Below are positions 1 to 64,000 of a stretch of DNA of 64,000 bases, piece by piece. The stretch's first letter is position 1; each line of letters starts with the position of its first letter. The stretch spans positions 11,555 through 75,554 of IMG/VR virus record IMGVR_UViG_3300044618_000713, one strand, 5' to 3'. The translations under genes and the position numbers were made by a program. The DNA is from a virus. A model generated the notes under the pieces. That model saw nothing but the letters and a program-made list of their open reading frames with translations. It was not told where the DNA came from and ran no database searches.

Positions 1-492
1 CGTGGCGTAGCGGCTCGGCATCATGGCAGCGTACTCGTTCAGCTTCTGCTGGGCCTGAAGCAGGACAAGCGAAGTGGCCGGGGTCGTGCCGGGGGTGCCG
101 ACGGACGAGAAGATCGACTTGTAAGCATTGGCGACGTCAGCGTCGATGGAGGACGCAAGCTGCGAGATACGCGGCTTGAGCACACGGTCGGCGAAGTCGT
201 CGAGCTGCATGGTCAGTTCGGCCGACGTGAAGTTGACGCCAATGTGCTTCTGGCTGGAGACGGTGAGCGAGGTGTGCTGCTCGTTGTCGTCCTGCACCTG
301 AAGGGCAGCACCGTCGGTCACCAGCGCACGGTCGGGCAGACGGATGCGGAGGGTAGAACCGATCTTGGCACCTTCGACAGCGAAGCTGTCGTCGTAGGCG
401 CGGTTGACGTTGCGGGTGATCACCAGGTTGTTCTCAAGGATTTCGAGAGCCTTCCGGGTGATCATGTCGATAGTAAGAATGCTGTTAGCCAT
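1..492 (-). CDS. P22-family major capsid protein, 5' part (runs off window)
   Basis: My translation MANSILTIDMITRKALEILENNLVITRNVNRAYDDSFAVEGAKIGSTLRIRLPDR resembles P22 coat family; directly follows the scaffold gene. Confidence 0.88.
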   Translation of the reverse strand, partial: MANSILTIDMITRKALEILENNLVITRNVNRAYDDSFAVEGAKIGSTLRIRLPDRALVTDGAALQVQDDNEQHTSLTVSSQKHIGVNFTSAELTMQLDDFADRVLKPRISQLASSIDADVANAYKSIFSSVGTPGTTPATSLVLLQAQQKLNEYAAMMPSRYAT

Positions 493-507
493 TGTCTTTT
501 CCTTGGC

Positions 508-1284
508 TTAGCGTTTGCGTTGTGCCTCGTACTTCTTCGTCTGACGCAGCCGTTCTGCTTCAATCCATTCCGACGTTGACATGCTCTTGATAGAGCGCGG
601 GTCGGTGGTGTCGAACGCAGGCGCACCAGAGGTGCGGGCCGTGACCGGACTGATAGGAGCCGGGGCGGTTGAAGTCTTCTTGGCCGGTGGAGACGACGCC
701 AGTCTGGCCTCGATCTTCCCGATTTCCCGTGCCTGCAAGAGCGGGCTGAGGCGCGCAATCCGTTCGGCTTCCTTTGGGTTCGACCCCAAGTGATAGATCA
801 CATCGGGACCGATCTCGGAAGACTGAATGGTTTGCGCCATCGTTTCCGTGATTGGCAGCTTCGGGTTGTAGGCGACCTGTTCAAAGTCGTCGTACTTGCC
901 GCGGGCTTCCTCTTCACGGTCCTGATAGGCTTCGAGCGTTGCCGTGCGTTCCGCCTCCGCTTCCCGCTGGGCCAGCATCTCTGCCGCCTTGCGTTCCGCC
1001 ATGGCTTCTGCGTAGGCTTGCGCGTTGGTGAAGTCGTCGGGCTTCAGCGGTTCCGGCGGTGGTGCCGGGGACTGGGCCGTCTGCTTCCGCGCTTGCTCGC
1101 GCTCCCATTTCCGTTGTTCTCTTGCGAGACGTTTGCCGACGATGGCGTCCAGTTCTTCCTGAGAGAAGGTCTTGGGCGCATCCGTAGGCGTCGGTTCCGG
1201 CGATGAATTGTCTGGTTCAGAAACGGGGGCCGCCGTGGGAGCCTGTTCCGGCGCGGTCGCAACCGCTAGTTCGTTCTCGGTCAT
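508..1284 (-). CDS. Scaffolding protein
   Basis: KTFSQEELDAIVGKRLARE motif, charged helical content, immediately upstream of the coat gene. Confidence 0.8.
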   Translation of the reverse strand: MTENELAVATAPEQAPTAAPVSEPDNSSPEPTPTDAPKTFSQEELDAIVGKRLAREQRKWEREQARKQTAQSPAPPPEPLKPDDFTNAQAYAEAMAERKAAEMLAQREAEAERTATLEAYQDREEEARGKYDDFEQVAYNPKLPITETMAQTIQSSEIGPDVIYHLGSNPKEAERIARLSPLLQAREIGKIEARLASSPPAKKTSTAPAPISPVTARTSGAPAFDTTDPRSIKSMSTSEWIEAERLRQTKKYEAQRKR

Positions 1285-1388
1285 TCACTTACCTTTCGGT
1301 TCCTGGCGTACCCTGCCAGTAGGGTTAGGCTTTGTGTAACCCAATTTGTTACGGGTTAGCAACCCTGACGTTTTATGCGTTGGAAACA

Positions 1389-3521
1389 TCAAGGTCTGAA
1401 CGACCCGTCATATTGGATGCAATTAATAAATTTGTTTGTTGCAGAGCCAGTGCCAGTGGAGAATAAACTGTTTGCGTTGTTAGTGCCAGAGTTTCTGGCG
1501 ACAGCATTGTTTACGACTACATACGAACAGTTATTGAGGTATATACCATAAGTAGACGGATGGTTGTTGTCGTTGTAACAAACAGACCGAACTTCACCAT
1601 ACAAAAGTCCGCTTACCTCAACAGCCCTAGATGCGTTTGTGCCGCAATTTCGGATAAAATCCCGCCCAAGCGAAACACCGTAAGACCCGGCTGCAACAAG
1701 ACCTTGCAACGGAAACCCGACAACAGTGTTACCATCGGTCCTTACAAAGTTTGATGTTGAAAGATTTATGCCGCGCTGCGTTGTTGTTACCCCGTCAGCG
1801 GTAACACTGTTGTCTTTCACAACCAAATCGTAGTTGTAATTGGCAGAGATGCCTGTTGTAGACCCCCTGACAATATTACCTTCGACCAGAACACGTGCGC
1901 TCGTCCCCATACTGATTGCGCCTTGTCCACCAGTGTTGTCGTGGACAAAATTGTTTCTGACGATGATGTTATCGTTATTACCTTCGCGGCCATACACACC
2001 CCAACCACGCGCGGCGAGGACCGGGTTAATACTTAGTGTTCCAGAACCTGCATCTGGAAACGAAGATACCTCTTGCCACCCAAAAGCAACGCCAATCTTA
2101 ATTTTTGACTGCGTAGCGTCAATGTCAACAATCTGATAGCGGGTGTCGGTAACGTTTGCAGGCCATACAGCACCAGAGGCTGTCTGTTTCACCAGCCACA
2201 TGCCGACGTTAATACCTAAGTCGTCAGTCAACCTATCGACGCCAGCGGTGCCGCTTGTTACAGTCATGAAGCCTGTCGCAAGATCGAAGTTAGAAACCCC
2301 TAACCTATCCCCTGTGCGATATACGGGGTCGTCAAATTGGGTGCCACCAGCAGCAGACGCGATACCTCCACCCGCATTATTAAACACTTCATTTTCTTCA
2401 ATAATTACTTCGCTACCAAAAACGACAATAATGCCCGTGTTGTCATTATTGTATACGCGATTGCGCCTAATGACACACTGCATAATTGCCGATTGGCCGT
2501 TTGCCATGTAAAGATTTGCTTCAACGTCGATCCCAGCTTGAGGCGAATTAGTAACGGCCCCAGAAAGATCGCAACCCTCAATCAAACACCCATGCACGGC
2601 AACCACCGAGATCACGTTACGCCCCGGATTGGTGCCCTTGCAATCTATGATGCTGATGTTTTTTGAAACATTGTTGGCGGCGGGGTTGCCACCAATGTAG
2701 AAACAGTCATCACCGCCGCCGCCGGACCCATCGGCCCACAGGCCGCGCACAGAACACCGATCAGCACCTTGCAAGATGTAAATGTTATGGCTGCTTTGTG
2801 AGCCGTCCATCGTGGTCTTTGCGCCGTACCCCCAAATATGAACATCAGGCTGTTGAATCTGAAAACAGCGAGAACCGCCGCTAATCGCGACAATGTTTAC
2901 CCCCGGCTCAAGAAAAATAAACGTGTCGGCGACTGGAATAATCCGGTCTGTTAGATAAGTCCCCTTGGGAAAATACAGAGTTTTTCCTGCGGCAGCAGCA
3001 ACAGCCGCATAGATAGCCGTCGTGTCAATCGTAATGCCGTCTCCAGCAGCACCAAAGTCTTTCACGGATATAATATCGCGCATTTTATCTTGAGCGGATC
3101 GTGCAACTGCACCCGCGCCAGAAGATAAGAAACCGATCCAGTCAGACCCATCTGCATCCGCCAAATCTTCAACATTACCGATTTGGTTATTAAACCCAGT
3201 AAAAGTAATCTGAGATGCGGGCGGGGGTGCAGGAACAGAGACGTTGTCGTATGTACCCAACAAAACCGACGCAGATGTGTTGATAACAAATTTGTAATCT
3301 GAACCCTCAGTCAACCAAATCTGGCCACCTGGCACACGCCCCGCGCTGTCTAACACGATAGGGTTAGTGTGCGGCGTGCCGCCCGTTACAGAAGTGTATG
3401 TAGTTTGCGGCGTAGTCGTACCGGCTGCGTAGGTATATATTTTACCCCCGGACAACGGTTGACCGTTGTTGTCAAAAAACTGACCTGCATAACCGCCAAT
3501 AGGCGAGGGATTAACTGGCAT
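1389..3521 (-). CDS. Tailspike/depolymerase-like protein (virion-binding N-terminus plus pectin-lyase beta-helix)
   Basis: N-term GQFFDNNGQPLSGGKIYTYAAGTTTP; ARSAQDKMRDIISVKDFGAAGDG pectate-lyase-3-like start; parallel beta-helix repeats; lower GC. Confidence 0.78.
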   Translation of the reverse strand: MPVNPSPIGGYAGQFFDNNGQPLSGGKIYTYAAGTTTPQTTYTSVTGGTPHTNPIVLDSAGRVPGGQIWLTEGSDYKFVINTSASVLLGTYDNVSVPAPPPASQITFTGFNNQIGNVEDLADADGSDWIGFLSSGAGAVARSAQDKMRDIISVKDFGAAGDGITIDTTAIYAAVAAAAGKTLYFPKGTYLTDRIIPVADTFIFLEPGVNIVAISGGSRCFQIQQPDVHIWGYGAKTTMDGSQSSHNIYILQGADRCSVRGLWADGSGGGGDDCFYIGGNPAANNVSKNISIIDCKGTNPGRNVISVVAVHGCLIEGCDLSGAVTNSPQAGIDVEANLYMANGQSAIMQCVIRRNRVYNNDNTGIIVVFGSEVIIEENEVFNNAGGGIASAAGGTQFDDPVYRTGDRLGVSNFDLATGFMTVTSGTAGVDRLTDDLGINVGMWLVKQTASGAVWPANVTDTRYQIVDIDATQSKIKIGVAFGWQEVSSFPDAGSGTLSINPVLAARGWGVYGREGNNDNIIVRNNFVHDNTGGQGAISMGTSARVLVEGNIVRGSTTGISANYNYDLVVKDNSVTADGVTTTQRGINLSTSNFVRTDGNTVVGFPLQGLVAAGSYGVSLGRDFIRNCGTNASRAVEVSGLLYGEVRSVCYNDNNHPSTYGIYLNNCSYVVVNNAVARNSGTNNANSLFSTGTGSATNKFINCIQYDGSFRP

Positions 3522-3590
3522 ACTTATACCCTCAATATATCCGTTAACAAAAACGTGTGCGCGACAGCCATGACAAACAAACTAAGCATG

Positions 3591-4739
3591 TCAGTACGCT
3601 TTCGTCACACTGTTAGTCCATGCCTCAGCAGAGGCAATCGTTGAGGCCGACAGATTTGTTGCGGAGAAACGCGCAATTAAGCTATAGAGCCTGCCGTTAA
3701 AATATCCAGCCGCAGTAGCTTGTCTGCCTATGTATAGTACCTGCGAACCAAAACTTGTCACCCCACTATCCGTAGCAGAGCCCGTTGCCTTGACCGTTCC
3801 GTTTTCTCTCAAGGAAATTTCACCTGCTCCTGCTGCGGCGGCGTCATACAGAGTTGAAAACACAACTGTATACGGCGCGACTTTGGTAACGCGCGGTGAC
3901 AAGTTAAGAGCCGACCCATATAGAACGGCGCGGTAGGCATCCGTCGAACCATCGCCAGTAATAAGACGCATCATGGCATCTGTCGCAGTAGTAGTGGTAT
4001 CGCCAAACTGCCACACGGGGCTATTGTTTGACCTTGGCAATCCTACTCTGGTGCCTGCAAACATCTGCGCTTTTGTTACGCTGCCAGGGTTAATGCTCGC
4101 CGTGGCAAGAAAATCCGCCGTACCATCAAAGAAAAGGTAATACGGGAAATTTGTGGTGTCGTAATCAGTAGCTGTGGTGACACGCTGATAGGCTGGGAGA
4201 CCTACGCCATCGCTGGTGACGCGGAGATCTGCGTTTGTAACCGTTCCCGATACGGTAATGGTAAGCGATCCGGCAGTGCAAGTAATAGAGTTGCTTCCTG
4301 CGGTATACGTTCCGGTGGCTGTACCCGATAACGTGACGGAACCATCGCCGCTAAAGGCGAGCGTGTAAGCCGTTGCAACAGTTGTTACCGATTGCGTAGA
4401 CAGCGTAGCCGTAGCCAAAAGCTGGTTCACCCTAGCACTCAGCACGGGGCAAGAGGCTGGTGTGGCTTGCGTGGCGGTGTTGCCGCGACCGGACTTGTCA
4501 AGAATGCGGCCTACAGATTGCTCCACCGCTGTAACAGGCGTGGTCCCCGCGCTGTCTTGGAACATCGTGGTGAAATCGGACGGGTCGTACCAAACACCTT
4601 GCTCGCCCGCTGCAAAAAGCGAAGCAGGGTTAAATGCTTGACCTGCCGACAGCATCATCACGCCGTAACTGGGCTGGTAATAGTCCAGATACCGCTTAAT
4701 GCGGTCGCCGCCATCAAAACCAGCCGGGGAGCGGATCAT
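3591..4739 (-). CDS. Head-fibre-like protein with LamG/ConA-like domain (paralog of 39720-40814)
   Basis: WYDPSDFTTMFQDS...DKSGRGN...FDGTADFL...YIGR...FNGRLY LamG-like signature. Confidence 0.7.
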   Translation of the reverse strand: MIRSPAGFDGGDRIKRYLDYYQPSYGVMMLSAGQAFNPASLFAAGEQGVWYDPSDFTTMFQDSAGTTPVTAVEQSVGRILDKSGRGNTATQATPASCPVLSARVNQLLATATLSTQSVTTVATAYTLAFSGDGSVTLSGTATGTYTAGSNSITCTAGSLTITVSGTVTNADLRVTSDGVGLPAYQRVTTATDYDTTNFPYYLFFDGTADFLATASINPGSVTKAQMFAGTRVGLPRSNNSPVWQFGDTTTTATDAMMRLITGDGSTDAYRAVLYGSALNLSPRVTKVAPYTVVFSTLYDAAAAGAGEISLRENGTVKATGSATDSGVTSFGSQVLYIGRQATAAGYFNGRLYSLIARFSATNLSASTIASAEAWTNSVTKAY

Positions 4740-5011
4740 GCGTAGTAAGACACGTTGATGGTTGCGGAAGCCGTCTGCTGGATGAACTGGATGGCCTTGA
4801 GGTCGCCGTCGTAGGACAGCGACACGCCCGTGGCCAGCGGCATCCCGACCGAGGCGGTCGGCGCCGTGCCGTCATCGCGCCAGCGAACGGCCTGCGTCTC
4901 CGCAACGACCAAGGCCAGAGTGGCCCCGACCGGGACGGTCAGCGCAGTCGATGCAGACAGGCTGGTGATCTGCTGGTAGCCCAAACACTGCGTGGTGGTC
5001 TTAAGGCCCAT
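4736..5011 (-). CDS. Small beta-rich virion protein, putative fibre base
   Basis: 91 aa, VRWRDDGTAPTASVGMPL; translationally coupled to the fibre gene. Confidence 0.55.
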   Translation of the reverse strand: MGLKTTTQCLGYQQITSLSASTALTVPVGATLALVVAETQAVRWRDDGTAPTASVGMPLATGVSLSYDGDLKAIQFIQQTASATINVSYYA

Positions 5012-5021
5012 GATAGCCTCC

Positions 5022-5387
5022 TTATGCGAGGAACTTGAGTTTGTAAATCGTAGTATAGTACAACCCTACGATCTCGTCGATGACGTTCTGAAGTGGCGTG
5101 CAGTCCTTGTCTACCACCTTATACCGAATGTCTTCAATTTCTGTCGCCTGCCGCTCAAGAAATTCCAGCACGTTGCTGGACTTGTCCGCCGACATCAGCA
5201 TGACCGGCCCGATCAGGCCGTACTTGCCCTGGTACATTTCGGCAAACTTGTCGGCAAGGTCGATGATTGCCGGGTAGAACTTACCCAACGCCTTGTGCTT
5301 GGCAAACGACCGTGTGTTGAGGTGTGCCGAGTGCGTTACGTCGCGCGCAAGGAACAGCATACCTAGAAACTTGTCGCAACCGCTCAT
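5022..5387 (-). CDS. Ferritin/Dps-like four-helix protein (DUF5856-like)
   Basis: HSAHLNTRSFAKHKALGKFY...LADKFAEMYQG pattern. Confidence 0.7.
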   Translation of the reverse strand: MSGCDKFLGMLFLARDVTHSAHLNTRSFAKHKALGKFYPAIIDLADKFAEMYQGKYGLIGPVMLMSADKSSNVLEFLERQATEIEDIRYKVVDKDCTPLQNVIDEIVGLYYTTIYKLKFLA

Positions 5388-7534
5388 ACAGGGGCTCCTT
5401 CAACAGGCATTTCGGGCGGCAGCGGCATCTGGCGTTCGGACGGCTGCGGCATCGTCGGGCGTCCGTTTGAGATGTCGCCCGTTTCGATGGCCGCTGCGAT
5501 GGTGCCCATGACGATGTCCTGTATCTGGTCAGGCGTCATGGCGTTCTGGACCGCCGAGATGCGCTTGGTCTCGGCGTCATACGCTTTAATCTGCAACTCC
5601 TGCGCTTCCATCGAGTTCTGGATGTTCTCGACCATACCCATGGTTTGGTTGAGCTGCTGGGTCAGCGCCTCGATCATCTGCTCGGCAGACTGGAGTTCCG
5701 GCGACTTGTCGTCCTCGGCCAGCACTTTCGGGTCGATGATCTTCTTGAAGCGGGCCGCCATCTCCTGCGCACCCGGCCAGTCCATGTTCTTGATGAACAG
5801 GTCGCCCGCCACCTGCCACAACTGCGGGCTGGTCTGGAGGATGTTGGCCATGGCCTCGACGGCCTCCTGGCGCTTGGTCAGATAGCTCGGGCCCGTGGTG
5901 ATGACGACGTCGTAGGTGCCGACCGTCGGGTTGTAGATCTTCTCAATGACGTTGCCCGCAGCGTCCATGATCGGCTTGACCGGCTCGGGCTGCTGCGGGT
6001 TGATCTTGGCCATGCCAACCTCACCGTCAACGCCGATGATGCGCGCGATGCGCTCGGTGTCGTAGATCTTGGGGATCATGTCCACAAGCTGGCGGGTGAT
6101 GTGGCGGATGGCGCGGCCGAGGTTGTCAACGTAGTGGTAGGTGCCCGTGTCGCCCTCCTGCACGCGCGCGAGGATGGCCTTGCCAGAGCGTTCGTTGCCC
6201 TGCTGGCCGAGGCTGGCGTTGTACTGGCCGGTCGTAGACTTGATGTCCTCCGCGGCGCCCATCTTGGCCTGAATAAGGCCCGTCTGCGCCATTGGCGGCT
6301 GAGAACGCTGCGGGAGAGGCAGGACATTTCCCGCGCCGTCGGTCACATCCGGGTTCACTTCGAGGTACGGCCAGTTGGTCGTGTTGGCCGTCTTCCACTG
6401 CATCTCGTATCCTTCAAACTGGCCGCCATAAGCAACGAAGGGTGCCTTGGGCGCCAAGGCCAGCATCTCGGCCTCCTGGCTGGTCCAGTAGTTGTACATG
6501 CGCTGCGCGTCCTTGGCGTTGCGCACCAACCCGGAGATGTACAGGCGTCCGTCTACCTCAAACTCGTTGCCGACGACCCGCACGACCGGGATGTACTTGC
6601 CGATCCACTCGCGTTCGTCCAGCACCTCGTAGCCGTTGGTCTTGACCCACATGACCTTGCGGCGGTCAACGGTGCGGGTGCGCACCGGCTGGCCAAACAT
6701 GGCCTTGAGCTGTCCGTCCTGCGGCGTACCGTTGAAGGCCGTCACGTTGCCGGGGTACAGGTTCAGCTTGGCCTTCTCATGGTCGATGTAGAAGTATTCC
6801 GCGATACGGACGGTGTTCTGACTAATCCATTGGCTTAGTGACTGGTCGCCAATACCCTGCGCCATGATGGACGTGATGGGTGCTGCGTCGGGGAACATCC
6901 GCTCAAACTCTTCCTTGAGCAGGTCTTCCGTAATGAAGCACCACTTGGCGTCGGACCCGCACGGGTCTTGGATCGTCGGGTCCATATAGACGCTGAACGA
7001 GTTGCGGATGCGGCCGATGCGCAGATCCTGATCAAAACTGTCTTCTCGTGCATATTCTGTCAGGATGCGGATGTAGCCCTCGCCGTAGGTCACCTGGTTG
7101 TCGCAGGCGGTGTCGTAGGCCACGTCGGCGTCCGACATATACTCGATGTGCCGGATGATGCCGTCGAAAACCTCGGCCACTGCCACGTCGGCGTTGTCGT
7201 CAGCCGGGATCACCTTGCCGCTGGGCCGGTTCTGCCGCTGCTGGTTGGTGACCTGCCGGACGTGCTGCGGCAGCTTGTTGATGGTCAGACAGGGGCGCGC
7301 GTTGATCGTCTGGCCCTGCACAGAGCCACGCGTCGCCAGCACGTCGGCGGGCCACTGCCACTGGTTGTCGGGCGAGCCTGCCATGAAGCGCAGGTCGTCC
7401 AGTTCGTCCTCGCGGCTTTCGCCCAAGGCAGAAATGGCCATGGTAAAGCGCGACCGCATGGTCGAGAGCATGTCGCTCTTGTCCGTACCGCCGTTGGCGA
7501 CCTTGGCCGCGCCTTTCAGACCATCATCAGCCAT
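5384..7534 (-). CDS. P22-like portal protein
   Basis: 716 aa; RPCLTINKL, GLVRNAKDAQRMYNYW, SGKAILAR motifs. Confidence 0.92.
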   Translation of the reverse strand: MADDGLKGAAKVANGGTDKSDMLSTMRSRFTMAISALGESREDELDDLRFMAGSPDNQWQWPADVLATRGSVQGQTINARPCLTINKLPQHVRQVTNQQRQNRPSGKVIPADDNADVAVAEVFDGIIRHIEYMSDADVAYDTACDNQVTYGEGYIRILTEYAREDSFDQDLRIGRIRNSFSVYMDPTIQDPCGSDAKWCFITEDLLKEEFERMFPDAAPITSIMAQGIGDQSLSQWISQNTVRIAEYFYIDHEKAKLNLYPGNVTAFNGTPQDGQLKAMFGQPVRTRTVDRRKVMWVKTNGYEVLDEREWIGKYIPVVRVVGNEFEVDGRLYISGLVRNAKDAQRMYNYWTSQEAEMLALAPKAPFVAYGGQFEGYEMQWKTANTTNWPYLEVNPDVTDGAGNVLPLPQRSQPPMAQTGLIQAKMGAAEDIKSTTGQYNASLGQQGNERSGKAILARVQEGDTGTYHYVDNLGRAIRHITRQLVDMIPKIYDTERIARIIGVDGEVGMAKINPQQPEPVKPIMDAAGNVIEKIYNPTVGTYDVVITTGPSYLTKRQEAVEAMANILQTSPQLWQVAGDLFIKNMDWPGAQEMAARFKKIIDPKVLAEDDKSPELQSAEQMIEALTQQLNQTMGMVENIQNSMEAQELQIKAYDAETKRISAVQNAMTPDQIQDIVMGTIAAAIETGDISNGRPTMPQPSERQMPLPPEMPVEGAPV

Positions 7535-8170
7535 TTACCTCTTGCTTCCTGTTCCGGGGCCAAACTTCTCCATGCCGCCGCGCGACGAGCGGCTTGCGCC
7601 GCCGGTCGAACGGCTTGCGCTAGATGTAGCTGTCCGGTTACCCGTCATGCTTGACACGTTGCGGCCGCTGCTGTCTTTGCGCGGGCCAGCCTCGCCTCTT
7701 TTTGCCATGGCATTGCGCTGCATCTGCTGGAAGGCTGTACCACCAGTTTTTGTCGCAACGCCAGCCTTGGTCACGGTCGAGCCAGTCGTCTTGCCGCTGG
7801 TAAAGCCCGTTGTGTCGCCCGTTGCGCGGTTGACCGCCATGCGGGCGGGTGCGGTTGCAGGGGCGTTGGCAGGCGTAACGCGCTCAGAAACGGTCGTGCG
7901 AATAACCTGCGGAGGCTTGGGCTTGGGCTTGGGCACGGGCGCGGCGGCTTTCTGCTTAAGTTTGGCCAACTGCTGCCTGCTGTACTCGTCCATGCGCTGG
8001 CCAACGGGCTTTACGGGCCCAATCGGCTTGCTGTACTTTATGCCAAAGGGGCCAAAACCGCCCGACAATTTGCTCTTTGGTTGCGTACTTCCTTGAAAGT
8101 CGCCTTTGTAGTCGGCGGTGTTGGGAATTTGACCGCGGTCTGATTTATACGCAACAGAACGTTTAGCCAT
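7535..8170 (-). CDS. Basic low-complexity protein (K/R/G/S/T-rich)
   Basis: ORF fills the gap between the portal and the small basic genes. Confidence 0.55.
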   Translation of the reverse strand: MAKRSVAYKSDRGQIPNTADYKGDFQGSTQPKSKLSGGFGPFGIKYSKPIGPVKPVGQRMDEYSRQQLAKLKQKAAAPVPKPKPKPPQVIRTTVSERVTPANAPATAPARMAVNRATGDTTGFTSGKTTGSTVTKAGVATKTGGTAFQQMQRNAMAKRGEAGPRKDSSGRNVSSMTGNRTATSSASRSTGGASRSSRGGMEKFGPGTGSKR

Positions 8171-8171
8171 C

Positions 8172-8312
8172 TTACTTGCCCTTTTTGTTCTGTGCCTTGC
8201 GCTTCGTCGCGTAGGCGATGGCCACAGACTGCTTTGCGGGTTTGCCCGCAGCCATTTCAGTCTTGATATTCTTGCGGAAGGCGGATTTACTGGAGTTTTT
8301 GACTAACGGCAT
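8172..8312 (-). CDS. Small basic protein (46 aa)
   Basis: My translation MPLVKNSSKSAFRKNIKTEMAAGKPAKQSVAIAYATKRKAQNKKGK; abuts both neighbours. Confidence 0.7.
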   Translation of the reverse strand: MPLVKNSSKSAFRKNIKTEMAAGKPAKQSVAIAYATKRKAQNKKGK

Positions 8313-8313
8313 G

Positions 8314-8526
8314 TCACTTGTCCTTTCTGGAGCCCTTGACGCGCTTCATGCCGGGCAGCCCGCCGTAGCTGGACAGCGACCGCTGCGCGGTTTTGGCTGA
8401 TTTCTTGAAGTCGGCGGCAGTTGGAGCACCTTTGGCGCCAACTTTCCGCATCTTTTCGCCTGATCCGGCGGCAATGCGGGCCTTTTTAGCGTGAATTGCA
8501 GCGTAAAGTCCGGGTTTCTTGGCCAT
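8314..8526 (-). CDS. Small basic protein
   Basis: MAKKPGLYAAIHAKKARIAAGSGEKMRK; GGAAG RBS-like sequence upstream. Confidence 0.7.
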   Translation of the reverse strand: MAKKPGLYAAIHAKKARIAAGSGEKMRKVGAKGAPTAADFKKSAKTAQRSLSSYGGLPGMKRVKGSRKDK

Positions 8527-8527
8527 T

Positions 8528-8785
8528 TTAGCACTTCCACCGTCTCATTGAGGCTTTGGCGCGGCTGCCTTCGCCTGCTTTGGCTGCAATTGGTCGCATA
8601 CGCTTACAAAACGACGTTTTTCGCGCCTGTTCTGCATCATTACGCGGGTTTGGCGCGGGCGGCTTCAACTTGCTGCCCGTCGCCTTGTTGTACTTGGCAC
8701 GTCCCTTGGCCGTCAGCCCGGCGCCCTTGCTGACGGGCAGCTTCTCACCGCGTCCTACCGACAAAGATACGCCTTTGCGCGCCAT
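8528..8785 (-). CDS. Small basic protein (DUF6321-like)
   Basis: GLTAKGRAKYN...SFCKRM...RRWKC; start overlaps the terL stop. Confidence 0.65.
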   Translation of the reverse strand: MARKGVSLSVGRGEKLPVSKGAGLTAKGRAKYNKATGSKLKPPAPNPRNDAEQARKTSFCKRMRPIAAKAGEGSRAKASMRRWKC

Positions 8786-10311
8786 CAGGAACCTAGCCAA
8801 GAGGTTGAAACACTTGACTGACCATAAGCCTTGCGCGGCGTCCTGTCAACGCGCTCGCCTCTGGAGGCCACGGGGAACGCGAATGTAACGGCTATCGCGT
8901 CTGCGGCGTCGGGGCTTGCGAGCCCACGGGCTTTCATCTCCTTCTTGCCTTCGAGGAAGATCGTGCCCTTGCTGTCCGGCTTCATCAGCGGCGAGATCAG
9001 GTCCGTCTTCAGCACCCGGTCGGGTGGGATCGACGCGGTCTTCAACCATTCCCGCATGGCTCCCCACATCTCGGCCCGCTTGTTGCCGTACATGACCGGC
9101 TTGCTGCTCTTGGACCCAAAGTTCACCCCCTTGACCTTGTACCGCTGCTCCTTGAGCCGGTCCACGACCCCCGCGCCCAGCCCGCCCTCGTCGATCACCA
9201 CCATCGTCGGCTGGAACTCTTCCATCGCCTCGATGACGCGACCGACTACTTCCATGGTGTCGTCACCGCGGTAGCGCTTGATTGCCACGATGTCTCGGCC
9301 TTGCCGTACCGCGATAACTGTAGCGTCGGCACCGAAGCGTGCCGGGTCCACGCCGAGGACCACTGGAGCCGAGGCGTCCTTATAGCGGGGTCGTCCCATG
9401 GCGTCGTCGACGAGATGGATCGGGATGAACTGGTCATCTCCAGCCGAGGGAAACTCACCGTAGACCTCAACATGCGCCTGAACGCTGTCAGGCCCGTATT
9501 CGAGGATGATCTGCTCATAGACCGCCTTGTCCGTTCCTTCGACCGTGCGGGCGTCCACGGTCTTGTTGCGCCAGAAGTCCCGCTTGGCGTTGAACGCCTC
9601 GTAGAAGTAGCCCGTGTTGCGGCGGGGGTTGGAGAACGCCATCCAGAAGCGGTTGGGCGTGTTCTCGGTGAAGAAGCCCGCTGCCACCTGCCAGATGCTG
9701 TCGGAGATACCGCTGGCTTCGTCGAACACCAGCATTACACCATCGAAGTTGTGCACGCCCGCGTAGGCGTCCGGGTTCTCTTCCGACCACAGTCGCCCCT
9801 CGACGCCCCAGTAGCGCGTGCCCTTCTTCAGGTCGCGCTCGACCAGCTCGGCCAGCCACTTGGCGGGCATGACGCGGGTAGCCGAGACCTCGAACCAGTG
9901 ACTGTTCAACGCGAGCGCCAGCCACTTGGTGATCTCGGCCCAGGTGATCGACCGGAGCTGCGTCTCGGAGTTGGCCGACACGATGGTGCTGGACCCGATC
10001 CGGGTCGTCAGCATCCAGATGATGAGCCACGAGACGAGGGCCGACTTGCCGATGCCGCGGCCGGAAGACACGGCCATGCGGAGCACGTCGAAGTCCACCT
10101 TGCCGCTGTTCTGCCTGATGTGCTCGGCCAGATCGCGCAGCACCTCGCGCTGCCACTTGCGCGGGCCAGAGAAGTGCTCCAGCGGCGTGCCGGGCTGCCC
10201 CCACGGAAACAGCCACATCACGAACTTGAGCGGGTCGTCCTTGAGCGACGGCGCCCACAGGGACGCCATCAGGTTCTGCTCGTCCTCAGCGCTGTAGCGC
10301 GTGGTCTGCAT
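8785..10311 (-). CDS. terL: Terminase large subunit
   Basis: Walker A SGRGIGKS, Walker B VFDEASG, nuclease LGVDPARFGAD and SPDAADA. Confidence 0.93.
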   Translation of the reverse strand: MQTTRYSAEDEQNLMASLWAPSLKDDPLKFVMWLFPWGQPGTPLEHFSGPRKWQREVLRDLAEHIRQNSGKVDFDVLRMAVSSGRGIGKSALVSWLIIWMLTTRIGSSTIVSANSETQLRSITWAEITKWLALALNSHWFEVSATRVMPAKWLAELVERDLKKGTRYWGVEGRLWSEENPDAYAGVHNFDGVMLVFDEASGISDSIWQVAAGFFTENTPNRFWMAFSNPRRNTGYFYEAFNAKRDFWRNKTVDARTVEGTDKAVYEQIILEYGPDSVQAHVEVYGEFPSAGDDQFIPIHLVDDAMGRPRYKDASAPVVLGVDPARFGADATVIAVRQGRDIVAIKRYRGDDTMEVVGRVIEAMEEFQPTMVVIDEGGLGAGVVDRLKEQRYKVKGVNFGSKSSKPVMYGNKRAEMWGAMREWLKTASIPPDRVLKTDLISPLMKPDSKGTIFLEGKKEMKARGLASPDAADAIAVTFAFPVASRGERVDRTPRKAYGQSSVSTSWLGS

Positions 10312-10715
10312 TATTTGCGGCGGCTCATAAAGCCTGTAAACGCCGACATTGCATTGCGCGTGTTTGCGTTGCCGCCAGAAAAAACGCCGGACAACAGGTC
10401 AGCAAACGCATTTCCTTGCTGCGATGGCGCAGGTTCCTCGGGCGGCGACATGAACTGGTAGAACATCTTGCCCCGGCTGCCCAGCATGGACGGGCCCACT
10501 ATGCGCAGCAGTTGTTCTATAGACTGCGCGCGGTCACCAAGGTCTTCGCGAAATTCTGGTCTCAAGGTCCAGCCGGAATAGTCAGAGAACATTGGCCGCG
10601 CGCGGCGTTGGTTTTGGCCAAAATCAAACCTTTGGCCTGCCGTGCCGGGGGTGCGCCCAAACAATCCTGTAACAAGTTGTTTTTGCGCCGAAATGTCAGG
10701 TGATTTCGGAAACAT
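10311..10715 (-). CDS. Hypothetical protein between terS and terL
   Basis: 134 aa ORF coupled at both ends. Confidence 0.5.
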   Translation of the reverse strand: MFPKSPDISAQKQLVTGLFGRTPGTAGQRFDFGQNQRRARPMFSDYSGWTLRPEFREDLGDRAQSIEQLLRIVGPSMLGSRGKMFYQFMSPPEEPAPSQQGNAFADLLSGVFSGGNANTRNAMSAFTGFMSRRK

Positions 10716-11118
10716 GCGTTACCTCCGTTGCAACAAGGTCAATTACGCGCCGCTGCGCCTCTTCCAACGCCGCCGTGATGCTGATCTTCTGCTCGATGCT
10801 GACCTCGACCGCCTGCTTGGCCACCCACCCATGGGCGTAGCGCAACATCTCGGTCGCCGCCTTGGCGTCGCCCGCCTCGGCAGCGGCGTACAGGGTGGTG
10901 GCCATGGCGCGCTCGCCCTCGGCGCGGCCCTTCTGTTCGGCGTACTCTGCGATGGGGTCCATCTGGCAGAGCTTGCGATACTCGACCGGCGTCATGCCAG
11001 CGGCGAGTGCCAGGCTGTCGCCCTTGAGCCCCAGCTTGGCAGCCGCGTAGATCGCCTCCAGACGCGCCTCGGTGGCGGTCAGTGGACGCGGGTCGTAGGG
11101 CAGTGAGTGGAAGGTCAT
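10696..11118 (-). CDS. terS: Terminase small subunit
   Basis: HTH-like N-terminus, AEAGDAKAA...HGW motif, first gene of the packaging operon. Confidence 0.75.
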   Translation of the reverse strand: MTFHSLPYDPRPLTATEARLEAIYAAAKLGLKGDSLALAAGMTPVEYRKLCQMDPIAEYAEQKGRAEGERAMATTLYAAAEAGDAKAATEMLRYAHGWVAKQAVEVSIEQKISITAALEEAQRRVIDLVATEVTHVSEIT

Positions 11119-11153
11119 GACGTCAAGATAGCGCGGGTTGGCTGTTTGAGCAA
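11119..11153 (-). promoter_or_regulatory. Sigma70-type promoter, probably leaderless terS mRNA
   Basis: TTGCTC-17-TATCTT-6 nt-ATG; no SD sequence. Confidence 0.55.
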
Positions 11154-11385
11154 GCGTCAAGTATTTTGTTGTGAGCGTGGAGAAAAAATAAAAAAATTCG
11201 TGCAGCCCTTGGCCACGGCAACAGCAGCCGCGCTTGGCCCTGCCCCCCCCTCCCCTCTGAGCACTCGCAGCAAAATGCTGCACTGCACCAATCTGCTAGC
11301 ATGGTAGCAGGCTAGCCTAGCTAGCATGCTAACATGTTAGTTGCTGGCGTGCGCGCCTGGCGGCTATGTGCTGTGGACCTTTCTG

Positions 11386-11670
11386 TCACCAGAAACGTTT
11401 CGTCCTCAGATTGGCGCGCCAGCTTCCCGGCATGAACTGTCCACGCTGCCCGACGCGGAAGCGTCGGCCGCCAGCTTCGCAGTAGACAATGCTAAGAGGC
11501 GTGCGCACGCCTATCTTTAACAGGCATGGAAGCAATGGCTCAATCGCCAGCGCCAGCGTTTGCTTGTGACTTGACGTAATGATTTCGTCGCTTGCTAGCG
11601 TGGATAGTGTGTCATCCAGCGTCGCAGTATTGTCGGCGTAAGTGTCGGCGTAGACATAAAGCTGTGCCAT
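11386..11670 (-). CDS. Hypothetical protein
   Basis: AAAGGA RBS before ATG; 94 aa. Confidence 0.55.
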   Translation of the reverse strand: MAQLYVYADTYADNTATLDDTLSTLASDEIITSSHKQTLALAIEPLLPCLLKIGVRTPLSIVYCEAGGRRFRVGQRGQFMPGSWRANLRTKRFW

Positions 11671-11759
11671 GCGGCTAGTCCTTTCTAGCGTTTTGTTTGC
11701 TCTAACAATCTAGCAGACTAACAGCGGGATTGCAAGCGCCGGGGCAGCGGAGAGGTGAC

Positions 11760-11985
11760 GTAGCGTCACTGTGGGGTAGTGTGGGGTAATGTAGAACGTT
11801 AATTTTACTCGAAGTCGCCCTTCCAGTAACAGCACACTATTATATTAGCATTTACTAATATACACTTAACAGTCCTTTAACTAGAGAGATAACCCATATT
11901 ACCCAAGAGCCGATGGCGTATAGCTTTTAGCCCCGCTCTGCATTGCCCCACGTCGTACCCCACGCGTACCCCAGCCATTGCCCAA
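11760..11985. other. Candidate replication origin of phage A
   Basis: GTGGGGTA x2 on the left and inverted T(A/G)CCCC copies on the right around an AT-rich core; non-coding. Confidence 0.4.
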
Positions 11986-12015
11986 AAGAAAACGGCGGCC
12001 GTTTGGCCGCCGTTT
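11984..12015 (-). terminator. Rho-independent terminator
   Basis: AAACGGCGGCC-GTTT-GGCCGCCGTTT hairpin with a U-rich tail on the minus strand. Confidence 0.6.
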
Positions 12016-12057
12016 GCTTACTACACGCCAGCGTGTAGCACGTCCTGCTACGCCGCG

Positions 12058-12198
12058 TCAATAGACACGCCTCAGCTTTTTGAACTCCACGGCGTAGCCA
12101 TTGTTGACGTACAGTGGAACAATCTGAAAGCGATGCTGGTTGGCACCAATCCAGTTAGCCATTGCGTGCGAGGTCTTGAAGCGCTTTGTGGTCCACAT
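12058..12198 (-). CDS. Small early protein
   Basis: MWTTKRFKT..., AAGGA RBS, downstream of the leftward promoter. Confidence 0.55.
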   Translation of the reverse strand: MWTTKRFKTSHAMANWIGANQHRFQIVPLYVNNGYAVEFKKLRRVY

Positions 12199-12233
12199 GG
12201 TCCGTTTCCTTGTGTTGTGTTGACAATACGTGG

Positions 12234-12305
12234 ACACTAGCACGAAAGAAAAAGTGGTGTCAACAAATATTTGTTGTTGACATTATGTGAGCAGTTCGCT
12301 ATTCT
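12234..12305. promoter_or_regulatory. Back-to-back sigma70 promoters (early region)
   Basis: +: TTGACA(12277)-17-TATTCT(12300); -: TTGACA(12263)-18-TAGTGT. Confidence 0.7.
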
Positions 12306-12331
12306 GCGTCTATCAACCACGGAGAACGGAA

Positions 12332-12475
12332 ATGGAAACGACAATCACAACGCGGGCCGGAAACAAAATCACAGGAATCTTCACTACCTACACAGACGAC
12401 ACGGACACGGTTAAGATCACAAAGGGAAAATGGAAAGGCAAGCACATACTGATCAAGAAAACGGACCGCGCCTAG
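12332..12475 (+). CDS. Small early protein
   Basis: GGAG RBS; METTITTRAGNK; TAG stop begins hairpin 1. Confidence 0.55.
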   Translation: METTITTRAGNKITGIFTTYTDDTDTVKITKGKWKGKHILIKKTDRA

Positions 12476-12526
12476 GGCGCGGTCTAGCAGGCGGCCGCCA
12501 TGCGCGGCCGCTCACTAGACCGCACC
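12472..12526 (+). repeat. Intergenic hairpin element 1
   Basis: GCGGTCTAG-CA-GGCGGCCGC-loop-GCGGCCGCT-CA-CTAGACCGC. Confidence 0.75.
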
Positions 12527-12551
12527 ACAAACACGGAAGGGAAACACCACG

Positions 12552-12794
12552 ATGACACACGAAGAGTATCCTGGCGAAAACGCGCTTTTTGACGCGGAAT
12601 ATGCCGACTATCAGCGCCGTGCGCGCAACATTGACGACTGGGCGCGCGCCCAGTACGCGGCCGGAAAGATGTCCGAAGCTCAGATCGAGCGCGCCGTCGA
12701 GCGCATGTTTGACGCGCTTGACGACGCGTATATGCCGTCGCGTCATGCCGGGTTTACCGGCGCGCAATCGCTTTCTGATTTTATGGGAGAATAA
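12552..12794 (+). CDS. Hypothetical early protein
   Basis: GGAAGGGA RBS; 80 aa. Confidence 0.6.
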   Translation: MTHEEYPGENALFDAEYADYQRRARNIDDWARAQYAAGKMSEAQIERAVERMFDALDDAYMPSRHAGFTGAQSLSDFMGE

Positions 12795-12796
12795 CA

Positions 12797-12961
12797 ATGG
12801 AAAGCTACTGGTACGCATACGGGTACACGTCGCGCGTCAAAGCCGAAATTGCCCTAGAGATTGCCTACAATCGCGGCGACGTCCTGCCCGGCGAGAACCC
12901 CCGCGTTGAACCGTACCGCACACGCGACGGCGCCAAAGCCTATGGTATCCGCGTTAACTAG
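12797..12961 (+). CDS. Hypothetical early protein (54 aa)
   Basis: My translation MESYWYAYGYTSRVKAEIALEIAYNRGDVLPGENPRVEPYRTRDGAKAYGIRVN; GGAG RBS. Confidence 0.6.
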   Translation: MESYWYAYGYTSRVKAEIALEIAYNRGDVLPGENPRVEPYRTRDGAKAYGIRVN

Positions 12962-13020
12962 GCTCTAGCAGACGGGCGGCAAGCCGCCCGTTCACTAGAT
13001 CCTAGTCTAAACTCAACCAA
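12958..13020 (+). repeat. Intergenic hairpin element 2 plus conserved leader
   Basis: CTAGG-C-TCTAG-CA-GACGGGCGGC-AA-GCCGCCCGTT-CA-CTAGA-T-CCTAG, then TCTAAACTCAACCAA. Confidence 0.78.
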
Positions 13021-13037
13021 GGAAGGGAAACGACACT

Positions 13038-13280
13038 ATGAAAAACAGCGAAATGAAGGCCAATCGCTTTCTGACATGGCACAAGGCGCGCCGCCGCGTC
13101 GCCTACATCCAGTCCAATCTTAATCTCGGCCGCACTGTGTACCTTTGCACCATGACCAAGGCCACCAAGCTCACCTCGAAGCACATTGGCATGGTGAAGG
13201 CGGCAAAGAACGGCGCGTTCGTCCAGAGCGGAAAGAGCTGGGTTTGCATTGATGGCTGCAGCATCAAGGTTGCCGCCTAG
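13038..13280 (+). CDS. Hypothetical early protein
   Basis: GGAAGGGA RBS; 80 aa. Confidence 0.65.
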   Translation: MKNSEMKANRFLTWHKARRRVAYIQSNLNLGRTVYLCTMTKATKLTSKHIGMVKAAKNGAFVQSGKSWVCIDGCSIKVAA

Positions 13281-13340
13281 GCACTGGCATGACGGCGCCG
13301 CGGGCGCCGTCTCACTAGTCCCTAGTCTAAACTCAACCAA
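13277..13340 (+). repeat. Intergenic hairpin element 3 plus conserved leader
   Basis: CTAGG-C-ACTGG-CAT-GACGGCGCC-GCG-GGCGCCGTC-TCA-CTAGT-C-CCTAG, then TCTAAACTCAACCAA. Confidence 0.78.
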
Positions 13341-13354
13341 AAGAGGATACTACA

Positions 13355-13966
13355 ATGCTAATCGCAACTGACATTCTCAAGGCCGCGCTGTTTTGCGCGT
13401 CATCTGAGGAGAGCCGCTACTATCTCCGCGGCGTGCACCTGTCCACGTCCGGTCACCTGGTGACAACGGACGGTCACAGGATGTTTGTCGCCCGGCTAAA
13501 TGATCGCCCGGCTGCCGACGTCATCGTGCCCTATGCCGACGTCGCCGCGGCGCTCAAGCTCGCAGGCGCGCGCTGCAAAGATATAGAGGTGACGGTTGAC
13601 GTGACCGGAAGCGCGCTCCCGCAAGTGACCGGCAAAATCCACTCGATTGCCTATACGCCCGTTGACGGTACTTTTCCCGATTGGCGCCGCGTCGTGCCGA
13701 CGGGCGAGGAACTGCCGTCCGGCAAGCCGGACGACGCGCCCGGTAACGTCCACTTCAATCACGCCTATGTCGGCGATTTGGCAAAGATGGGGAAACTGCT
13801 AGGCGGCTCGTCTATGTTGCACCCTGTTAGCGCCAGCCATCCCTGCCTCGTGACGTTCGGCGAGCGCGAAGATTGCCTTGCCGTGCTCATGCCAGTGCGC
13901 CGCGGCTCCGGCATACAAGGCGAAGCCGGGTTCGGCTCGCACGTCAAGCGCCGCGTGATCGGCTGA
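13355..13966 (+). CDS. DNA polymerase III beta-clamp-like protein (partial clamp)
   Basis: RYYLRGVHL, TTDGHRM, GTFPDWRRVVP, FNHAY, LMPVR motifs of DnaN domains II-III. Confidence 0.78.
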   Translation: MLIATDILKAALFCASSEESRYYLRGVHLSTSGHLVTTDGHRMFVARLNDRPAADVIVPYADVAAALKLAGARCKDIEVTVDVTGSALPQVTGKIHSIAYTPVDGTFPDWRRVVPTGEELPSGKPDDAPGNVHFNHAYVGDLAKMGKLLGGSSMLHPVSASHPCLVTFGEREDCLAVLMPVRRGSGIQGEAGFGSHVKRRVIG

Positions 13967-13976
13967 CAACTAAAGC

Positions 13977-14006
13977 TTGACGGGCGGCACATGCCGCCCG
14001 TATACT
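13977..14006 (+). promoter_or_regulatory. Sigma70 promoter with a palindrome in the spacer
   Basis: TTGACG-18-TATACT; ACGGGCGGCA-C-ATGCCGCCCGT inverted repeat overlaps the spacer. Confidence 0.55.
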
Positions 14007-14039
14007 TTCCACGCAATGTCAACTAATGGAGACTACACT

Positions 14040-14282
14040 ATGTGCAATGGATGGAAGAACCGCGAAACTTGGCTCGTCAACTTGTGGTTCGGCGACAACT
14101 TCGCAATGGACGCCGACGACGGCGTTGAAATCACGGCCGACTATATCCGCGACATTGTCGAGAACTACGTCGACGAAATCGTCCCCGCGTCGTCGTTCAT
14201 CGCGGACATGATGGACATGAACACTATTGATTACGACGAACTCGCCCGCCACTACGCTCCGGAGATGGCCGATGCTGAGTGA
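14040..14282 (+). CDS. Conserved phage hypothetical (NGW.N.ETW family)
   Basis: MCNGWKNRETWLVNLWF; GGAG RBS. Confidence 0.65.
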   Translation: MCNGWKNRETWLVNLWFGDNFAMDADDGVEITADYIRDIVENYVDEIVPASSFIADMMDMNTIDYDELARHYAPEMADAE

Positions 14283-14380
14283 TAGCCTGTACCTTGCCGC
14301 GCAACTCGCCAAGGTCGCCCTGCTATGCGGGGCGGCCTACACCTTCACCTACTTCATGCTTGCGATATAGGAGGGAAACA

Positions 14381-14692
14381 ATGTCTTATCTCTATGTGCC
14401 CGTGACCATTGGGGTCTATCGCGGCGACGTCCACTTGACCGATTTCGATTGCGAAGCCCGCGTTGACTATGAGCTGCCGGATGGCCCGTCTGGCGTGCTC
14501 GACTGGGACGTCACCGCGTTCCATTTCGCAGGCAAGCACAACGGCAAGCCGGTCTATACCGAAATCGGACGCACAGATCCGCTCTGGAAGGATCTGTACG
14601 CCCACATGGACCGCGAGTGGATCCACGATCAAGCCCGCGAGGCCCTTGCGGCCGACGGTATATGCAACATCTATCTGGACCCGGACCTATGA
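14381..14692 (+). CDS. Hypothetical protein
   Basis: AGGAGG RBS; MSYLYVPVTIG. Confidence 0.6.
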   Translation: MSYLYVPVTIGVYRGDVHLTDFDCEARVDYELPDGPSGVLDWDVTAFHFAGKHNGKPVYTEIGRTDPLWKDLYAHMDREWIHDQAREALAADGICNIYLDPDL

Positions 14693-15336
14693 CGCGGCCA
14701 CTATACGACGCCCGCGGCCTAGCGCCGGACCCGGAGCGGCTCGCGGAGGCGCACCATGTGCGCCGCGACCCGGACACTGACGAAGTATCGTGGCCACCGT
14801 CGCGCATGGCGGCGGTACTGCGTGAACTCAAACTTATAGATGAAAAGGAACTCGACCGTGACACATGACTTCACCTACTTGAACCAACTCAGCGGTGTCG
14901 ATCTGCTCGACCGCGCGCACCGCGGCGCTTGGATCGGCCCGGAGGCGCACATGATCCGCGCGCTTGCCGAACGGCTGGAGGAACACCTCGACGCTGTCGC
15001 TGATTACGACGCCATCAATGCCGCCCTCATGGACGCAAACCAGCGCGCAGAGGCTCTGGAAGATGAGCTTAACAATTGGAAATCCATCGCTGAAGCGCTG
15101 AACGGCCGCGTGAAGGAATTGACCTATTGACCCCGGACTTCGCCTATTGGGCAGGCCATTGCAGCGCGTTTGACGACGCGACCCTGCTACGCTTCCTTGC
15201 CGCCGTGGAGGCCCGCCGCAACCGCTACGACGCGGCCCTTGCGGCCGCGCAAGCGGAGGCCATGCGCCGCAACCTCATAAAAGAAAAGGCCCCCGTCACC
15301 GGGGGCCAGTCAACAACGGGGAGGAAACAGCCTTGA
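14689..15336 (+). CDS. Three coupled small hypothetical genes (14689-14868, ~14858-15130, 15127-15336)
   Basis: Overlapping start/stop codons; the middle one is coiled-coil. Confidence 0.5.
15279..15307 (-). terminator. Rho-independent terminator on the minus strand
   Basis: GGCCCCCG-GTGA-CGGGGGCC-TTTTCTTTT, inside a plus-strand ORF. Confidence 0.55.
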
Positions 15337-15797
15337 CGTACCACGACGTGCCACTGGACGCAATAGAGATAGAGCGGCGCCTACGGGCGTACCTTGACGA
15401 CCTGGTGCAGCTCGCGGGCGGCCCCGTGACGGTCTGGCGCGCAGCCCGCATGGCTATGGAGCACCTGCGGCGAGCGGCCGACGCGCCCAATAGCGAGCCC
15501 GTGACGCTGCCGACGACGCACCCCGAGCGGATCGTGTGGGCGGTGGCGACCGCGCATGGGCTCACAGCCGACATCCTGCGCGGCCCGTCGCGGACGCGCG
15601 ACGTCAGCGCGGCGCGGCATCATGCGGTCTGGGAACTGCGCCTGCGGCGACCCGACCTGCCGCTGGACAAGATCGCGGCTTGGCTGAACCGCCGTGATCA
15701 TGCGACGATGATCCACAGCTTGAAGACGTTCCGCAAACTGCGCGCGAACGGCCAATACGACGAAGAGCGCGCCCTTGTGGAGCGCGCCTTGTCATGA
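15333..15797 (+). CDS. DnaA C-terminal (domain IV) HTH protein
   Basis: ILRGPSRTRDVSAARH...IAAWLNRRDHATMIHS matches the Bac_DnaA_C pattern. Confidence 0.78.
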   Translation: MTYHDVPLDAIEIERRLRAYLDDLVQLAGGPVTVWRAARMAMEHLRRAADAPNSEPVTLPTTHPERIVWAVATAHGLTADILRGPSRTRDVSAARHHAVWELRLRRPDLPLDKIAAWLNRRDHATMIHSLKTFRKLRANGQYDEERALVERALS

Positions 15798-15849
15798 TCA
15801 TGCTGCTGGCCTTGGTGCTGGCGGCCCTTGTGGCCGCCTGGCTCGACCT

Positions 15850-18156
15850 CTAGGACTTCACCACTGTAAGCCCCGGACCTGCGGCGTGCTCGACCATGCG
15901 CCGCAGGTCGCTCTTTGAGTAGGTGCGCACCATGTCCTCGCGCGCCCATATGTTCTTCTTGGTCTGGAACTCGGCCGATTTGACGGCGCCGAGGTCGATC
16001 CAGCCCGCTTCCTTGAGGCCATGCAGCAGCGCCGCCTGGGGCACCTTGACGCCGCCGGGCGCGCCCTGCTGCAATGTGCTGCAAAGCTTGTGGAACGGCG
16101 AGGCGATGACGCCCGCGGCAAACTCGGCCGACGGCTTGTGCACCTGCTCGATGACGTAGCTTTCCGCCATGCTGCGGCCCGTCTCGATAAGACGCGTCCG
16201 GTAGTCCGTCCACGGCGGCATGGCTGCCGGGTTAAACGCCGACACATCGCGGTCGAGCAGCCACCGGCCCACGGCCTGGAGCCCGCCTTGCTTCTTGTAC
16301 CACGCCCACAGCGCGACCGCGTCGGCCTTCTCCATGCGCGGCGCGTGCGACCACAGGCAGAACCAGCGCCTGTCTTGCGTTGGCAGCGACAGCGGCACGG
16401 GATCGTTGGTGAACGCCAGCACAAACAGGCGGTTGACCATGTCGTAGGGGTGCAGGCCCTTGCGCTCGATGGTCAGCGTGTCGGGCGGCGCCGCGATGAT
16501 CGGCTTGAGCTTGTTGGACAGCGAGCGGCGCTGCGCGGCTTCCGGTTCCTTGAGCTCGTTAAGGATCAGGATCTCGCTCTCCAGCGCGTAGCCCCAGCGC
16601 GAATTGATCCCGTCAGCGTCCACCAGCCCGCGGTTGCGCAGGTCCGGCCCGCACACGGACCAGATGAAGGGGAACCAGAACGTGTCCTTGCCGCAGCCCT
16701 CGTCGCCGCCATGCAGCACGGCGTGATTGATCTTGATCTCCGGGTGCTGGAGCTTGTAGGCCATGACATCAAGGACGTGCTCGCGCTCGACCAGATCGGG
16801 GATCAGCAGCTCGGCATGGGCCAGCCATGGCGCGACGTCGCCCGGCGTGACGCCGGACAGGTCCGGCCGCGCGTTGACCCAGCGGTTGCCGTAGATCTCC
16901 CCGTCGCGCGCCACGAGGACGCTATCGCCCGCAGCGTAGGTCAGCCCGCGCAACACCCGCGCGCCCGCGCCCTGGCGGTTCTCGTCGTAACAGACGGACG
17001 CCTCGACCTTGCGTTGCGTGTGGATGGACTTGCAATCGACGTGTCTAAACACGGCGTTGAACGCGCCGCGCGTCATCTCCCGCCGGTCGATCATGTCGAA
17101 ATAGGCGTCATCCTCGACGATGTACGCGAAGCGGCTGAACCACTCGCGCTTGGTCAAGCGGCCCAGCTCCTTGCGGTCAACCTCGGCGATGACCTCGGCA
17201 GCCGCGTCAGGGAACGCCTCGGTCGGCTGGATCGTCGCGGCCACCATGGCCATGCGCTCGGCCACCAGCTCCTCGCGGAAGCCCGCCTGCACCGTCGGCC
17301 CGCCCTGCTCGGCCACCCATGCAAGGAAGGCGTTGCTGTCGAGGTGCTCGCAGTGGGAGTGGTAGCAGCAGAACGCCCGGTTGACGGGCGAGTAACGCCC
17401 CTCGATCTGGCCGTCCGTGTGCGCGGCATGGTTCGGGCAGACGACGCCGCACCAGCCCTCGCGGTTAACCTGGGAGAGCACCAGCCCCTGCTCGGAGAGC
17501 CACTTGAGCACGCTGTCGGAGCCCGTGTCGCGCAGGCGGATGACCTGCGGCCCGGCGCTGTCGGCGGGCGCTGGCGTGACGTCCAGACCCTCGCAGATGG
17601 CGGCAAGCGTGTATTCGCGCTCAGGGTGGAACTCGACCAACCGCGCCGGGAACAGGTCACGCCCCGGCTTGAGGTTGGGCGAGCCCGGCAAGCGGCAGTT
17701 GCGCACTGCGTTGGTGGCGCCGGGGTCCGTGTAGCCTGCGGCTGCGATGGCCGTGATGGCCGCGACGAACTCGCCCTTGGTCGGCTGCTCCTTGAAAGCG
17801 TAGCCCCACTGGCAGTTGCCGGGCGACGTCTCGACGATCCACGTCGGCGGCACGGGCGGCACCTTGGACTTGGTGCCGATGTCGTCCAGCATCATGAACA
17901 GGACGAACTCGCAGTTGGCCGCCGAGGCCGACGGCTTGCCGTCGAAGCGGTCGATAATGAACGAGCCCGTGTTGATGAACCAGCTCTCGCCGTCCCTGCG
18001 CGCACGCGACGGCAGGAAGGCGGGCCACGTGAACTTGAGGGTGCCGTCGCGGTGCGTGACCTGCTGCCCGTCGTACATGACGGGCTTCTGGCGCACGATC
18101 AGGGCTGTTTCGCCGTCCGGCGCAAGGCCGGTTAGATATTCTAGAAGGTCTGACAT
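15850..18156 (-). CDS. Primase-helicase (RepB/AEP-like primase plus DUF5906-like NTPase)
   Basis: MLDDIG, ETSPGN.QWGY, CPNH..H and C.HSHC Zn motifs, Walker A GDEGCGKD. Confidence 0.85.
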   Translation of the reverse strand: MSDLLEYLTGLAPDGETALIVRQKPVMYDGQQVTHRDGTLKFTWPAFLPSRARRDGESWFINTGSFIIDRFDGKPSASAANCEFVLFMMLDDIGTKSKVPPVPPTWIVETSPGNCQWGYAFKEQPTKGEFVAAITAIAAAGYTDPGATNAVRNCRLPGSPNLKPGRDLFPARLVEFHPEREYTLAAICEGLDVTPAPADSAGPQVIRLRDTGSDSVLKWLSEQGLVLSQVNREGWCGVVCPNHAAHTDGQIEGRYSPVNRAFCCYHSHCEHLDSNAFLAWVAEQGGPTVQAGFREELVAERMAMVAATIQPTEAFPDAAAEVIAEVDRKELGRLTKREWFSRFAYIVEDDAYFDMIDRREMTRGAFNAVFRHVDCKSIHTQRKVEASVCYDENRQGAGARVLRGLTYAAGDSVLVARDGEIYGNRWVNARPDLSGVTPGDVAPWLAHAELLIPDLVEREHVLDVMAYKLQHPEIKINHAVLHGGDEGCGKDTFWFPFIWSVCGPDLRNRGLVDADGINSRWGYALESEILILNELKEPEAAQRRSLSNKLKPIIAAPPDTLTIERKGLHPYDMVNRLFVLAFTNDPVPLSLPTQDRRWFCLWSHAPRMEKADAVALWAWYKKQGGLQAVGRWLLDRDVSAFNPAAMPPWTDYRTRLIETGRSMAESYVIEQVHKPSAEFAAGVIASPFHKLCSTLQQGAPGGVKVPQAALLHGLKEAGWIDLGAVKSAEFQTKKNIWAREDMVRTYSKSDLRRMVEHAAGPGLTVVKS

Positions 18157-18176
18157 TGTTTCCTCGTTCTTATGGG

Positions 18177-18368
18177 TCAGTCGTCGTTTTTGAGCGGCAG
18201 TACAGAGTACCTTGTTGGCTCGTGGGTAACAAAATCCCACGATATTGTGCGGCTGCTGGCGGGCCAGGCATTCAAGGCCGCCGCAATCGCCCCGCCTACG
18301 TCGCCAATCGCGGCGTACCCACTCGCGGCTTCGATTGCTTCGTCGGGTATCTGGTCACGTTTGATCAC
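18177..18368 (-). CDS. Small QIPDE/NAWP family protein
   Basis: MIKRDQIPDEAIEAA...IAAALNAWP...VLPL. Confidence 0.6.
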   Translation of the reverse strand: MIKRDQIPDEAIEAASGYAAIGDVGGAIAAALNAWPASSRTISWDFVTHEPTRYSVLPLKNDD

Positions 18369-18371
18369 GGG

Positions 18372-18725
18372 TCACCTCAAGGTTCTGAAAGCAATGGCGT
18401 TGTGGACCGTTCGCACGCGGGTCCGCACCCTGTTTCCGTCGTTTCCGCTTTTCACGAGCCAGCCCTTGGCCGTCCTGCCGACGATCACGCCGACGTGATT
18501 GCGCCAGACGACGATGGCGCCGATCCGCGCCCGCGTCGGGCGTCCGACCTTGGCCCAGTTCCGCGCGCGCCACAGATCCTTGCGATGCGGCATTCCGAAA
18601 TAATGCGCCAGATAGCAGCCGCACCAACGTGACGGGCAGCCCCTCGGCTGACCGGGCTCGCGGGCCTCGACGCTGGCGGTAGAGATCAGCAGCGCGGCTA
18701 GCGCAGCGAACAAGACATTCTTCAT
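18372..18725 (-). CDS. Exported CHAP/NlpC-P60-like cysteine hydrolase
   Basis: Signal peptide MKNVLFAALAALLISTASVEA; WCGCY, GAIVVWRNHVGV, SGN. Confidence 0.7.
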   Translation of the reverse strand: MKNVLFAALAALLISTASVEAREPGQPRGCPSRWCGCYLAHYFGMPHRKDLWRARNWAKVGRPTRARIGAIVVWRNHVGVIVGRTAKGWLVKSGNDGNRVRTRVRTVHNAIAFRTLR

Positions 18726-18733
18726 GGTTCACC

Positions 18734-20716
18734 TCACTTGCCGTACCGTTGCATCACCTTGCCGCTGGCACCCAATGGTAGCCCCTCGGCCCACGCGGGA
18801 GGGGTGATCATAACAGCCTGCATCGCGGCTGCCAATTCTTCTGATTTTTCTGTATCAACCTCAGCTACAATTTCGTCGTGGACGTGCAGCACGACCTCGA
18901 CGCCCGCGGCGTCCAGACCGCGCAGCGCCTCGCGCAGGATGTCGTTGGCGGTGGCCTGCACGATGTTCTCGCAGGCGAGCCCGCGCCAGAGCCGCGCCCG
19001 TGGCCACTCCTTGGCGTCTGCCGCAGGCTTCCACGACGCCTTGGCGTAGGACACGCCGTCCTCCTCGAACCGCGCGTAGGGGTAGCACAGCACGCGGCCC
19101 GACGGCAGCGCGTACCAAAGGTGGTCGCCTTGCTTCATGTACTGCACGCGGCCCGCCTTGAACACCTCGCCGGGGTTGCGGATGGCGCGGGTATACGCCT
19201 GCTCCAGATCGGCCCAGAACGGCACGGCCCACGGGTTGGCGCGGCGCCACAGATCGACCGTGCGCCTCGCCTCGCTCTCGGGCATGTGGACGCCGTAGAC
19301 GCGGCCCATGGCACTGAACGCACCCACGCCGCCGCCGAACCCGCAGGCCAGCACGGCCACCTTGCCAAGCTGCCGCTGCTCGTCAGTGACGGCCGTCTCC
19401 TCGACGTTGAACATGCGCGCGGCGACGGCAACGTAGATGTCGCGGCCCTCGCGGAACACGTCCAGCGTCTCCTCGCCGTCCATCGACAGCCACGGCGTGA
19501 CGCGGGCCTCGATCTGGGCATAGTCGAACACGGCGAAGACCTTGCCCTCGGCCGGGATCAACGCCGGACGCAGCATCGACTTCAGCACGTCGGTGACGCG
19601 CTTGCCGAACTCGGGCACGATCTGGTGCCCGCGCACGAGCGCCTGGCGGGCTAGTTCAGGCTCTTTGGCACATTTTCGGGGGAAGTTGTGGACTTGGAGA
19701 CCATAACTTGATGCGCGGCCCGTAGCGCTTCCCCCAGCAAACACAAACGCACCCCGGACGCGACTGTCGAGATCATCTGAGAGCGATGCAGCTCGCTCAA
19801 ACTTCGCCACCGACGATGCCCAGAGATCGTCCGCGCACTGCACCACTTCAGCGACTTCCGCAGGGACTTCATCAGGGTTTTCCTCCGCAAGGGTTAATAC
19901 GCTCGCGCGCACGGTCTTGTCCAAGCATCTGTGCGCCCGGTCATTTTTCATAAGCGTCATAAGTTTTCGGGCTTCAGGACCGACACGATCCCAAACCCAA
20001 TCTTTCATTCGTACGCTGCGCACGCTCACAATTTCGCGCTGCGTTATCTCGCAAACCAGATTTTGTATCTCAATCGTCTCGGCGGCGGCATACTTGACGG
20101 CTGCCTGCGCCAGCGGGCGGTCGAGGCGCACGCCGCGGTCGTTGATGCGCTCGTTGACGTGGTAGTCGAGCAGCTCCTCGTCGGTCAGCCCGCGCATGGC
20201 CTTGGAGAAGGCCCGCATGGCGCGCACGTCCTGCTCGCAGTACTCGATCATCTCCTGCATCAGCCCGGCGTCCTCGCGGAACGTGCCGTTGGCCTGCGGG
20301 ATGGACAGCGCACGCACCAGTGCTGCGCCGCGGTGATCCTTGCGCATCCCTGCGCCCGCGAAGCGGCCCACGTCCTCCAGAGAGCCTGGCGCGCAGTTGG
20401 CGCGGGCCTGCGTCGCGGTGCAGTAGAACTGCGTCAGCGCGGGCTCCGGCACCTTGAAATCAGGGCAGATCACATACCAGAACAACAGCCGCTCGAAGGC
20501 GGCGTTGTGCGCGCGGATCTGTACGCCGGAAAGAATTGCGGCCGAAACTTTCTGTGGAAAGGGTTGCTCAGGCGTCCACGTCTGCACGTCCTCGTCATCG
20601 AAGGCGTAGGACATGCACAGCACCTCGGTGCTGGGGTCCTGCATATAGTTGTAGACGCCACGCACCTTCAGATCGCAGCGGCTGCGGGTCTCGAAGTCAA
20701 GCCAGAGTATTGTCAT
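18734..20716 (-). CDS. polA: Family A DNA polymerase (phage type)
   Basis: Exonuclease LDFETRS and AHNAAFE; motif A DYAQIEAR, motif B RQLGKVAVLACGFG, motif C VHDE. Confidence 0.93.
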   Translation of the reverse strand: MTILWLDFETRSRCDLKVRGVYNYMQDPSTEVLCMSYAFDDEDVQTWTPEQPFPQKVSAAILSGVQIRAHNAAFERLLFWYVICPDFKVPEPALTQFYCTATQARANCAPGSLEDVGRFAGAGMRKDHRGAALVRALSIPQANGTFREDAGLMQEMIEYCEQDVRAMRAFSKAMRGLTDEELLDYHVNERINDRGVRLDRPLAQAAVKYAAAETIEIQNLVCEITQREIVSVRSVRMKDWVWDRVGPEARKLMTLMKNDRAHRCLDKTVRASVLTLAEENPDEVPAEVAEVVQCADDLWASSVAKFERAASLSDDLDSRVRGAFVFAGGSATGRASSYGLQVHNFPRKCAKEPELARQALVRGHQIVPEFGKRVTDVLKSMLRPALIPAEGKVFAVFDYAQIEARVTPWLSMDGEETLDVFREGRDIYVAVAARMFNVEETAVTDEQRQLGKVAVLACGFGGGVGAFSAMGRVYGVHMPESEARRTVDLWRRANPWAVPFWADLEQAYTRAIRNPGEVFKAGRVQYMKQGDHLWYALPSGRVLCYPYARFEEDGVSYAKASWKPAADAKEWPRARLWRGLACENIVQATANDILREALRGLDAAGVEVVLHVHDEIVAEVDTEKSEELAAAMQAVMITPPAWAEGLPLGASGKVMQRYGK

Positions 20717-20763
20717 GAGTGTGGTCGGGGCGCGGCCCCAGCAGAAACCGCGCCCCTCGCCCG

Positions 20764-21402
20764 TTACGCGCTGCGACGGCGGCGGGTGGGGGCATCCACC
20801 GGCGCTTCGCTTGCGGGCGTCTCTTCCGTCTGGCCATCAAGGCTCAGCCAATTCACGACCTCGAACACGGGCGTGAAGATGCGCCCGTAGGACTTGTGAG
20901 TGTAGTGGTCCTTCTTCAGCCTCACCGCGGGCACCGGCTTGGCCTGATCGGCCTCGACCTGCGCCGCAATGTCAAGGGCCAGCTTCTGCACGGCACGCTT
21001 GCCGCCGACGCTGGTGACGCTGTAGCGCACCTCAAGTCCCTCGTCCTCACCGGACATGCACTTGAGGCTCATGCCGACCTGAAGCTCCCAGCCGCGCTTG
21101 GCCTGCGGCGGCGCGGGGTCCAGTTCGGGCAGCGGCTCGTTGACCGGCACCATCTTCTCGGCCAGCACCTCGCCATCGCCCCAGGCGATGTAGCCGTGCA
21201 CGAACGAGAACGGGTTGACGGCCCAGGTGCTGCCGTCCTCCACCTCGGTCTGGTCAGCGCCGAACACCCAGTGTCCGGTCTTGTCCATCTTGAGGATCGC
21301 CACACCATCGGCACCACCGACGCTCGCATCAAGCGAGCGCAGTGCCTGCGACAGGTTCTGGACGGAGGGAAGGTTGGCCTTCGCAAAGGTAATCGCGTTC
21401 AT
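20764..21402 (-). CDS. Putative ssDNA-binding protein
   Basis: Sits between the Cas4-like gene and polA; beta-rich; YTHKSYGRIFTP. Confidence 0.55.
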   Translation of the reverse strand: MNAITFAKANLPSVQNLSQALRSLDASVGGADGVAILKMDKTGHWVFGADQTEVEDGSTWAVNPFSFVHGYIAWGDGEVLAEKMVPVNEPLPELDPAPPQAKRGWELQVGMSLKCMSGEDEGLEVRYSVTSVGGKRAVQKLALDIAAQVEADQAKPVPAVRLKKDHYTHKSYGRIFTPVFEVVNWLSLDGQTEETPASEAPVDAPTRRRRSA

Positions 21403-21415
21403 CTTATTGTCCTTT

Positions 21416-22540
21416 CTAGACAAGTTTACCAAGGGCAGCAGCAAGATGCTTGCCGACCTGCAACGACGCCGGGCGCGGATCATCCGCGGGTGCCAGCGTG
21501 TCACCCGATGAGACGGCGGTGATGAGCCCTTCCGGCATGGCGAGCTTGTGCTTCTTCAGCACCTTCTCGACCTGCGCCGGGCTCTTCAGCTCCGTCAATT
21601 CCTCAGCACTACAGCCTGCTTCGGCAAGGGCTGTCAATGCCGTCTGTTCGTTCACCCACTGGCGCATCGCCCGCTTGGGCACCAACTTCCAGCCGGGCAG
21701 CTCGACGCCCGCCTCCAGCAGTTCGACGGCCATCTCGCGGGCGTCCCTGATCCAGCCCTCCAGCAGGTCGATGCTGGCCAAGGCTTCCGAAAGCCGGAAG
21801 ATGTTGACCGCCTTGATGTTCTCGCGCTTGGCGCGCTCGACGGCGCCGTTCACCAGCGGGCAGATCGACTTGGCAGCGCACCAGCGGCAGTGGTCGCCGG
21901 TCGCCAGCGGTGCGTCCGGCCGCTGCGCGGTCTTGACGGCCATGATCAGCTCGGCCTCGAAGCGGCGCACCCGGTCGAGGTCCGTCACCCAGCGCCGCAC
22001 ATGCGGCGGCTGCACGATGATCACCTCGACCGTCTCGACGCCCTCGAAGGCCCAGCGTGTCGCCTCGGTGCGAAGTGCGGCAGCCGTGTAGAAGAGCGCC
22101 TGCGGGTTCTCTTCAGCCTCGACAGGCACGCCATCGCCAAACTTCCAGTCCAGCAGGATACCGCGATTGCCAATCCGGCCAACAAGATCGGCGGAACCAA
22201 AAACACCAGGGAGAGCGTCACCAAAGCCCACCACCTGCTCGACCGCGTATTCCATCTGTCCATCGGGGTCGATATCATTCAGCGCCTCCCATGCGGGCAG
22301 CAGCTTGCGCTCCAGCCGGTCCTCCGTCAACTCGATGCCGTTGTGCATCGTGCCGAGGAAGTCGCGCGGGTCCTTATGCGTATCCAGAATGGTGGCGATG
22401 ACGTTGTGCAGCAGCGTGCCCTCGTCGGCGTAGCTGCTGGACGGCTTGGGCGGCACCTGCTGCACAAGCGCGACGCTGCCGGGGCACGCGATGACGCGCT
22501 TGGCGGTCGAGCCGCCGACAATGTTAGAGTGTTGGGCCAT
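21416..22540 (-). CDS. Cas4-like PD-(D/E)XK nuclease (DUF2800-like)
   Basis: CPGS, EGT.LH, FGSAD, DWKFG, Q..FY, GDHCRWC.AK..CP. Confidence 0.85.
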   Translation of the reverse strand: MAQHSNIVGGSTAKRVIACPGSVALVQQVPPKPSSSYADEGTLLHNVIATILDTHKDPRDFLGTMHNGIELTEDRLERKLLPAWEALNDIDPDGQMEYAVEQVVGFGDALPGVFGSADLVGRIGNRGILLDWKFGDGVPVEAEENPQALFYTAAALRTEATRWAFEGVETVEVIIVQPPHVRRWVTDLDRVRRFEAELIMAVKTAQRPDAPLATGDHCRWCAAKSICPLVNGAVERAKRENIKAVNIFRLSEALASIDLLEGWIRDAREMAVELLEAGVELPGWKLVPKRAMRQWVNEQTALTALAEAGCSAEELTELKSPAQVEKVLKKHKLAMPEGLITAVSSGDTLAPADDPRPASLQVGKHLAAALGKLV

Positions 22541-22618
22541 ACTGTATTCTCCTGTTGTTTCGTCAGTCGTTACAGATTTCTTGTTGACCTGTCAAGCATT
22601 GTTTGTTAGAGGCTGGTC

Positions 22619-22933
22619 ATGGTACGCGAAAGTGAAATCGAGAAGTACTTCGTTTGGACGGTGCAGCGCATGGGCGGGACGGCCTACAAGTTCAAGTCGC
22701 CCAACCACCGCGGCGTGGCCGACCGCATCGCCTGTCTGCCGGACGGCTCGACGTGGTTTGTCGAGTTGAAGGCACCCGGCGGACGGCCATCCCCGCTCCA
22801 GAAACTCTTCGCGGCCCGCATGAAGGAACTCAGGCAGAACTACACGATACTATGGTCAAAGACGGAGATAGACGAATGGCGGCATACTATAACGAGTTCG
22901 ACCCCTACGCAGCCCAATGGCTGCGCAACCTGA
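22619..22933 (+). CDS. VRR-NUC nuclease
   Basis: ESEIEK, GVADRI, FVELKAPGG, PLQ. Confidence 0.85.
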   Translation: MVRESEIEKYFVWTVQRMGGTAYKFKSPNHRGVADRIACLPDGSTWFVELKAPGGRPSPLQKLFAARMKELRQNYTILWSKTEIDEWRHTITSSTPTQPNGCAT

Positions 22934-24054
22934 TCGACAGTAAACTGATAGCGGAAGGTGATGTAGATGACAGATCAATTCGGGGCGTGGCTCCGGGCGA
23001 CCTCAAGGGTTACACGCAGTGCCACTTCTTCGCCGGTGTCGGCGTCTGGTCCTACGCCCTCCGTCTCGCAAGATGGCCCGACGACCGGCCCGTCTGGACC
23101 GGCTCCTGCCCTTGCCAGCCATTCAGCGCCGCCGGAAAGGGAGCAGGATTTGCCGACGAGCGTCACCTCTGGCCGGAGTTTCATCGGCTCATCAGCGAGT
23201 GCCGCCCTCCAGTTGTCTTTGGAGAGCAGGTTGCGAGCAAGGACGGCCTCGGCTGGCTCGACACTGTACAGTCTGACATGGAAGCATCGGGCTACGCCAT
23301 TGGGGCGGCAGATCTGTGCGCTGCGGGCATCGGCGCCCCGCACATCCGCCAGCGCCTCTGGTTTGTCGGAGAAAGGTTGGACGACACCGCAGGCGCACGA
23401 CACCTCGGGGCGCTCGCTCGGGCAGAAGGAGAAGCACGGGACGAAGCACGGCTGCGCCTGTCTGGTGAGGGACGCAGATCTGGCGGGCTGGCCAACGCCG
23501 CGCTCGACGGACGGCGACAAGGGATCGAGGACGGCGGAAGGCTGCGAAGCGGAGATCGCGCGGAAGGGTCGGCTGGACGACCTGCCATCGACGGCGGTTT
23601 ATCTGGCGGGCTGGCCGACACCATTGGCGGCGGACAGCCGGGGCCGGGCGGGGGCGGCGGCGCACAAGGACAGCGAACTTCCGAACGCGGTTTGCAAAGT
23701 GGATTGGTCGGGCTGGAACACGCCAGCAGCCTCGGACGGGAACGGGGGCAAGCGCCCGCACCCGGACACGACGATGACGGGCCAGCACCCGGAGGGCAGG
23801 AAGGTGAACATGGGGCTGGCCTCACAAGTTCACATCGGCTTCCTCAAGACGGAGCCCGCCCGACTAACGGCCACTGGCGAGATGCTGACTGGCTCCACTG
23901 CCGGGATGGCCGCTGGCGGCCAGTTGAACCCGGCACATTCCCGTTGGCTCATGGGGCTCCCGCCCGAGTGGGACGCCTGCGCGCCTACGGCAATGCCATC
24001 GTCCCGCAAGCAGCGGCAGAAGTGATAGGAGCCTACCTTGACGCTCGCCCTTAG
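22876..24054 (+). CDS. C5 cytosine DNA methyltransferase, alpha polypeptide
   Basis: Motifs I FFAGVG, IV GSCPCQPFS, VI GEQV, VIII HIRQRLW, X YGNAIV; motif IX absent. Confidence 0.88.
   Translation: MAAYYNEFDPYAAQWLRNLIDSKLIAEGDVDDRSIRGVAPGDLKGYTQCHFFAGVGVWSYALRLARWPDDRPVWTGSCPCQPFSAAGKGAGFADERHLWPEFHRLISECRPPVVFGEQVASKDGLGWLDTVQSDMEASGYAIGAADLCAAGIGAPHIRQRLWFVGERLDDTAGARHLGALARAEGEARDEARLRLSGEGRRSGGLANAALDGRRQGIEDGGRLRSGDRAEGSAGRPAIDGGLSGGLADTIGGGQPGPGGGGGAQGQRTSERGLQSGLVGLEHASSLGRERGQAPAPGHDDDGPAPGGQEGEHGAGLTSSHRLPQDGARPTNGHWRDADWLHCRDGRWRPVEPGTFPLAHGAPARVGRLRAYGNAIVPQAAAEVIGAYLDARP
22967..24025 (+). CDS. Overprinted MTase beta polypeptide (+1 frame; exact start uncertain)
   Basis: Four GWxTPxxxD repeats and motif-IX-like GQLNPAHSRWLMGLPPEW; frame open for 352 codons. 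Confidence 0.72.
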   Translation: MTDQFGAWLRATSRVTRSATSSPVSASGPTPSVSQDGPTTGPSGPAPALASHSAPPEREQDLPTSVTSGRSFIGSSASAALQLSLESRLRARTASAGSTLYSLTWKHRATPLGRQICALRASAPRTSASASGLSEKGWTTPQAHDTSGRSLGQKEKHGTKHGCACLVRDADLAGWPTPRSTDGDKGSRTAEGCEAEIARKGRLDDLPSTAVYLAGWPTPLAADSRGRAGAAAHKDSELPNAVCKVDWSGWNTPAASDGNGGKRPHPDTTMTGQHPEGRKVNMGLASQVHIGFLKTEPARLTATGEMLTGSTAGMAAGGQLNPAHSRWLMGLPPEWDACAPTAMPSSRKQRQK

Positions 24055-25366
24055 ACCCTACCAGAACGACGCGGTGACGTTCCTCTACGAGCGTGACCGC
24101 GCCATGATCCTGGCCCCGGTGGGCGCGGGCAAGACCGCCATCACGCTCACCGCCATGCAAGAGTTCATGGTCAACGGCGTGGTCAAGCGGTGGCTGGTCG
24201 TCGCCCCCAAGCGGGTCTGCACCGACGTGTGGCCGGTCGAGGCCCCCAAGTGGGCGCCGGACCTGACCATCGCCGTGGCGGTCGGTAACGCCGCCAAGCG
24301 CCGCGCCGCCTTCGCCTCAGACGCCGCGGTGGTCGTGGTCAACTACGACGTTCTCGACGTCGTGGGCGAGGACTTCGCGCGGTTTGACGGCATCGTGTTC
24401 GACGAACTGACCCGGCTCAAGAACCCGTCCGGCAAGCGGTTCAAGGCACTGCACAAGCACCTAGGGCGCTTCAACGTGCGGATCGGCCTCACCGGATCGT
24501 TCACGTCAAACGGGCTGGAGGATGTGTTCGGACAGTGCTTCGTGATCGACCCGACGCTGCTGGGCCGCACCAAGGGGGCGTTCCTGCAGCAGTACTTCGT
24601 CTGCATCAACCGCGACTTTGGCGAGTGGATGCCACGGCGCGGTGCGCTGGAGCAGGTGATGACCCGCATCCGCCCGGCGACGTTCGTGCTGGAGCCCGGC
24701 GTCTACAAGGACAAGCTGCCGCCGTGCCATGTGGTCGAGATGCGCTGCGACATGCCCGACCGCGAGCCATACGAGAAGATGAAACGCGACTTCATGGTTA
24801 AGATGCAGGGCAAGGACATCACCGCCATGTCGGCGGCTGCGGTCACGACCAAGCTTCAGCAGATGGCCAGCGGTTGGGTCTACCATACGGTGGACTGGAA
24901 CGGGCCGTACCGTCTGCCGGTCTGGTTCTCGACGCACCGCTTCGACCTGCTGGACGAGGTGCTGGAGGGCAACCAGCGGGCCAACACGCTGATCGTCTAC
25001 AACTTCATCGAGGAGTTGGCGGAACTGAAGCGCCGCTATCCTGGGCGGCTGTGGACGCTGGACGACGGTGCCGACGTGATCGAGCGCTGGAACGCGGGCA
25101 AGATTCCGCTGCTGGCGGTCCACCCCAAGTCGGCAGGCCACGGCCTCAACCTGCAACACGGCGGCCATCACCTGGTGTTCCTGTCGCTGCCGTGGTCGCT
25201 GGAACTCTACGAGCAGGTCGTCGGCCGTCTGCACCGCAGCGGGCAGGAGCGCGACGTGTGGGTCTACGTCCTGCTGACGAACAAGACTATCGACGAGCGC
25301 ATCTGGGCGGCCCTTGCCGACAAGCGCGCCATATCGGACATCGCACTGGAGGAGTTGAAGGGATGA
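24038..25366 (+). CDS. SNF2-type helicase
   Basis: LRPYQ, GAGKT, FDEL, LTGS, GHGLNLQ, Q..GRLHRSGQ. Confidence 0.9.
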   Translation: MTLALRPYQNDAVTFLYERDRAMILAPVGAGKTAITLTAMQEFMVNGVVKRWLVVAPKRVCTDVWPVEAPKWAPDLTIAVAVGNAAKRRAAFASDAAVVVVNYDVLDVVGEDFARFDGIVFDELTRLKNPSGKRFKALHKHLGRFNVRIGLTGSFTSNGLEDVFGQCFVIDPTLLGRTKGAFLQQYFVCINRDFGEWMPRRGALEQVMTRIRPATFVLEPGVYKDKLPPCHVVEMRCDMPDREPYEKMKRDFMVKMQGKDITAMSAAAVTTKLQQMASGWVYHTVDWNGPYRLPVWFSTHRFDLLDEVLEGNQRANTLIVYNFIEELAELKRRYPGRLWTLDDGADVIERWNAGKIPLLAVHPKSAGHGLNLQHGGHHLVFLSLPWSLELYEQVVGRLHRSGQERDVWVYVLLTNKTIDERIWAALADKRAISDIALEELKG

Positions 25367-25563
25367 GTTGGAATTGGCACGATTTGAACGTGGTTCTGGC
25401 GATGCGTGACGAGCACCAGGTCAAGGCCATGCTGGACGAGGAGGTCGAGGTCCACAAGCGCCCGACCTACGCGGTGCGCATCCATCAGCGCTACACGACG
25501 CTGCGCGCGGTGCGCGAACGCAAGGAAATTCTCGCCGCACTCTCAGGAGACAAGCATGAGTGA
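25363..25563 (+). CDS. Hypothetical protein
   Basis: ATGA overlap with the helicase; RIHQRYTTLR.RER. Confidence 0.6.
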   Translation: MSWNWHDLNVVLAMRDEHQVKAMLDEEVEVHKRPTYAVRIHQRYTTLRAVRERKEILAALSGDKHE

Positions 25564-25816
25564 TATTGTAGAACGTCTGCTCCTACTTGCAGCCGTAGAT
25601 AATTGCCAAGCATCTATTGAAGCCGCCGACACCATCACCCACCTCACCGCAGAGAACGAGAGGCTGCGGGCGGCGCTGCGTGAGTGTGAGGCGGAGCTAA
25701 ACGCCTACTACCGGATGGAATATCCGAGCGACCACCCATACAGCCAGAAGGAACTGGCGCAAGCTATGGCGTCTAATCCTGCCACCGTTGCACTGAAGGA
25801 GACAAACAATGATTGA
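25556..25816 (+). CDS. MSDIVERL family small coiled-coil protein
   Basis: Paralog of 62749-63126. Confidence 0.65.
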   Translation: MSDIVERLLLLAAVDNCQASIEAADTITHLTAENERLRAALRECEAELNAYYRMEYPSDHPYSQKELAQAMASNPATVALKETNND

Positions 25817-26036
25817 GCTTGAACAGATACCGGAGGAAGTCCTCCGCGCGTTGTGTGCCAGCATGGGCTGCGAGTGGGCCATGCAAGACAAAGAGGACCA
25901 GATAATCATTCGCCGTCACATCACCGCCGCTATCAATGCGTGGCCTAATATAGATAAGATTTATAGGTCTGAGGACGAGAAACTATTCACCATCATCCTC
26001 CCCCTGACACAGGAGAACAACAATGATCAAGGCTGA
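25809..26036 (+). CDS. QIPDE/NAWP family protein
   Basis: MIELEQIPEEV...AAINAWP...ILPLTQE. Confidence 0.65.
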   Translation: MIELEQIPEEVLRALCASMGCEWAMQDKEDQIIIRRHITAAINAWPNIDKIYRSEDEKLFTIILPLTQENNNDQG

Positions 26037-26232
26037 ACAGATACCGGATGAGGTGGTGGAGGCGGCTTTATGGGCTTACAACTACGCATTCAGAAATTGT
26101 TACACGACAGAAGAACAGGACATTGCTATCGCCATCGCCGCCGCTATCAATGCGTGGCCGGGGATAGAAATCCACACTGACGGCACTGATGACTGGGTTG
26201 AACTTACCCTGCCGCAGGAGCCACGCACATGA
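26023..26232 (+). CDS. QIPDE/NAWP family protein
   Basis: Near-identical to 63454-63660. Confidence 0.7.
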   Translation: MIKAEQIPDEVVEAALWAYNYAFRNCYTTEEQDIAIAIAAAINAWPGIEIHTDGTDDWVELTLPQEPRT

Positions 26233-26492
26233 CCACCACACCAGAGCAGATAGAGGCTGCGCTTGCTGCGTTCGCGCTCGCATCTGGCCTTGGCATTTTC
26301 CCCAACGACGAAAAGGACGAGGAGTGGCGTGAGGACTTAGTTAACGGTATGCGCGCCGCCATCGACACCATGCGCCCCGTCATCCGTGCCGAGGCGCTGG
26401 AGGAAGCGGAGGATGTCGTTGGAGAAGTTGGTGATTGCGCGGAAGTTGGCGCTTATATAGCCGTTATCAGAGCGTTGAAGGAAAAGCCATGA
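26229..26492 (+). CDS. Hypothetical protein
   Basis: Coupled ORF; RAEALEEA motif. Confidence 0.55.
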   Translation: MTTTPEQIEAALAAFALASGLGIFPNDEKDEEWREDLVNGMRAAIDTMRPVIRAEALEEAEDVVGEVGDCAEVGAYIAVIRALKEKP

Positions 26493-26770
26493 CTGACATT
26501 CTAGACGAACGCGAGAAGACACACGGCGATTATTATCAAGTGTCTATGATGGCACAGGAACTGAAGGACGCCATGCGGCGCGGCAAGAAATGGAGAATAC
26601 TAGACGATATGCAGCGCGAGACGCTGGAGATGATCGCCAGCAAGATTAGCCGCATCTTGTCAGGTAATCCGCACGAGTCCGACCATTGGCGTGACATAGC
26701 TGGCTACGCCACGTTGATCGAGCGGTGGCTCACACCACCGGCTGACCTCGAAACCAAGCCTGACCGTTGA
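26489..26770 (+). CDS. DUF6378-like protein
   Basis: ILDEREKTHGDY...KISRILSGNP...DHWRDIAGYA. Confidence 0.75.
   Translation: MTDILDEREKTHGDYYQVSMMAQELKDAMRRGKKWRILDDMQRETLEMIASKISRILSGNPHESDHWRDIAGYATLIERWLTPPADLETKPDR
26502..26603 (+). repeat. Direct repeat copy 1 (at least 102 bp, identical to 63899-64000)
   Basis: Base-by-base comparison; offset 37,397. Confidence 0.95.
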
Positions 26771-27686
26771 TCACGCGGCAGAACTCCGGTTCCAGCAACA
26801 TGCCGCTAGGTGCGAAATGCAACACCACAAAACCCTGTGACCAGTTCACGGGGTTGTCCTCCGCATAAGCGAACTTATCGTTATCAGGTCCGTAATCCGA
26901 AAGCGTTCCGCACTCCACGCCCCATCGAAGGCCATTGTAATCCGCAAACATAGTAGCCTGGAGCCGATGCGTGTGGCCGGTCACAATCGATTTGCCGCTC
27001 TTCAATGTGTTGTTATAGGCCCCATGAACGCCTTGGTGAATGCGATGCTTTACAACCGTATGCTCATTGAGCCATAGGCTTGTGCAGAACTGCCACGCAG
27101 GAAAATGGTCTGCGATGTCAAATCCTTGGACCTGTACATATTCCGGCGCTGCTTGAGCCAGCCTCGACATGAAGCGGTTGTCGTGATTGCCATCGGTCCA
27201 CATGAGATAGCAGCCCGGAGGTGCATAAGCCTCGATCTCTGCGTGACGTTCCTTGACGGCTTCTAGTTCCTCGGCCACGCTCGGCGTCTGCACACGAGCG
27301 CCTGGAGGATGACGACTGATCTTTGCACCGTCGAAGCTGTCGCCGTTCATGATGACCATCGACGGCTGCAAGTCCTTGATGATCTCGATCATGGCTGCGA
27401 AAGCCTTGCTTCGCTCACCCGGCCAGAAATGCCCATCGCTGCCGATGATGACGGGGCCGACAACATTTTCTTTTAGCGCGCGGAAACCTTTTGTCGGCAC
27501 CTCAATCTTGATCCGCTGGGCGGGCTGCGAGATCGTGTTCAGAATGATTCCATGCTTGCGCTCGAGGCTATCCCGTCGAGCGTTAACGCCTCGCAGGTTG
27601 AGGCCCAATTCTTTGGATACGGCGGACGGTGAGCCTAGACGCTTCCATGCGTCAATGAACTCTTGATCGGAGTACCTCTTAGTCAT
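26730..27686 (-). CDS. Calcineurin-like metallophosphoesterase with N-terminal HTH-like segment
   Basis: SDGH, NGDSFD, GNHD, GHTH motifs. Confidence 0.85.
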   Translation of the reverse strand: MTKRYSDQEFIDAWKRLGSPSAVSKELGLNLRGVNARRDSLERKHGIILNTISQPAQRIKIEVPTKGFRALKENVVGPVIIGSDGHFWPGERSKAFAAMIEIIKDLQPSMVIMNGDSFDGAKISRHPPGARVQTPSVAEELEAVKERHAEIEAYAPPGCYLMWTDGNHDNRFMSRLAQAAPEYVQVQGFDIADHFPAWQFCTSLWLNEHTVVKHRIHQGVHGAYNNTLKSGKSIVTGHTHRLQATMFADYNGLRWGVECGTLSDYGPDNDKFAYAEDNPVNWSQGFVVLHFAPSGMLLEPEFCRVINGQAWFRGQPVV

Positions 27687-27689
27687 TCG

Positions 27690-27938
27690 CTACTCCTGCA
27701 CGCGGCGAAAGTTGAGCCGCCAGATCACATCTGCAACTTGCTTGCCGAACATATCGATCTGCTTTTCTTCTGCTTCTGGGAAGACAAGATGCGCCACCTC
27801 ATGGGCGGCTATTTCCAAGAGCAGCTTTGGTTTCTGGAGAAGCCGCGGGTCTAGCTGGATGTGGTCTTCGCCAATATAGGCCCAGCCCCAAGCACGCTCG
27901 CAGGTCTTCCATTCTATGGTGATCTTGCGGCGTGCCAT
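27690..27938 (-). CDS. Small HExxH zincin-like protein
   Basis: IAAHEVAHL...EE. Confidence 0.6.
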   Translation of the reverse strand: MARRKITIEWKTCERAWGWAYIGEDHIQLDPRLLQKPKLLLEIAAHEVAHLVFPEAEEKQIDMFGKQVADVIWRLNFRRVQE

Positions 27939-27941
27939 AAA

Positions 27942-28172
27942 TCAATCCTTGCATCGCTTCCGGCGGTGATCCCATTCGCCGCCGCGGCGGATGCAGTCGC
28001 GCCATTCCTTTTCTTTCTCAGGCGTCATTCGTTTCATTAGAAAAGGCAAAGATGCCTTGAACATAACAATGCCAAGGCCGAACCAAAAGGATGGCCTTTG
28101 AGCGACGAGAAAGCCGCCAGCGCCAATGCCGATGAACAGCACGACGATGGCGGCAATCTCGATCCAGTTCAC
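27942..28172 (-). CDS. Small membrane protein of the lysis cassette
   Basis: GTG start overlapping the holin stop; hydrophobic N-half and basic C-terminus. Confidence 0.55.
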   Translation of the reverse strand: MNWIEIAAIVVLFIGIGAGGFLVAQRPSFWFGLGIVMFKASLPFLMKRMTPEKEKEWRDCIRRGGEWDHRRKRCKD

Positions 28173-28330
28173 TTCTTGGCCCAGATAGACCAACCAGCGG
28201 CGAATATAACTCCCAGTGCGCCGATGATCTCGTTCATGGCGGTGGCGTCAATAACTCCGGTTCCGACAACATAGCCGCCACCAGCCGCGAGAACGGCGCG
28301 AACAACGCCCCAGACCATTTCTTTTGTCAT
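28169..28330 (-). CDS. Putative holin (53 aa, 2 TM)
   Basis: My translation MTKEMVWGVVRAVLAAGGGYVVGTGVIDATAMNEIIGALGVIFAAGWSIWAKK; follows the endolysin. Confidence 0.65.
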   Translation of the reverse strand: MTKEMVWGVVRAVLAAGGGYVVGTGVIDATAMNEIIGALGVIFAAGWSIWAKK

Positions 28331-28752
28331 CACTTACTTCCTTTTGTTGTGCCGGGATATTGCTTCCACGGCAGTTGGTAGTGAGGGCCGTCCTGGAAAG
28401 TCTTCCAGTCACCGCCCCATTCGATAGGCACGTTTTCTGCTTTCGCAGCGGCCTTCATGGCTGCGGCGATCTTGTGATAGAGGGGCCAGTCGCCACGGTA
28501 TTTCCCGCCAATGATGGCTCCGAGGTCGACGGCGTGGGAGTAGCCGTTCTTGGCGATGAGGTGGCGAGACTTCAGGGTCGTGGATGCTCCACTCGCCTTT
28601 AGAATCTTCTGCTCTTCGAGGGTGCGCGGGCCGCAGGTGATGATGAAAGTGAGGGTCTTGTCTTTCCAATCGCCAGCGCATCGATTGACCACACGCACCA
28701 GATCGGGATGAACGCCTTTAAGCTTGGCGAAGGACGCGCTGTTAAGCTTCAT
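28330..28752 (-). CDS. Endolysin, M15 (L-Ala-D-Glu) peptidase
   Basis: LKGVHPDL, RT.EEQ, SRHL, AVD, WGGDW, DGPHYQ. Confidence 0.9.
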   Translation of the reverse strand: MKLNSASFAKLKGVHPDLVRVVNRCAGDWKDKTLTFIITCGPRTLEEQKILKASGASTTLKSRHLIAKNGYSHAVDLGAIIGGKYRGDWPLYHKIAAAMKAAAKAENVPIEWGGDWKTFQDGPHYQLPWKQYPGTTKGSK

Positions 28753-28991
28753 TTGCGTAATGCCTCTTCGATGCTGTCGAGCTTCGCCATGATGGCGCGG
28801 CTTGTCTCACGAATCTCCTTGATCTCTCGATCATGCGCTGTACGCGATGTTTCGGTCTGCGCTTGCAAGACGGCGATGGCAGTCTCGTGCGCCTGTTGCT
28901 GGCGGTAGATCACCCAGACAAACGCGGCCACTGGCGCGATGATCCATTGCATGATGGCCCCGAGCACTTTGAAGGTCTGATCGTCAATCAT
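28749..28991 (-). CDS. Holin/XhlA-like membrane plus coiled-coil protein
   Basis: One TM segment followed by coiled coil; upstream of the endolysin. Confidence 0.55.
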   Translation of the reverse strand: MIDDQTFKVLGAIMQWIIAPVAAFVWVIYRQQQAHETAIAVLQAQTETSRTAHDREIKEIRETSRAIMAKLDSIEEALRK

Positions 28992-29000
28992 GGCACTGTC

Positions 29001-29630
29001 TCACGGAGAAGAGGCATATTCGCGGCGGCGGAACATCCAGACTTTTCCAGCGTCTATACCAGCACCAAAAGAACCGCCACTAGTTCTAAATCTAATTGAC
29101 GCATAGAGAACTTTTTGGACAGTGGCGTCATACGTTCCTATAGTGTTTGTTCCAGAAACGTCGCTGCCAGCATAAGAACTGATTCTTGCTATGTGATTTG
29201 TCTTTGGTATCCTTGGCAACAGCACTTCCATGTCAAAACCAAAGAGTGCAGAACTCGTATTGTCGCCTATTTGCTCAACCTGATCTAACCTTGCGTCTGT
29301 CTCAAGGTAAAAAGAAATGTTTATCCCGTTGTTACTTACCGAATTATGCGACAATCCGTGAGCAACGATTCGATATTCATATCCGTCTACAAAATTAGGC
29401 GTCACAATGCTTGTTTGGACCCCGTTCACAGCGAAATCATAAATAAGCCCAGTCTTACCGTCGCCTATCGTCACTTTGTCGTGCGGATGCCAACCAGACA
29501 CCATAACAGGAGCGCCAGATGCGCTCTCGGCAAGAGCAGAAGGATTGTCGCGCAATGCAGTCACCGTCGTGCTTGCAGGAATGCCGCCAACAGCAACCGC
29601 TGCGTTTGATATGCTCGTCCATGTTGTCAT
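29001..29630 (-). CDS. Tail tip/receptor-binding protein
   Basis: ALRDNP.A.AE..SGAP N-terminal motif; last tail gene; lower-GC C-terminus. Confidence 0.6.
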   Translation of the reverse strand: MTTWTSISNAAVAVGGIPASTTVTALRDNPSALAESASGAPVMVSGWHPHDKVTIGDGKTGLIYDFAVNGVQTSIVTPNFVDGYEYRIVAHGLSHNSVSNNGINISFYLETDARLDQVEQIGDNTSSALFGFDMEVLLPRIPKTNHIARISSYAGSDVSGTNTIGTYDATVQKVLYASIRFRTSGGSFGAGIDAGKVWMFRRREYASSP

Positions 29631-31429
29631 CAAAGCCACCTATACGGTTGAGGAGTCCCGCTCAAATCATTACCACTATCATCGAGCCAGCGCCACGGCT
29701 GGGCAACGCCGTTGACATCAAGCCCCGCATCGGTCAGCCAGGTCCAGAGCACGCCGCCCTTCTCGTTGTCTTCCGCTGTAAAGCGATATGTCAGGCCGTT
29801 GCGGGCTACCTCTGCCGAGGTGATAAGCCACTCGCCATCACGCGGCGCACCTGTGAAATCGACATCCAGATAGTGCCGTATCTGCACAACCGATCCGGTC
29901 CAGACGTTTGTGGCATCTTTGGCTGATAGGTCGAAGGTGATTTCCTTGCGAACATCCGAGAAGCGATCAAGGTATGTCTGTGCGAGAGCGTTGGCGATTG
30001 CCTGTGTGCTAATGAACCGGCAGAACAATTCCCTGATTTGCGGTTCGCCGCCATACTGCACTTGCTTTAGAACATCGATGTAGACCGAAACGCGGGAATA
30101 GTTGCTCTTCTCTGTCACGCTCGGGATCGGCGTGCGTTGCAAGTAGTAGACATGTGTCTGAGATGCGCGCTCTTCCGGCTTTTCCTCTATTGAGAAACTG
30201 CCAGCAACAATCGCATCGTCATCAGTCAAAATTGTAGGTGACGGCTGTGGCCTTACTGGCTCCATGAGAATCTTTTGGACGCGCTCATCCCACCACAAAT
30301 TTGAGACGGCCTGGAGGCACACCTCTGCCAGAAGTTCTTCGATCTTGTCGGGATCGGTGATCCACGCAGTGAAATTGTAGTCTGGCCGATAGGTGGTCTT
30401 TGCTGCCGCCCAATCTGCGAAGTTGATATACTTCGCAGGGATGCCTCCCCAATTGACAAGAAGGTCATAGAGGATTTCGTGGAATGGCGTAGCGTTGTAA
30501 TAAAGCACGCGCTGCACGCGGTCGTTCTGACTTTGAGCCGCTGCTGTTGTTCCGGCCAGTCCTCGTGTCAGCCCATCGAAGTAGATGTTGCCGCCGGTCG
30601 TTTCATAACGCTGGGCATATTGGATCACCTCGCTGTTGATCCTGACATATCCCGCCTCAGGATAGTCGCTCAATGTTGCGCCAGCTACGGTCATGGCCGT
30701 TGCTACGTTCGTGATGTTCGAGGCTAGTTCGCCACGGCTCAGATACGGTGCCGTCAGGTTGGTGTCGGTGATCTTTCGCAGGATGTCCTTGGCCGTGATC
30801 GAAACGCCATTGCGACCTGCGTCGATCTTCTCGATCACATATTCACGCTGCGTCATGACCGAAAGCGGTTCGCCTATCAGCCCTTCATAGATGTTCAGCG
30901 TGTATCCGATGTGATACGGATTGCGGGCAAGCCACTTGCTCCAGAAGCTGCCGATCTGGTCTGGATCATAAGCCCTCGTGGAGACGTATGGATCGGTGCC
31001 TACGTCATTCCAAGGGAAGTCTTTAATACGGACATTGCTAACAGCGCGATAGCCTAGCGGGCTTTTATTGCGCGATCCAGAGGCCACGTTGAGGACGGTT
31101 GGAGCCGTCTGATAGTTCTGCATTGCCGGGATGGCGAGTGATGGCTGGTATATGTAATCAATCAGGAACGGATCGCCAGCTTCCGTGGTGAGCGTGTTGC
31201 CATTCTCGGTCAGCAGATTGGTGTTGTTATCCTGCCATTCGTATACGTCATCGTTGACGAATCGCAGCGTCAACGACTTGCTCAGATCGAGAGCGGATAA
31301 GAACTTGCAGGTCTTGTCTGTGTTCCAACAGGCATCGCCAGTCGCATTGCAGGGCGAGACACCGAACGTGCGGGAGCAGAGCGGCTGGATGATCTCGACA
31401 ATCTCGACGGGGCGCGCTGCAAAAGTCAT
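29630..31429 (-). CDS. Tail hub/baseplate protein
   Basis: Cys motif CSRTFG..PC...C..T..TC, GSFW.KW.ARNPY; position after the distal tail gene. Confidence 0.7.
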   Translation of the reverse strand: MTFAARPVEIVEIIQPLCSRTFGVSPCNATGDACWNTDKTCKFLSALDLSKSLTLRFVNDDVYEWQDNNTNLLTENGNTLTTEAGDPFLIDYIYQPSLAIPAMQNYQTAPTVLNVASGSRNKSPLGYRAVSNVRIKDFPWNDVGTDPYVSTRAYDPDQIGSFWSKWLARNPYHIGYTLNIYEGLIGEPLSVMTQREYVIEKIDAGRNGVSITAKDILRKITDTNLTAPYLSRGELASNITNVATAMTVAGATLSDYPEAGYVRINSEVIQYAQRYETTGGNIYFDGLTRGLAGTTAAAQSQNDRVQRVLYYNATPFHEILYDLLVNWGGIPAKYINFADWAAAKTTYRPDYNFTAWITDPDKIEELLAEVCLQAVSNLWWDERVQKILMEPVRPQPSPTILTDDDAIVAGSFSIEEKPEERASQTHVYYLQRTPIPSVTEKSNYSRVSVYIDVLKQVQYGGEPQIRELFCRFISTQAIANALAQTYLDRFSDVRKEITFDLSAKDATNVWTGSVVQIRHYLDVDFTGAPRDGEWLITSAEVARNGLTYRFTAEDNEKGGVLWTWLTDAGLDVNGVAQPWRWLDDSGNDLSGTPQPYRWL

Positions 31430-32211
31430 CAGTAATATCCTGTGACGCCGAGGCTGACAGAGCGATAAGCCTTGATCCCCATGTTTACTGGTTCAACGTC
31501 TCGGTCGGTCCAGACGAAGCCGACATCGGTCGTGATCTTCGATGGATTGCCAGCGATGAAGAATGGCTGCAATGGCAGCGTCTTTGCGAACGGCTCGAAG
31601 TAGGTATCGTACCAAGCCGTTGTCAGATATTCCCAATCGTAAGATGTGGTAACGGCGCGCCTCTTGATGATGCGACCAAGCCATTGGCCTGTCTCGGAGA
31701 ACTGTTGCTGTGCTTCCGTGACGCGGTTGAGATTGAGCGGCCTATGCCCTCCGTAGATCGGTATTGGCATTTGCAGAGCAGTGCCAGCGCGAATGATGCC
31801 GATGGCGATGTCCGTACCATCATTGATGACAAGTCGCACTTCGCGGATTGTATAGGCAATGCCATCGTTGTTGAAGAGGGCGCAGATGGTTGTGTTGTCT
31901 GTTGGGCTGACGGTTGCGCGCGTTGTATGTGCGCCGCCAGCCGTCGATGCGGTCGAGATTGTGATCGTCTTTCCTGATAGATTGTGCGCTGCAATGAAGA
32001 CGCAATCAATTGTGGCATTAGATGCGGTTTGCAATGTCCAGGTATTAGACCCAGGTGCAAGTTCCCAACGCTGTGATGTGTAGTCATTCGTCGCATAAGA
32101 CGGATTGGTTCCGCCGCCAGAGACAGTGCCGGTTATCATATCCCACAAGATGCGGGCATGGTTAAGCGGCTGATTCGTTTCGACTATATAACTGGCGGTG
32201 TTGATGGTCAT
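31429..32211 (-). CDS. Distal tail-like protein
   Basis: IAAHNL, SETGQWLGR, PFFIA; position after the TMP. Confidence 0.6.
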   Translation of the reverse strand: MTINTASYIVETNQPLNHARILWDMITGTVSGGGTNPSYATNDYTSQRWELAPGSNTWTLQTASNATIDCVFIAAHNLSGKTITISTASTAGGAHTTRATVSPTDNTTICALFNNDGIAYTIREVRLVINDGTDIAIGIIRAGTALQMPIPIYGGHRPLNLNRVTEAQQQFSETGQWLGRIIKRRAVTTSYDWEYLTTAWYDTYFEPFAKTLPLQPFFIAGNPSKITTDVGFVWTDRDVEPVNMGIKAYRSVSLGVTGYY

Positions 32212-32828
32212 GATGTTCCCAATGCCCCGGCAGCAATAATCCAATTTGTACCATCACAGACAAGCATTACCCATGCGCCATCACCACCAGTTGCCGGAAT
32301 GATTGCTGTTCCAGCCGATCCACCAGCGCGCGGCACAACATTGGTCGATGCGGAGTTAACCGCAAAAGCGCCGCCGATGTTGGTAACAATGATAATGCGA
32401 CCCGCATGAGAAGCAGCAGTCGGAAGTGTCAGAGTGTTAGTGGCTCCACGATTAGAGATGATGAATGTTACACCAGCCGCGACCGTGTAGTCTGTCGTGA
32501 CAGTCACCGGAGCGGCAAGGGCAAACGATCCGTTGACTTGCAGCTTCGCCGTTGGCGTTGCCGTGCCGATGCCTACGCGATCCGTGGATGCGTCCACGAA
32601 GACAAGGTTGGCGTCTGTGTCGCCCTCGATGCGTTGGTCTACATCAGCGCCAGCATCGTTGAAGACGTTGGCCCCTGCGAATGACGCAGCCGGGATATTC
32701 TGAAACAGTTCCGCGCGCGTCTGTTTCTTGGTCTCTGGGACACTTGTGTCCACCACCACATAGAGATCATCGGTGGCCGTGTTGGCCCCGGTCAGTGCTG
32801 ATAGTGCGCTGATCTTGATGTCGGCCAT
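32208..32828 (-). CDS. Fibre-like protein with KISxL N-terminus
   Basis: MADIKISALSAL; RVGIGTATPTAKLQVNG repeat; beta-sandwich C-terminus. Confidence 0.65.
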   Translation of the reverse strand: MADIKISALSALTGANTATDDLYVVVDTSVPETKKQTRAELFQNIPAASFAGANVFNDAGADVDQRIEGDTDANLVFVDASTDRVGIGTATPTAKLQVNGSFALAAPVTVTTDYTVAAGVTFIISNRGATNTLTLPTAASHAGRIIIVTNIGGAFAVNSASTNVVPRAGGSAGTAIIPATGGDGAWVMLVCDGTNWIIAAGALGTS

Positions 32829-34747
32829 CAGGCTATCACTCCGCGAATTGTGCCGCCGTTGCGCTGCGTGCTGTTAAGCTGGTCGATGAACTGTCTGGCG
32901 AACTTCTCGCCAAAGCCCATCGGATCATTCATCATTGTAAACTGGAAAGTGGTCGTTGGCGATGCCGCTGCCGGGGCTGCGGATGCACCACCGCCACCGC
33001 CTCTACGGCCACCACCGCCACCTCCACCACCACCACCGCCGCCGCCGCCTTCCGAGACGCCCTTGATAGCCGCCACGGCACTCATGCCCTTGGCAAAGAC
33101 GGCGGCGTAATTGGCGAACTTCTGAATGGGCGTGATGGCGGTCGGATCATTCATCGCACTAACGGCTGCGCGGATGGTGTCAACGATTGCTTGTGCGGCT
33201 GCTGCGGCCTTTGCCACTTTTAGCAGACGCTTTCCGCCCGCTTGTGCGACTTGGGCCATAGAGCCAAAGAATGAAGACGCGGCAGTCAGATCACCATCAA
33301 GGCGTTGAGACTGAATGGATGCGAGAGATGTAGCGTGATCTTCCGCCAGCTTGCGTGATAGGTCATAGTATTCTTGCTCGGAAAGCAGCTTGTTAGCCAG
33401 TGCGCCGTCAAGAGTTTCTTGGTTGAGCGTGTATTCTTCCGCAAGGATTTCACGCTCGGTTGCGAACTGATCGCGAATAGTTTGGAGTCTATCGACGAAG
33501 AACGGGTCTTCCTCTCGATAGATACCAGGCTCTCGCATTTTGTCTGCGTTGCCATCTTTTCCGGGGATCGCCGGAATAAAAGCACCAGCATTTGATTTCT
33601 CGACCATCGCACGAGCGGCAGAAAGATCGGCTTGAAGACCTGATAAGTCTATTCCAATTGCATCAGAAATCTGCTTCCCGAATTCTGCCATTCCTGGCAC
33701 CATGTCTTGAGCAGTCTGGTAAACAAAATCTAAACCTTTCTTCAGTTCATCCACGCTATCGGTAGCGATTGCAATGCCAGCCGCTAGTGTAATGAACCCG
33801 ACAAGGCCAATCTTCTTGGCAAGGTTGAAAGCTGTCATTGTAATAGTTGCGGCTTTTACTGCTTGTGCAAATGCCACAAAGCCAGCCGCAGCGCCAAACA
33901 GATAGCGCGTAAAGATTGCAAGTCCAATCCCTTTTATGATTTCACCAAGAAGGTCAAGATTGTCCTTCACAACAATGACTGCGCGTGCCACACCTTGCAG
34001 AATCTGACCAGCAGCCTCTCCCGCAGACTTGAAGATATCAGTCGATTGTGCGCTATTAACTAATGCCTCAGATACACCGACCAAGGCTGGCGTCATGCCT
34101 GTGGTAAAACTCTGCACGGCCCCAGCAACATATTGCTGAAGTCTGGTAATGTTATCGTTGAATTGTTCTGCACCTGCAGCTGCTTCTTGCGAAACAACTA
34201 CGCCAAACATTCGTGCCTGATTAGTCATTTCGGCAATGCTTGCGGCACCACCGTTGAGAAGCGGAATTAAATCAAGACCAGAACGGCCAAACAATTCCAA
34301 TGCCCACTGCGATTTTTGCACGCCATCGGGCATCATGGCGAACTTGTCGGCGACATCCATCAGCACTTCGTTAGTGCCGCGCATTGTTCCGTCATTATTG
34401 CGAAGAGAGACGCCGAACGCTTGGAAACTCTTAGCACTATCACCCATTTTGCGGGCCATGATGCCAAGAGAACTTTGCAATTGCTCAATAGATAAGTCAG
34501 ACAATTTGGCTGCGTAATTTAAGCCAGACAACTCTTCAGTTGTCATGCCAACTTTCTGGGCTACCTTCCCAATGTTGTCAGCATAATTTAGTGCAGCCTT
34601 CCCAACAGCAACAAACACACCAGCGGAAAGTGCCCCGGCAATGCCTTTCGCAAATCTGCTTAATGCACTTTCTGCCTTGCCTAGTGCTCGATCAAGGCCA
34701 GTCGTGTTGCCATTTATGGCAATTTCAATTCCGCTAGATTGAGCCAT
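32828..34747 (-). CDS. Tape measure protein
   Basis: 639 aa, Ala-rich helical, LFGRSG.DLIPLL, poly-Gly near the C-terminus; follows the chaperones. Confidence 0.88.
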   Translation of the reverse strand: MAQSSGIEIAINGNTTGLDRALGKAESALSRFAKGIAGALSAGVFVAVGKAALNYADNIGKVAQKVGMTTEELSGLNYAAKLSDLSIEQLQSSLGIMARKMGDSAKSFQAFGVSLRNNDGTMRGTNEVLMDVADKFAMMPDGVQKSQWALELFGRSGLDLIPLLNGGAASIAEMTNQARMFGVVVSQEAAAGAEQFNDNITRLQQYVAGAVQSFTTGMTPALVGVSEALVNSAQSTDIFKSAGEAAGQILQGVARAVIVVKDNLDLLGEIIKGIGLAIFTRYLFGAAAGFVAFAQAVKAATITMTAFNLAKKIGLVGFITLAAGIAIATDSVDELKKGLDFVYQTAQDMVPGMAEFGKQISDAIGIDLSGLQADLSAARAMVEKSNAGAFIPAIPGKDGNADKMREPGIYREEDPFFVDRLQTIRDQFATEREILAEEYTLNQETLDGALANKLLSEQEYYDLSRKLAEDHATSLASIQSQRLDGDLTAASSFFGSMAQVAQAGGKRLLKVAKAAAAAQAIVDTIRAAVSAMNDPTAITPIQKFANYAAVFAKGMSAVAAIKGVSEGGGGGGGGGGGGGGRRGGGGGASAAPAAASPTTTFQFTMMNDPMGFGEKFARQFIDQLNSTQRNGGTIRGVIA

Positions 34748-34997
34748 GTAACAGTTCCTTTAATTCCTCTACATCGGCCCTAGTCAGTTTCCCGGCGTAT
34801 GTTTCGCCTGGCTCTTTCGGCTTTTTCAACTCGTATTCCAACCACCACTCGGGAATGGTCATCTCCCAGAAATCGCTAGGCTGAATTCCCCATTCCCTCG
34901 CCCATAGATACATTCCGTTCCAGTCTAGTTCTCCATACTCTCCATGATCTTCGCCCTCGCCTTCGACTGGCTTTCGGTCTGGGCGTCTGGATTTTTT
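34734..34997 (-). CDS. gpGT-like -1 frameshift extension of the tail assembly chaperone
   Basis: Slippery A AAA AAT at 34991-34997; -1 frame reads LDWNGMYLWAREWGIQPSDFWEMTIPEWW to TAG at 34734. Confidence 0.7.
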   Translation of the reverse strand, partial: KKSRRPDRKPVEGEGEDHGEYGELDWNGMYLWAREWGIQPSDFWEMTIPEWWLEYELKKPKEPGETYAGKLTRADVEELKELLHGSI

Positions 34998-35302
34998 GAC
35001 TTGTCTTCAGTCGGAGAGAACGATGTGAGCACAAGGCTGATCAAGGAAGTGATGCTCTCCTGATCGCCCGTTACAAGTTCCTCATAGACCTGTTCGTCCG
35101 TGACCCTGCACCCTGCCGCCGTCAGCATCTTTGCAAGCACGAAAGAGATGTGGCTGACAGGCGGATGACCTTGGCTTGTGCGCACGGCGATGTCCGTGAA
35201 GGATATGTCGCCCATCTCGATGGATCGCATTAGCTTCATGGAAGGGACGAAGCGATACTCTTCACCCTTCCACTTGATTGTTAGCTCCCGAAAGATTGCC
35301 AT
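34925..35302 (-). CDS. Tail assembly chaperone (gpG-like)
   Basis: Between the tube and TMP genes; contains the slippery site. Confidence 0.75.
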   Translation of the reverse strand: MAIFRELTIKWKGEEYRFVPSMKLMRSIEMGDISFTDIAVRTSQGHPPVSHISFVLAKMLTAAGCRVTDEQVYEELVTGDQESITSLISLVLTSFSPTEDKSKNPDAQTESQSKARAKIMESMEN

Positions 35303-35304
35303 GA

Positions 35305-35694
35305 TTACGATGCCGTGAACGTAATCGTTCCAGAGGACTGGATCGAGGCCGTGAAGGTCGTGGCGTCTGCCTGTTCGCCGGTCACAGCGAAGCTGGCAAG
35401 AAAGAAGTTGCCGGTGAACGATCCAAGGCCGAGCAGTTCAATGGTGTAGGCTTCAAGCAGAGCCGAGGAAGTTCCAACGGCAAGCGCCAAGAAGGTGGTG
35501 TCCTCAAGGATGCCTTCGACTTCGGCATCGATGGAGCGGACACCGACATCAGCCAGCATCTTGCGCCAACCGTTGTCATCCTTTTCGGTGAGATCGATCG
35601 GTTCGTTATTGATAGTGAAGCTATCAGCGCGAGCACCAGCCACGGCAGTCGAGCCGCGCTTGATACGAACTTTGCGTCCAGCAATTGCGGGCAT
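35305..35694 (-). CDS. Tail tube protein (short form)
   Basis: TINNEPIDLTEKDDNGWR..L..VG.RS; TP901-1/GTA-type tube. Confidence 0.85.
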   Translation of the reverse strand: MPAIAGRKVRIKRGSTAVAGARADSFTINNEPIDLTEKDDNGWRKMLADVGVRSIDAEVEGILEDTTFLALAVGTSSALLEAYTIELLGLGSFTGNFFLASFAVTGEQADATTFTASIQSSGTITFTAS

Positions 35695-35709
35695 GTTCTA
35701 GTTCCTTTC

Positions 35710-36390
35710 TTAGGTCACGGGTCCACGAATGTTAGAGAATGCCACCGTGGAGCCGACGCTGTTGGTGGCGGTTACGCGGCACCGGATGTATTTTCCGGTG
35801 TCCGATCCAGTGAGAGTATAAGTCAATCCAGTAGCCGATGCGATGTTGGCCCATGACGGATCGTTTGGATCAGCCACGTTGCCACGCTGCCACTGGCGAG
35901 CGAACGTGATCGTAGCATCACCAGCCCATGTTCCGTTCGTCGTCGTCTGGACGTTCGTTCCAGACAGCGTGCCAGTGATGGCAGGAAGGACAGTGTTGTA
36001 CGGGCCGATGGTGGCCGTCATGCTTTCGCCGCTCTCAAGTGTGGCGGTAAAGGTCACGACATCAGCCTGTTCCGCGCCGATCTGAAGGCCCTGGAGCATG
36101 AAGTCGCCGGTTAAGGTGCCGATACCAGAGATCGTGACCACGCACTCCTTAAGAAGCGCCGTGGTAGCGGTGCCCACGGAATCCGCCAAGAGGACGGTAT
36201 CCTTCAGCACGCCTTCGATCTCGCAAGAGACAGAGCGCAATCCGACATCTGTCAGCATGGTGCGCCAGCCAAGATTGTCTTTGTCCGTGATGTCAAGTGG
36301 CTCATTATTGATCGTCACGCTGTCAGCACGAGCGCCCACGATGTTGGAGCCGTTGCGGCTTATGCGAACTGATCGGCCAGAAATAGCCAT
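35710..36390 (-). CDS. Tail tube protein paralog with C-terminal Ig-like domain
   Basis: Same tube motifs plus PYNTVLPAITG...GTW...QWQR...YTL...D.GKYIRCRVTATN. Confidence 0.82.
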   Translation of the reverse strand: MAISGRSVRISRNGSNIVGARADSVTINNEPLDITDKDNLGWRTMLTDVGLRSVSCEIEGVLKDTVLLADSVGTATTALLKECVVTISGIGTLTGDFMLQGLQIGAEQADVVTFTATLESGESMTATIGPYNTVLPAITGTLSGTNVQTTTNGTWAGDATITFARQWQRGNVADPNDPSWANIASATGLTYTLTGSDTGKYIRCRVTATNSVGSTVAFSNIRGPVT

Positions 36391-36414
36391 GCAAGAACCT
36401 CTTCTTTGGCCGTG

Positions 36415-36444
36415 ATTATATCACGGAAACTATGCAATCCACAA
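36415..36444 (-). promoter_or_regulatory. Promoter for the tail tube genes
   Basis: TTGTGG-18-TATAAT. Confidence 0.55.
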
Positions 36445-36858
36445 TACACGGTACAAGATGAGGCCGCGCTTGGTCTTGCCATCAGGATCGCGCGAAAAAT
36501 TGCAACTATCGAGTTCTGTGGTGATGTGCGTGACGCCAGCGATAGAAAGCGGCTGGCGGCGCATCCTGCCATCGACAGCATCGACTACGGTCTTGAGATC
36601 GAGCATAGATGCGGCACGGTCCCATACGTCGATCTGCACGATGGCCGATCCACCAAGGTCATCTTTGCTGTCGAACGGATTGATTGTGTCAGCCCCGATG
36701 GTGATGAACGGGAATGCCGATTCCAACTCACTATCAGCCGCTTGTGGGACATCGGTAAAGATCGCTACGAGCGGGCTATAGTAGGTGCTGAGAAGACTGG
36801 TGACGGCGCTATCGTTAAGCCGGTTGTAGACTGCCGTCTGGAGGTCATCAGATTTCAT
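36430..36858 (-). CDS. Tail completion/terminator (DUF3168-like)
   Basis: LQTAVYNRL, FPFITIG, RDPDGKTKRG. Confidence 0.82.
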   Translation of the reverse strand: MKSDDLQTAVYNRLNDSAVTSLLSTYYSPLVAIFTDVPQAADSELESAFPFITIGADTINPFDSKDDLGGSAIVQIDVWDRAASMLDLKTVVDAVDGRMRRQPLSIAGVTHITTELDSCNFSRDPDGKTKRGLILYRVLWIA

Positions 36859-37319
36859 TTCGTTGTCTTCTCCGCGCGTGCCTTGGCCTTGGCGATTGCA
36901 ATGTTAACCAATTCTAGCATCCGTGGGATTGCTCGCTCAACAGCAGGTATCCATGCAGGACGTTTGCCCATCTTGAATGTGCCGAACTCAAGGTGATAGG
37001 CATATGGCAACCGGCTTCCGATTGCGCGTCCATATTTGCCTCGGTTTTCAATGTAGGTTGATGTCAGCAAAGCGCCTCCATCGGTGGCCGGGGCTTCGCC
37101 TTCTTTTGACGCCTGATGCTTGATGTCTCTGTTTTTTCCCTTGTAATAAATCCGACCTGTTTTCGGCGGGTTCTCAATAGCATTTCTAACGTCTCTGAGA
37201 GCGTTTTGTGCGGTTGCTTTAACAATCAGCTCTAGATTGTTGCCAAGGTCTTTCCCATAGGCTTGCAAGGCCGCGTTGACCTCTTTCAAGCCCTTGATCT
37301 CGACCTTGACGTCCGTCAC
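36855..37319 (-). CDS. HK97 gp10-like neck protein
   Basis: HQAS..GEAPATD.G.L, YA..LEFGT.KM..RP. Confidence 0.85.
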   Translation of the reverse strand: MTDVKVEIKGLKEVNAALQAYGKDLGNNLELIVKATAQNALRDVRNAIENPPKTGRIYYKGKNRDIKHQASKEGEAPATDGGALLTSTYIENRGKYGRAIGSRLPYAYHLEFGTFKMGKRPAWIPAVERAIPRMLELVNIAIAKAKARAEKTTK

Positions 37320-37663
37320 GCTGCGACCCCGCCATCAACGTCGATCTGAAGCCACTTGTTGGCGAACTCCATGTTATCGAGGAACCGGATATTGTGGATC
37401 TTGTTCCTGATCTGCACGCGGTCGGAATCTAGCAACGCGGAGGTGTAGCGCACAACAAGACGCAACCGAACGGTTGCCTCAGTGCGGTCATGGGCAAATC
37501 GCTCCGAGCCGCCAACCGGCACCACATAGGCGCGGGTCGGTGCGCCGGAAACGGTAGCCCAGGATTCCGTCTGTCCTCCTGCTCCGTCGCTGGTCAAGGT
37601 GCGGCGTTGGAACGTCACCGGCTCCTTGAGCTTGCCGGAATTCATGTCGCAACATTTCATCAT
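37316..37663 (-). CDS. Head closure/stopper protein
   Basis: GKL...VTFQR...DGAGG...W. Confidence 0.82.
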   Translation of the reverse strand: MMKCCDMNSGKLKEPVTFQRRTLTSDGAGGQTESWATVSGAPTRAYVVPVGGSERFAHDRTEATVRLRLVVRYTSALLDSDRVQIRNKIHNIRFLDNMEFANKWLQIDVDGGVAA

Positions 37664-38430
37664 CTGGCGTTGAACTCTATAATGTCCATGTTGACAGCGA
37701 CATCGACGGTGCTGGCCGATACGTTGGCAAGGAAGCCGAAATCACATAACGGCGGGAAGTAGAGAGGCGGATCGAATACAACATCGAAGAGACCGGAACT
37801 CTGCGGATACTCAGTCACCATTAGCATAGAACTGTATGGTGCCGCAGTCTCAAGGATATTTTCGCGCTTGTAGAGAACGATGTTGGCCTTCTTGTCAGCA
37901 TCGCTTGAGATGGTCACGTTGCGGAGTGCCGCGCTGCGGTCTCTGGGCGTGGTGTAGACAGCCATTTCTGTCTTGCCGCGTGCCAGTGTGCCATCTGCAA
38001 TAACTGCCCAGTCCTCGCCTCCTGCGGCATTCTCAATGGTTATTGTACCAGCGTGCGATCTGGCGCTCTGCGTTGAATACGTTCCAGACTTGGACACATA
38101 GACATCGAATAGGCGGATAAATGACTTCGACGTTTGCGCGCTTGCGGATGCACCTGCTGTTGCCAGCGCCTGGGTGCTGTAGTCACCGAACTCATCAATG
38201 CCGATTAAAATAATTTCTCTCGCACCGGAGCCGTTGGCGGTGTCGTTCGCATTGCCACCGGCCTTGATGCGGAGATGAACATGGGCATTTGCTTGGGGCG
38301 TGCGGTAGAAGCCAGAACGAGATACAGGCACGAAGCTGGAACCGATGGAAATATTGCGTCCGAACTTGTTGAACGACCGACAACCCGAAGCCAGTCCGCG
38401 CGCAATGTCGAGACTGCTGGGATAGGTCAT
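37660..38430 (-). CDS. Conserved beta-rich virion-associated hypothetical
   Basis: LDIARG...NKFGRN, ANDT.NGSGAR...G.D; inserted between connector and stopper. Confidence 0.55.
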   Translation of the reverse strand: MTYPSSLDIARGLASGCRSFNKFGRNISIGSSFVPVSRSGFYRTPQANAHVHLRIKAGGNANDTANGSGAREIILIGIDEFGDYSTQALATAGASASAQTSKSFIRLFDVYVSKSGTYSTQSARSHAGTITIENAAGGEDWAVIADGTLARGKTEMAVYTTPRDRSAALRNVTISSDADKKANIVLYKRENILETAAPYSSMLMVTEYPQSSGLFDVVFDPPLYFPPLCDFGFLANVSASTVDVAVNMDIIEFNAR

Positions 38431-39107
38431 ATCTTCATGGCCTTATATTGAGCCATAATGACCGAAGCGCCGGATGCGTCATAGGCATCACTTGCATCGC
38501 AGTCATCGCCACGGTTGCTATAGAGGAAAGCCGCAAGCTGCTTGACGGCACGCTTCATTGGAGACGGCACTGCTGCTGCATTGGCGAATCCAGACACATA
38601 GATGATCTGGATGGCGTTATTGGCTCGCAGAGCAACCGGCCAAGTCTGGCCTCGCTTGAGTGTCAACCTTCCAGGCGTCTGGTAGATGTCAATGTCGAAG
38701 ACATTGGCAACCGTGACTGCCGTTGCATTGCTGCCTTCATCGTAGACAGTGACTGATGTGATAGACTGAAGAGGCCAACGCGGAATGGCAAGGCTTTGAA
38801 TTGTGCTGGTGCGGTAGAGTTCTGTGATCGACATCTCGCGCACGCCATCCCACCAAGCCTCGCCACCAGCGGGCCAGCGATCAAGCGAGAGCCGCCACGA
38901 CTGCGTTATGAATGCAAGGCCGGTCATGTTCTCGATCTCGGTCCTAGCGTCCGTGATGAGCGTATTCGCCTCCGCGTCAGGGAGTTCCGTCGAATCAGTG
39001 CGAAGATGCGTGCGGAGTTCCGCAGCCGTTACCGGCTCGGATGCAGGGGCGGAAGTAAGAACCGAACCCCGGAACTGATAAAGCGGAACGGCGGCGCGAA
39101 GGCTCAT
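38427..39107 (-). CDS. Head-tail connector (phiE125 gp8-like)
   Basis: EPVTAAELRTHLR, E..TG.AFITQSW, VP..MK.AV..LAA.LY.NR. Confidence 0.85.
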   Translation of the reverse strand: MSLRAAVPLYQFRGSVLTSAPASEPVTAAELRTHLRTDSTELPDAEANTLITDARTEIENMTGLAFITQSWRLSLDRWPAGGEAWWDGVREMSITELYRTSTIQSLAIPRWPLQSITSVTVYDEGSNATAVTVANVFDIDIYQTPGRLTLKRGQTWPVALRANNAIQIIYVSGFANAAAVPSPMKRAVKQLAAFLYSNRGDDCDASDAYDASGASVIMAQYKAMKI

Positions 39108-39110
39108 AGA

Positions 39111-39305
39111 TTAACCTTTCCTAACTTTCTTCTTTGGCGTTTCGATCTTGGTTTCCAGATCAGGGATTGACTGGATTTCGATTGCCACACCATCCGCTAT
39201 TGCCATTTCTGCAATAGGGCTTTCGATGGTTGTTCCGGCTTTTAACTTTAAGATCGTATGCCCTTCTGGGGCGCACGCATAATCATGCAGAAGAGTTGCC
39301 TTCAT
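39111..39305 (-). CDS. Small head-associated protein
   Basis: 64 aa; CAPEGHT; ETK...KK tail. Confidence 0.55.
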   Translation of the reverse strand: MKATLLHDYACAPEGHTILKLKAGTTIESPIAEMAIADGVAIEIQSIPDLETKIETPKKKVRKG

Positions 39306-39306
39306 C

Positions 39307-39720
39307 TTATGTATCCATTGGCGCGTTGATAATGGTCAGGCCGAGACGCCCCATTGCCACGAACGGTTCCTGTTCCGTGACATCCGCAGCAGCAAAAAGG
39401 GCATCCACATCCTCTTGCGTGCAAACGACGCCCTGCGCTGTAGCTGCCGTGTAGACCGCCACTGGATCGCCGGGTTCGCTGCCAATCAGCACCCAGTCAC
39501 CGCCGTATTCGTACTGCGCCCAGACCTGTAGCGGCACAAGATACCCATACTCAGGCGGCACATAGCCTGATGAGATGTAGTGCGTTGCGGGGTCTAAACC
39601 GGATGCGGAGAGCGGTGTGATCCACATGCCTTCGCCGCCGGGGCCAAAGGATTTGGCAATCTGGCGAGCCAACTGAACTCTGTCAGCCGGGACAATGAGA
39701 GTGCGGAAGATATAATCCAT
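39307..39720 (-). CDS. Hypothetical protein downstream of the head fibre
   Basis: PATHYISSG motif; coupled to the fibre stop. Confidence 0.55.
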   Translation of the reverse strand: MDYIFRTLIVPADRVQLARQIAKSFGPGGEGMWITPLSASGLDPATHYISSGYVPPEYGYLVPLQVWAQYEYGGDWVLIGSEPGDPVAVYTAATAQGVVCTQEDVDALFAAADVTEQEPFVAMGRLGLTIINAPMDT

Positions 39721-40814
39721 CAGTATGCCATCGTCCTTCCGTCGACCCATGTTTCGGTATTGCTGATCGTGGTTGCGTCAAGGTTTGCGCCGAAGCGGAC
39801 AATTAAACTATAAATTTTTCCGTTGAGGTATCCGGCAGCAGTAGCTTGTCTTCCTATGTATAGTACCTGCGAACCAAAACTTGTAATGCCGCTATCCGTA
39901 GCAGAACCGATTGCTGTAACCGTTCCATTTTCTCTTAATGAAATCTCACCCGTCCCTGTTGCAGCGGCATCGTACAGAGTTGAAAAAACAACTGTATACG
40001 GCACAACTTTAGTAACTCGCGGTGATTGATTAACTCCCGACCCATTTAGAGCGGCGCGGTAACTATCCGTCGAACCATCGCCAGTAAGAATACGCATCAT
40101 GGCATCTGTCGCAGTAGTCGTAGTATCGCCAAACTGCCATACTGGACTATTGTTTGACCTTGGTGTCTCTACCCTGACCCCGGCAAACATCTGTGCTTTA
40201 ACTCCAGCACCGGGATTAATAGATGCTGTAGTAAGGAAGTCATCTGTGCCATCAAACTTAAGGTAATACGGGAAACCCGTGGTGTCGTAATTAGTACTGG
40301 TTACTACAGCTTGGTATGCGGGGAGACCTACGCCAGTGTTGGTTACTCGAAGGTCAGCAGATGTTACTGACCCAGATACCGTTAGAGTTAAAGTACCAGC
40401 CGTGCATACCAGCGAGTTTGATCCTGCGCTGTATACTCCGACATTGGTTCCAGATGTTGTAACTGTGCCAGTACCACTAAAAGCAAGAGTGTATGTAGCC
40501 GCCCGTGTCGTAACATTTTGTGTTGCCAGCGTAGCAGTATTTAGAAGTTCATTTACCCTAGCACTCAGCACGGGGCAAGAGGCGGGTGTGGACTGTGTAG
40601 CGGTGTTGCCGCGACCGGACTTGTCAAGAATGCGGCCTACAGGTTGCTCCACCGCCGTAACAGGCGTGGTCCCCACGCTGTCTTGGAACATCGTGGTGAA
40701 ATCAGACGGATCGTACCAAGCACCCTGCTCACCTGCTGAGAACAATGCACCAGGAGAAAAACTGCGTCCATAAAGAACAGTAGATGAGAGAAGGCCAAGA
40801 CTTAGGTTTATCAT
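39720..40814 (-). CDS. Head fibre with LamG-like domain (GhsB-like position; start may be 40814 or 40898)
   Basis: MINLSLGL N-terminus; paralog of 3591-4739; downstream of the spike base. Confidence 0.7.
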   Translation of the reverse strand: MINLSLGLLSSTVLYGRSFSPGALFSAGEQGAWYDPSDFTTMFQDSVGTTPVTAVEQPVGRILDKSGRGNTATQSTPASCPVLSARVNELLNTATLATQNVTTRAATYTLAFSGTGTVTTSGTNVGVYSAGSNSLVCTAGTLTLTVSGSVTSADLRVTNTGVGLPAYQAVVTSTNYDTTGFPYYLKFDGTDDFLTTASINPGAGVKAQMFAGVRVETPRSNNSPVWQFGDTTTTATDAMMRILTGDGSTDSYRAALNGSGVNQSPRVTKVVPYTVVFSTLYDAAATGTGEISLRENGTVTAIGSATDSGITSFGSQVLYIGRQATAAGYLNGKIYSLIVRFGANLDATTISNTETWVDGRTMAY

Positions 40815-40898
40815 GGTGTCACTTCCGACAAGAGGGCTTGCAATATTGTCGCCTTTCGCCAATCGAAGTCTAATTATTTCCGCGCCAAAGTCTGTCAT

Positions 40899-41228
40899 TT
40901 AATCCGTAACCTGACGGACAACGATGATTCCGAATGTGTCTGTTCTAACCGTGTCACCGCTGACAATTTTAAGATCACAAATGAGTGGTCGTTCTTCATC
41001 AGTAAGAGGCCACGCGGAAGTGTCACTAGCGGAAATTAAAATTTCCCCAGTCGCCGCACCAGATGTATCAATCGTCAACGTAGCAACCGCCGAAAAATCC
41101 CATGTTTTGACCTGAGAAGTAACGGTGTCTCCGGTCAAATCAACGACTCCATCCGCATCCGAGACAATGATTTTCCTGGTGAACGTATCACTTCGCTTAT
41201 GATTCGTTGTCTGGATGCGGCTTGCCAT
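40899..41228 (-). CDS. BppU-N-like beta-sandwich adaptor
   Basis: KRSDTF...VDLTG...QVK...T..WP...DL...T.TF.I.V...VT. Confidence 0.55.
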   Translation of the reverse strand: MASRIQTTNHKRSDTFTRKIIVSDADGVVDLTGDTVTSQVKTWDFSAVATLTIDTSGAATGEILISASDTSAWPLTDEERPLICDLKIVSGDTVRTDTFGIIVVRQVTD

Positions 41229-41479
41229 CAATACCATCCAATGACGGTTGCTGTGGTTGCTGCGCGAACTTGAACGGCGCGGATTGGAAGAATTTGTCCC
41301 TTTACAACCGCGTATGTCACATCAACGCCGCCAATATCACGAACAACAAGATTGCCGTCTGCGTTGACATAAAGAGCGCGAGGACGAACCGCAAGATCAG
41401 AGTCTCCTGGCGTAATGGAGAAGTGCCGATATGCGGGACTTTCAAGCCCCATTGTATGATTGGAATACGGATCAGACAT
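41228..41479 (-). CDS. Head spike base protein (RcGTA Rcc01079/GhsA-like)
   Basis: DPYS.H..GLESPA...ITP.D..L...PRALYV...G.L.V...G.ILPIR..V.A.TTAT. Confidence 0.78.
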   Translation of the reverse strand: MSDPYSNHTMGLESPAYRHFSITPGDSDLAVRPRALYVNADGNLVVRDIGGVDVTYAVVKGQILPIRAVQVRAATTATVIGWY

Positions 41480-41538
41480 TTTTTATCTCCGGCTGGAGTG
41501 AGAAAGGTAGGGGCGGCTTTGAAACCGCCCCTTCGAGA

Positions 41539-41982
41539 TTACGTAGCAGCCACGTTGGTGCCGACGAAGGTGGTGGCAGCGCGGTGCGGCACATTGAGGA
41601 TGCCGTAGACCTTGACGGTCGCATCGGTGCCGGTGGTGCCAACGCCGTTCATGCGAACATAACGCTTGCTGCCCTTATAGCCGATGCCGCCGATGATCTT
41701 GTTGTCATCGCCATCGGCAGTGACAGACAGGGCAATCGTGCCATTAACTGAATCAGCAGCGACAATGGCCGCAGCGTCACCAGCAACGGTCGTGTCGGAG
41801 TGCTGGGCCGTGAAGGTGAAGCCAGCAGCAGCGCCAGCATCGGTCACGGTGTCGGTGGCAAGCATCAGGGTGACGGCATCAAAGCCACGGGTATCAACCC
41901 AAGAAGTAGCACCGGCAGTGGTGCCAGAGAGAGTCACGGTGCCAAGCAAGACAACCTGCTTGTTGGAAAGCATATCACGCAT
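41539..41982 (-). CDS. Capsid decoration/cement-like protein
   Basis: VDTRGFD, HSD, IGYKGSKRYVR; directly after the capsid gene. Confidence 0.65.
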   Translation of the reverse strand: MRDMLSNKQVVLLGTVTLSGTTAGATSWVDTRGFDAVTLMLATDTVTDAGAAAGFTFTAQHSDTTVAGDAAAIVAADSVNGTIALSVTADGDDNKIIGGIGYKGSKRYVRMNGVGTTGTDATVKVYGILNVPHRAATTFVGTNVAAT

Positions 41983-42044
41983 CTCAAGAATCCTTCTTAT
42001 CGGCGTGGTTGCGGAGCGGCGTTATTGCCGCCCCGCGTTAGTTG

Positions 42045-43340
42045 TTACGAGCCAAGCTTGACCAGCTTGATGGCCTCGAAGTTGACCACATCGCCACCGA
42101 CGCGCTTCGTGGTGTAGAATTCCACGTAGGGCTTGGCAGAGTAGGGATCACGCAGCGTGCGGATGCCGAGGCGGTCCACAATCTGATAGGCTTCGCGCAT
42201 ATCGCCGACGGCGATGGAGAGCGAGTTGGAGGCCGGGTCCGGCATGTCCTCGAAAGATGCCACCGGATAGCCGAGCAGCGTTGCTGGCTGACCGGCAGCA
42301 ATGCCGGGCGACCAGAGGTAAGCGCCATCCGAATCCTTGGCCTTGCGAACCAGAGTGAGAGTCGCGCGGTTCATGAACCAAGTGGCGTTGTTCCGGTACT
42401 GCTGCTTGAGGCCGTAGAGCGCGTTGATCAGCGCATCGCCGCCCGAGGGAGCCGCAGCCAGAGCGCCAGAAGCGCCCGTGGGGAACTGCTCGATGGTGCC
42501 GGGGAGCGTGGTGCCCGAGCCATAGGTCAGGAAGCCACGGGGCTTGTTGGAGCCGTTGCCGACAACGAAAGCGTTGGCTTCGTCACGGGCGAACTTCTCG
42601 GCAACCTTGGAAGCAAGCCATGCTTCCATGTTGATCGAGGCGTCATCGAGCAGCTTCTGCGTAGCCTTGGGCTTCGCATAGAGTTCGTGGGCAGGAATGC
42701 GCCACTTGCCAAGCTGCGGCGTGTTGGTCTCGGGACGGCTATCCGTTTCGCCAACCCAGCCCGAAGAGGCTTCGTTGAGATCGAACAGGCCTTCGAGGGC
42801 ATCCGACGAGATGACCTGGACCGAAGCGTATGCACGCATCGGGCTGGTCTCGAAGACCTTCATCACGATACGGCCAGAGAGGTCGGGATTGACCACATAG
42901 CCGCCATCGGGATCGGTGCCGACCGAGAGAGCCTTGCGCTCGTCCGGCCCCATGACTTCTTCACCCTTGCGGAGGAATGTGTCGAACGCGGCCTTGTAGC
43001 CGTCCATATCGGCAGCGCCGAATGAACCAGCAACAGCGCCACGGCGACGGGCGTTCATGGAGGCCCACTCCTGGGCCTTGCGGTCGAGATCGACCACTTC
43101 GCCACGCTCGTCGGTGACGATGCGAGACTGACGCTTAGAAGCCAGAACGGCTTCGTCAGCAATCTTCTGGGCCTTCTCAAGATCGGCTTCGATCTTCTGA
43201 AGCTTGGCCTCGGTCACGACATCGGCGCTGCCCTTCTTCTCAATCTGGGCAAGGCGTTCGTCGTTGGCCTTCTTGAACTCTTCGAATCCGGCGTGCAGCG
43301 CGTCAACCGCGCCGATGGCCTTCTTGATTTCCTCTGACAT
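42045..43340 (-). CDS. HK97-family major capsid protein
   Basis: Delta domain, DGGYVV, WVGE, LLDD, G.GSNKPRG, LLGYPV, KRVGG. Confidence 0.95.
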   Translation of the reverse strand: MSEEIKKAIGAVDALHAGFEEFKKANDERLAQIEKKGSADVVTEAKLQKIEADLEKAQKIADEAVLASKRQSRIVTDERGEVVDLDRKAQEWASMNARRRGAVAGSFGAADMDGYKAAFDTFLRKGEEVMGPDERKALSVGTDPDGGYVVNPDLSGRIVMKVFETSPMRAYASVQVISSDALEGLFDLNEASSGWVGETDSRPETNTPQLGKWRIPAHELYAKPKATQKLLDDASINMEAWLASKVAEKFARDEANAFVVGNGSNKPRGFLTYGSGTTLPGTIEQFPTGASGALAAAPSGGDALINALYGLKQQYRNNATWFMNRATLTLVRKAKDSDGAYLWSPGIAAGQPATLLGYPVASFEDMPDPASNSLSIAVGDMREAYQIVDRLGIRTLRDPYSAKPYVEFYTTKRVGGDVVNFEAIKLVKLGS

Positions 43341-44445
43341 GCAGGGATTCCTTTAGCTTTGACAGTGACTGTAAAAGGGCATCGACGCCCTCGATTACGG
43401 CCTCTTCATCGCCAGCGTCCCGCTGTCTCTGTAGGGCTTTGAATCCGTGGAGAGTGAGAGCCACGGCCTCTTTACGGGAGTATCCTGCATCACGCAGGAA
43501 ACGCTCGAAATCTCTTTCGGTTGTGATCGATTTGACGTTTGTCACCTTTGCATCCGGCAGCATCGGGAACGTCACAAGGCTGATCTCGAATAGGTCCACT
43601 TCCATCAGCTTGCGCACACGGCCATCACCTTCGGGTATGGCTTCCATTGTGCGATAGCCGATAGACATGGAATCGATGGCCCCGGCGCGAAGGAGCGCCA
43701 TTGCCTCGCGGCCTTTTTCTACTTCTTTGAGCAGACGGCCACGGACAAACAGGCCACGCTCGTCCTCGTAAATGTCATCCCAGACGCCGATGGGCTGGCT
43801 CATATCGTGCTGCCATAGCATCTTGACTTTACGAGAGCCGAGCGATTTGCGGAATGCGCCGCGTTCGACCACATCCATTCCCTGATCGACAACGCCGAAC
43901 ACGGAGGCATAGCCCTCGAAGACGCCATCTTGATCCGGTTCGCGCTTGATCGTGAGGGATACGTTCTTATGCTGGATCGGTTCGGACATGAACTTGTCGC
44001 CCTCTTCTCTGCGAACTATTGCGTTGGCCCATGAGCGGCCAGGATCACCGCCCCAGAGCGCCCAGGCTATGCGACCAGCGGAAGGATATCCGTCTTCGCC
44101 GGGAGACCAACCTTGACCTTGCTTGTCCACCTCATGACGGGCGAAGTAGGACACCATCCGCTTGACGGTATCGAGCGAAAGGTTGCGGCGGTTCTTGATG
44201 TCACGGGCGCGGGCAACGCCGATCTCGGTGCCGCCACGGTTGAACTCATCACGCCATTCGAGGCCGCGTGTGGCTTCTCGTGCCATTGCCTCGTTGGGAG
44301 AGAACCCATCGGCCTTGCCTTCCCAGTTGGAAATGCAGACGGCATAACGCTGATCTTCATCAGGAAAATCAGACATCGCCTCCTCGTCGCTCATGCAACG
44401 GGAGATGAACTCGTCTTCGTTTTCGGTCGGGCCGGGGCTAGGCAT
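43303..44445 (-). CDS. HK97 prohead protease with extra N-terminal domains
   Basis: FEGYASVF, LWQHD, SIGY, LFEISLVTFP; ~150 aa N-terminal extension. Confidence 0.9.
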   Translation of the reverse strand: MPSPGPTENEDEFISRCMSDEEAMSDFPDEDQRYAVCISNWEGKADGFSPNEAMAREATRGLEWRDEFNRGGTEIGVARARDIKNRRNLSLDTVKRMVSYFARHEVDKQGQGWSPGEDGYPSAGRIAWALWGGDPGRSWANAIVRREEGDKFMSEPIQHKNVSLTIKREPDQDGVFEGYASVFGVVDQGMDVVERGAFRKSLGSRKVKMLWQHDMSQPIGVWDDIYEDERGLFVRGRLLKEVEKGREAMALLRAGAIDSMSIGYRTMEAIPEGDGRVRKLMEVDLFEISLVTFPMLPDAKVTNVKSITTERDFERFLRDAGYSRKEAVALTLHGFKALQRQRDAGDEEAVIEGVDALLQSLSKLKESLHVRGNQEGHRRG

Positions 44446-44480
44446 GAGGGGAATATATCATTGCTTGATTGAAATCACAA
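44446..44480 (-). promoter_or_regulatory. Promoter, probably leaderless protease mRNA
   Basis: TTGTGA-17-TATATT-6 nt-ATG. Confidence 0.6.
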
Positions 44481-45263
44481 CATGGCCTCAAGGGCGGCTT
44501 CGTCCACGATGTAACCAACAGCACAACGGCAGTTGATGACCTCATCGCCGGGGCCTTCTGGATCACCGGGAAACATGAGTTCGGCATCGCCAACCTTGAA
44601 TTTTTCGTCCATGCCCACAGGCGGTTGAGTAGCAGCGATTCGATGCGTCTCTCTGGTGCGGTCATCGGCAGCGGCCAGCCACTCACGGGCCAAGGGCAAG
44701 CCAGTCTGTTTCGCGGCCTCCTGGGAGCCATAGTTGGCAGCGCCGTGCGTCTCGGTGCGGGCTATCATCTCGGCCCTGTAGGACGAAATCTGTGGCACCA
44801 GATCGAGGATGTATGAAGCGGTGCCGCGTTGGCCCAAACCATCCTCATAGCCTTTCCGAACTGCCCTAATGATTTGATCGCGCGTGGTTTCAGTAACCTC
44901 TGTGATGCGGCGGCGGATCGCCTCTTGCTCAATAAAGCGCAACGCCCTGCGCGTCATGATCTGGGCGAAACTCTCTTTCGTCTCCAGCTTCAAGCCTCGC
45001 GCCTTGGCTTGCTCCATGATGCGAGAGCCGAACGTGGTGATTGATGCAATTGCCATCTGGCGATAAGTCGCCTCGATGCGATCACGGAAGTCGCGCGGCA
45101 AGGTTACATTGCCGGTCTGCTCCCAATGCTCGACCATCTCACGCATGGCGGTTGCGATCTCACGCTGAAGACGGCCACGGAATTGAGTTGTCAGCCTATC
45201 GAGTAATGCGCCTTGACGGCGCACCTCGCGGCGCGTGTTCGAATCAACCAGCCTTCGAGCCAT
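44475..45263 (-). CDS. Mu gpF-like minor head protein
   Basis: RAEMIARTE, W.AA.DDRTR.TH, FPGDP, INCRC. Confidence 0.88.
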   Translation of the reverse strand: MARRLVDSNTRREVRRQGALLDRLTTQFRGRLQREIATAMREMVEHWEQTGNVTLPRDFRDRIEATYRQMAIASITTFGSRIMEQAKARGLKLETKESFAQIMTRRALRFIEQEAIRRRITEVTETTRDQIIRAVRKGYEDGLGQRGTASYILDLVPQISSYRAEMIARTETHGAANYGSQEAAKQTGLPLAREWLAAADDRTRETHRIAATQPPVGMDEKFKVGDAELMFPGDPEGPGDEVINCRCAVGYIVDEAALEAML

Positions 45264-46716
45264 AGGCCAGTGCCTTGATGTCTGTCTCGGTGAGGCGCGG
45301 CTCGAATGATGCCGCTGGCGTTATGATCGAACGGGCTTCTGCTTCGTCCATTCCGGGGAAGGCAACCAGCATCATCTGGATTGCACTCTCGGCTGGCAAC
45401 ATGCCATCGGCAACTGACTGAACGATTTGCACCATTGATGCGATCTGTGCGCCGTTAAGAGCGGTTTCCTGCACGCTCGTGGTGCCGGTCACTGCCATGT
45501 TATTCTCTCCGGTGATGTCGCCCTCGGCAAGTGAAAGCGGAATCTGGCTAGACGCCACGAACAAGGTATCACCGCCATCGGTCGGCCCATAGCCCTTCAA
45601 GGCGCGGCGCTCATTGATGGTGAGGTCTTGTGACTGGTCAGCCATCTGCCACATCGAAAGACGCTTCTCGGCAATGGCCGGGATGCTGTCGATGTCAGGC
45701 TTGATCTCGACACCGTAGATGGAGCCGAGCCATGCGTTCCAATCGTTTACTATCATCTGAAGCAGTGGGAGCGCCGTGTCTTCCCAGAACGCCAGACGGG
45801 CCTCGGCATAGTTCGAATAGGTGTTATCGCCAGGAATGCCGAGAAGCTGCGGCGGCACGCCGAAGGCCAAGGCAACGTCACGGGCCGAGGAGAACTTCAC
45901 CTCGATGATGCCCATGTCGGTCGGCGACAGGCCCATCTGCTGCCAATCAAGTCCACCTTCGAGGAGCATGGGGCGACCGGCGTTCGAGGAGCCGGAATAT
46001 TGCTCTTCGATCTGGGCCTTGAGGCGGTTAAAGTTCTCGTCTGATAGCGTGCCGGAATCCTTGACGGTCAATGCACCTGATGGACGCGCCGAGTTCTGGA
46101 GCAAGGCTTGCATCCAGTTCATGGCTTCGTTGTTCTGATCGATGGCGTAGGAACCCGCTTCGATTGGGCTCATGCCGTACCAATCGTTCAACGGGTTGAA
46201 CAGCTTCAAGTGCCGCACATCGCATTCGAGCGTGCGAGGGTCCATCTCCCATCGCACTTTGTTCTGCCCGAGCGTGTACTCGTATGCAGACGGGATGCCA
46301 TTGGATGACGGAACAATTTTCATGCGGTCAGGTCGAAGCTGGTAAAGCTCCTTGACCTCGCGGCCCACCATGAACCGCTCTTCGTAGCCGTTTCCCGCGA
46401 TCATCAGGAACGACACCTTGGCGCGAACGTAATCGGAATAGGACTGAAGCGGATTCGGACGCTCGAGCAGCGTGATCAGCGGATGATCGACCAGTTCCGT
46501 CTCGCCACGGTAGACGCCAAGATTGACGGATGCAATGGCGTCAGCGATCCGGTTGATGGCCTGATATGCCACCACGTTCTTGCCATAGGCTTCCTTGGCG
46601 AAGCTCTCGTAGTTGCGTGGAGACCACACGGCTTGGCCTGGATTGATCACCATCAGCTTGGCGGCAGCGGATTCCTTGCGCTCTTGCGGGCGGCGGAAAC
46701 GGTCAAAAAGTCCCAT
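45244..46716 (-). CDS. HK97-family portal protein
   Basis: HPL..LL.RPNP, GNGY, LRPDRM, GMSPI, FGVPPQLLG, YSN. Confidence 0.93.
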   Translation of the reverse strand: MGLFDRFRRPQERKESAAAKLMVINPGQAVWSPRNYESFAKEAYGKNVVAYQAINRIADAIASVNLGVYRGETELVDHPLITLLERPNPLQSYSDYVRAKVSFLMIAGNGYEERFMVGREVKELYQLRPDRMKIVPSSNGIPSAYEYTLGQNKVRWEMDPRTLECDVRHLKLFNPLNDWYGMSPIEAGSYAIDQNNEAMNWMQALLQNSARPSGALTVKDSGTLSDENFNRLKAQIEEQYSGSSNAGRPMLLEGGLDWQQMGLSPTDMGIIEVKFSSARDVALAFGVPPQLLGIPGDNTYSNYAEARLAFWEDTALPLLQMIVNDWNAWLGSIYGVEIKPDIDSIPAIAEKRLSMWQMADQSQDLTINERRALKGYGPTDGGDTLFVASSQIPLSLAEGDITGENNMAVTGTTSVQETALNGAQIASMVQIVQSVADGMLPAESAIQMMLVAFPGMDEAEARSIITPAASFEPRLTETDIKALAYGSKAG

Positions 46717-46724
46717 CTAGAACC

Positions 46725-48110
46725 TCACAAGGCGCGAACCGCAGGAGCAGACTGCGGCGCGGTCATATCGGAAATTGCACTCATTGCGGCGTCTATCATA
46801 TCATCATGTGTGCCGTTGGGAAAGACCGAGGCCTCGGACATGAAATCGGCCAGGTGATCAATGTTCGACATGATGTAGACGTTGCCAGATTGGACGTAGG
46901 GCGCGGCATCGAAGGCGCGGGTGATCTTGTCCACGTTGCGCTGGATCGGGATGATCGGAATGCCCTCGCGTTTTAGCTTCTGGATCAGGCCGGTGCCGCT
47001 CACCTTGTCTTCGACCTTGAAGGCTCGAAGCGGCCCCTTGTCCGATGCTGCCAAATGCTTTTTCCAGAATGCCCGAGCCATCGTTTCCAGTTCCGGAGCC
47101 TCCCACTTACCGCGTGCCATATCGAGCAGCACGATCTGTCCGGTGTGCGTTTGGCCCCAGCATTGGAAAACGGAATAGTCATTCTGCTCCTTTGTCTTTT
47201 GCGCGGTGTCGGCATAGATCGCCCGCCACTTGAGCGGCGGCATTGCCTCATAGAAGCGCCACCATTCGTCCTTGAAGATGCCGCCGCCAAGCGGTGCGGG
47301 TCTTTGCATGTATTGACCAGCGAAAACGTATGGGCTGGATTGCTCAAGGCGGTCGAGCATCTCGGGAGGGAATTGTTCCGGCCAGAACGATGAGCCATCT
47401 AGATCACGGGCAGGGATGACAAGGCTATCCCAATGTTCACCGGAGCCGCCGCCTAGAAGCCAGCCGGAAAGATCATCCTCGTGGAGCCGCTGCATGATGA
47501 CGATGATTGGCGTGTCGGTCTTGTTGAGGCGCGACTGTATCGTGGTCTGATACCAGTCGATCACGTTCTGGCGCATGATGGGCGAGGTTGCCTCACCGGC
47601 CTTGTGCGGGTCATCGATGATAATGGCACCGCCGAAGCCGTCTCGCATCTTGCCAGCGCCATAGCCGGTGATGGTGCCGTCTGCGCCGGTTGCGTAGACG
47701 ATACCGCCGTGTGATGTGCGGAACTCATCCTTGGCCTTGCTATCGTCTTGGAGCGAAACCCACGGGAATATCGATCGATAGGTCTCGTGCTGCATCATGG
47801 CGCGGATGTCGTATGCGTTGGATGTGGCGAGGCGCTTTGAATAGCTGGCGTGGATGAATTCGGCATCAGGCACGAGGCCGATGGTCCAGGCGATGAATGC
47901 CTTGACGGCAATCTCGGTCTTGCCGGATCGAGGCGGCACGTTGATGATGAGCCGCTTGATGCGGTGGGCGAAGACCTGTTCGAGGCTGCGGCAGATTGCC
48001 CGTTGATGCTCGTTCGGCAGCATCTCTTGGTTGGTGCGGGCGCGGTAGATCGTGCGTGCGAACTTATAGAGCCGTTGATGGTTGGCGGCTCGATGCTCAC
48101 TCGGCGTCAT
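46725..48110 (-). CDS. terL: Terminase large subunit
   Basis: PPRSGKT, IIDDP, MQRLH.DDL, DTA.K..NDYS, HDDMID. Confidence 0.93.
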   Translation of the reverse strand: MTPSEHRAANHQRLYKFARTIYRARTNQEMLPNEHQRAICRSLEQVFAHRIKRLIINVPPRSGKTEIAVKAFIAWTIGLVPDAEFIHASYSKRLATSNAYDIRAMMQHETYRSIFPWVSLQDDSKAKDEFRTSHGGIVYATGADGTITGYGAGKMRDGFGGAIIIDDPHKAGEATSPIMRQNVIDWYQTTIQSRLNKTDTPIIVIMQRLHEDDLSGWLLGGGSGEHWDSLVIPARDLDGSSFWPEQFPPEMLDRLEQSSPYVFAGQYMQRPAPLGGGIFKDEWWRFYEAMPPLKWRAIYADTAQKTKEQNDYSVFQCWGQTHTGQIVLLDMARGKWEAPELETMARAFWKKHLAASDKGPLRAFKVEDKVSGTGLIQKLKREGIPIIPIQRNVDKITRAFDAAPYVQSGNVYIMSNIDHLADFMSEASVFPNGTHDDMIDAAMSAISDMTAPQSAPAVRAL

Positions 48111-48480
48111 CGTAAATCTTGTTGAGCGCAGCAAGGACGGCGGCAGCGACTGGCTCCGGTCTTAGTGATCCATCTTCGTTGGAGATGTCCACGGTTTCGC
48201 GCCAGCGTGCGCGCGTCTTGAGCCAGAAGATCATGGCGGTTGTATCGCCAGCCTTTGCCTTGTTGAAGAGCGCACCGCCGATGGTTGCGTTGGCCTTGTC
48301 CCTAGCTTGCTTCAGTTCAGCGGAATAATACTTGTAGAGCGTCTCTTTGTGGATGCCGAGGATTTCGGCAATGCTCTCATGCGTGGTGCCGACCGTTGCG
48401 TGAAGCGAAACCAGCTGGCGCTGCGCGTCTGTCGGTGCATGAGGCTTGCGGCCTAGCTTGCCTTTGGTTTCTTCGGTCAT
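48097..48480 (-). CDS. terS: Terminase small subunit
   Basis: HTH IAEILGI..ETL.KYY, LF.KA..GD..AMIFWLK. Confidence 0.82.
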   Translation of the reverse strand: MTEETKGKLGRKPHAPTDAQRQLVSLHATVGTTHESIAEILGIHKETLYKYYSAELKQARDKANATIGGALFNKAKAGDTTAMIFWLKTRARWRETVDISNEDGSLRPEPVAAAVLAALNKIYDDAE

Positions 48481-49544
48481 GATGCAATTCCTTTTGGCAT
48501 TAGCCATTGATCAATCACAGCACGCGCAACTTGCTCAGTCATCTTGGGTGGAACGCTCATGCCAATCATGTATTTGCCAATCTTGTCGGTCTTGGCGTGA
48601 TAGTCATCTGGGAAACTGCCGAGGCGTTTCCATTCGCGGAAAGTAAGTGTTCTAGGTGAATCCCAATGATTTATCATCTCATGCGTGGCTGTTAGTGAAT
48701 TGGCTGGAATCAAAGCATGTAACCTTTTATGATTCCATAGCTTCTCCTTTAGACCTGCCCTCACTACAGCGTCAGCATATTGCTCGCCTTGTTTTGTTTT
48801 CGGCCACCAAGTCAAATCTGTATTTGAGACGTGACGAGTGTCTTCTAGTTCTTCTTTGATCAGATGTTGCACGTCGCAGCATGACTCTTCCGGACCTATC
48901 CATCGATGCGTTGGTGACAACTTCAACGGCAACACTTCAATGTCATTCCGGATTGCAACAAAAAACACCCGCTCTCTCCGCTGCGGAACTCCACAGTCAG
49001 CAGCATTTAAAAGAAACAATTGAGGCCGATATCCAATCTCACGAAAACGCGCCATGACCATCTTGGTATAGCCCTTGGCATTGCCAAGGATCATTCCCTT
49101 GACGTTTTCAGCAATTGCAACTTTCGGCTTGAGCCGTTCAACAAGGTCAAGGTAATCAAAGAAAAGGTCAGACAGCACTTGCTTTGCCTGGCCTTCACGG
49201 AAGTGTTTGTCCTTTCCCCACGCCTTTTCGCGGCTTCCTGCCATGCTGAATGTTGAGCAGGGCGGCGAGCCATCAAGGATGTCGAGTTTGAAGAGTTCCG
49301 GAGGAAGATCAGCAGTCAGCAAGTCACGGATTGGACAAAGAAAATAATGAGGTGGATTGAGATTGCGCTTGTAGTGCCAAGCCATTTCAGGGTCGATGTC
49401 ATTTGCTGCAATGATTTCGCATCCGGCTCTTTTGTAGCCCATTGATGATCCGCCACCGCAAGCAAAGGTGCTCATGACCTTAATGCCATTCTTTGGCACT
49501 GATGCAAGGTCAGTCAAATTCCAAGCGCAATCAGGCTTATTCAT
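48477..49544 (-). CDS. C5 cytosine DNA methyltransferase
   Basis: FACGGG, GSPPCSTFS, ENV, QRRERVF, RTLT.RE..RL.SFP, GMSVPP. Confidence 0.92.
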   Translation of the reverse strand: MNKPDCAWNLTDLASVPKNGIKVMSTFACGGGSSMGYKRAGCEIIAANDIDPEMAWHYKRNLNPPHYFLCPIRDLLTADLPPELFKLDILDGSPPCSTFSMAGSREKAWGKDKHFREGQAKQVLSDLFFDYLDLVERLKPKVAIAENVKGMILGNAKGYTKMVMARFREIGYRPQLFLLNAADCGVPQRRERVFFVAIRNDIEVLPLKLSPTHRWIGPEESCCDVQHLIKEELEDTRHVSNTDLTWWPKTKQGEQYADAVVRAGLKEKLWNHKRLHALIPANSLTATHEMINHWDSPRTLTFREWKRLGSFPDDYHAKTDKIGKYMIGMSVPPKMTEQVARAVIDQWLMPKGIAS

Positions 49545-50031
49545 CAAATTCAAATCCGCACTTTGGACATCTATGATCCATTGCATATTCGTCAGGATCA
49601 ATTTCTTTTGTGCTGCTATCTGGAACAACAGGCTGATCAAACATTGACGCCATCTCGCCTAGATCGAAGCCGGTGATAGTCAGATCAAACTTCATGTCTT
49701 CGAGGTCTTTCAATTCAACCTTGAGCATCTCGAAGTCCCATCCGGCATCGAGCGCCATCCGGTTGTCGGCAATGACATAGGCGCGCTTCTGGGCCTCCGT
49801 GAGGTGGCTTGCTTCTACGCACGGCACTTCCTTCAGTCCCAGCTTGTTCGCCGCCAGGACGCGCCCGTGGCCCGCCACGATGCCATTCTTGCCGTCCGTC
49901 ACCACCGGGTTGATAAACCCGAACTCCTTGATCGAGGATGCGATCTTGGTGACCTGGGCCTCGGAGTGTGTCCTGCTGTTGCGGGCGTACGGGATGAGGT
50001 CGGCGGTTGGAATCAGCTTATAGGTCAGCAT
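49537..50031 (-). CDS. ParB/Srx-like N-terminal domain protein with C-terminal CPKC
   Basis: YARNSRTHS, SI.EFGF, AGHGR, IADNR. Confidence 0.85.
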   Translation of the reverse strand: MLTYKLIPTADLIPYARNSRTHSEAQVTKIASSIKEFGFINPVVTDGKNGIVAGHGRVLAANKLGLKEVPCVEASHLTEAQKRAYVIADNRMALDAGWDFEMLKVELKDLEDMKFDLTITGFDLGEMASMFDQPVVPDSSTKEIDPDEYAMDHRCPKCGFEFDE

Positions 50032-50215
50032 TGCTGTCCTTTTTATTGTCGGTTTTCTGGACTGCCTTAACGGCAAGTTCGATGTATCGCGGGATCGGTT
50101 GCTTGCCGGTCTCATAGGCTCGGAAGGTGTTGCGTGCGAGGCCAAGGGCTTCTGCTGCCTTGCGCTTCGATAGGGCAACGGAGGTGCGCCATTGGATGAG
50201 TTCGTCTGCTGTCAT
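50018..50215 (-). CDS. XRE-type HTH protein
   Basis: SKRKAAEALGL.RNT...YETG..PIPRYI.LA. Confidence 0.78.
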   Translation of the reverse strand: MTADELIQWRTSVALSKRKAAEALGLARNTFRAYETGKQPIPRYIELAVKAVQKTDNKKDSNADL

Positions 50216-50261
50216 GCGGCGCAATATAGAGCAAAAAAAACCCCGCCACAAGGGCGGGGCT
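50216..50261 (-). terminator. Terminator overlapping a leaderless-type promoter
   Basis: CCCCGCC-CTTGT-GGCGGGG-T8; also TTGTGG-17-TATATT-7 nt-ATG. Confidence 0.65.
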
Positions 50262-50297
50262 GAGTTGCTGCGGCGGGAGGAGTAAACCGCAGGGGAA

Positions 50298-50864
50298 TCA
50301 ATACCGATATGGATGCTTTGGCACGGCGACACCCATGCGTCTCGCCTTCTCCCGCATCTCGCGGAAGGCCTTCAATTCGTTCTGCCGGATGCGTTCGCGG
50401 GTGACGCCATAGTCCTTGGCGATGTCCTCGAGCGTCTGTTCCGGTTCGCCGGTGAGGCCAAAGCGGGCTTCGATCATGGCGCGGCGCTTTGGGTGGGTGA
50501 TGGCAGCGACCAGCTTGGCGAGAAGCGGCTTGTCCACTTCCAGGCTCGATGGTGCGGCGATTTGGGCAAGTTGCTCGGCGTCGATCTCTGCCTCGATGGA
50601 GTTGCGGGCGGTGAGCAGGTCTCGCATGTGGTGCGGCCAGAGTTCTTCCGGCTCGGTGCGGAGCGCGGAGGAGATGTCCATTGCGAGTTCTGACCAGTCG
50701 CCGTTGGCGATGGGCTTTTCGCGGAAATTTATAATCGCGTTGATGTGTTGCGGAGACTTGCCCATGAAGCGGGCGAGATCGGCTTGTGTGGCAAACCCTG
50801 CGGCCTTGATGGCGCGAAGGAGTCTGGCATTGCGAACGGTGACTTTGACGGCGAAGTCGGTCAT
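50298..50864 (-). CDS. HTH plus sigma70 region 4 protein
   Basis: RFGL...QTLEDIAKDYGVTRERIRQNELKAFREMR; N-terminal TQADLAR HTH. Confidence 0.82.
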   Translation of the reverse strand: MTDFAVKVTVRNARLLRAIKAAGFATQADLARFMGKSPQHINAIINFREKPIANGDWSELAMDISSALRTEPEELWPHHMRDLLTARNSIEAEIDAEQLAQIAAPSSLEVDKPLLAKLVAAITHPKRRAMIEARFGLTGEPEQTLEDIAKDYGVTRERIRQNELKAFREMREKARRMGVAVPKHPYRY

Positions 50865-51778
50865 GGGGTGGCCTCATAGGGGGGTGGCAGTGGCATCCAT
50901 GCGGTTACGTTATTGAGCTTCTCGCCTCGGGGTCCGTCGTCGTGCCATCTCTGGCTCGTCTTGTTCCATCGGGCGATGCGGATGCGATGGAAAGTTTCGA
51001 CGGGACCGCCGAACATGGCAAGCTCGAATTTGCTTGTCTCGTAGGTACAGGTGACAAGGACACATCCTTCGGGCTTTCGCTCGCCTTTGGTGATAGGGGT
51101 CCAAGTGGCGGTCATTCGGTCCTCGTGACTTTGGTGCCGATGATGCCTTTGAGGCTGATCTTGCGGCAGGTGTAGCGGCGTGGTCGGTAGTAGCGGGCGG
51201 CATCGTGCTGGAGCGATTTGGAACTGCGACCGGGAGCGAAGAAGGATTCGCCGATCTCGATGGTGCGCCACGGATACTTTGGCGGGCGTCCATTGGGCTT
51301 AGGCTGGCTCGTCACTTGGAGGCCTCCTCTGCCCTATAAACGATCCAGATCGAACGTGCGCGGGGCGTCAGGTTGCCGATGCTGATCGCCATGTCTGCCA
51401 TCTTGATGCGGGCGGCTTTGGACTTGGTGCGGCGGCGCATCTCCTCGATGACGAGGATGGCTTCCTCGCCTGTCTGGGGCAGCTTGCGGGGGCAAGTAGC
51501 AAGTTCGGCCATTGCGGTGTGGCCTTTGGCGATGATGTCGTTTGCGGTGGTCATTGGTGGCTCCTATTGGGTGGGTGGGTGAGGGGCGCTAGGCCCCTCG
51601 GTTAGGCAACCGGCTCGGCGCGGAAGTTGGTGAGGCCAGCGAACCCGAAGGCCACCGCATCGCGCTTGGCGCGTTCGATGCCAGCCTCGGGCGACTTGCG
51701 CCATGTAAAGCATTCAAGAACCGAACCATCGGCGCGGTCGGCGAGGATGCGGTAGGAAGCGGAAGAAGCGAGAAGCAT
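50861..51778 (-). CDS. Four small early genes (50861-51115 DUF551-like, 51112-51315, 51312-51554, 51602-51778)
   Basis: VTAWMPLPPP; KYPW..IEIGESFF; coupled starts and GGAG RBS. Confidence 0.6.
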
Positions 51779-51829
51779 GTAACCCTCCTTGGGCTGTGCA
51801 GTGGCGGGATTGCCCTGCGCTGTTGATGT

Positions 51830-52220
51830 CCCTTTATCCCATACCTTGCAGAAACTTGCAAGCGTTATGTTGCAGAAAAGTGCAAGAAAGCGCCATCCCG
51901 ATAAACGCCAATACTAAGCCTTTGAAATTGCTAGGCTTTTAATTAACGTCCTATATAGCCGTAAGCACCAAAAACGCCAAAGAATTGCAGATTGGCTTGT
52001 GCTTTCAATGGCTTAGGCCGATCACGGCATTAAAGGCAATTAAATGATTTATGGGTGAAGGCGGAAGGGGAGACCCGGACGGGTGGCTGGTGGTGGGTGG
52101 TGGCGTGGTGGTACTGTAATATATATAAATAGTATAATTCTCTCTATATACATACAACACTAGCAACATCAAGCACTTGCACGATCCATTTACGGGTGAC
52201 GCCCCACCCTCGAATAAGAC
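51830..52220. other. Non-coding control region of phage B (origin/packaging candidate)
   Basis: AT-rich tract 52118-52155, GGT-rich tract, three IHF-consensus-like sites. Confidence 0.4.
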
Positions 52221-52230
52221 CCCTTAAATA

Positions 52231-52260
52231 AGAAAAGGCCCCGGATCGCTCCGAGGCCCT
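52231..52260 (-). terminator. Terminator after the primase gene
   Basis: AGGGCCTCGGA-GCGA-TCCGGGGCC-TTTTCT. Confidence 0.6.
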
Positions 52261-52282
52261 ATCAAAATGATATGTCACTAGG

Positions 52283-54613
52283 TCAATCTTCCGTAGCCTC
52301 CTGTGCCGGGATAAACCACGCCATGCGAGGCCTTCCTCGCTGGCCCTTGTTCGTGTGGCGGCATTGGATGCCGTAGTCGGCAACCAGCTTGTCCATCACC
52401 TGGCCCCGGTCTCGGAGCGTCAAGGCGTCAAACGCAGAGATGCGATTGCCCAGTTCTGCCTCGGTCAGCCCCTTGAGACCTGATGCCCTAAGCTTGGCAA
52501 TGACAGCCTTGCAGATCGCCTGATGGCTGGATTCAGCCATGTTGTCCCGGAACATGGCGATGGCGCGCCGATTGTAGAACCGGACATAATCAATCGCCCA
52601 TTGCATAGGCTCAGGTCCGATCTCGGTCTCTAGCAATGACCTAGCGACAATCAGGCTGATCCGCATGGCGATCTCACGGCTGCGGTTGTACATCGCCTCG
52701 AGGCCGGTTTCGTTCTCGCTCTTGATCGCTCCGACCAGTTCGGCCTCGTAGTCCCGCAGGATGTCCATTGCTGGCCGTGTAAATGGCACCTCGACGGGAT
52801 CGGGCGGCATATCATAGGTATTGGTGCCGGTGAGGTTTCCGGCCCCAGAGTGCGCCTGTGCCTGTTCTTGGAGCCATCCAATGATGCGGTCACCAATCGG
52901 CACGATCCGCCGTTCCTGGCTCATCTGCACGCCGATCTCAGACTTGACGATTAGGAAGCGGTTCAAAAGGCCGGACGCAATGTCGCCGCCTGAAATGGCC
53001 CCATAGAACTCTGATGGCGTAGACATGCCTAAGAGCGTCAAGGAAGGCCTTCTGATGACCTTCTCGAATGCCTCTGCCTGTTCCTTGGTTAAGCCGATGG
53101 TGGCATATCCTTGTGGCCGCAAGACGCCATCCTGCCGCCCAAAGCATTCCATGATGGCGGTCAAGGAATCAGCCTTGTGCTGCATCGAGCGGTTGGCTGC
53201 GCTCTTGAGCGTGCGCCCCAACTCATCGATCACGGAAACGTGAATGGGCCGGGAGATGAGAGCCGAGAAGACGCCGCTGGCGCTGGTGTAACCGGCTGGC
53301 CCTAGCAGATGCCCTAGCTGGGCTGCATCGAGCATGGCCTCGATGACCGTCTTGGCGTGTTCTTTGCCGCAACCAGTCTCGCCAATATTGAGCAGATACA
53401 GATTGCTGAAGTTGCGCTGGCTGGTTGTCCATCTCCGCCCCATTGCAACGGCACCAAGGGCAATGGCGGCTTGCACGGCAAACTGCGGTTGCGTCTTGAT
53501 GGCGGTTGTCTCATAGTACCGCACAACGTCTTGGAGCACGCCAGGGATCGAAAGCAGGTGCGCCGGGATAGATGCCAGCGGATTGTCGGGCGTGACAGTG
53601 GTGGTGCGTTTGGAAGGCAGCACGCCGGGAGTTGCTGCCTTGCCGTGGTCAGTCTCGGCTTGCTTCTCGGGCGTCCACTCATGGCTTGGATCGGTCGTGA
53701 TGTTCAGAAAGAGGGCTGCGTTCTTGATCGCCGCACTCATGTTCCCGGCGTGCTCGAACTGTAGGTAAAGCTCGAAGCAGTCGAAGGCGTGTTCGTTGCC
53801 GAACGGATCGGAACCGTGATGGCTGAAGGCGGTGTTATTGTCGAACACATTGCAACCGGCCAGCTTGGTGCCGCTGTTCGGGCTTAGATACCGATTCGGT
53901 GCGGTGCGGCGATAGCCATACTTGACCAGCAACTCTCCGATATTGTGCGCCGCATTATAGGCATCGATCACCGATGTGCCGGGATTAGGTGCTCGAATCC
54001 GAACCGGGGCCTGATACTCAGGCCGAACCTTCCACGGGCACAAGTCCATCATTTGCGGACGGAACTTGTCCCATTCGTCCCACATGACTTGGAGTTGACG
54101 CGGCAAGATCGGGATCTGATCGAACGGCAACCCCTCCCACACATAGGGCTGCATCGTGTCTGGATGGATCGACGGCGGCAGCACATCTTGCACCGGCCCA
54201 CCGCGAAGCTCGAAGACGGTTGTGTTGCCACGGCCATCCTTGTTCGGCCATGCGATGGAATGGCGGGAGAGGTCATCCCGATGGGCGCGGAAGATCAGCT
54301 TGCCTCGGCCCTCACGCCCACGGATTCTGGCAGTCGATGCCATCAAGGCGTCAAGGTCTAGCCCCAGCCCCTCGAAGATGATCCTCGTCCATTCCATGTG
54401 ATCGATGTCAATGGCACATGTGCCGGTCCATTGATGGATGAGGCCGACATTCCAAGTCGGATTCTTGGAGTAGAAGTCGATGGCACCCTGGCCGGTGAGC
54501 GCCTTGTCCTTCTGGTTCCAGCCGTAGGATGTCGGCCCCTTCTGCCCTGCCGGGATCGGGACAAGATACCAGCCAAGTTCGGTGTACTGCTTGATACTCT
54601 CGATGATGGTCAT
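52283..54613 (-). CDS. Bifunctional primase-polymerase plus DUF3987-like helicase
   Basis: KGP, NVG, IDID, PPSIHPDT; Walker A GETGCGKE; DELG; GLLNRF. Confidence 0.88.
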   Translation of the reverse strand: MTIIESIKQYTELGWYLVPIPAGQKGPTSYGWNQKDKALTGQGAIDFYSKNPTWNVGLIHQWTGTCAIDIDHMEWTRIIFEGLGLDLDALMASTARIRGREGRGKLIFRAHRDDLSRHSIAWPNKDGRGNTTVFELRGGPVQDVLPPSIHPDTMQPYVWEGLPFDQIPILPRQLQVMWDEWDKFRPQMMDLCPWKVRPEYQAPVRIRAPNPGTSVIDAYNAAHNIGELLVKYGYRRTAPNRYLSPNSGTKLAGCNVFDNNTAFSHHGSDPFGNEHAFDCFELYLQFEHAGNMSAAIKNAALFLNITTDPSHEWTPEKQAETDHGKAATPGVLPSKRTTTVTPDNPLASIPAHLLSIPGVLQDVVRYYETTAIKTQPQFAVQAAIALGAVAMGRRWTTSQRNFSNLYLLNIGETGCGKEHAKTVIEAMLDAAQLGHLLGPAGYTSASGVFSALISRPIHVSVIDELGRTLKSAANRSMQHKADSLTAIMECFGRQDGVLRPQGYATIGLTKEQAEAFEKVIRRPSLTLLGMSTPSEFYGAISGGDIASGLLNRFLIVKSEIGVQMSQERRIVPIGDRIIGWLQEQAQAHSGAGNLTGTNTYDMPPDPVEVPFTRPAMDILRDYEAELVGAIKSENETGLEAMYNRSREIAMRISLIVARSLLETEIGPEPMQWAIDYVRFYNRRAIAMFRDNMAESSHQAICKAVIAKLRASGLKGLTEAELGNRISAFDALTLRDRGQVMDKLVADYGIQCRHTNKGQRGRPRMAWFIPAQEATED

Positions 54614-55167
54614 TTATGCACGGCCCCCCATTGTTCAGCCATCGCTTGAGCGATGCCTTCAAAACTCCTGCTGCGTTCTTTCCAGCGATCTGGCCCCGGC
54701 GGCATCTTGTGAATGCGCGCCTCTCGGCCTTCCACGATGTTAGTCGGCAGCAGTTTCGGCAGGTTCTTGAGCCAAAGGCAAGTTGCCTTCGTTTCGCCGT
54801 GCCCGAATTGCCACGGCTGGATAATCTGGTCTGGCGTGCGGATGCGGCTCGATATGATGCTGATCGGATTTTCAAGGGCAATGCGCGGGATAGGTGCGTC
54901 CATGAGGCGATGCACAAAGTCGAGCGCCTCGGCCTGTTCGATCTGCTTGTCCTTGAACCATCGAGCGCCGGAAACTGCGAGATGCGTGCAAGGCGGGTGA
55001 GCGATCATCAAATCCCAGTTGCGGTGCAAATGCTGAAGCACATCTCCGTGGATATGATTGCCAAGGCGTTCGGTCGGCAGCAGGTCACAAGACCAAGCAT
55101 CGTGGCCTCTGGCAGCGAAGGCATCCCGCACCGTGCCAGAGTATTCACAAGCGACCAACACTCTCAC
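54610..55167 (-). CDS. Minimal C5-MTase-like protein
   Basis: VLVACEYSG, HPPCT, ENP, K.TCLWL, IA.AMAEQWG. Confidence 0.72.
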   Translation of the reverse strand: MRVLVACEYSGTVRDAFAARGHDAWSCDLLPTERLGNHIHGDVLQHLHRNWDLMIAHPPCTHLAVSGARWFKDKQIEQAEALDFVHRLMDAPIPRIALENPISIISSRIRTPDQIIQPWQFGHGETKATCLWLKNLPKLLPTNIVEGREARIHKMPPGPDRWKERSRSFEGIAQAMAEQWGAVHK

Positions 55168-55337
55168 AATGCACGGCCTTCATAAAACTCCGTGAGCAGC
55201 TTGATCGTCTCATATCGAGCGCCGGGAGCGCCATCCCGAATCGCTTTGATCGTGTTGTAGGAAAGGCCGGTGGCCTTGACGATCTCGGGAATGTCAGCCC
55301 CGGTAAGGCGGGCGCGAATCTCTTCGATGGATAGCAT
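55164..55337 (-). CDS. Cro-like HTH protein
   Basis: IVKATGLSYNTI..IRDG; divergent from the replication operon. Confidence 0.7.
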   Translation of the reverse strand: MLSIEEIRARLTGADIPEIVKATGLSYNTIKAIRDGAPGARYETIKLLTEFYEGRAL

Positions 55338-55431
55338 GGTCAGTCTCCTGCTTGGTGATTGCAATTTTTTCTATTGCACGCATTTCAGAAATATGCAATA
55401 AGCCATTCCGTTGAGAGAAAAGGAGGCTGAC

Positions 55432-55812
55432 ATGAGCAGCAACATCACGGGCCTTTGCGGGGCCTGGCTTGAAGCCAAACGCCGTGAAGACGAGGCCATT
55501 GAGGCTCGTCGAAAGATCGAGCAAGACATCACCGAAGCACTGGACGCGAAGACCGAAGGCGCGATCACGCACAAGGTCGAGCCGTATCGGGTTACGCTCA
55601 CCCAGCCGATCTATCGCAAGATCGATTTTGGCATCTGGGAGACCGTCAAGCATGACATGCCCGCCGAAGCTTGGCCGATCAAGATCAAGATCGAAGTCGA
55701 CGATGCCGGATGCAAGTGGCTTGCAAAAGAACGGCCCGATCTCTGGTCCATCGCAGCCAAGGCCATCACTGCAACGCCGGGGAAGATTGGCGTGAAGGTG
55801 GTGGCGGAATGA
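55432..55812 (+). CDS. Conserved phage hypothetical
   Basis: AGGAGG RBS; W..AK..E..A...RR.IE. Confidence 0.65.
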   Translation: MSSNITGLCGAWLEAKRREDEAIEARRKIEQDITEALDAKTEGAITHKVEPYRVTLTQPIYRKIDFGIWETVKHDMPAEAWPIKIKIEVDDAGCKWLAKERPDLWSIAAKAITATPGKIGVKVVAE

Positions 55813-55971
55813 GCAGGGACATCTACGGAGCAGCAGACGCATTGCAGTATGCCCGCGACCACTTGGTCATTGCAAAGACTGACAAAGAGAACCGCGCCCA
55901 TCATGTTCGGTGCGCTATTGAGAACCTGCGAGAGGCAATGAGGATACTCGGTGTTAAGGAGGCCGAGAAGG

Positions 55972-56727
55972 ATGGCAATTGATCTGAAGAAACTGGAGCG
56001 CCCGAAAGGGCAACGCCCCATCATCGCAACGGTGTTCGGTGAGGGCGGAATGGGCAAATCAACCTTGGCTGCGATGTTCCCGAGGCCTGTCTTCATCCGC
56101 ACAGAAGACGGCACGGCATCCCTTGCTGGCAATGACGAGGTGATGCTTTTCCCGCTGGTCTCATCGAGCCAGGAAGTGCTTGACCAGATTGAAGCACTGG
56201 CAACGCAGGAGCATGACTTCAAGACGGTGGTGATTGATAGCATCACGCAGCTTGCCACGCTTATCGAGCATGAGATCGTCGCAGCCGATCCCAAGGCCAA
56301 GAGCATCAACCAAGCCGGTGGCGGTTACGGAGCGGGCTATAATACCGCTGCGGAGAAACACCGGCAGGTGCGGGAATGGGCTGGCGCACTGGCCTACGAA
56401 CGCGGAATGAACGTGGTCTTTATCGGCCACGCTGACACCGAAACGCTCGATCTGCCCGACTTCGATCCGTTCGCCAGATACACGGTGCGGATGCACAAGA
56501 AGTCACTGCCGCATTACACCGACAACGTAGACCTCGTGGGCCTGATCCGGCTCAAGACCTACGTCCGAGGTGATGGCGACAAGAAGCGGGCGATCAGCAC
56601 AGGCGACCGGGAAATCATTTGCTTCCCGCAAGCCTCGAGCGTGACGAAGAACCGTTTCAACATCACCCAGCCGCTGCCGTTCACGTTCGAGAGCGGGAAC
56701 CCTTTTGAAGCATTTGTAGCAAAGTAG
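55972..56727 (+). CDS. AAA_24/Sak4-like ATPase
   Basis: GEGGMGKST, VIDS, GGYGAGY, IGH, KNR. Confidence 0.85.
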   Translation: MAIDLKKLERPKGQRPIIATVFGEGGMGKSTLAAMFPRPVFIRTEDGTASLAGNDEVMLFPLVSSSQEVLDQIEALATQEHDFKTVVIDSITQLATLIEHEIVAADPKAKSINQAGGGYGAGYNTAAEKHRQVREWAGALAYERGMNVVFIGHADTETLDLPDFDPFARYTVRMHKKSLPHYTDNVDLVGLIRLKTYVRGDGDKKRAISTGDREIICFPQASSVTKNRFNITQPLPFTFESGNPFEAFVAK

Positions 56728-56736
56728 GAGAAGAGA

Positions 56737-57189
56737 ATGCGACTGAATGGATTTGATGCGAATGTCGTGGAGCCGAGTGCACCGCGCGAAACGATCCCGG
56801 CTGGCAAGTACAAGTCTGTGATCACCAAGAGCGAGGAGCGCCCCACCAAGGCACAGACCGGCTCGATGCTGGTGCTCACCTGCCAGATCATCGAAGGGCC
56901 GCACCAAGGCGTGAGCCTGATGGACCGGCTCAACCTCAACAATCCCAACAAGACTGCCGAGGAGATCGCCCAGCGCACGCTCTCGGCCATCTGCCGGTCG
57001 GTTGGCGTCATGATGCCAAACGAAAGTTCAGACCTCCACGACAAGCCGATGATGATTACGGTGAAGGTCAAGCCCGCAGAGGGCAACTATCAGGCATCGA
57101 ATGAGATTGCCGGATATGAGCCGTGTGAAGGCGGCGCACCGGCTGCTGCACCTGCGGCGGCTGCAACGCCACCTTGGAAGAAGAAGTAA
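56737..57189 (+). CDS. DUF669-like ssDNA-binding protein
   Basis: IPAGKY, RLNL.N.N..A..IA, PPWKK tail. Confidence 0.8.
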   Translation: MRLNGFDANVVEPSAPRETIPAGKYKSVITKSEERPTKAQTGSMLVLTCQIIEGPHQGVSLMDRLNLNNPNKTAEEIAQRTLSAICRSVGVMMPNESSDLHDKPMMITVKVKPAEGNYQASNEIAGYEPCEGGAPAAAPAAAATPPWKKK

Positions 57190-57245
57190 GGCGAAGCGGG
57201 GCGGCTCTCATTGGTCGCCCCATAACCATATAAGGAGAAATTGAA

Positions 57246-57644
57246 ATGGGCCCAATTAGCAAAACAAAGTCAGGCAAACAAAGGCTTAACTATGATGTTG
57301 ATTTTATGTCAAACGATGAATACAAAAAAATGATTGAAAAATTTTTTCTACCGCATTGTTTTGATGTAAACAAATCTCCAATGGATGTTATTATTGATGC
57401 TTTTGCTACAACTTACGAACACGCCACAGCTTGGCTGTGGATAGAAAAGCAAGATGGAATTGAATTAGAAATTGCTTTTCATCCTGATTTTCCAAGCGTT
57501 CATTTTGACCTTTTCGATGTTATAGAAAGTGCTTGTGATTTCGATCCAGAACTGAACGATCAAAGCGTAGAAAACATAAACAAAATTATTTTATCTTTAG
57601 AAGAGCTTCGTGAGCGTATTGAGAAGAAAAAGTTTAATTTATGA
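57246..57644 (+). CDS. AT-rich hypothetical (moron-like)
   Basis: TAAGGAG RBS; markedly lower GC than the flanks. Confidence 0.6.
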   Translation: MGPISKTKSGKQRLNYDVDFMSNDEYKKMIEKFFLPHCFDVNKSPMDVIIDAFATTYEHATAWLWIEKQDGIELEIAFHPDFPSVHFDLFDVIESACDFDPELNDQSVENINKIILSLEELRERIEKKKFNL

Positions 57645-58111
57645 CCACCGACACCTATGCAATCGAACGCTTCATGAAGCAGCAGCTAGACGGCAACTTC
57701 TGGAGTTTTGATGTCGAAGGCCGCATCGTCTGGAACGATGTTGACGTTGACTATATGCCGCAATTCAAACGCTACACATGGACCGATAGTGAAGAAGATC
57801 GGCCAAAGACGCAAATGGTTCGCCGCGATTGGTCGATGGATGACTTCCGGCGGATCGAGAAGCTGCGGATCAAGAGGCGATTCTGGAATCAAATTGCCAA
57901 GAACTTCGGCGCAAGCGAAACGGCTACGAGCGACTTCTACAAGCGTGTCATTGCCCAGCAAAATGAGAACATGACGAAAGAAGTAACAATCAGGCGGATG
58001 AAGATCATCAAGTGGATGCACGACGAAGGCTGCAATGCAAAAGCAATTAGCATGTTTATGCACTATGATCGAAGGATGATCGAGAGCATTACCGGGAGCG
58101 AAGACGAATGA
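57641..58111 (+). CDS. Hypothetical protein with HTH-like segments
   Basis: Coupled ORF. Confidence 0.55.
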   Translation: MTTDTYAIERFMKQQLDGNFWSFDVEGRIVWNDVDVDYMPQFKRYTWTDSEEDRPKTQMVRRDWSMDDFRRIEKLRIKRRFWNQIAKNFGASETATSDFYKRVIAQQNENMTKEVTIRRMKIIKWMHDEGCNAKAISMFMHYDRRMIESITGSEDE

Positions 58112-59037
58112 AACTAGATATGACATCTCCAATCGTAAAGGCGATCTATCAGCGATACGAAGACAACCGCCGCAACGCACACAGGCCGCATCTTGGCGGG
58201 TCGCAGATCGGCAACACTTGCGCCCGTGCACTCTGGTATCAGTTCCGGTGGACCTATACCGAGAAGCACGAAGGCCGCATCTTGCGCCTCTTCGAGACTG
58301 GCGAACGCGAGGAACTGCGAGTGATCCAGAATCTACGAGCCGCCGGTTGCACCGTCTGGGATCGCGATCCGGCAACAGGCCAGCAGTTCCGATATACGGG
58401 GGTCGGTGGGCATTTCGCCTTGAGCCTGGACGGAGTTGTCGAGGGCTTGCCGGAAAGTTCCAAGGTCCACACGCTCGAAGTGAAGACCATGAGCGAGAAG
58501 TATTTCAAGGTGCTTTGCAACCTCGGCGTCGAGAAGGCGAAGCCGGTCTACTATGCACAGTGCCAGATCGGAATGCACTTGAGCGGGCTGGATCGCTGCC
58601 TGTTTATTTCGGTCAACAAGAACACCGACGAGATTTATGCGGAGAGGTTGAAGGTTGATCATGCCTTTGCAGAGGGGCTTATTGAGAAGGCCAGAGCGAT
58701 CATATCGACCGAACGGCCACCGCTGGGCATCAGCAATGATCCGGCATGGTTCGAGTGCAAGTTCTGTCCGTATCATTCGATATGCCACGGAGACGGTGCA
58801 GCGGAACTGAACTGCCGCACATGCGCCTTCTCGACGGCAGAGGCTGAAGGCTGGTCATGCGCCAGGCACAAGAAGGCACTCGATGAGATCGACCAGCGCA
58901 GCGGCTGCGGTGATCACATATACAATCCGGCACTGGTGAAGTTGCCGGTGCATGACACCGGAGAAGACTGGATCGATTACATCAACGAAGACGGCGAGAT
59001 CGTGAGGAACAAGGGAAGGGAGTTTTATAATGGGTGA
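58108..59037 (+). CDS. Cas4-like/YqaJ-like exonuclease
   Basis: HLGGS.IG..C.R.LWY, LDG, EVKT, Y.Q.Q, CKFC, NCRTC. Confidence 0.85.
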   Translation: MKLDMTSPIVKAIYQRYEDNRRNAHRPHLGGSQIGNTCARALWYQFRWTYTEKHEGRILRLFETGEREELRVIQNLRAAGCTVWDRDPATGQQFRYTGVGGHFALSLDGVVEGLPESSKVHTLEVKTMSEKYFKVLCNLGVEKAKPVYYAQCQIGMHLSGLDRCLFISVNKNTDEIYAERLKVDHAFAEGLIEKARAIISTERPPLGISNDPAWFECKFCPYHSICHGDGAAELNCRTCAFSTAEAEGWSCARHKKALDEIDQRSGCGDHIYNPALVKLPVHDTGEDWIDYINEDGEIVRNKGREFYNG

Positions 59038-59566
59038 GCGCCCGTCTGAATACACACGAGATGAAAACGATTGGTATGTAGAACCATCTTGGTGCATTGA
59101 CGCCTTGAGATTGAGCGTTCAATTCAAAGGCTCGATCCATGATCCATGCTGCGGCATGGGAACGATTCCGAATATGCTAGGTGCAACCGGAGCCGATTTG
59201 ATTGATCGTGGATATGGCTATGAGAACCAAGACTTTATGAGCGATCTTCGTGCATATGATAATATTGTAACCAATCCGCCGTATGGAATTGCACAATCAG
59301 TAATTGAACACGCCTTGAAGATCACGAAACACAAGGTTGCCGCACTTGTTCAGACAAAATTCCTCGCATCTCAAAGGCGGCATAGTTTGTTCCATCGCCG
59401 CGAGATGCAGAAAGTGATCATGTTTAGCCGTAGACCTTCTATGCCTCCAGGCGAAATGCTGCGCACGCATGGCGAATCTATTCGCGGTGGTGGGTCTATA
59501 GATTTCTGCTGGTGTGTTTGGGATCAAGATCATATCGGCTCAACAACGATTGAGTGGGCTATCTAA
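59030..59566 (+). CDS. Amino (N6A/N4C) DNA methyltransferase
   Basis: DPCCG.G and TNPPY motifs. Confidence 0.8.
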   Translation: MGERPSEYTRDENDWYVEPSWCIDALRLSVQFKGSIHDPCCGMGTIPNMLGATGADLIDRGYGYENQDFMSDLRAYDNIVTNPPYGIAQSVIEHALKITKHKVAALVQTKFLASQRRHSLFHRREMQKVIMFSRRPSMPPGEMLRTHGESIRGGGSIDFCWCVWDQDHIGSTTIEWAI

Positions 59567-61191
59567 TGCTAGAACTTCGCCCCTATCAACGCGCTGCCAT
59601 TGATGGCCTATATAATTATTGGTCAGACAAGAAGGGCGACAATCCGATCATCGTCGCACCGACTGGCTCGGGCAAGAGCCTGATCATCGCGCATCTTATC
59701 AAGGATGCGATGAGTTATCCCGGCACGCGCGTTCTGATCTTGACGCATGTCAAGGAGTTGCTGGAGCAGAACGCCAGCGAGTTGGTGGCGCTTTATCCCG
59801 AGGCAGATGTTGGCTTCTACAGCGCCAGCCTCAAGAAGAAAGTTCTGAGGAAGCCGATCACATTCGCGGGCATTCAGTCGATCCACAAGAAGGCCTATCA
59901 GATGGTGCCAGCGCCTGATCTGGTGATCGTAGACGAGGCGCATCTGATCCCGAAGAACTACGGCACACGCTACAACAAGTTCCTCTCGGACCTTCGCATA
60001 TGCAATCGCGGTGTTAAGGTGGTCGGTCTTACGGCAACGCCATACCGGCTGGATAGTGGCTGGCTGCACGAAGGCGACAACGCGATCTTCGATGGCATCG
60101 CATATGATATTCCGGTTGCTGATCTCATGGAGCAGGGCTTCCTGGCCCCAGTGATTAGCAAGAGCGGTGTCAAGACTATAGACCTCTCGAACGTCGGCAA
60201 ACGTGGCGGGGAGTATATCGAGAGCGAACTAGCCAAGGCTGCATCTGATCCGGAATTGGTAACAGAAACGGTTGCAGAAATCGTGCGCTATGGTGCGGAG
60301 CGCAAGGCGTGGCTAGTCTTCGCTTGCGGTGTCAATCACGCCGAGTTGCTCCGCGCCGAGTTCGAGACGCACGGCATCGAGGCGGATGTCGTGACTGGTT
60401 CCGATGGCATGAGCGCACGCGCCGACAAGATCGAGCGGTTCCGACGTGGCGGCAGCAAGTGCCTGATCAATGTTAACGTGCTGACCACGGGCTTCAATGT
60501 CCCGCATGTCGATCTCGTGGCAATCGTAAGGGCTACCGAAAGCACCGGCCTGTACATCCAGATTGTCGGGCGCGGCACACGCATTGCGCCGGGGAAAGAC
60601 AACTGCCTGGTGCTGGACTACGGCGACAACGTGATGCGCCACGGCTTCATTGATCAGATCAAGCCAAAGATTAAAGGCAAATCGGAAAACGGCGAAGCGC
60701 CCGTCAAGAAATGCCCGGAATGTTTGACTGTCAATCATGCCGCCGTTAGAGTGTGCATTGAGTGCGGCCACGAATTCCCGCCTCCGCAGTTCAACCACGG
60801 AACGAAGGCATATTCTGGCGCGATGATCTCCACACAGGTAGAAGCCGAATGGGTTGACGTTGACGATGTTGGCTATTCCCGCTGGCGCAAGGAAGGCAAG
60901 CCGGATAGCGTTCGTGTCACCTATTATTGCGGCCTGATCAAAGTCTCCGAGTGGCTATGCCCTGATCACGGAGGCTATGCTGCGGAGCGATACCAGAAGC
61001 GGATGCCATCGCTAGGCGCGTCTGCCATGACCACAGAAGACGCCATGCAAGAGTGCGACCACTGGATCAAGCCGCGCAGGATAAAGGTGAAGCCGAATGA
61101 CAAGTTCCACGACATTGTACAACTCGACTATAGCCAGCCCAAGCGCCTCACCGCCGCAGAGTTGGCAGAACTACAAGAGCCGCTGTTCTGA
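59566..61191 (+). CDS. SF2 helicase (RadD/YejH-like) with Zn finger
   Basis: PTGSGKS, DEAH, TATP, LTTGF, GRG.R, CPEC...C..CG. Confidence 0.9.
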   Translation: MLELRPYQRAAIDGLYNYWSDKKGDNPIIVAPTGSGKSLIIAHLIKDAMSYPGTRVLILTHVKELLEQNASELVALYPEADVGFYSASLKKKVLRKPITFAGIQSIHKKAYQMVPAPDLVIVDEAHLIPKNYGTRYNKFLSDLRICNRGVKVVGLTATPYRLDSGWLHEGDNAIFDGIAYDIPVADLMEQGFLAPVISKSGVKTIDLSNVGKRGGEYIESELAKAASDPELVTETVAEIVRYGAERKAWLVFACGVNHAELLRAEFETHGIEADVVTGSDGMSARADKIERFRRGGSKCLINVNVLTTGFNVPHVDLVAIVRATESTGLYIQIVGRGTRIAPGKDNCLVLDYGDNVMRHGFIDQIKPKIKGKSENGEAPVKKCPECLTVNHAAVRVCIECGHEFPPPQFNHGTKAYSGAMISTQVEAEWVDVDDVGYSRWRKEGKPDSVRVTYYCGLIKVSEWLCPDHGGYAAERYQKRMPSLGASAMTTEDAMQECDHWIKPRRIKVKPNDKFHDIVQLDYSQPKRLTAAELAELQEPLF

Positions 61192-61271
61192 TTGCGTGAG
61201 CCTGTACGATGCTCGATATTGCACTCATTGGCGTGACGTTGTACCTGATGACGTACAGAAAGAAGGCTGCG

Positions 61272-61643
61272 ATGCGTTTAACGGTTTCCCTCCCTTCTGA
61301 ACACGAAGAACAAGCCGGATTCGTGAAATGGTTTCGCGCCAAATGGCCTCGTGTATTGATCTTTGCAATACCGAACGGCGGCAAGCGTAACATCTCGACG
61401 GCAAAGAAGCTGAAGGCCGAAGGCGTTGTTCCTGGCGTGCCAGACTTGTTCATCCCGGCATGGGGAATCTGGATCGAGATGAAGCGCCAGAAGGGTGGAC
61501 GAACTTCATCGGATCAAGACGGCATGATTTCATACTTGGAAAGCATTGGCCATCACGTTATTGTTGGCTATGGTGCAACCGATGCCAGTGACAAGCTGCT
61601 GTCTTTGTTGAATATGAGCGGGGCGGCGACTAAAGGAGGATAG
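61272..61643 (+). CDS. VRR-NUC nuclease
   Basis: SEHEEQ, FAIPNGG, GVPDL, IEMK. Confidence 0.82.
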   Translation: MRLTVSLPSEHEEQAGFVKWFRAKWPRVLIFAIPNGGKRNISTAKKLKAEGVVPGVPDLFIPAWGIWIEMKRQKGGRTSSDQDGMISYLESIGHHVIVGYGATDASDKLLSLLNMSGAATKGG

Positions 61644-61742
61644 CCACCGCCCCTAGCATCCGTTGGAGCAAACCGGATGCTTACATTAACGATTGATTGA
61701 GAACTATAGTCTAGGCTTGCCATAGTTTCAAGGAGGAACATC

Positions 61743-61955
61743 ATGGCCAAATATGAATACGATGCCACACAAGAGCAGTGGCTTCATGGCGATCCGGGCG
61801 TGCTGTCCGGTTCAGTGGCCGCTGCTGATCAGCGGTATGCCAAGTCTGCCCAGATCAGGGAGAGCTGTGCCCCTCGGCTCTCCCTGACAGACTGGCTGAT
61901 CTGCGGTCCAATCATGGTCGGTCTTGGCTTCCTCATAGGAGTGTACTGGCCGTGA
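61743..61955 (+). CDS. Small membrane-anchored protein
   Basis: AGGAGG RBS; C-terminal TM segment. Confidence 0.55.
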   Translation: MAKYEYDATQEQWLHGDPGVLSGSVAAADQRYAKSAQIRESCAPRLSLTDWLICGPIMVGLGFLIGVYWP

Positions 61956-62347
61956 TGAGGTATCTTGTTTTGATCGCCGCAATGACGGCTGGAAGTGTCT
62001 TGGCTTATGCTTCGGATGCGACTCGATTGGTTACATCGGAGGCAAGACGGCAAGGCGTGCCGGTCGGGTTCGCCTTGAAGATGGCAAAGATCGAGAGCGG
62101 TGTTCAATGCCACAACCACAACAAGCGAAGCAGTGCATCCGGTCCATTGCAGGTGCTGCGTGGCACAGCGAGGGCTATGGGCTACCGTGGTGACATCCGG
62201 CGCGCATCATGCGCTACGCAAACGCATTATGGCATGAAACACTTGGCTATGTGCTGGCGCGGAGCACGAGGCAATGCGGCCTTGGCGAAACGATGCCACC
62301 AGGTTGGCGTGTCTGTGTTGTACGGCAAAAAGAAGAGGAGGCGTTGA
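61952..62347 (+). CDS. Exported lytic transglycosylase (SLT-like)
   Basis: Signal peptide; IESG catalytic Glu, ASGPLQV..TA..MG, YGMKHL. Confidence 0.78.
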   Translation: MMRYLVLIAAMTAGSVLAYASDATRLVTSEARRQGVPVGFALKMAKIESGVQCHNHNKRSSASGPLQVLRGTARAMGYRGDIRRASCATQTHYGMKHLAMCWRGARGNAALAKRCHQVGVSVLYGKKKRRR

Positions 62348-62756
62348 TGACCAGAGAACCTGATCTTGAAACCGTCAATCGCGCATTGGGCGAGACGGTG
62401 AGGAAATTGCAGAAAGAGTTGGCTGATGCTGACAGAAGAATCCGGCGGCTTCGAGAGGAGTTGGCAGAGGCACATCGAGCAGCGGCACTAGCATCTGGGA
62501 GGGATTGGTGAGTGAAGTAATGGATGATGATCAATTTGCCCACATGCTCAAGCTCTCAACCGTTTACATCTCAGTGCTCAAGAGCCGATGTCTGTTTGAT
62601 GATCTGCGGGAGATGGACAGTTCAGAAGAATACAATGCCTTGAACTGTCTGGAGATCGTGGCCGATACTTTCGTGGAAATGCAACGCAGACTGAGCGCGA
62701 AACCGAAGTTTAGGGTCAAAGCCCGCGCCGCACGCTCAGGAGACAAGGATGAGTGA
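62347..62756 (+). CDS. Two small hypothetical genes (62347-62511, ~62505-62756)
   Basis: Coupled ORFs; the first is coiled-coil. Confidence 0.5.
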
Positions 62757-63126
62757 TATTGTGGAGAGGCTGAGAGCATCATACGAATTCAATGGCGTAG
62801 AAATGCTGGAGACAGCCGCCGACACCATCATTCGCCTCACCGCAGAGAATGATCTTTTGGCGAATGACCGCGATGGCTACGTCCAGTTGCTGACTGATCA
62901 AAATACCCGCCTCACCGCAGAGGTGGAGAGGCTGCGGGCTTATGCATTAAAAGCGTTCACCGTTGTTGAGTTCTGTTGTGGAGAGGGTTTTTTATTGTCC
63001 TATCCGCACTACGATTGTGATGATCTGATTATGGAGGGTGTTGACTTGCTGAAGGTTGAAAGCTCCGAAGAAGCCCGCGCCGCACTTGGTTTTACGCCAT
63101 TACATAAGGAGACAAGCAATGATTGA
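62749..63126 (+). CDS. MSDIVERL family protein
   Basis: Paralog of 25556-25816. Confidence 0.65.
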   Translation: MSDIVERLRASYEFNGVEMLETAADTIIRLTAENDLLANDRDGYVQLLTDQNTRLTAEVERLRAYALKAFTVVEFCCGEGFLLSYPHYDCDDLIMEGVDLLKVESSEEARAALGFTPLHKETSND

Positions 63127-63457
63127 ACTCGGTAAGCATTACAAGACTAGGGATGGCCGCGAGGTTCGCATCTATGCGGTGGATGGAAGCGGCTCTGTTC
63201 CTGTGCATGGTGCAATCAAGAACACCTACGGTTGGGAGCCATACCAATGGATTAAGGATGGAAGGTCATACCTGAAGGATGGACCCGAAGACCTCATTGA
63301 GGTGAAGCCCCGCATCCAGCGTGAGGTGTGGATCAATGTGTATCCTCAGTGCGCCAATCTTCACGGAAGCAAAAATGAGGCAAACTCAGTTTATGCACCG
63401 CACCGCATCGCCTGTGTGAAGGTGATCATTGATTGTGAAAAGGGGGAAGGACTGTGA
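63119..63457 (+). CDS. Hypothetical (YKTRDGR family)
   Basis: AAGGAG RBS; MIELGKHYKTRDGREVRIYAVDG. Confidence 0.65.
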   Translation: MIELGKHYKTRDGREVRIYAVDGSGSVPVHGAIKNTYGWEPYQWIKDGRSYLKDGPEDLIEVKPRIQREVWINVYPQCANLHGSKNEANSVYAPHRIACVKVIIDCEKGEGL

Positions 63458-63660
63458 TTAAGCCTGAGCAGATACCTGATGAGGTGGTGAAGGAGGCTTT
63501 ATGGGCTTACAACTACGCATCCAGAGATTGTTACACGACAGAAGAACAGGACATTGCTATCGCCATCGCCGCCGCTATCAATGCGTGGCCGGGGATAGAA
63601 ATCCACACTGACGGCACTGAGGACTGGATTGAACTGATTTTGCCGCAGGAGACGCCGTGA
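63454..63660 (+). CDS. QIPDE/NAWP family protein
   Basis: Near-identical to 26023-26232. Confidence 0.7.
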   Translation: MIKPEQIPDEVVKEALWAYNYASRDCYTTEEQDIAIAIAAAINAWPGIEIHTDGTEDWIELILPQETP

Positions 63661-63893
63661 GACGTTTTCGCCACATGCCCATCCCGCAGCACGCGCACCC
63701 TCTAGTGCGGCAACTGTACGCAGAGATGAACCGCCAGCGGATCGGCGTCACCGACATGGCCGAGCGGACGGGCATCGCAAGAAACACGTTCAAGGGCTGG
63801 CGAACGCGGCACTGCCCCCGCGTTGCGGAACTGGAGGCATGCTATAACGTCCTTGGACTAAGGCTGACTGTAAAGGAGGTAAGAGATGACTGA
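63657..63893 (+). CDS. XRE HTH protein
   Basis: DMAERTGIARNT..GW...P....LEAC.NVLG. Confidence 0.75.
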   Translation: MRRFRHMPIPQHAHPLVRQLYAEMNRQRIGVTDMAERTGIARNTFKGWRTRHCPRVAELEACYNVLGLRLTVKEVRDD

Positions 63894-64000
63894 CATCATA
63901 GACGAACGCGAGAAGACACACGGCGATTATTATCAAGTGTCTATGATGGCACAGGAACTGAAGGACGCCATGCGGCGCGGCAAGAAATGGAGAATACTAG
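63886..64000 (+). CDS. DUF6378-like gene copy 2 (partial), containing direct repeat copy 2 (63899-64000)
   Basis: Identical to 26502-26603. Confidence 0.9.
   Translation, partial: MTDIIDEREKTHGDYYQVSMMAQELKDAMRRGKKWRIL

Follow-up and report, generated by a model that had tools for sequence, protein, structure and literature searches.

Two overlapping reading frames of one phage gene apparently encode the catalytic and DNA-reading halves of a cytosine methylase

Overview

A single 1.2 kb phage gene has two overlapping frames, which apparently specify the two halves of a cytosine methylase, one catalytic and one that reads DNA. The gene was found in the window, a 64,000 nt stretch of the virus record IMGVR_UViG_3300044618_000713, and is best read as a two-chain enzyme of the M.EcoHK31I kind in which an exchangeable array on the nested chain has taken over the recognition part, a reading we consider probable. 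The computational evidence comprises selection on both coding frames, a conserved internal start, a predicted docking of the two products and mosaicism of the recognition-like cassettes.

The alpha chain

The alpha CDS (22876..24054, plus strand; ATG at 22876 and stop at 24054) specifies a protein of 392 aa which, from its ORF and translation, would form the catalytic and AdoMet-binding body of a C5 cytosine methyltransferase, with AdoMet-dependent cytosine C5 methylation of DNA as its putative activity. It matches PF00145 (E 1.4e-14, 54.8 bits, cut-off 22) over residues 74–170 only, scores 42.3 with TIGR00675, which is under the cut-off of 100.65, and matches phrog_363 over residues 1–390 (E 1.8e-85). 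The alpha profile also matches residues 76–176 of M.HhaI (E 5e-15), the part that holds motifs IV–VIII. Alpha resembles the single-chain PF00145 enzymes M.HhaI and M.HaeIII in this segment and in having recognizable motifs I and X, but the small domain is here on another chain, and the Pfam family, limited to the alpha segment given above, covers none of beta.

In an alignment of 46 alpha sequences, motifs I (F-x-G-x-G; 23026–23043), IV with the catalytic Cys (P-C-Q; 23110–23127), VI (23221–23232), VIII (Q-x-R-x-R type; 23332–23367) and X (G-N-x-V/I; 23989–24000) form invariant or near-invariant columns, motif VI being G-E-Q-V as against the usual E-N-V type. Variation across 23026..23367 falls mostly at alpha third codon positions. 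Motif X is part of a conserved C-terminal block (23851..24051, plus strand) with invariant columns at D338-L357 and Y371-I375. Between motifs VIII and X there is neither a target-recognition region nor a motif IX, and a motif IX-like sequence occurs in the +1 frame. The alpha residues at this place (about 166–325; 23371..23850, plus strand) form a linker rich in Gly, Arg, Ala and Asp that is a read-through of the beta units, has no conserved columns and is nevertheless kept open. An alpha chain with motifs I, IV, VI, VIII and X, without IX and with a Gly/Arg-rich middle, had been proposed in a preliminary description of this DNA, and is borne out.

The nested beta frame

The beta CDS (22967..24025, plus strand; ATG at 22967 and stop at 24025) has 352 codons, specifies 352 aa and is wholly nested in alpha. 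The preliminary description correctly gave the +1 frame as open for 352 codons, but placed its end in a motif IX-like stretch, whereas the frame continues for 18 codons beyond 23971. A Shine-Dalgarno-like GGAAGGTGA (22953..22961, plus strand), recognized from the sequence, lies 5 nt before the beta ATG. Nearly all of 77 non-redundant loci have a beta-frame ATG at 32, 44, 62, 68 or 74 nt before motif I, and in most of them it is preceded by a purine-rich element.

Homologs of beta number more than 6170 predicted proteins, which come from phages or prophages of Proteobacteria, Desulfovibrio and Paenibacillus; they are usually unannotated and belong to no Pfam or NCBIfam family. PHROGs includes both families, with alpha in phrog_363 and beta in phrog_1008 (E 1.9e-35, residues 16–343), and some GenBank records annotate both ORFs. 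The ESM Atlas gave matches to unnamed viral clusters only, and the beta profile gave only chance-level matches (E 0.13) to PDB sequences. Modeling of beta alone with AlphaFold2 reached a mean pLDDT of 54.5, and Foldseek found no match to this low-confidence model in the PDB at E ≤ 0.001. Two beta homologs, P0006 and P0077, have an HNH-like N-terminus. The name "Mte8-like protein" was traced in a literature search and proved to be an annotation label only.

Four parts can be distinguished along beta. An N-terminal spacer (residues 1–75; 22967..23191, plus strand) is rich in Ser, Thr, Pro and Ala, has a pLDDT below 40, and has its highest entropy at the second codon position of beta, equivalent to the third of alpha; its sequence is dictated by alpha and is still stop-free. 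It is followed by a conserved core (23192..23374, plus strand), predicted as a helix and hairpin with the pattern G-S-T-L-Y..L-T-W-K..T-P, which overlaps alpha motifs VII–VIII, has a beta-type codon-position pattern at 23255–23290, is modeled with a pLDDT of 73–85 and is predicted to contact alpha residues 141–168. Next comes the row of WxTP units, and then a C-terminal block with invariant columns (23855..23986, plus strand), which contains the motif IX-like stretch (23918–23971). Constraint in the beta frame is strongest at 23930–23965. A single-chain actinophage enzyme, Mycobacterium phage Magnar gp43, carries the equivalent W-L-M-G-L-P motif in frame ahead of motif X, and this in-frame motif IX matches the beta stretch.

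Evidence for dual coding

Of 83 viral or phage loci, 81 lack stops in both frames for about 1 kb, while the third frame has 8–27. Among loci from bacterial genomes, 60 of 80 pass a strict motif test, and the rest are mostly doubly open or cut by contig ends. In the flanking genes, the +1 frame is interrupted about 3.2 times per 100 codons, so that about 11 stops would be expected in 352 codons; stops scattered through the +1 frame of homologs, which would have spoken against a second protein, were not seen in the loci examined. In all 58 loci, the alpha linker region is free of stops, where 4.7 would be expected (median P(open) 0.009). The first 95 codons of beta, which are unconstrained, likewise have no stop in any of 68 loci (P(open) about 0.1 each). 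These values cannot simply be multiplied across loci because the loci are phylogenetically related. The null for beta was the codon usage of the flanks, used in place of a synonymous-codon shuffle; shuffling the alpha N-terminal region gave a median P(open) of 0.6, and 1.0 for the window, where the shuffle cannot create stops because the codon set is already without stop-prone codons.

Entropy per position along the DNA shows constraint alternating between alpha, beta, alpha, beta, both, beta and alpha, with 23858–23929 constrained in both frames and alpha dominant from 23966 on. This bears on whether alpha might be the sole real protein and the open +1 frame a by-product of GC-rich coding and alpha conservation. 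The region of the window has 64–67% GC, at which long spurious ORFs are common, beta residues 1–75 are indeed dictated by alpha, and the shuffle result for the window's copy fits as well. Such an origin would leave unexplained why the third frame of the same DNA is full of stops, why the codon-position entropy indicates purifying selection in the beta frame where alpha is unconserved, why beta has so many homologs, why motif IX occurs in beta only, and why the same two-frame layout is kept in a low-GC Paenibacillus phage; we judge it highly improbable.

Still harder to credit is an artefact of sequencing or assembly, or a pseudogene in decay with two compensating indels. The record is a metagenome-derived virus contig, and one database protein (P0036) resembles a frameshifted fusion, but the arrangement also occurs in the isolated and independently sequenced phages eiAU, KO-TP1, K1ind2, PhiXhv-5 and Xenia, and in more than 150 other loci.

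A single polypeptide could in principle be made from the two frames by programmed ribosomal frameshifting, with a +1 shift past motif VIII and a −1 shift ahead of motif X, rebuilding a normal single-chain methyltransferase (I–VIII, recognition region, IX, X). The constrained segments are ordered roughly as in a single chain, and single-chain relatives with an in-frame motif IX exist, as in Magnar gp43. Because the beta-constrained core (23255–23326) lies upstream of alpha motif VIII, however, at least four shifts would be needed, and the points where the frame would switch show no conserved slippery site. The length of the unit region varies freely, and frameshifting would require neither an alpha frame open through all units nor, in beta, a conserved ATG and an open frame reaching as far back as motif I. 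We regard this explanation as very unlikely. Frame conservation, codon-position entropy, the conserved ATG and the co-fold described below instead favor two chains from overlapping frames with motif IX in the nested one, as the preliminary description had it.

Predicted docking of the two chains

Alpha and beta residues 75–352 were co-folded, giving an ipSAE of 0.92 in three runs, against 0.01 for the best of three controls, and the co-fold check suggested earlier came out in favor of an association. Of 80 solved complexes 58 attain this mark, as do 2 of 110 mismatched pairs, a calibration that is rough here since the co-fold used alignments built for this analysis. The runs had at least 59% of contacts in common, and partner pLDDT was at least 61. 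In the predicted docking, beta would pack its core, its last unit and motif IX against the N-terminal helix, motifs VI–VIII and the C-terminal block of alpha. Units 1–3 were modeled at low confidence and made no confident contact with alpha. Part of this result may derive from the model's memory of single-chain C5 methyltransferases, in which motif IX is packed on the large domain.

The WxTP units

Beta carries four units in the window: unit 1 (type C, 37 aa; 23375..23485), unit 2 (type F, 41 aa; 23486..23608), unit 3 (type Y, 34 aa; 23609..23710) and unit 4 (type A, 47–48 aa; 23711..23854), all on the plus strand. The first shows within-type variation mostly at beta third positions, while the last has a pLDDT of 77–82 and is predicted to touch alpha. 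The four G-W-x-T-P starts had been located correctly in the preliminary description, as had the first three lengths, but the fourth unit is longer than the approximately 40 aa given there. Homologs carry 1–7 units; differences in unit number come to multiples of 3 nt and leave both frames without stops, as had been anticipated for a cassette array in two frames.

Among 149 proteins, 121 unit types and 129 architectures were distinguished. Types were defined by greedy clustering of the unit cores; single-linkage clustering was discarded, having merged nearly all units because their ends are shared. Scaffolds 88–98% identical to that of the window carry different units. For example, the scaffold DNA of locus L008 is 95–96% identical to the window's and all four units are different, while locus L004 differs only in unit 2, which is of type K, its remaining units and scaffold being 87–96% identical at the DNA level. 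Within unit types, variation at beta third positions is 0.8–1.2 bits versus 0.25–0.67, and the residues read in the alpha frame are twice as variable as those in the beta frame. That the units behave as exchangeable cassettes, as was first suggested from the window, is supported by these near-identical scaffolds with different units.

The route of exchange proposed earlier fared less well. Two unit junctions do have 16 identical bp, at 23478..23493 and 23601..23616 (plus strand), and the spacings of the junction repeat are 123 and 102 nt, both multiples of 3. This identity had been suggested as a place where modules could be shuffled, but across the family the third codon positions at unit junctions are as variable as elsewhere, and nucleotide homology is not conserved beyond the shared peptide. 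Identical peptides (L-A-G-W-P) and GC-biased codons suffice to account for the 16 bp match, and a selected recombination site is rejected.

What the units do is less certain than that they are exchanged. They may set the sequence that is methylated, and several units may confer several specificities, which is quite possible although we stop short of calling it probable. The fuller proposal is tentative: each WxTP unit of about 37 residues would be an autonomous reader of one DNA motif, the number of motifs methylated would equal the number of units in beta, and phages would re-assort units by recombination at their shared borders to track the restriction repertoires of hosts. All cassettes of the pool would then be stop-free in the alpha frame, a natural library of specificity cassettes legal in both frames, on a chain overprinted on the catalytic subunit.

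Alternatively, the enzyme could have two chains while the units are structural repeats. They could jointly make up one recognition surface as a general DNA clamp, a solenoid or a spacer, or a single unit could be in use at any time. Specificity would then be single or slight, and turnover would come from other pressures, for example evasion of host anti-methylase factors or a tolerance for drift. All units have the ends W-x-T-P ... L-A-G in common, and two types prefer fixed positions, type A being last in 54 of 56 occurrences and type C first in 38 of 41; in addition, the last unit is the only one with a confident predicted contact to alpha, and units 1–3 fold at low confidence in beta alone. 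Against this, the core of each unit type is under strong purifying selection that goes beyond the ends, and unrelated cores are swapped between near-identical scaffolds, as expected of specificity determinants under diversifying pressure. The units are also near the size of the target-recognizing domains of multispecific Bacillus phage methylases. On balance we think structural repeats rather unlikely.

A proposed mechanism

Most likely, a single stretch of mRNA would yield two polypeptides, and we infer that both are produced and both needed for activity. Alpha, in frame 0, would be the large domain of a C5 cytosine methyltransferase, providing motifs VI, VIII and X, the pocket for AdoMet and, in motif IV, the catalytic Cys. 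Where a target-recognition region would normally be, it would have a disordered linker, whose sole job would be to let the ribosome pass from motif VIII to motif X. Beta would initiate at its own ATG in the +1 frame (22967) and supply the parts that alpha lacks, namely the helix-hairpin core, the row of units and motif IX, which together would replace the small, DNA-reading domain. Units would be traded among phages by recombination as cassettes of whole codons, with the alpha frame remaining stop-free throughout.

Comparison with known systems

A literature search turned up M.EcoHK31I and the out-of-frame HNH of ShiLan, and no description of the present phage family was found. M.EcoHK31I of E. 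coli HK31 (YGGCCR) is an alpha/beta C5 methyltransferase in which the motif IX-bearing beta chain is specified in another frame inside the alpha gene; activity needs the association of alpha and beta, and its alpha also bears the target-recognition domain (PMC2836561). The likeness is one of layout as described, and consists of a beta ORF wholly inside alpha in another frame, with motif IX in beta and motifs I–VIII and X in alpha. In place of a target-recognition domain, the alpha chain described here has an unconserved linker, and recognition-like exchangeable units are found in a beta of 352 aa. The M.EcoHK31I beta chain is small, at about 61 aa.

The temperate Bacillus phage enzymes M.SPRI, M.Phi3TI, M.Rho11sI and M.H2I are multispecific C5 methyltransferases made as single polypeptides from one frame; by experiment, each module confers one specificity, and the enzymes presumably shield phage DNA against several restriction systems. 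Between motifs VIII and IX they have short modules in tandem, with borders that are conserved, cores that are unrelated and sets that differ among related phages, all of which resembles the WxTP units. Their modules, however, are in the catalytic chain, while those described here are on a separate overprinted ORF and are putative specificity determinants. A different use of a second frame is provided by the ShiLan domain, an HNH endonuclease encoded out of frame within the methylase gene of an actinophage (PMC11855218). In both cases, a phage methylase gene accommodates a long insert without closure of the host frame, and a functional protein comes from another frame, but the ShiLan insert is a selfish homing element, and is neither an enzyme subunit nor a layout conserved across a family.

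Implications

Few dual-coding arrangements proposed for a DNA phage are longer than this one, in which about 350 codons overlap on the same strand and both frames are selected. If alpha and beta together make up the enzyme, many phage "orphan methylases" would really be two-gene systems, and recoding the codons of the annotated gene for expression would silently destroy the second subunit. The enzyme may serve to protect phage DNA against host restriction, and might act as the tunable anti-restriction system envisaged in the preliminary description. If the units set specificity, they would offer a natural modular route to programmed C5 methylation, and the arms race between phages and restriction could be read from the family.

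Organization of the Methyltransferase Locus

The record containing the window is a metagenome-derived virus, a single 75.5 kb contig with terminal repeats. Amid its replication genes are two overlapping ORFs on one strand, flanked by a VRR-NUC-like gene and a gene for an SNF2-type helicase. The larger, alpha (22876–24054; frame 0, 392 aa), entirely encloses the smaller, beta (22967–24025; +1 frame, 352 aa). The VRR-NUC-like ORF (22619–22933) extends 58 nt into alpha and shares the frame of beta, with two more stops in that frame before the beta ATG at 22967. Since the predicted TTG start of the helicase gene overlaps the final 17 nt of alpha (24038–24054), the VRR-NUC, alpha/beta and helicase genes form a tightly packed block that is probably co-translated. 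The GC content is 62–68% over the replication module (14000–26000) and 50–58% in most of the remaining window and, as all of this lies on one terminally repeated virus contig, the genome looks compositionally mosaic.

Alpha includes the first two fifths of a C5 cytosine methyltransferase, with identifiable motifs I, IV, VI and VIII; its match to Pfam PF00145 is limited to residues 74–170, and its family profile aligns with residues 76–176 of M.HhaI. Downstream of motif VIII come a Gly-, Arg-, Ala- and Asp-rich stretch of about 160 residues and then a conserved C-terminal block of 60 residues that contains motif X. In beta, a conserved core precedes four units that each open with G-W-x-T-P (starting at 23375, 23486, 23609 and 23711); its conserved end includes a motif IX-like stretch (23918–23971). 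No Pfam or NCBIfam family was found for beta, which belongs to a family of more than 6170 predicted proteins that has not been curated. All elements noted in the preliminary description, namely the two frames, the split motifs, the four units and the motif IX-like end, were confirmed.

Conservation of Both Reading Frames

The alpha and beta frames, each searched by tblastn against 50,697 phage records, matched identical loci, and translation revealed the same division of motifs between frames in four distant phages: Edwardsiella phage eiAU, Klebsiella phage KO-TP1, a Ralstonia phage and the low-GC Paenibacillus phage Xenia. Both frames are open over about 0.8–1.3 kb in 81 of 83 viral loci (80 from IMG/VR, plus those of the phages just named), and the third frame of these loci holds 8–27 stops. 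In flanking genes, the +1 frame contains about 3.2 stops per 100 codons. A strict motif test was passed by 60 of 80 loci from bacterial genomes, which include Alpha-, Beta- and Gammaproteobacteria and Desulfovibrio as well as a few members of other groups; the rest are mostly also doubly open or cut by contig ends.

Across the units, the alpha frame is free of stops in 58/58 loci, against an expectation of 4.7 stops given the beta residues and local codon usage; across the first 95 codons of beta, the beta frame is likewise free of stops in 68/68 loci. The corresponding probabilities of an open frame (median 0.009 for alpha, about 0.1 per locus for beta) are not independent, because the loci are related, although wobble positions are largely randomized among them. 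A frame is kept open even where its sequence is not constrained, alpha across the units and beta across its N-terminus.

Variation by codon position, scored along a codon-resolved alignment of 77 non-redundant loci, bears out the dual-frame coding first proposed, and shows beta to be constrained in its core, units and motif IX. Variation is highest at alpha third positions over motifs I–VI (22967–23250), follows a beta-type pattern in the beta core (23255–23290), returns to the alpha type at motif VIII (23327–23370) and is again of the beta type in the unit region. Both frames are constrained at 23858–23929, beta strongly so at motif IX (23930–23965), and from 23966 (motif X) the pattern is of the alpha type. 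Within nine unit types, entropy is 0.8–1.2 bits at beta third positions versus 0.25–0.67 at positions 1 and 2, and alpha-frame residues are about twice as variable as beta-frame residues.

In nearly all non-redundant loci, a beta-frame ATG precedes motif I by 32, 44, 62, 68 or 74 nt. It is usually no more than a few codons from the stop at which the frame opens, and in most cases a purine-rich element comes before it; in the window, GGAAGGTGA is located 5 nt before the ATG at 22967. The conserved beta start, together with the open yet unconstrained beta N-terminus and alpha linker, fits two independently translated chains. A single chain produced by ribosomal frameshifting would need none of these three features, and would require at least four shifts since the beta core lies upstream of alpha motif VIII, making it very improbable. 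Both ORFs are annotated in the GenBank records of K1ind2 ("C-specific methylase" and "Mte8-like protein") and PhiXhv-5 (two methyltransferase entries), and the two frames fall into distinct PHROGs families.

Exchange of Units

The number of units ranges from 1 to 7 across 149 beta proteins, the median unit being 37 residues long, and clustering of the unit cores gave 121 types in 129 distinct architectures, that of the window being C-F-Y-A. Many types are found at more than one position, although C mostly comes first and A mostly last. Scaffolds (core plus C-terminal block) that are 88–98% identical to that of the window carry quite different sets of 2 to 6 units. At the DNA level, locus L004 matches the window at 94–95% identity in the scaffold and 87–96% in three of the units (1, 3 and 4), whereas the second unit is of an unrelated type (61%, equal to background); in locus L008 none of the four units is related despite a scaffold identity of 95–96%. 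Such near-identical scaffolds with unrelated units reflect the exchange of whole units by recombination, in whole codons and with both frames preserved. Every cassette is under an added limit, that of having no stop in the alpha frame. An identity of 16 bases between two unit borders, earlier proposed to drive shuffling, is indeed present in the window, but such a role is not supported: third positions at the borders are not conserved across the family, and the identity is attributable to identical peptides and codon bias.

Predicted Association of Alpha and Beta

The pairing of the two chains was examined by co-folding alpha with beta residues 75–352, using custom 46-row alignments and three controls. 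The score was 0.92 in three runs, against 0.01 for the best control; among reference pairs, 58 of 80 solved complexes attain that mark, as do 2 of 110 mismatched pairs. At least 59% of contacts were common to the runs, with a partner pLDDT of at least 61. On the beta side, the confident contacts involve the core, motif IX and the beginning of the last unit; on the alpha side, they involve the N-terminal helix, motifs VI–VIII and the C-terminal block. These contacting segments are the conserved ones. The model supports alpha–beta binding without proving it, and may owe part of its score to memory of single-chain methylase structures. Modelled alone, beta folds poorly: the core is a helix and hairpin, units 1–3 are uncertain, and residues 1–75 look disordered.

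Variant Relatives

In the locus of Edwardsiella phage eiAU (L001, 1616–3040), no stop separates beta from the next annotated gene, an N6-adenine methyltransferase in the same frame (L001, 2495–3040); the resulting stop-to-stop ORF has 474 codons and might reflect a beta-Dam fusion or translational coupling. The beta ORFs of loci L036 and L037 extend beyond alpha. In some beta homologs (P0006, P0077 and P0086, the last matching PF01844), an HNH/endonuclease VII-like domain precedes the conserved core within the beta frame, recalling the out-of-frame HNH concealed in an actinophage methylase gene (PMC11855218). The 426 aa protein P0036 fuses the N-terminal part of alpha, through motif VI, in frame with the beta core and units; a frameshifted copy, or a read error on its 1.5 kb contig, is the probable explanation. 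Mycobacterium phage Magnar gp43 (L086, 1309–2136) is a single-chain relative of 275 aa with motifs IX and X in one frame; past motif VIII, its +1 frame has a short unit-like stretch (L-L-P-T-P) and then a stop.

Likely Function

By analogy with M.EcoHK31I, whose alpha gene also encodes, in another frame, a beta chain bearing motif IX, and whose activity requires that the chains associate (PMC2836561), the locus is best read as a two-chain C5 methyltransferase. Unlike in that enzyme, no recognition region is left in alpha; the region instead resides in beta, in the form of an array of exchangeable units. This arrangement also calls to mind the tandem target-recognizing domains of multispecific Bacillus phage methylases, which makes one specificity per unit an attractive if somewhat doubtful proposal; alternatively, the units may jointly form one DNA-binding surface. 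The two-frame principle has a precedent in one enzyme, M.EcoHK31I, and cassette arrays have one in Bacillus phages, but the papers searched appear to contain no description of the two together, of so large an overlap or of so broad a family. With no restriction gene adjoining alpha/beta and a setting among replication genes, the locus would fit the role of an orphan methylase that protects the phage.
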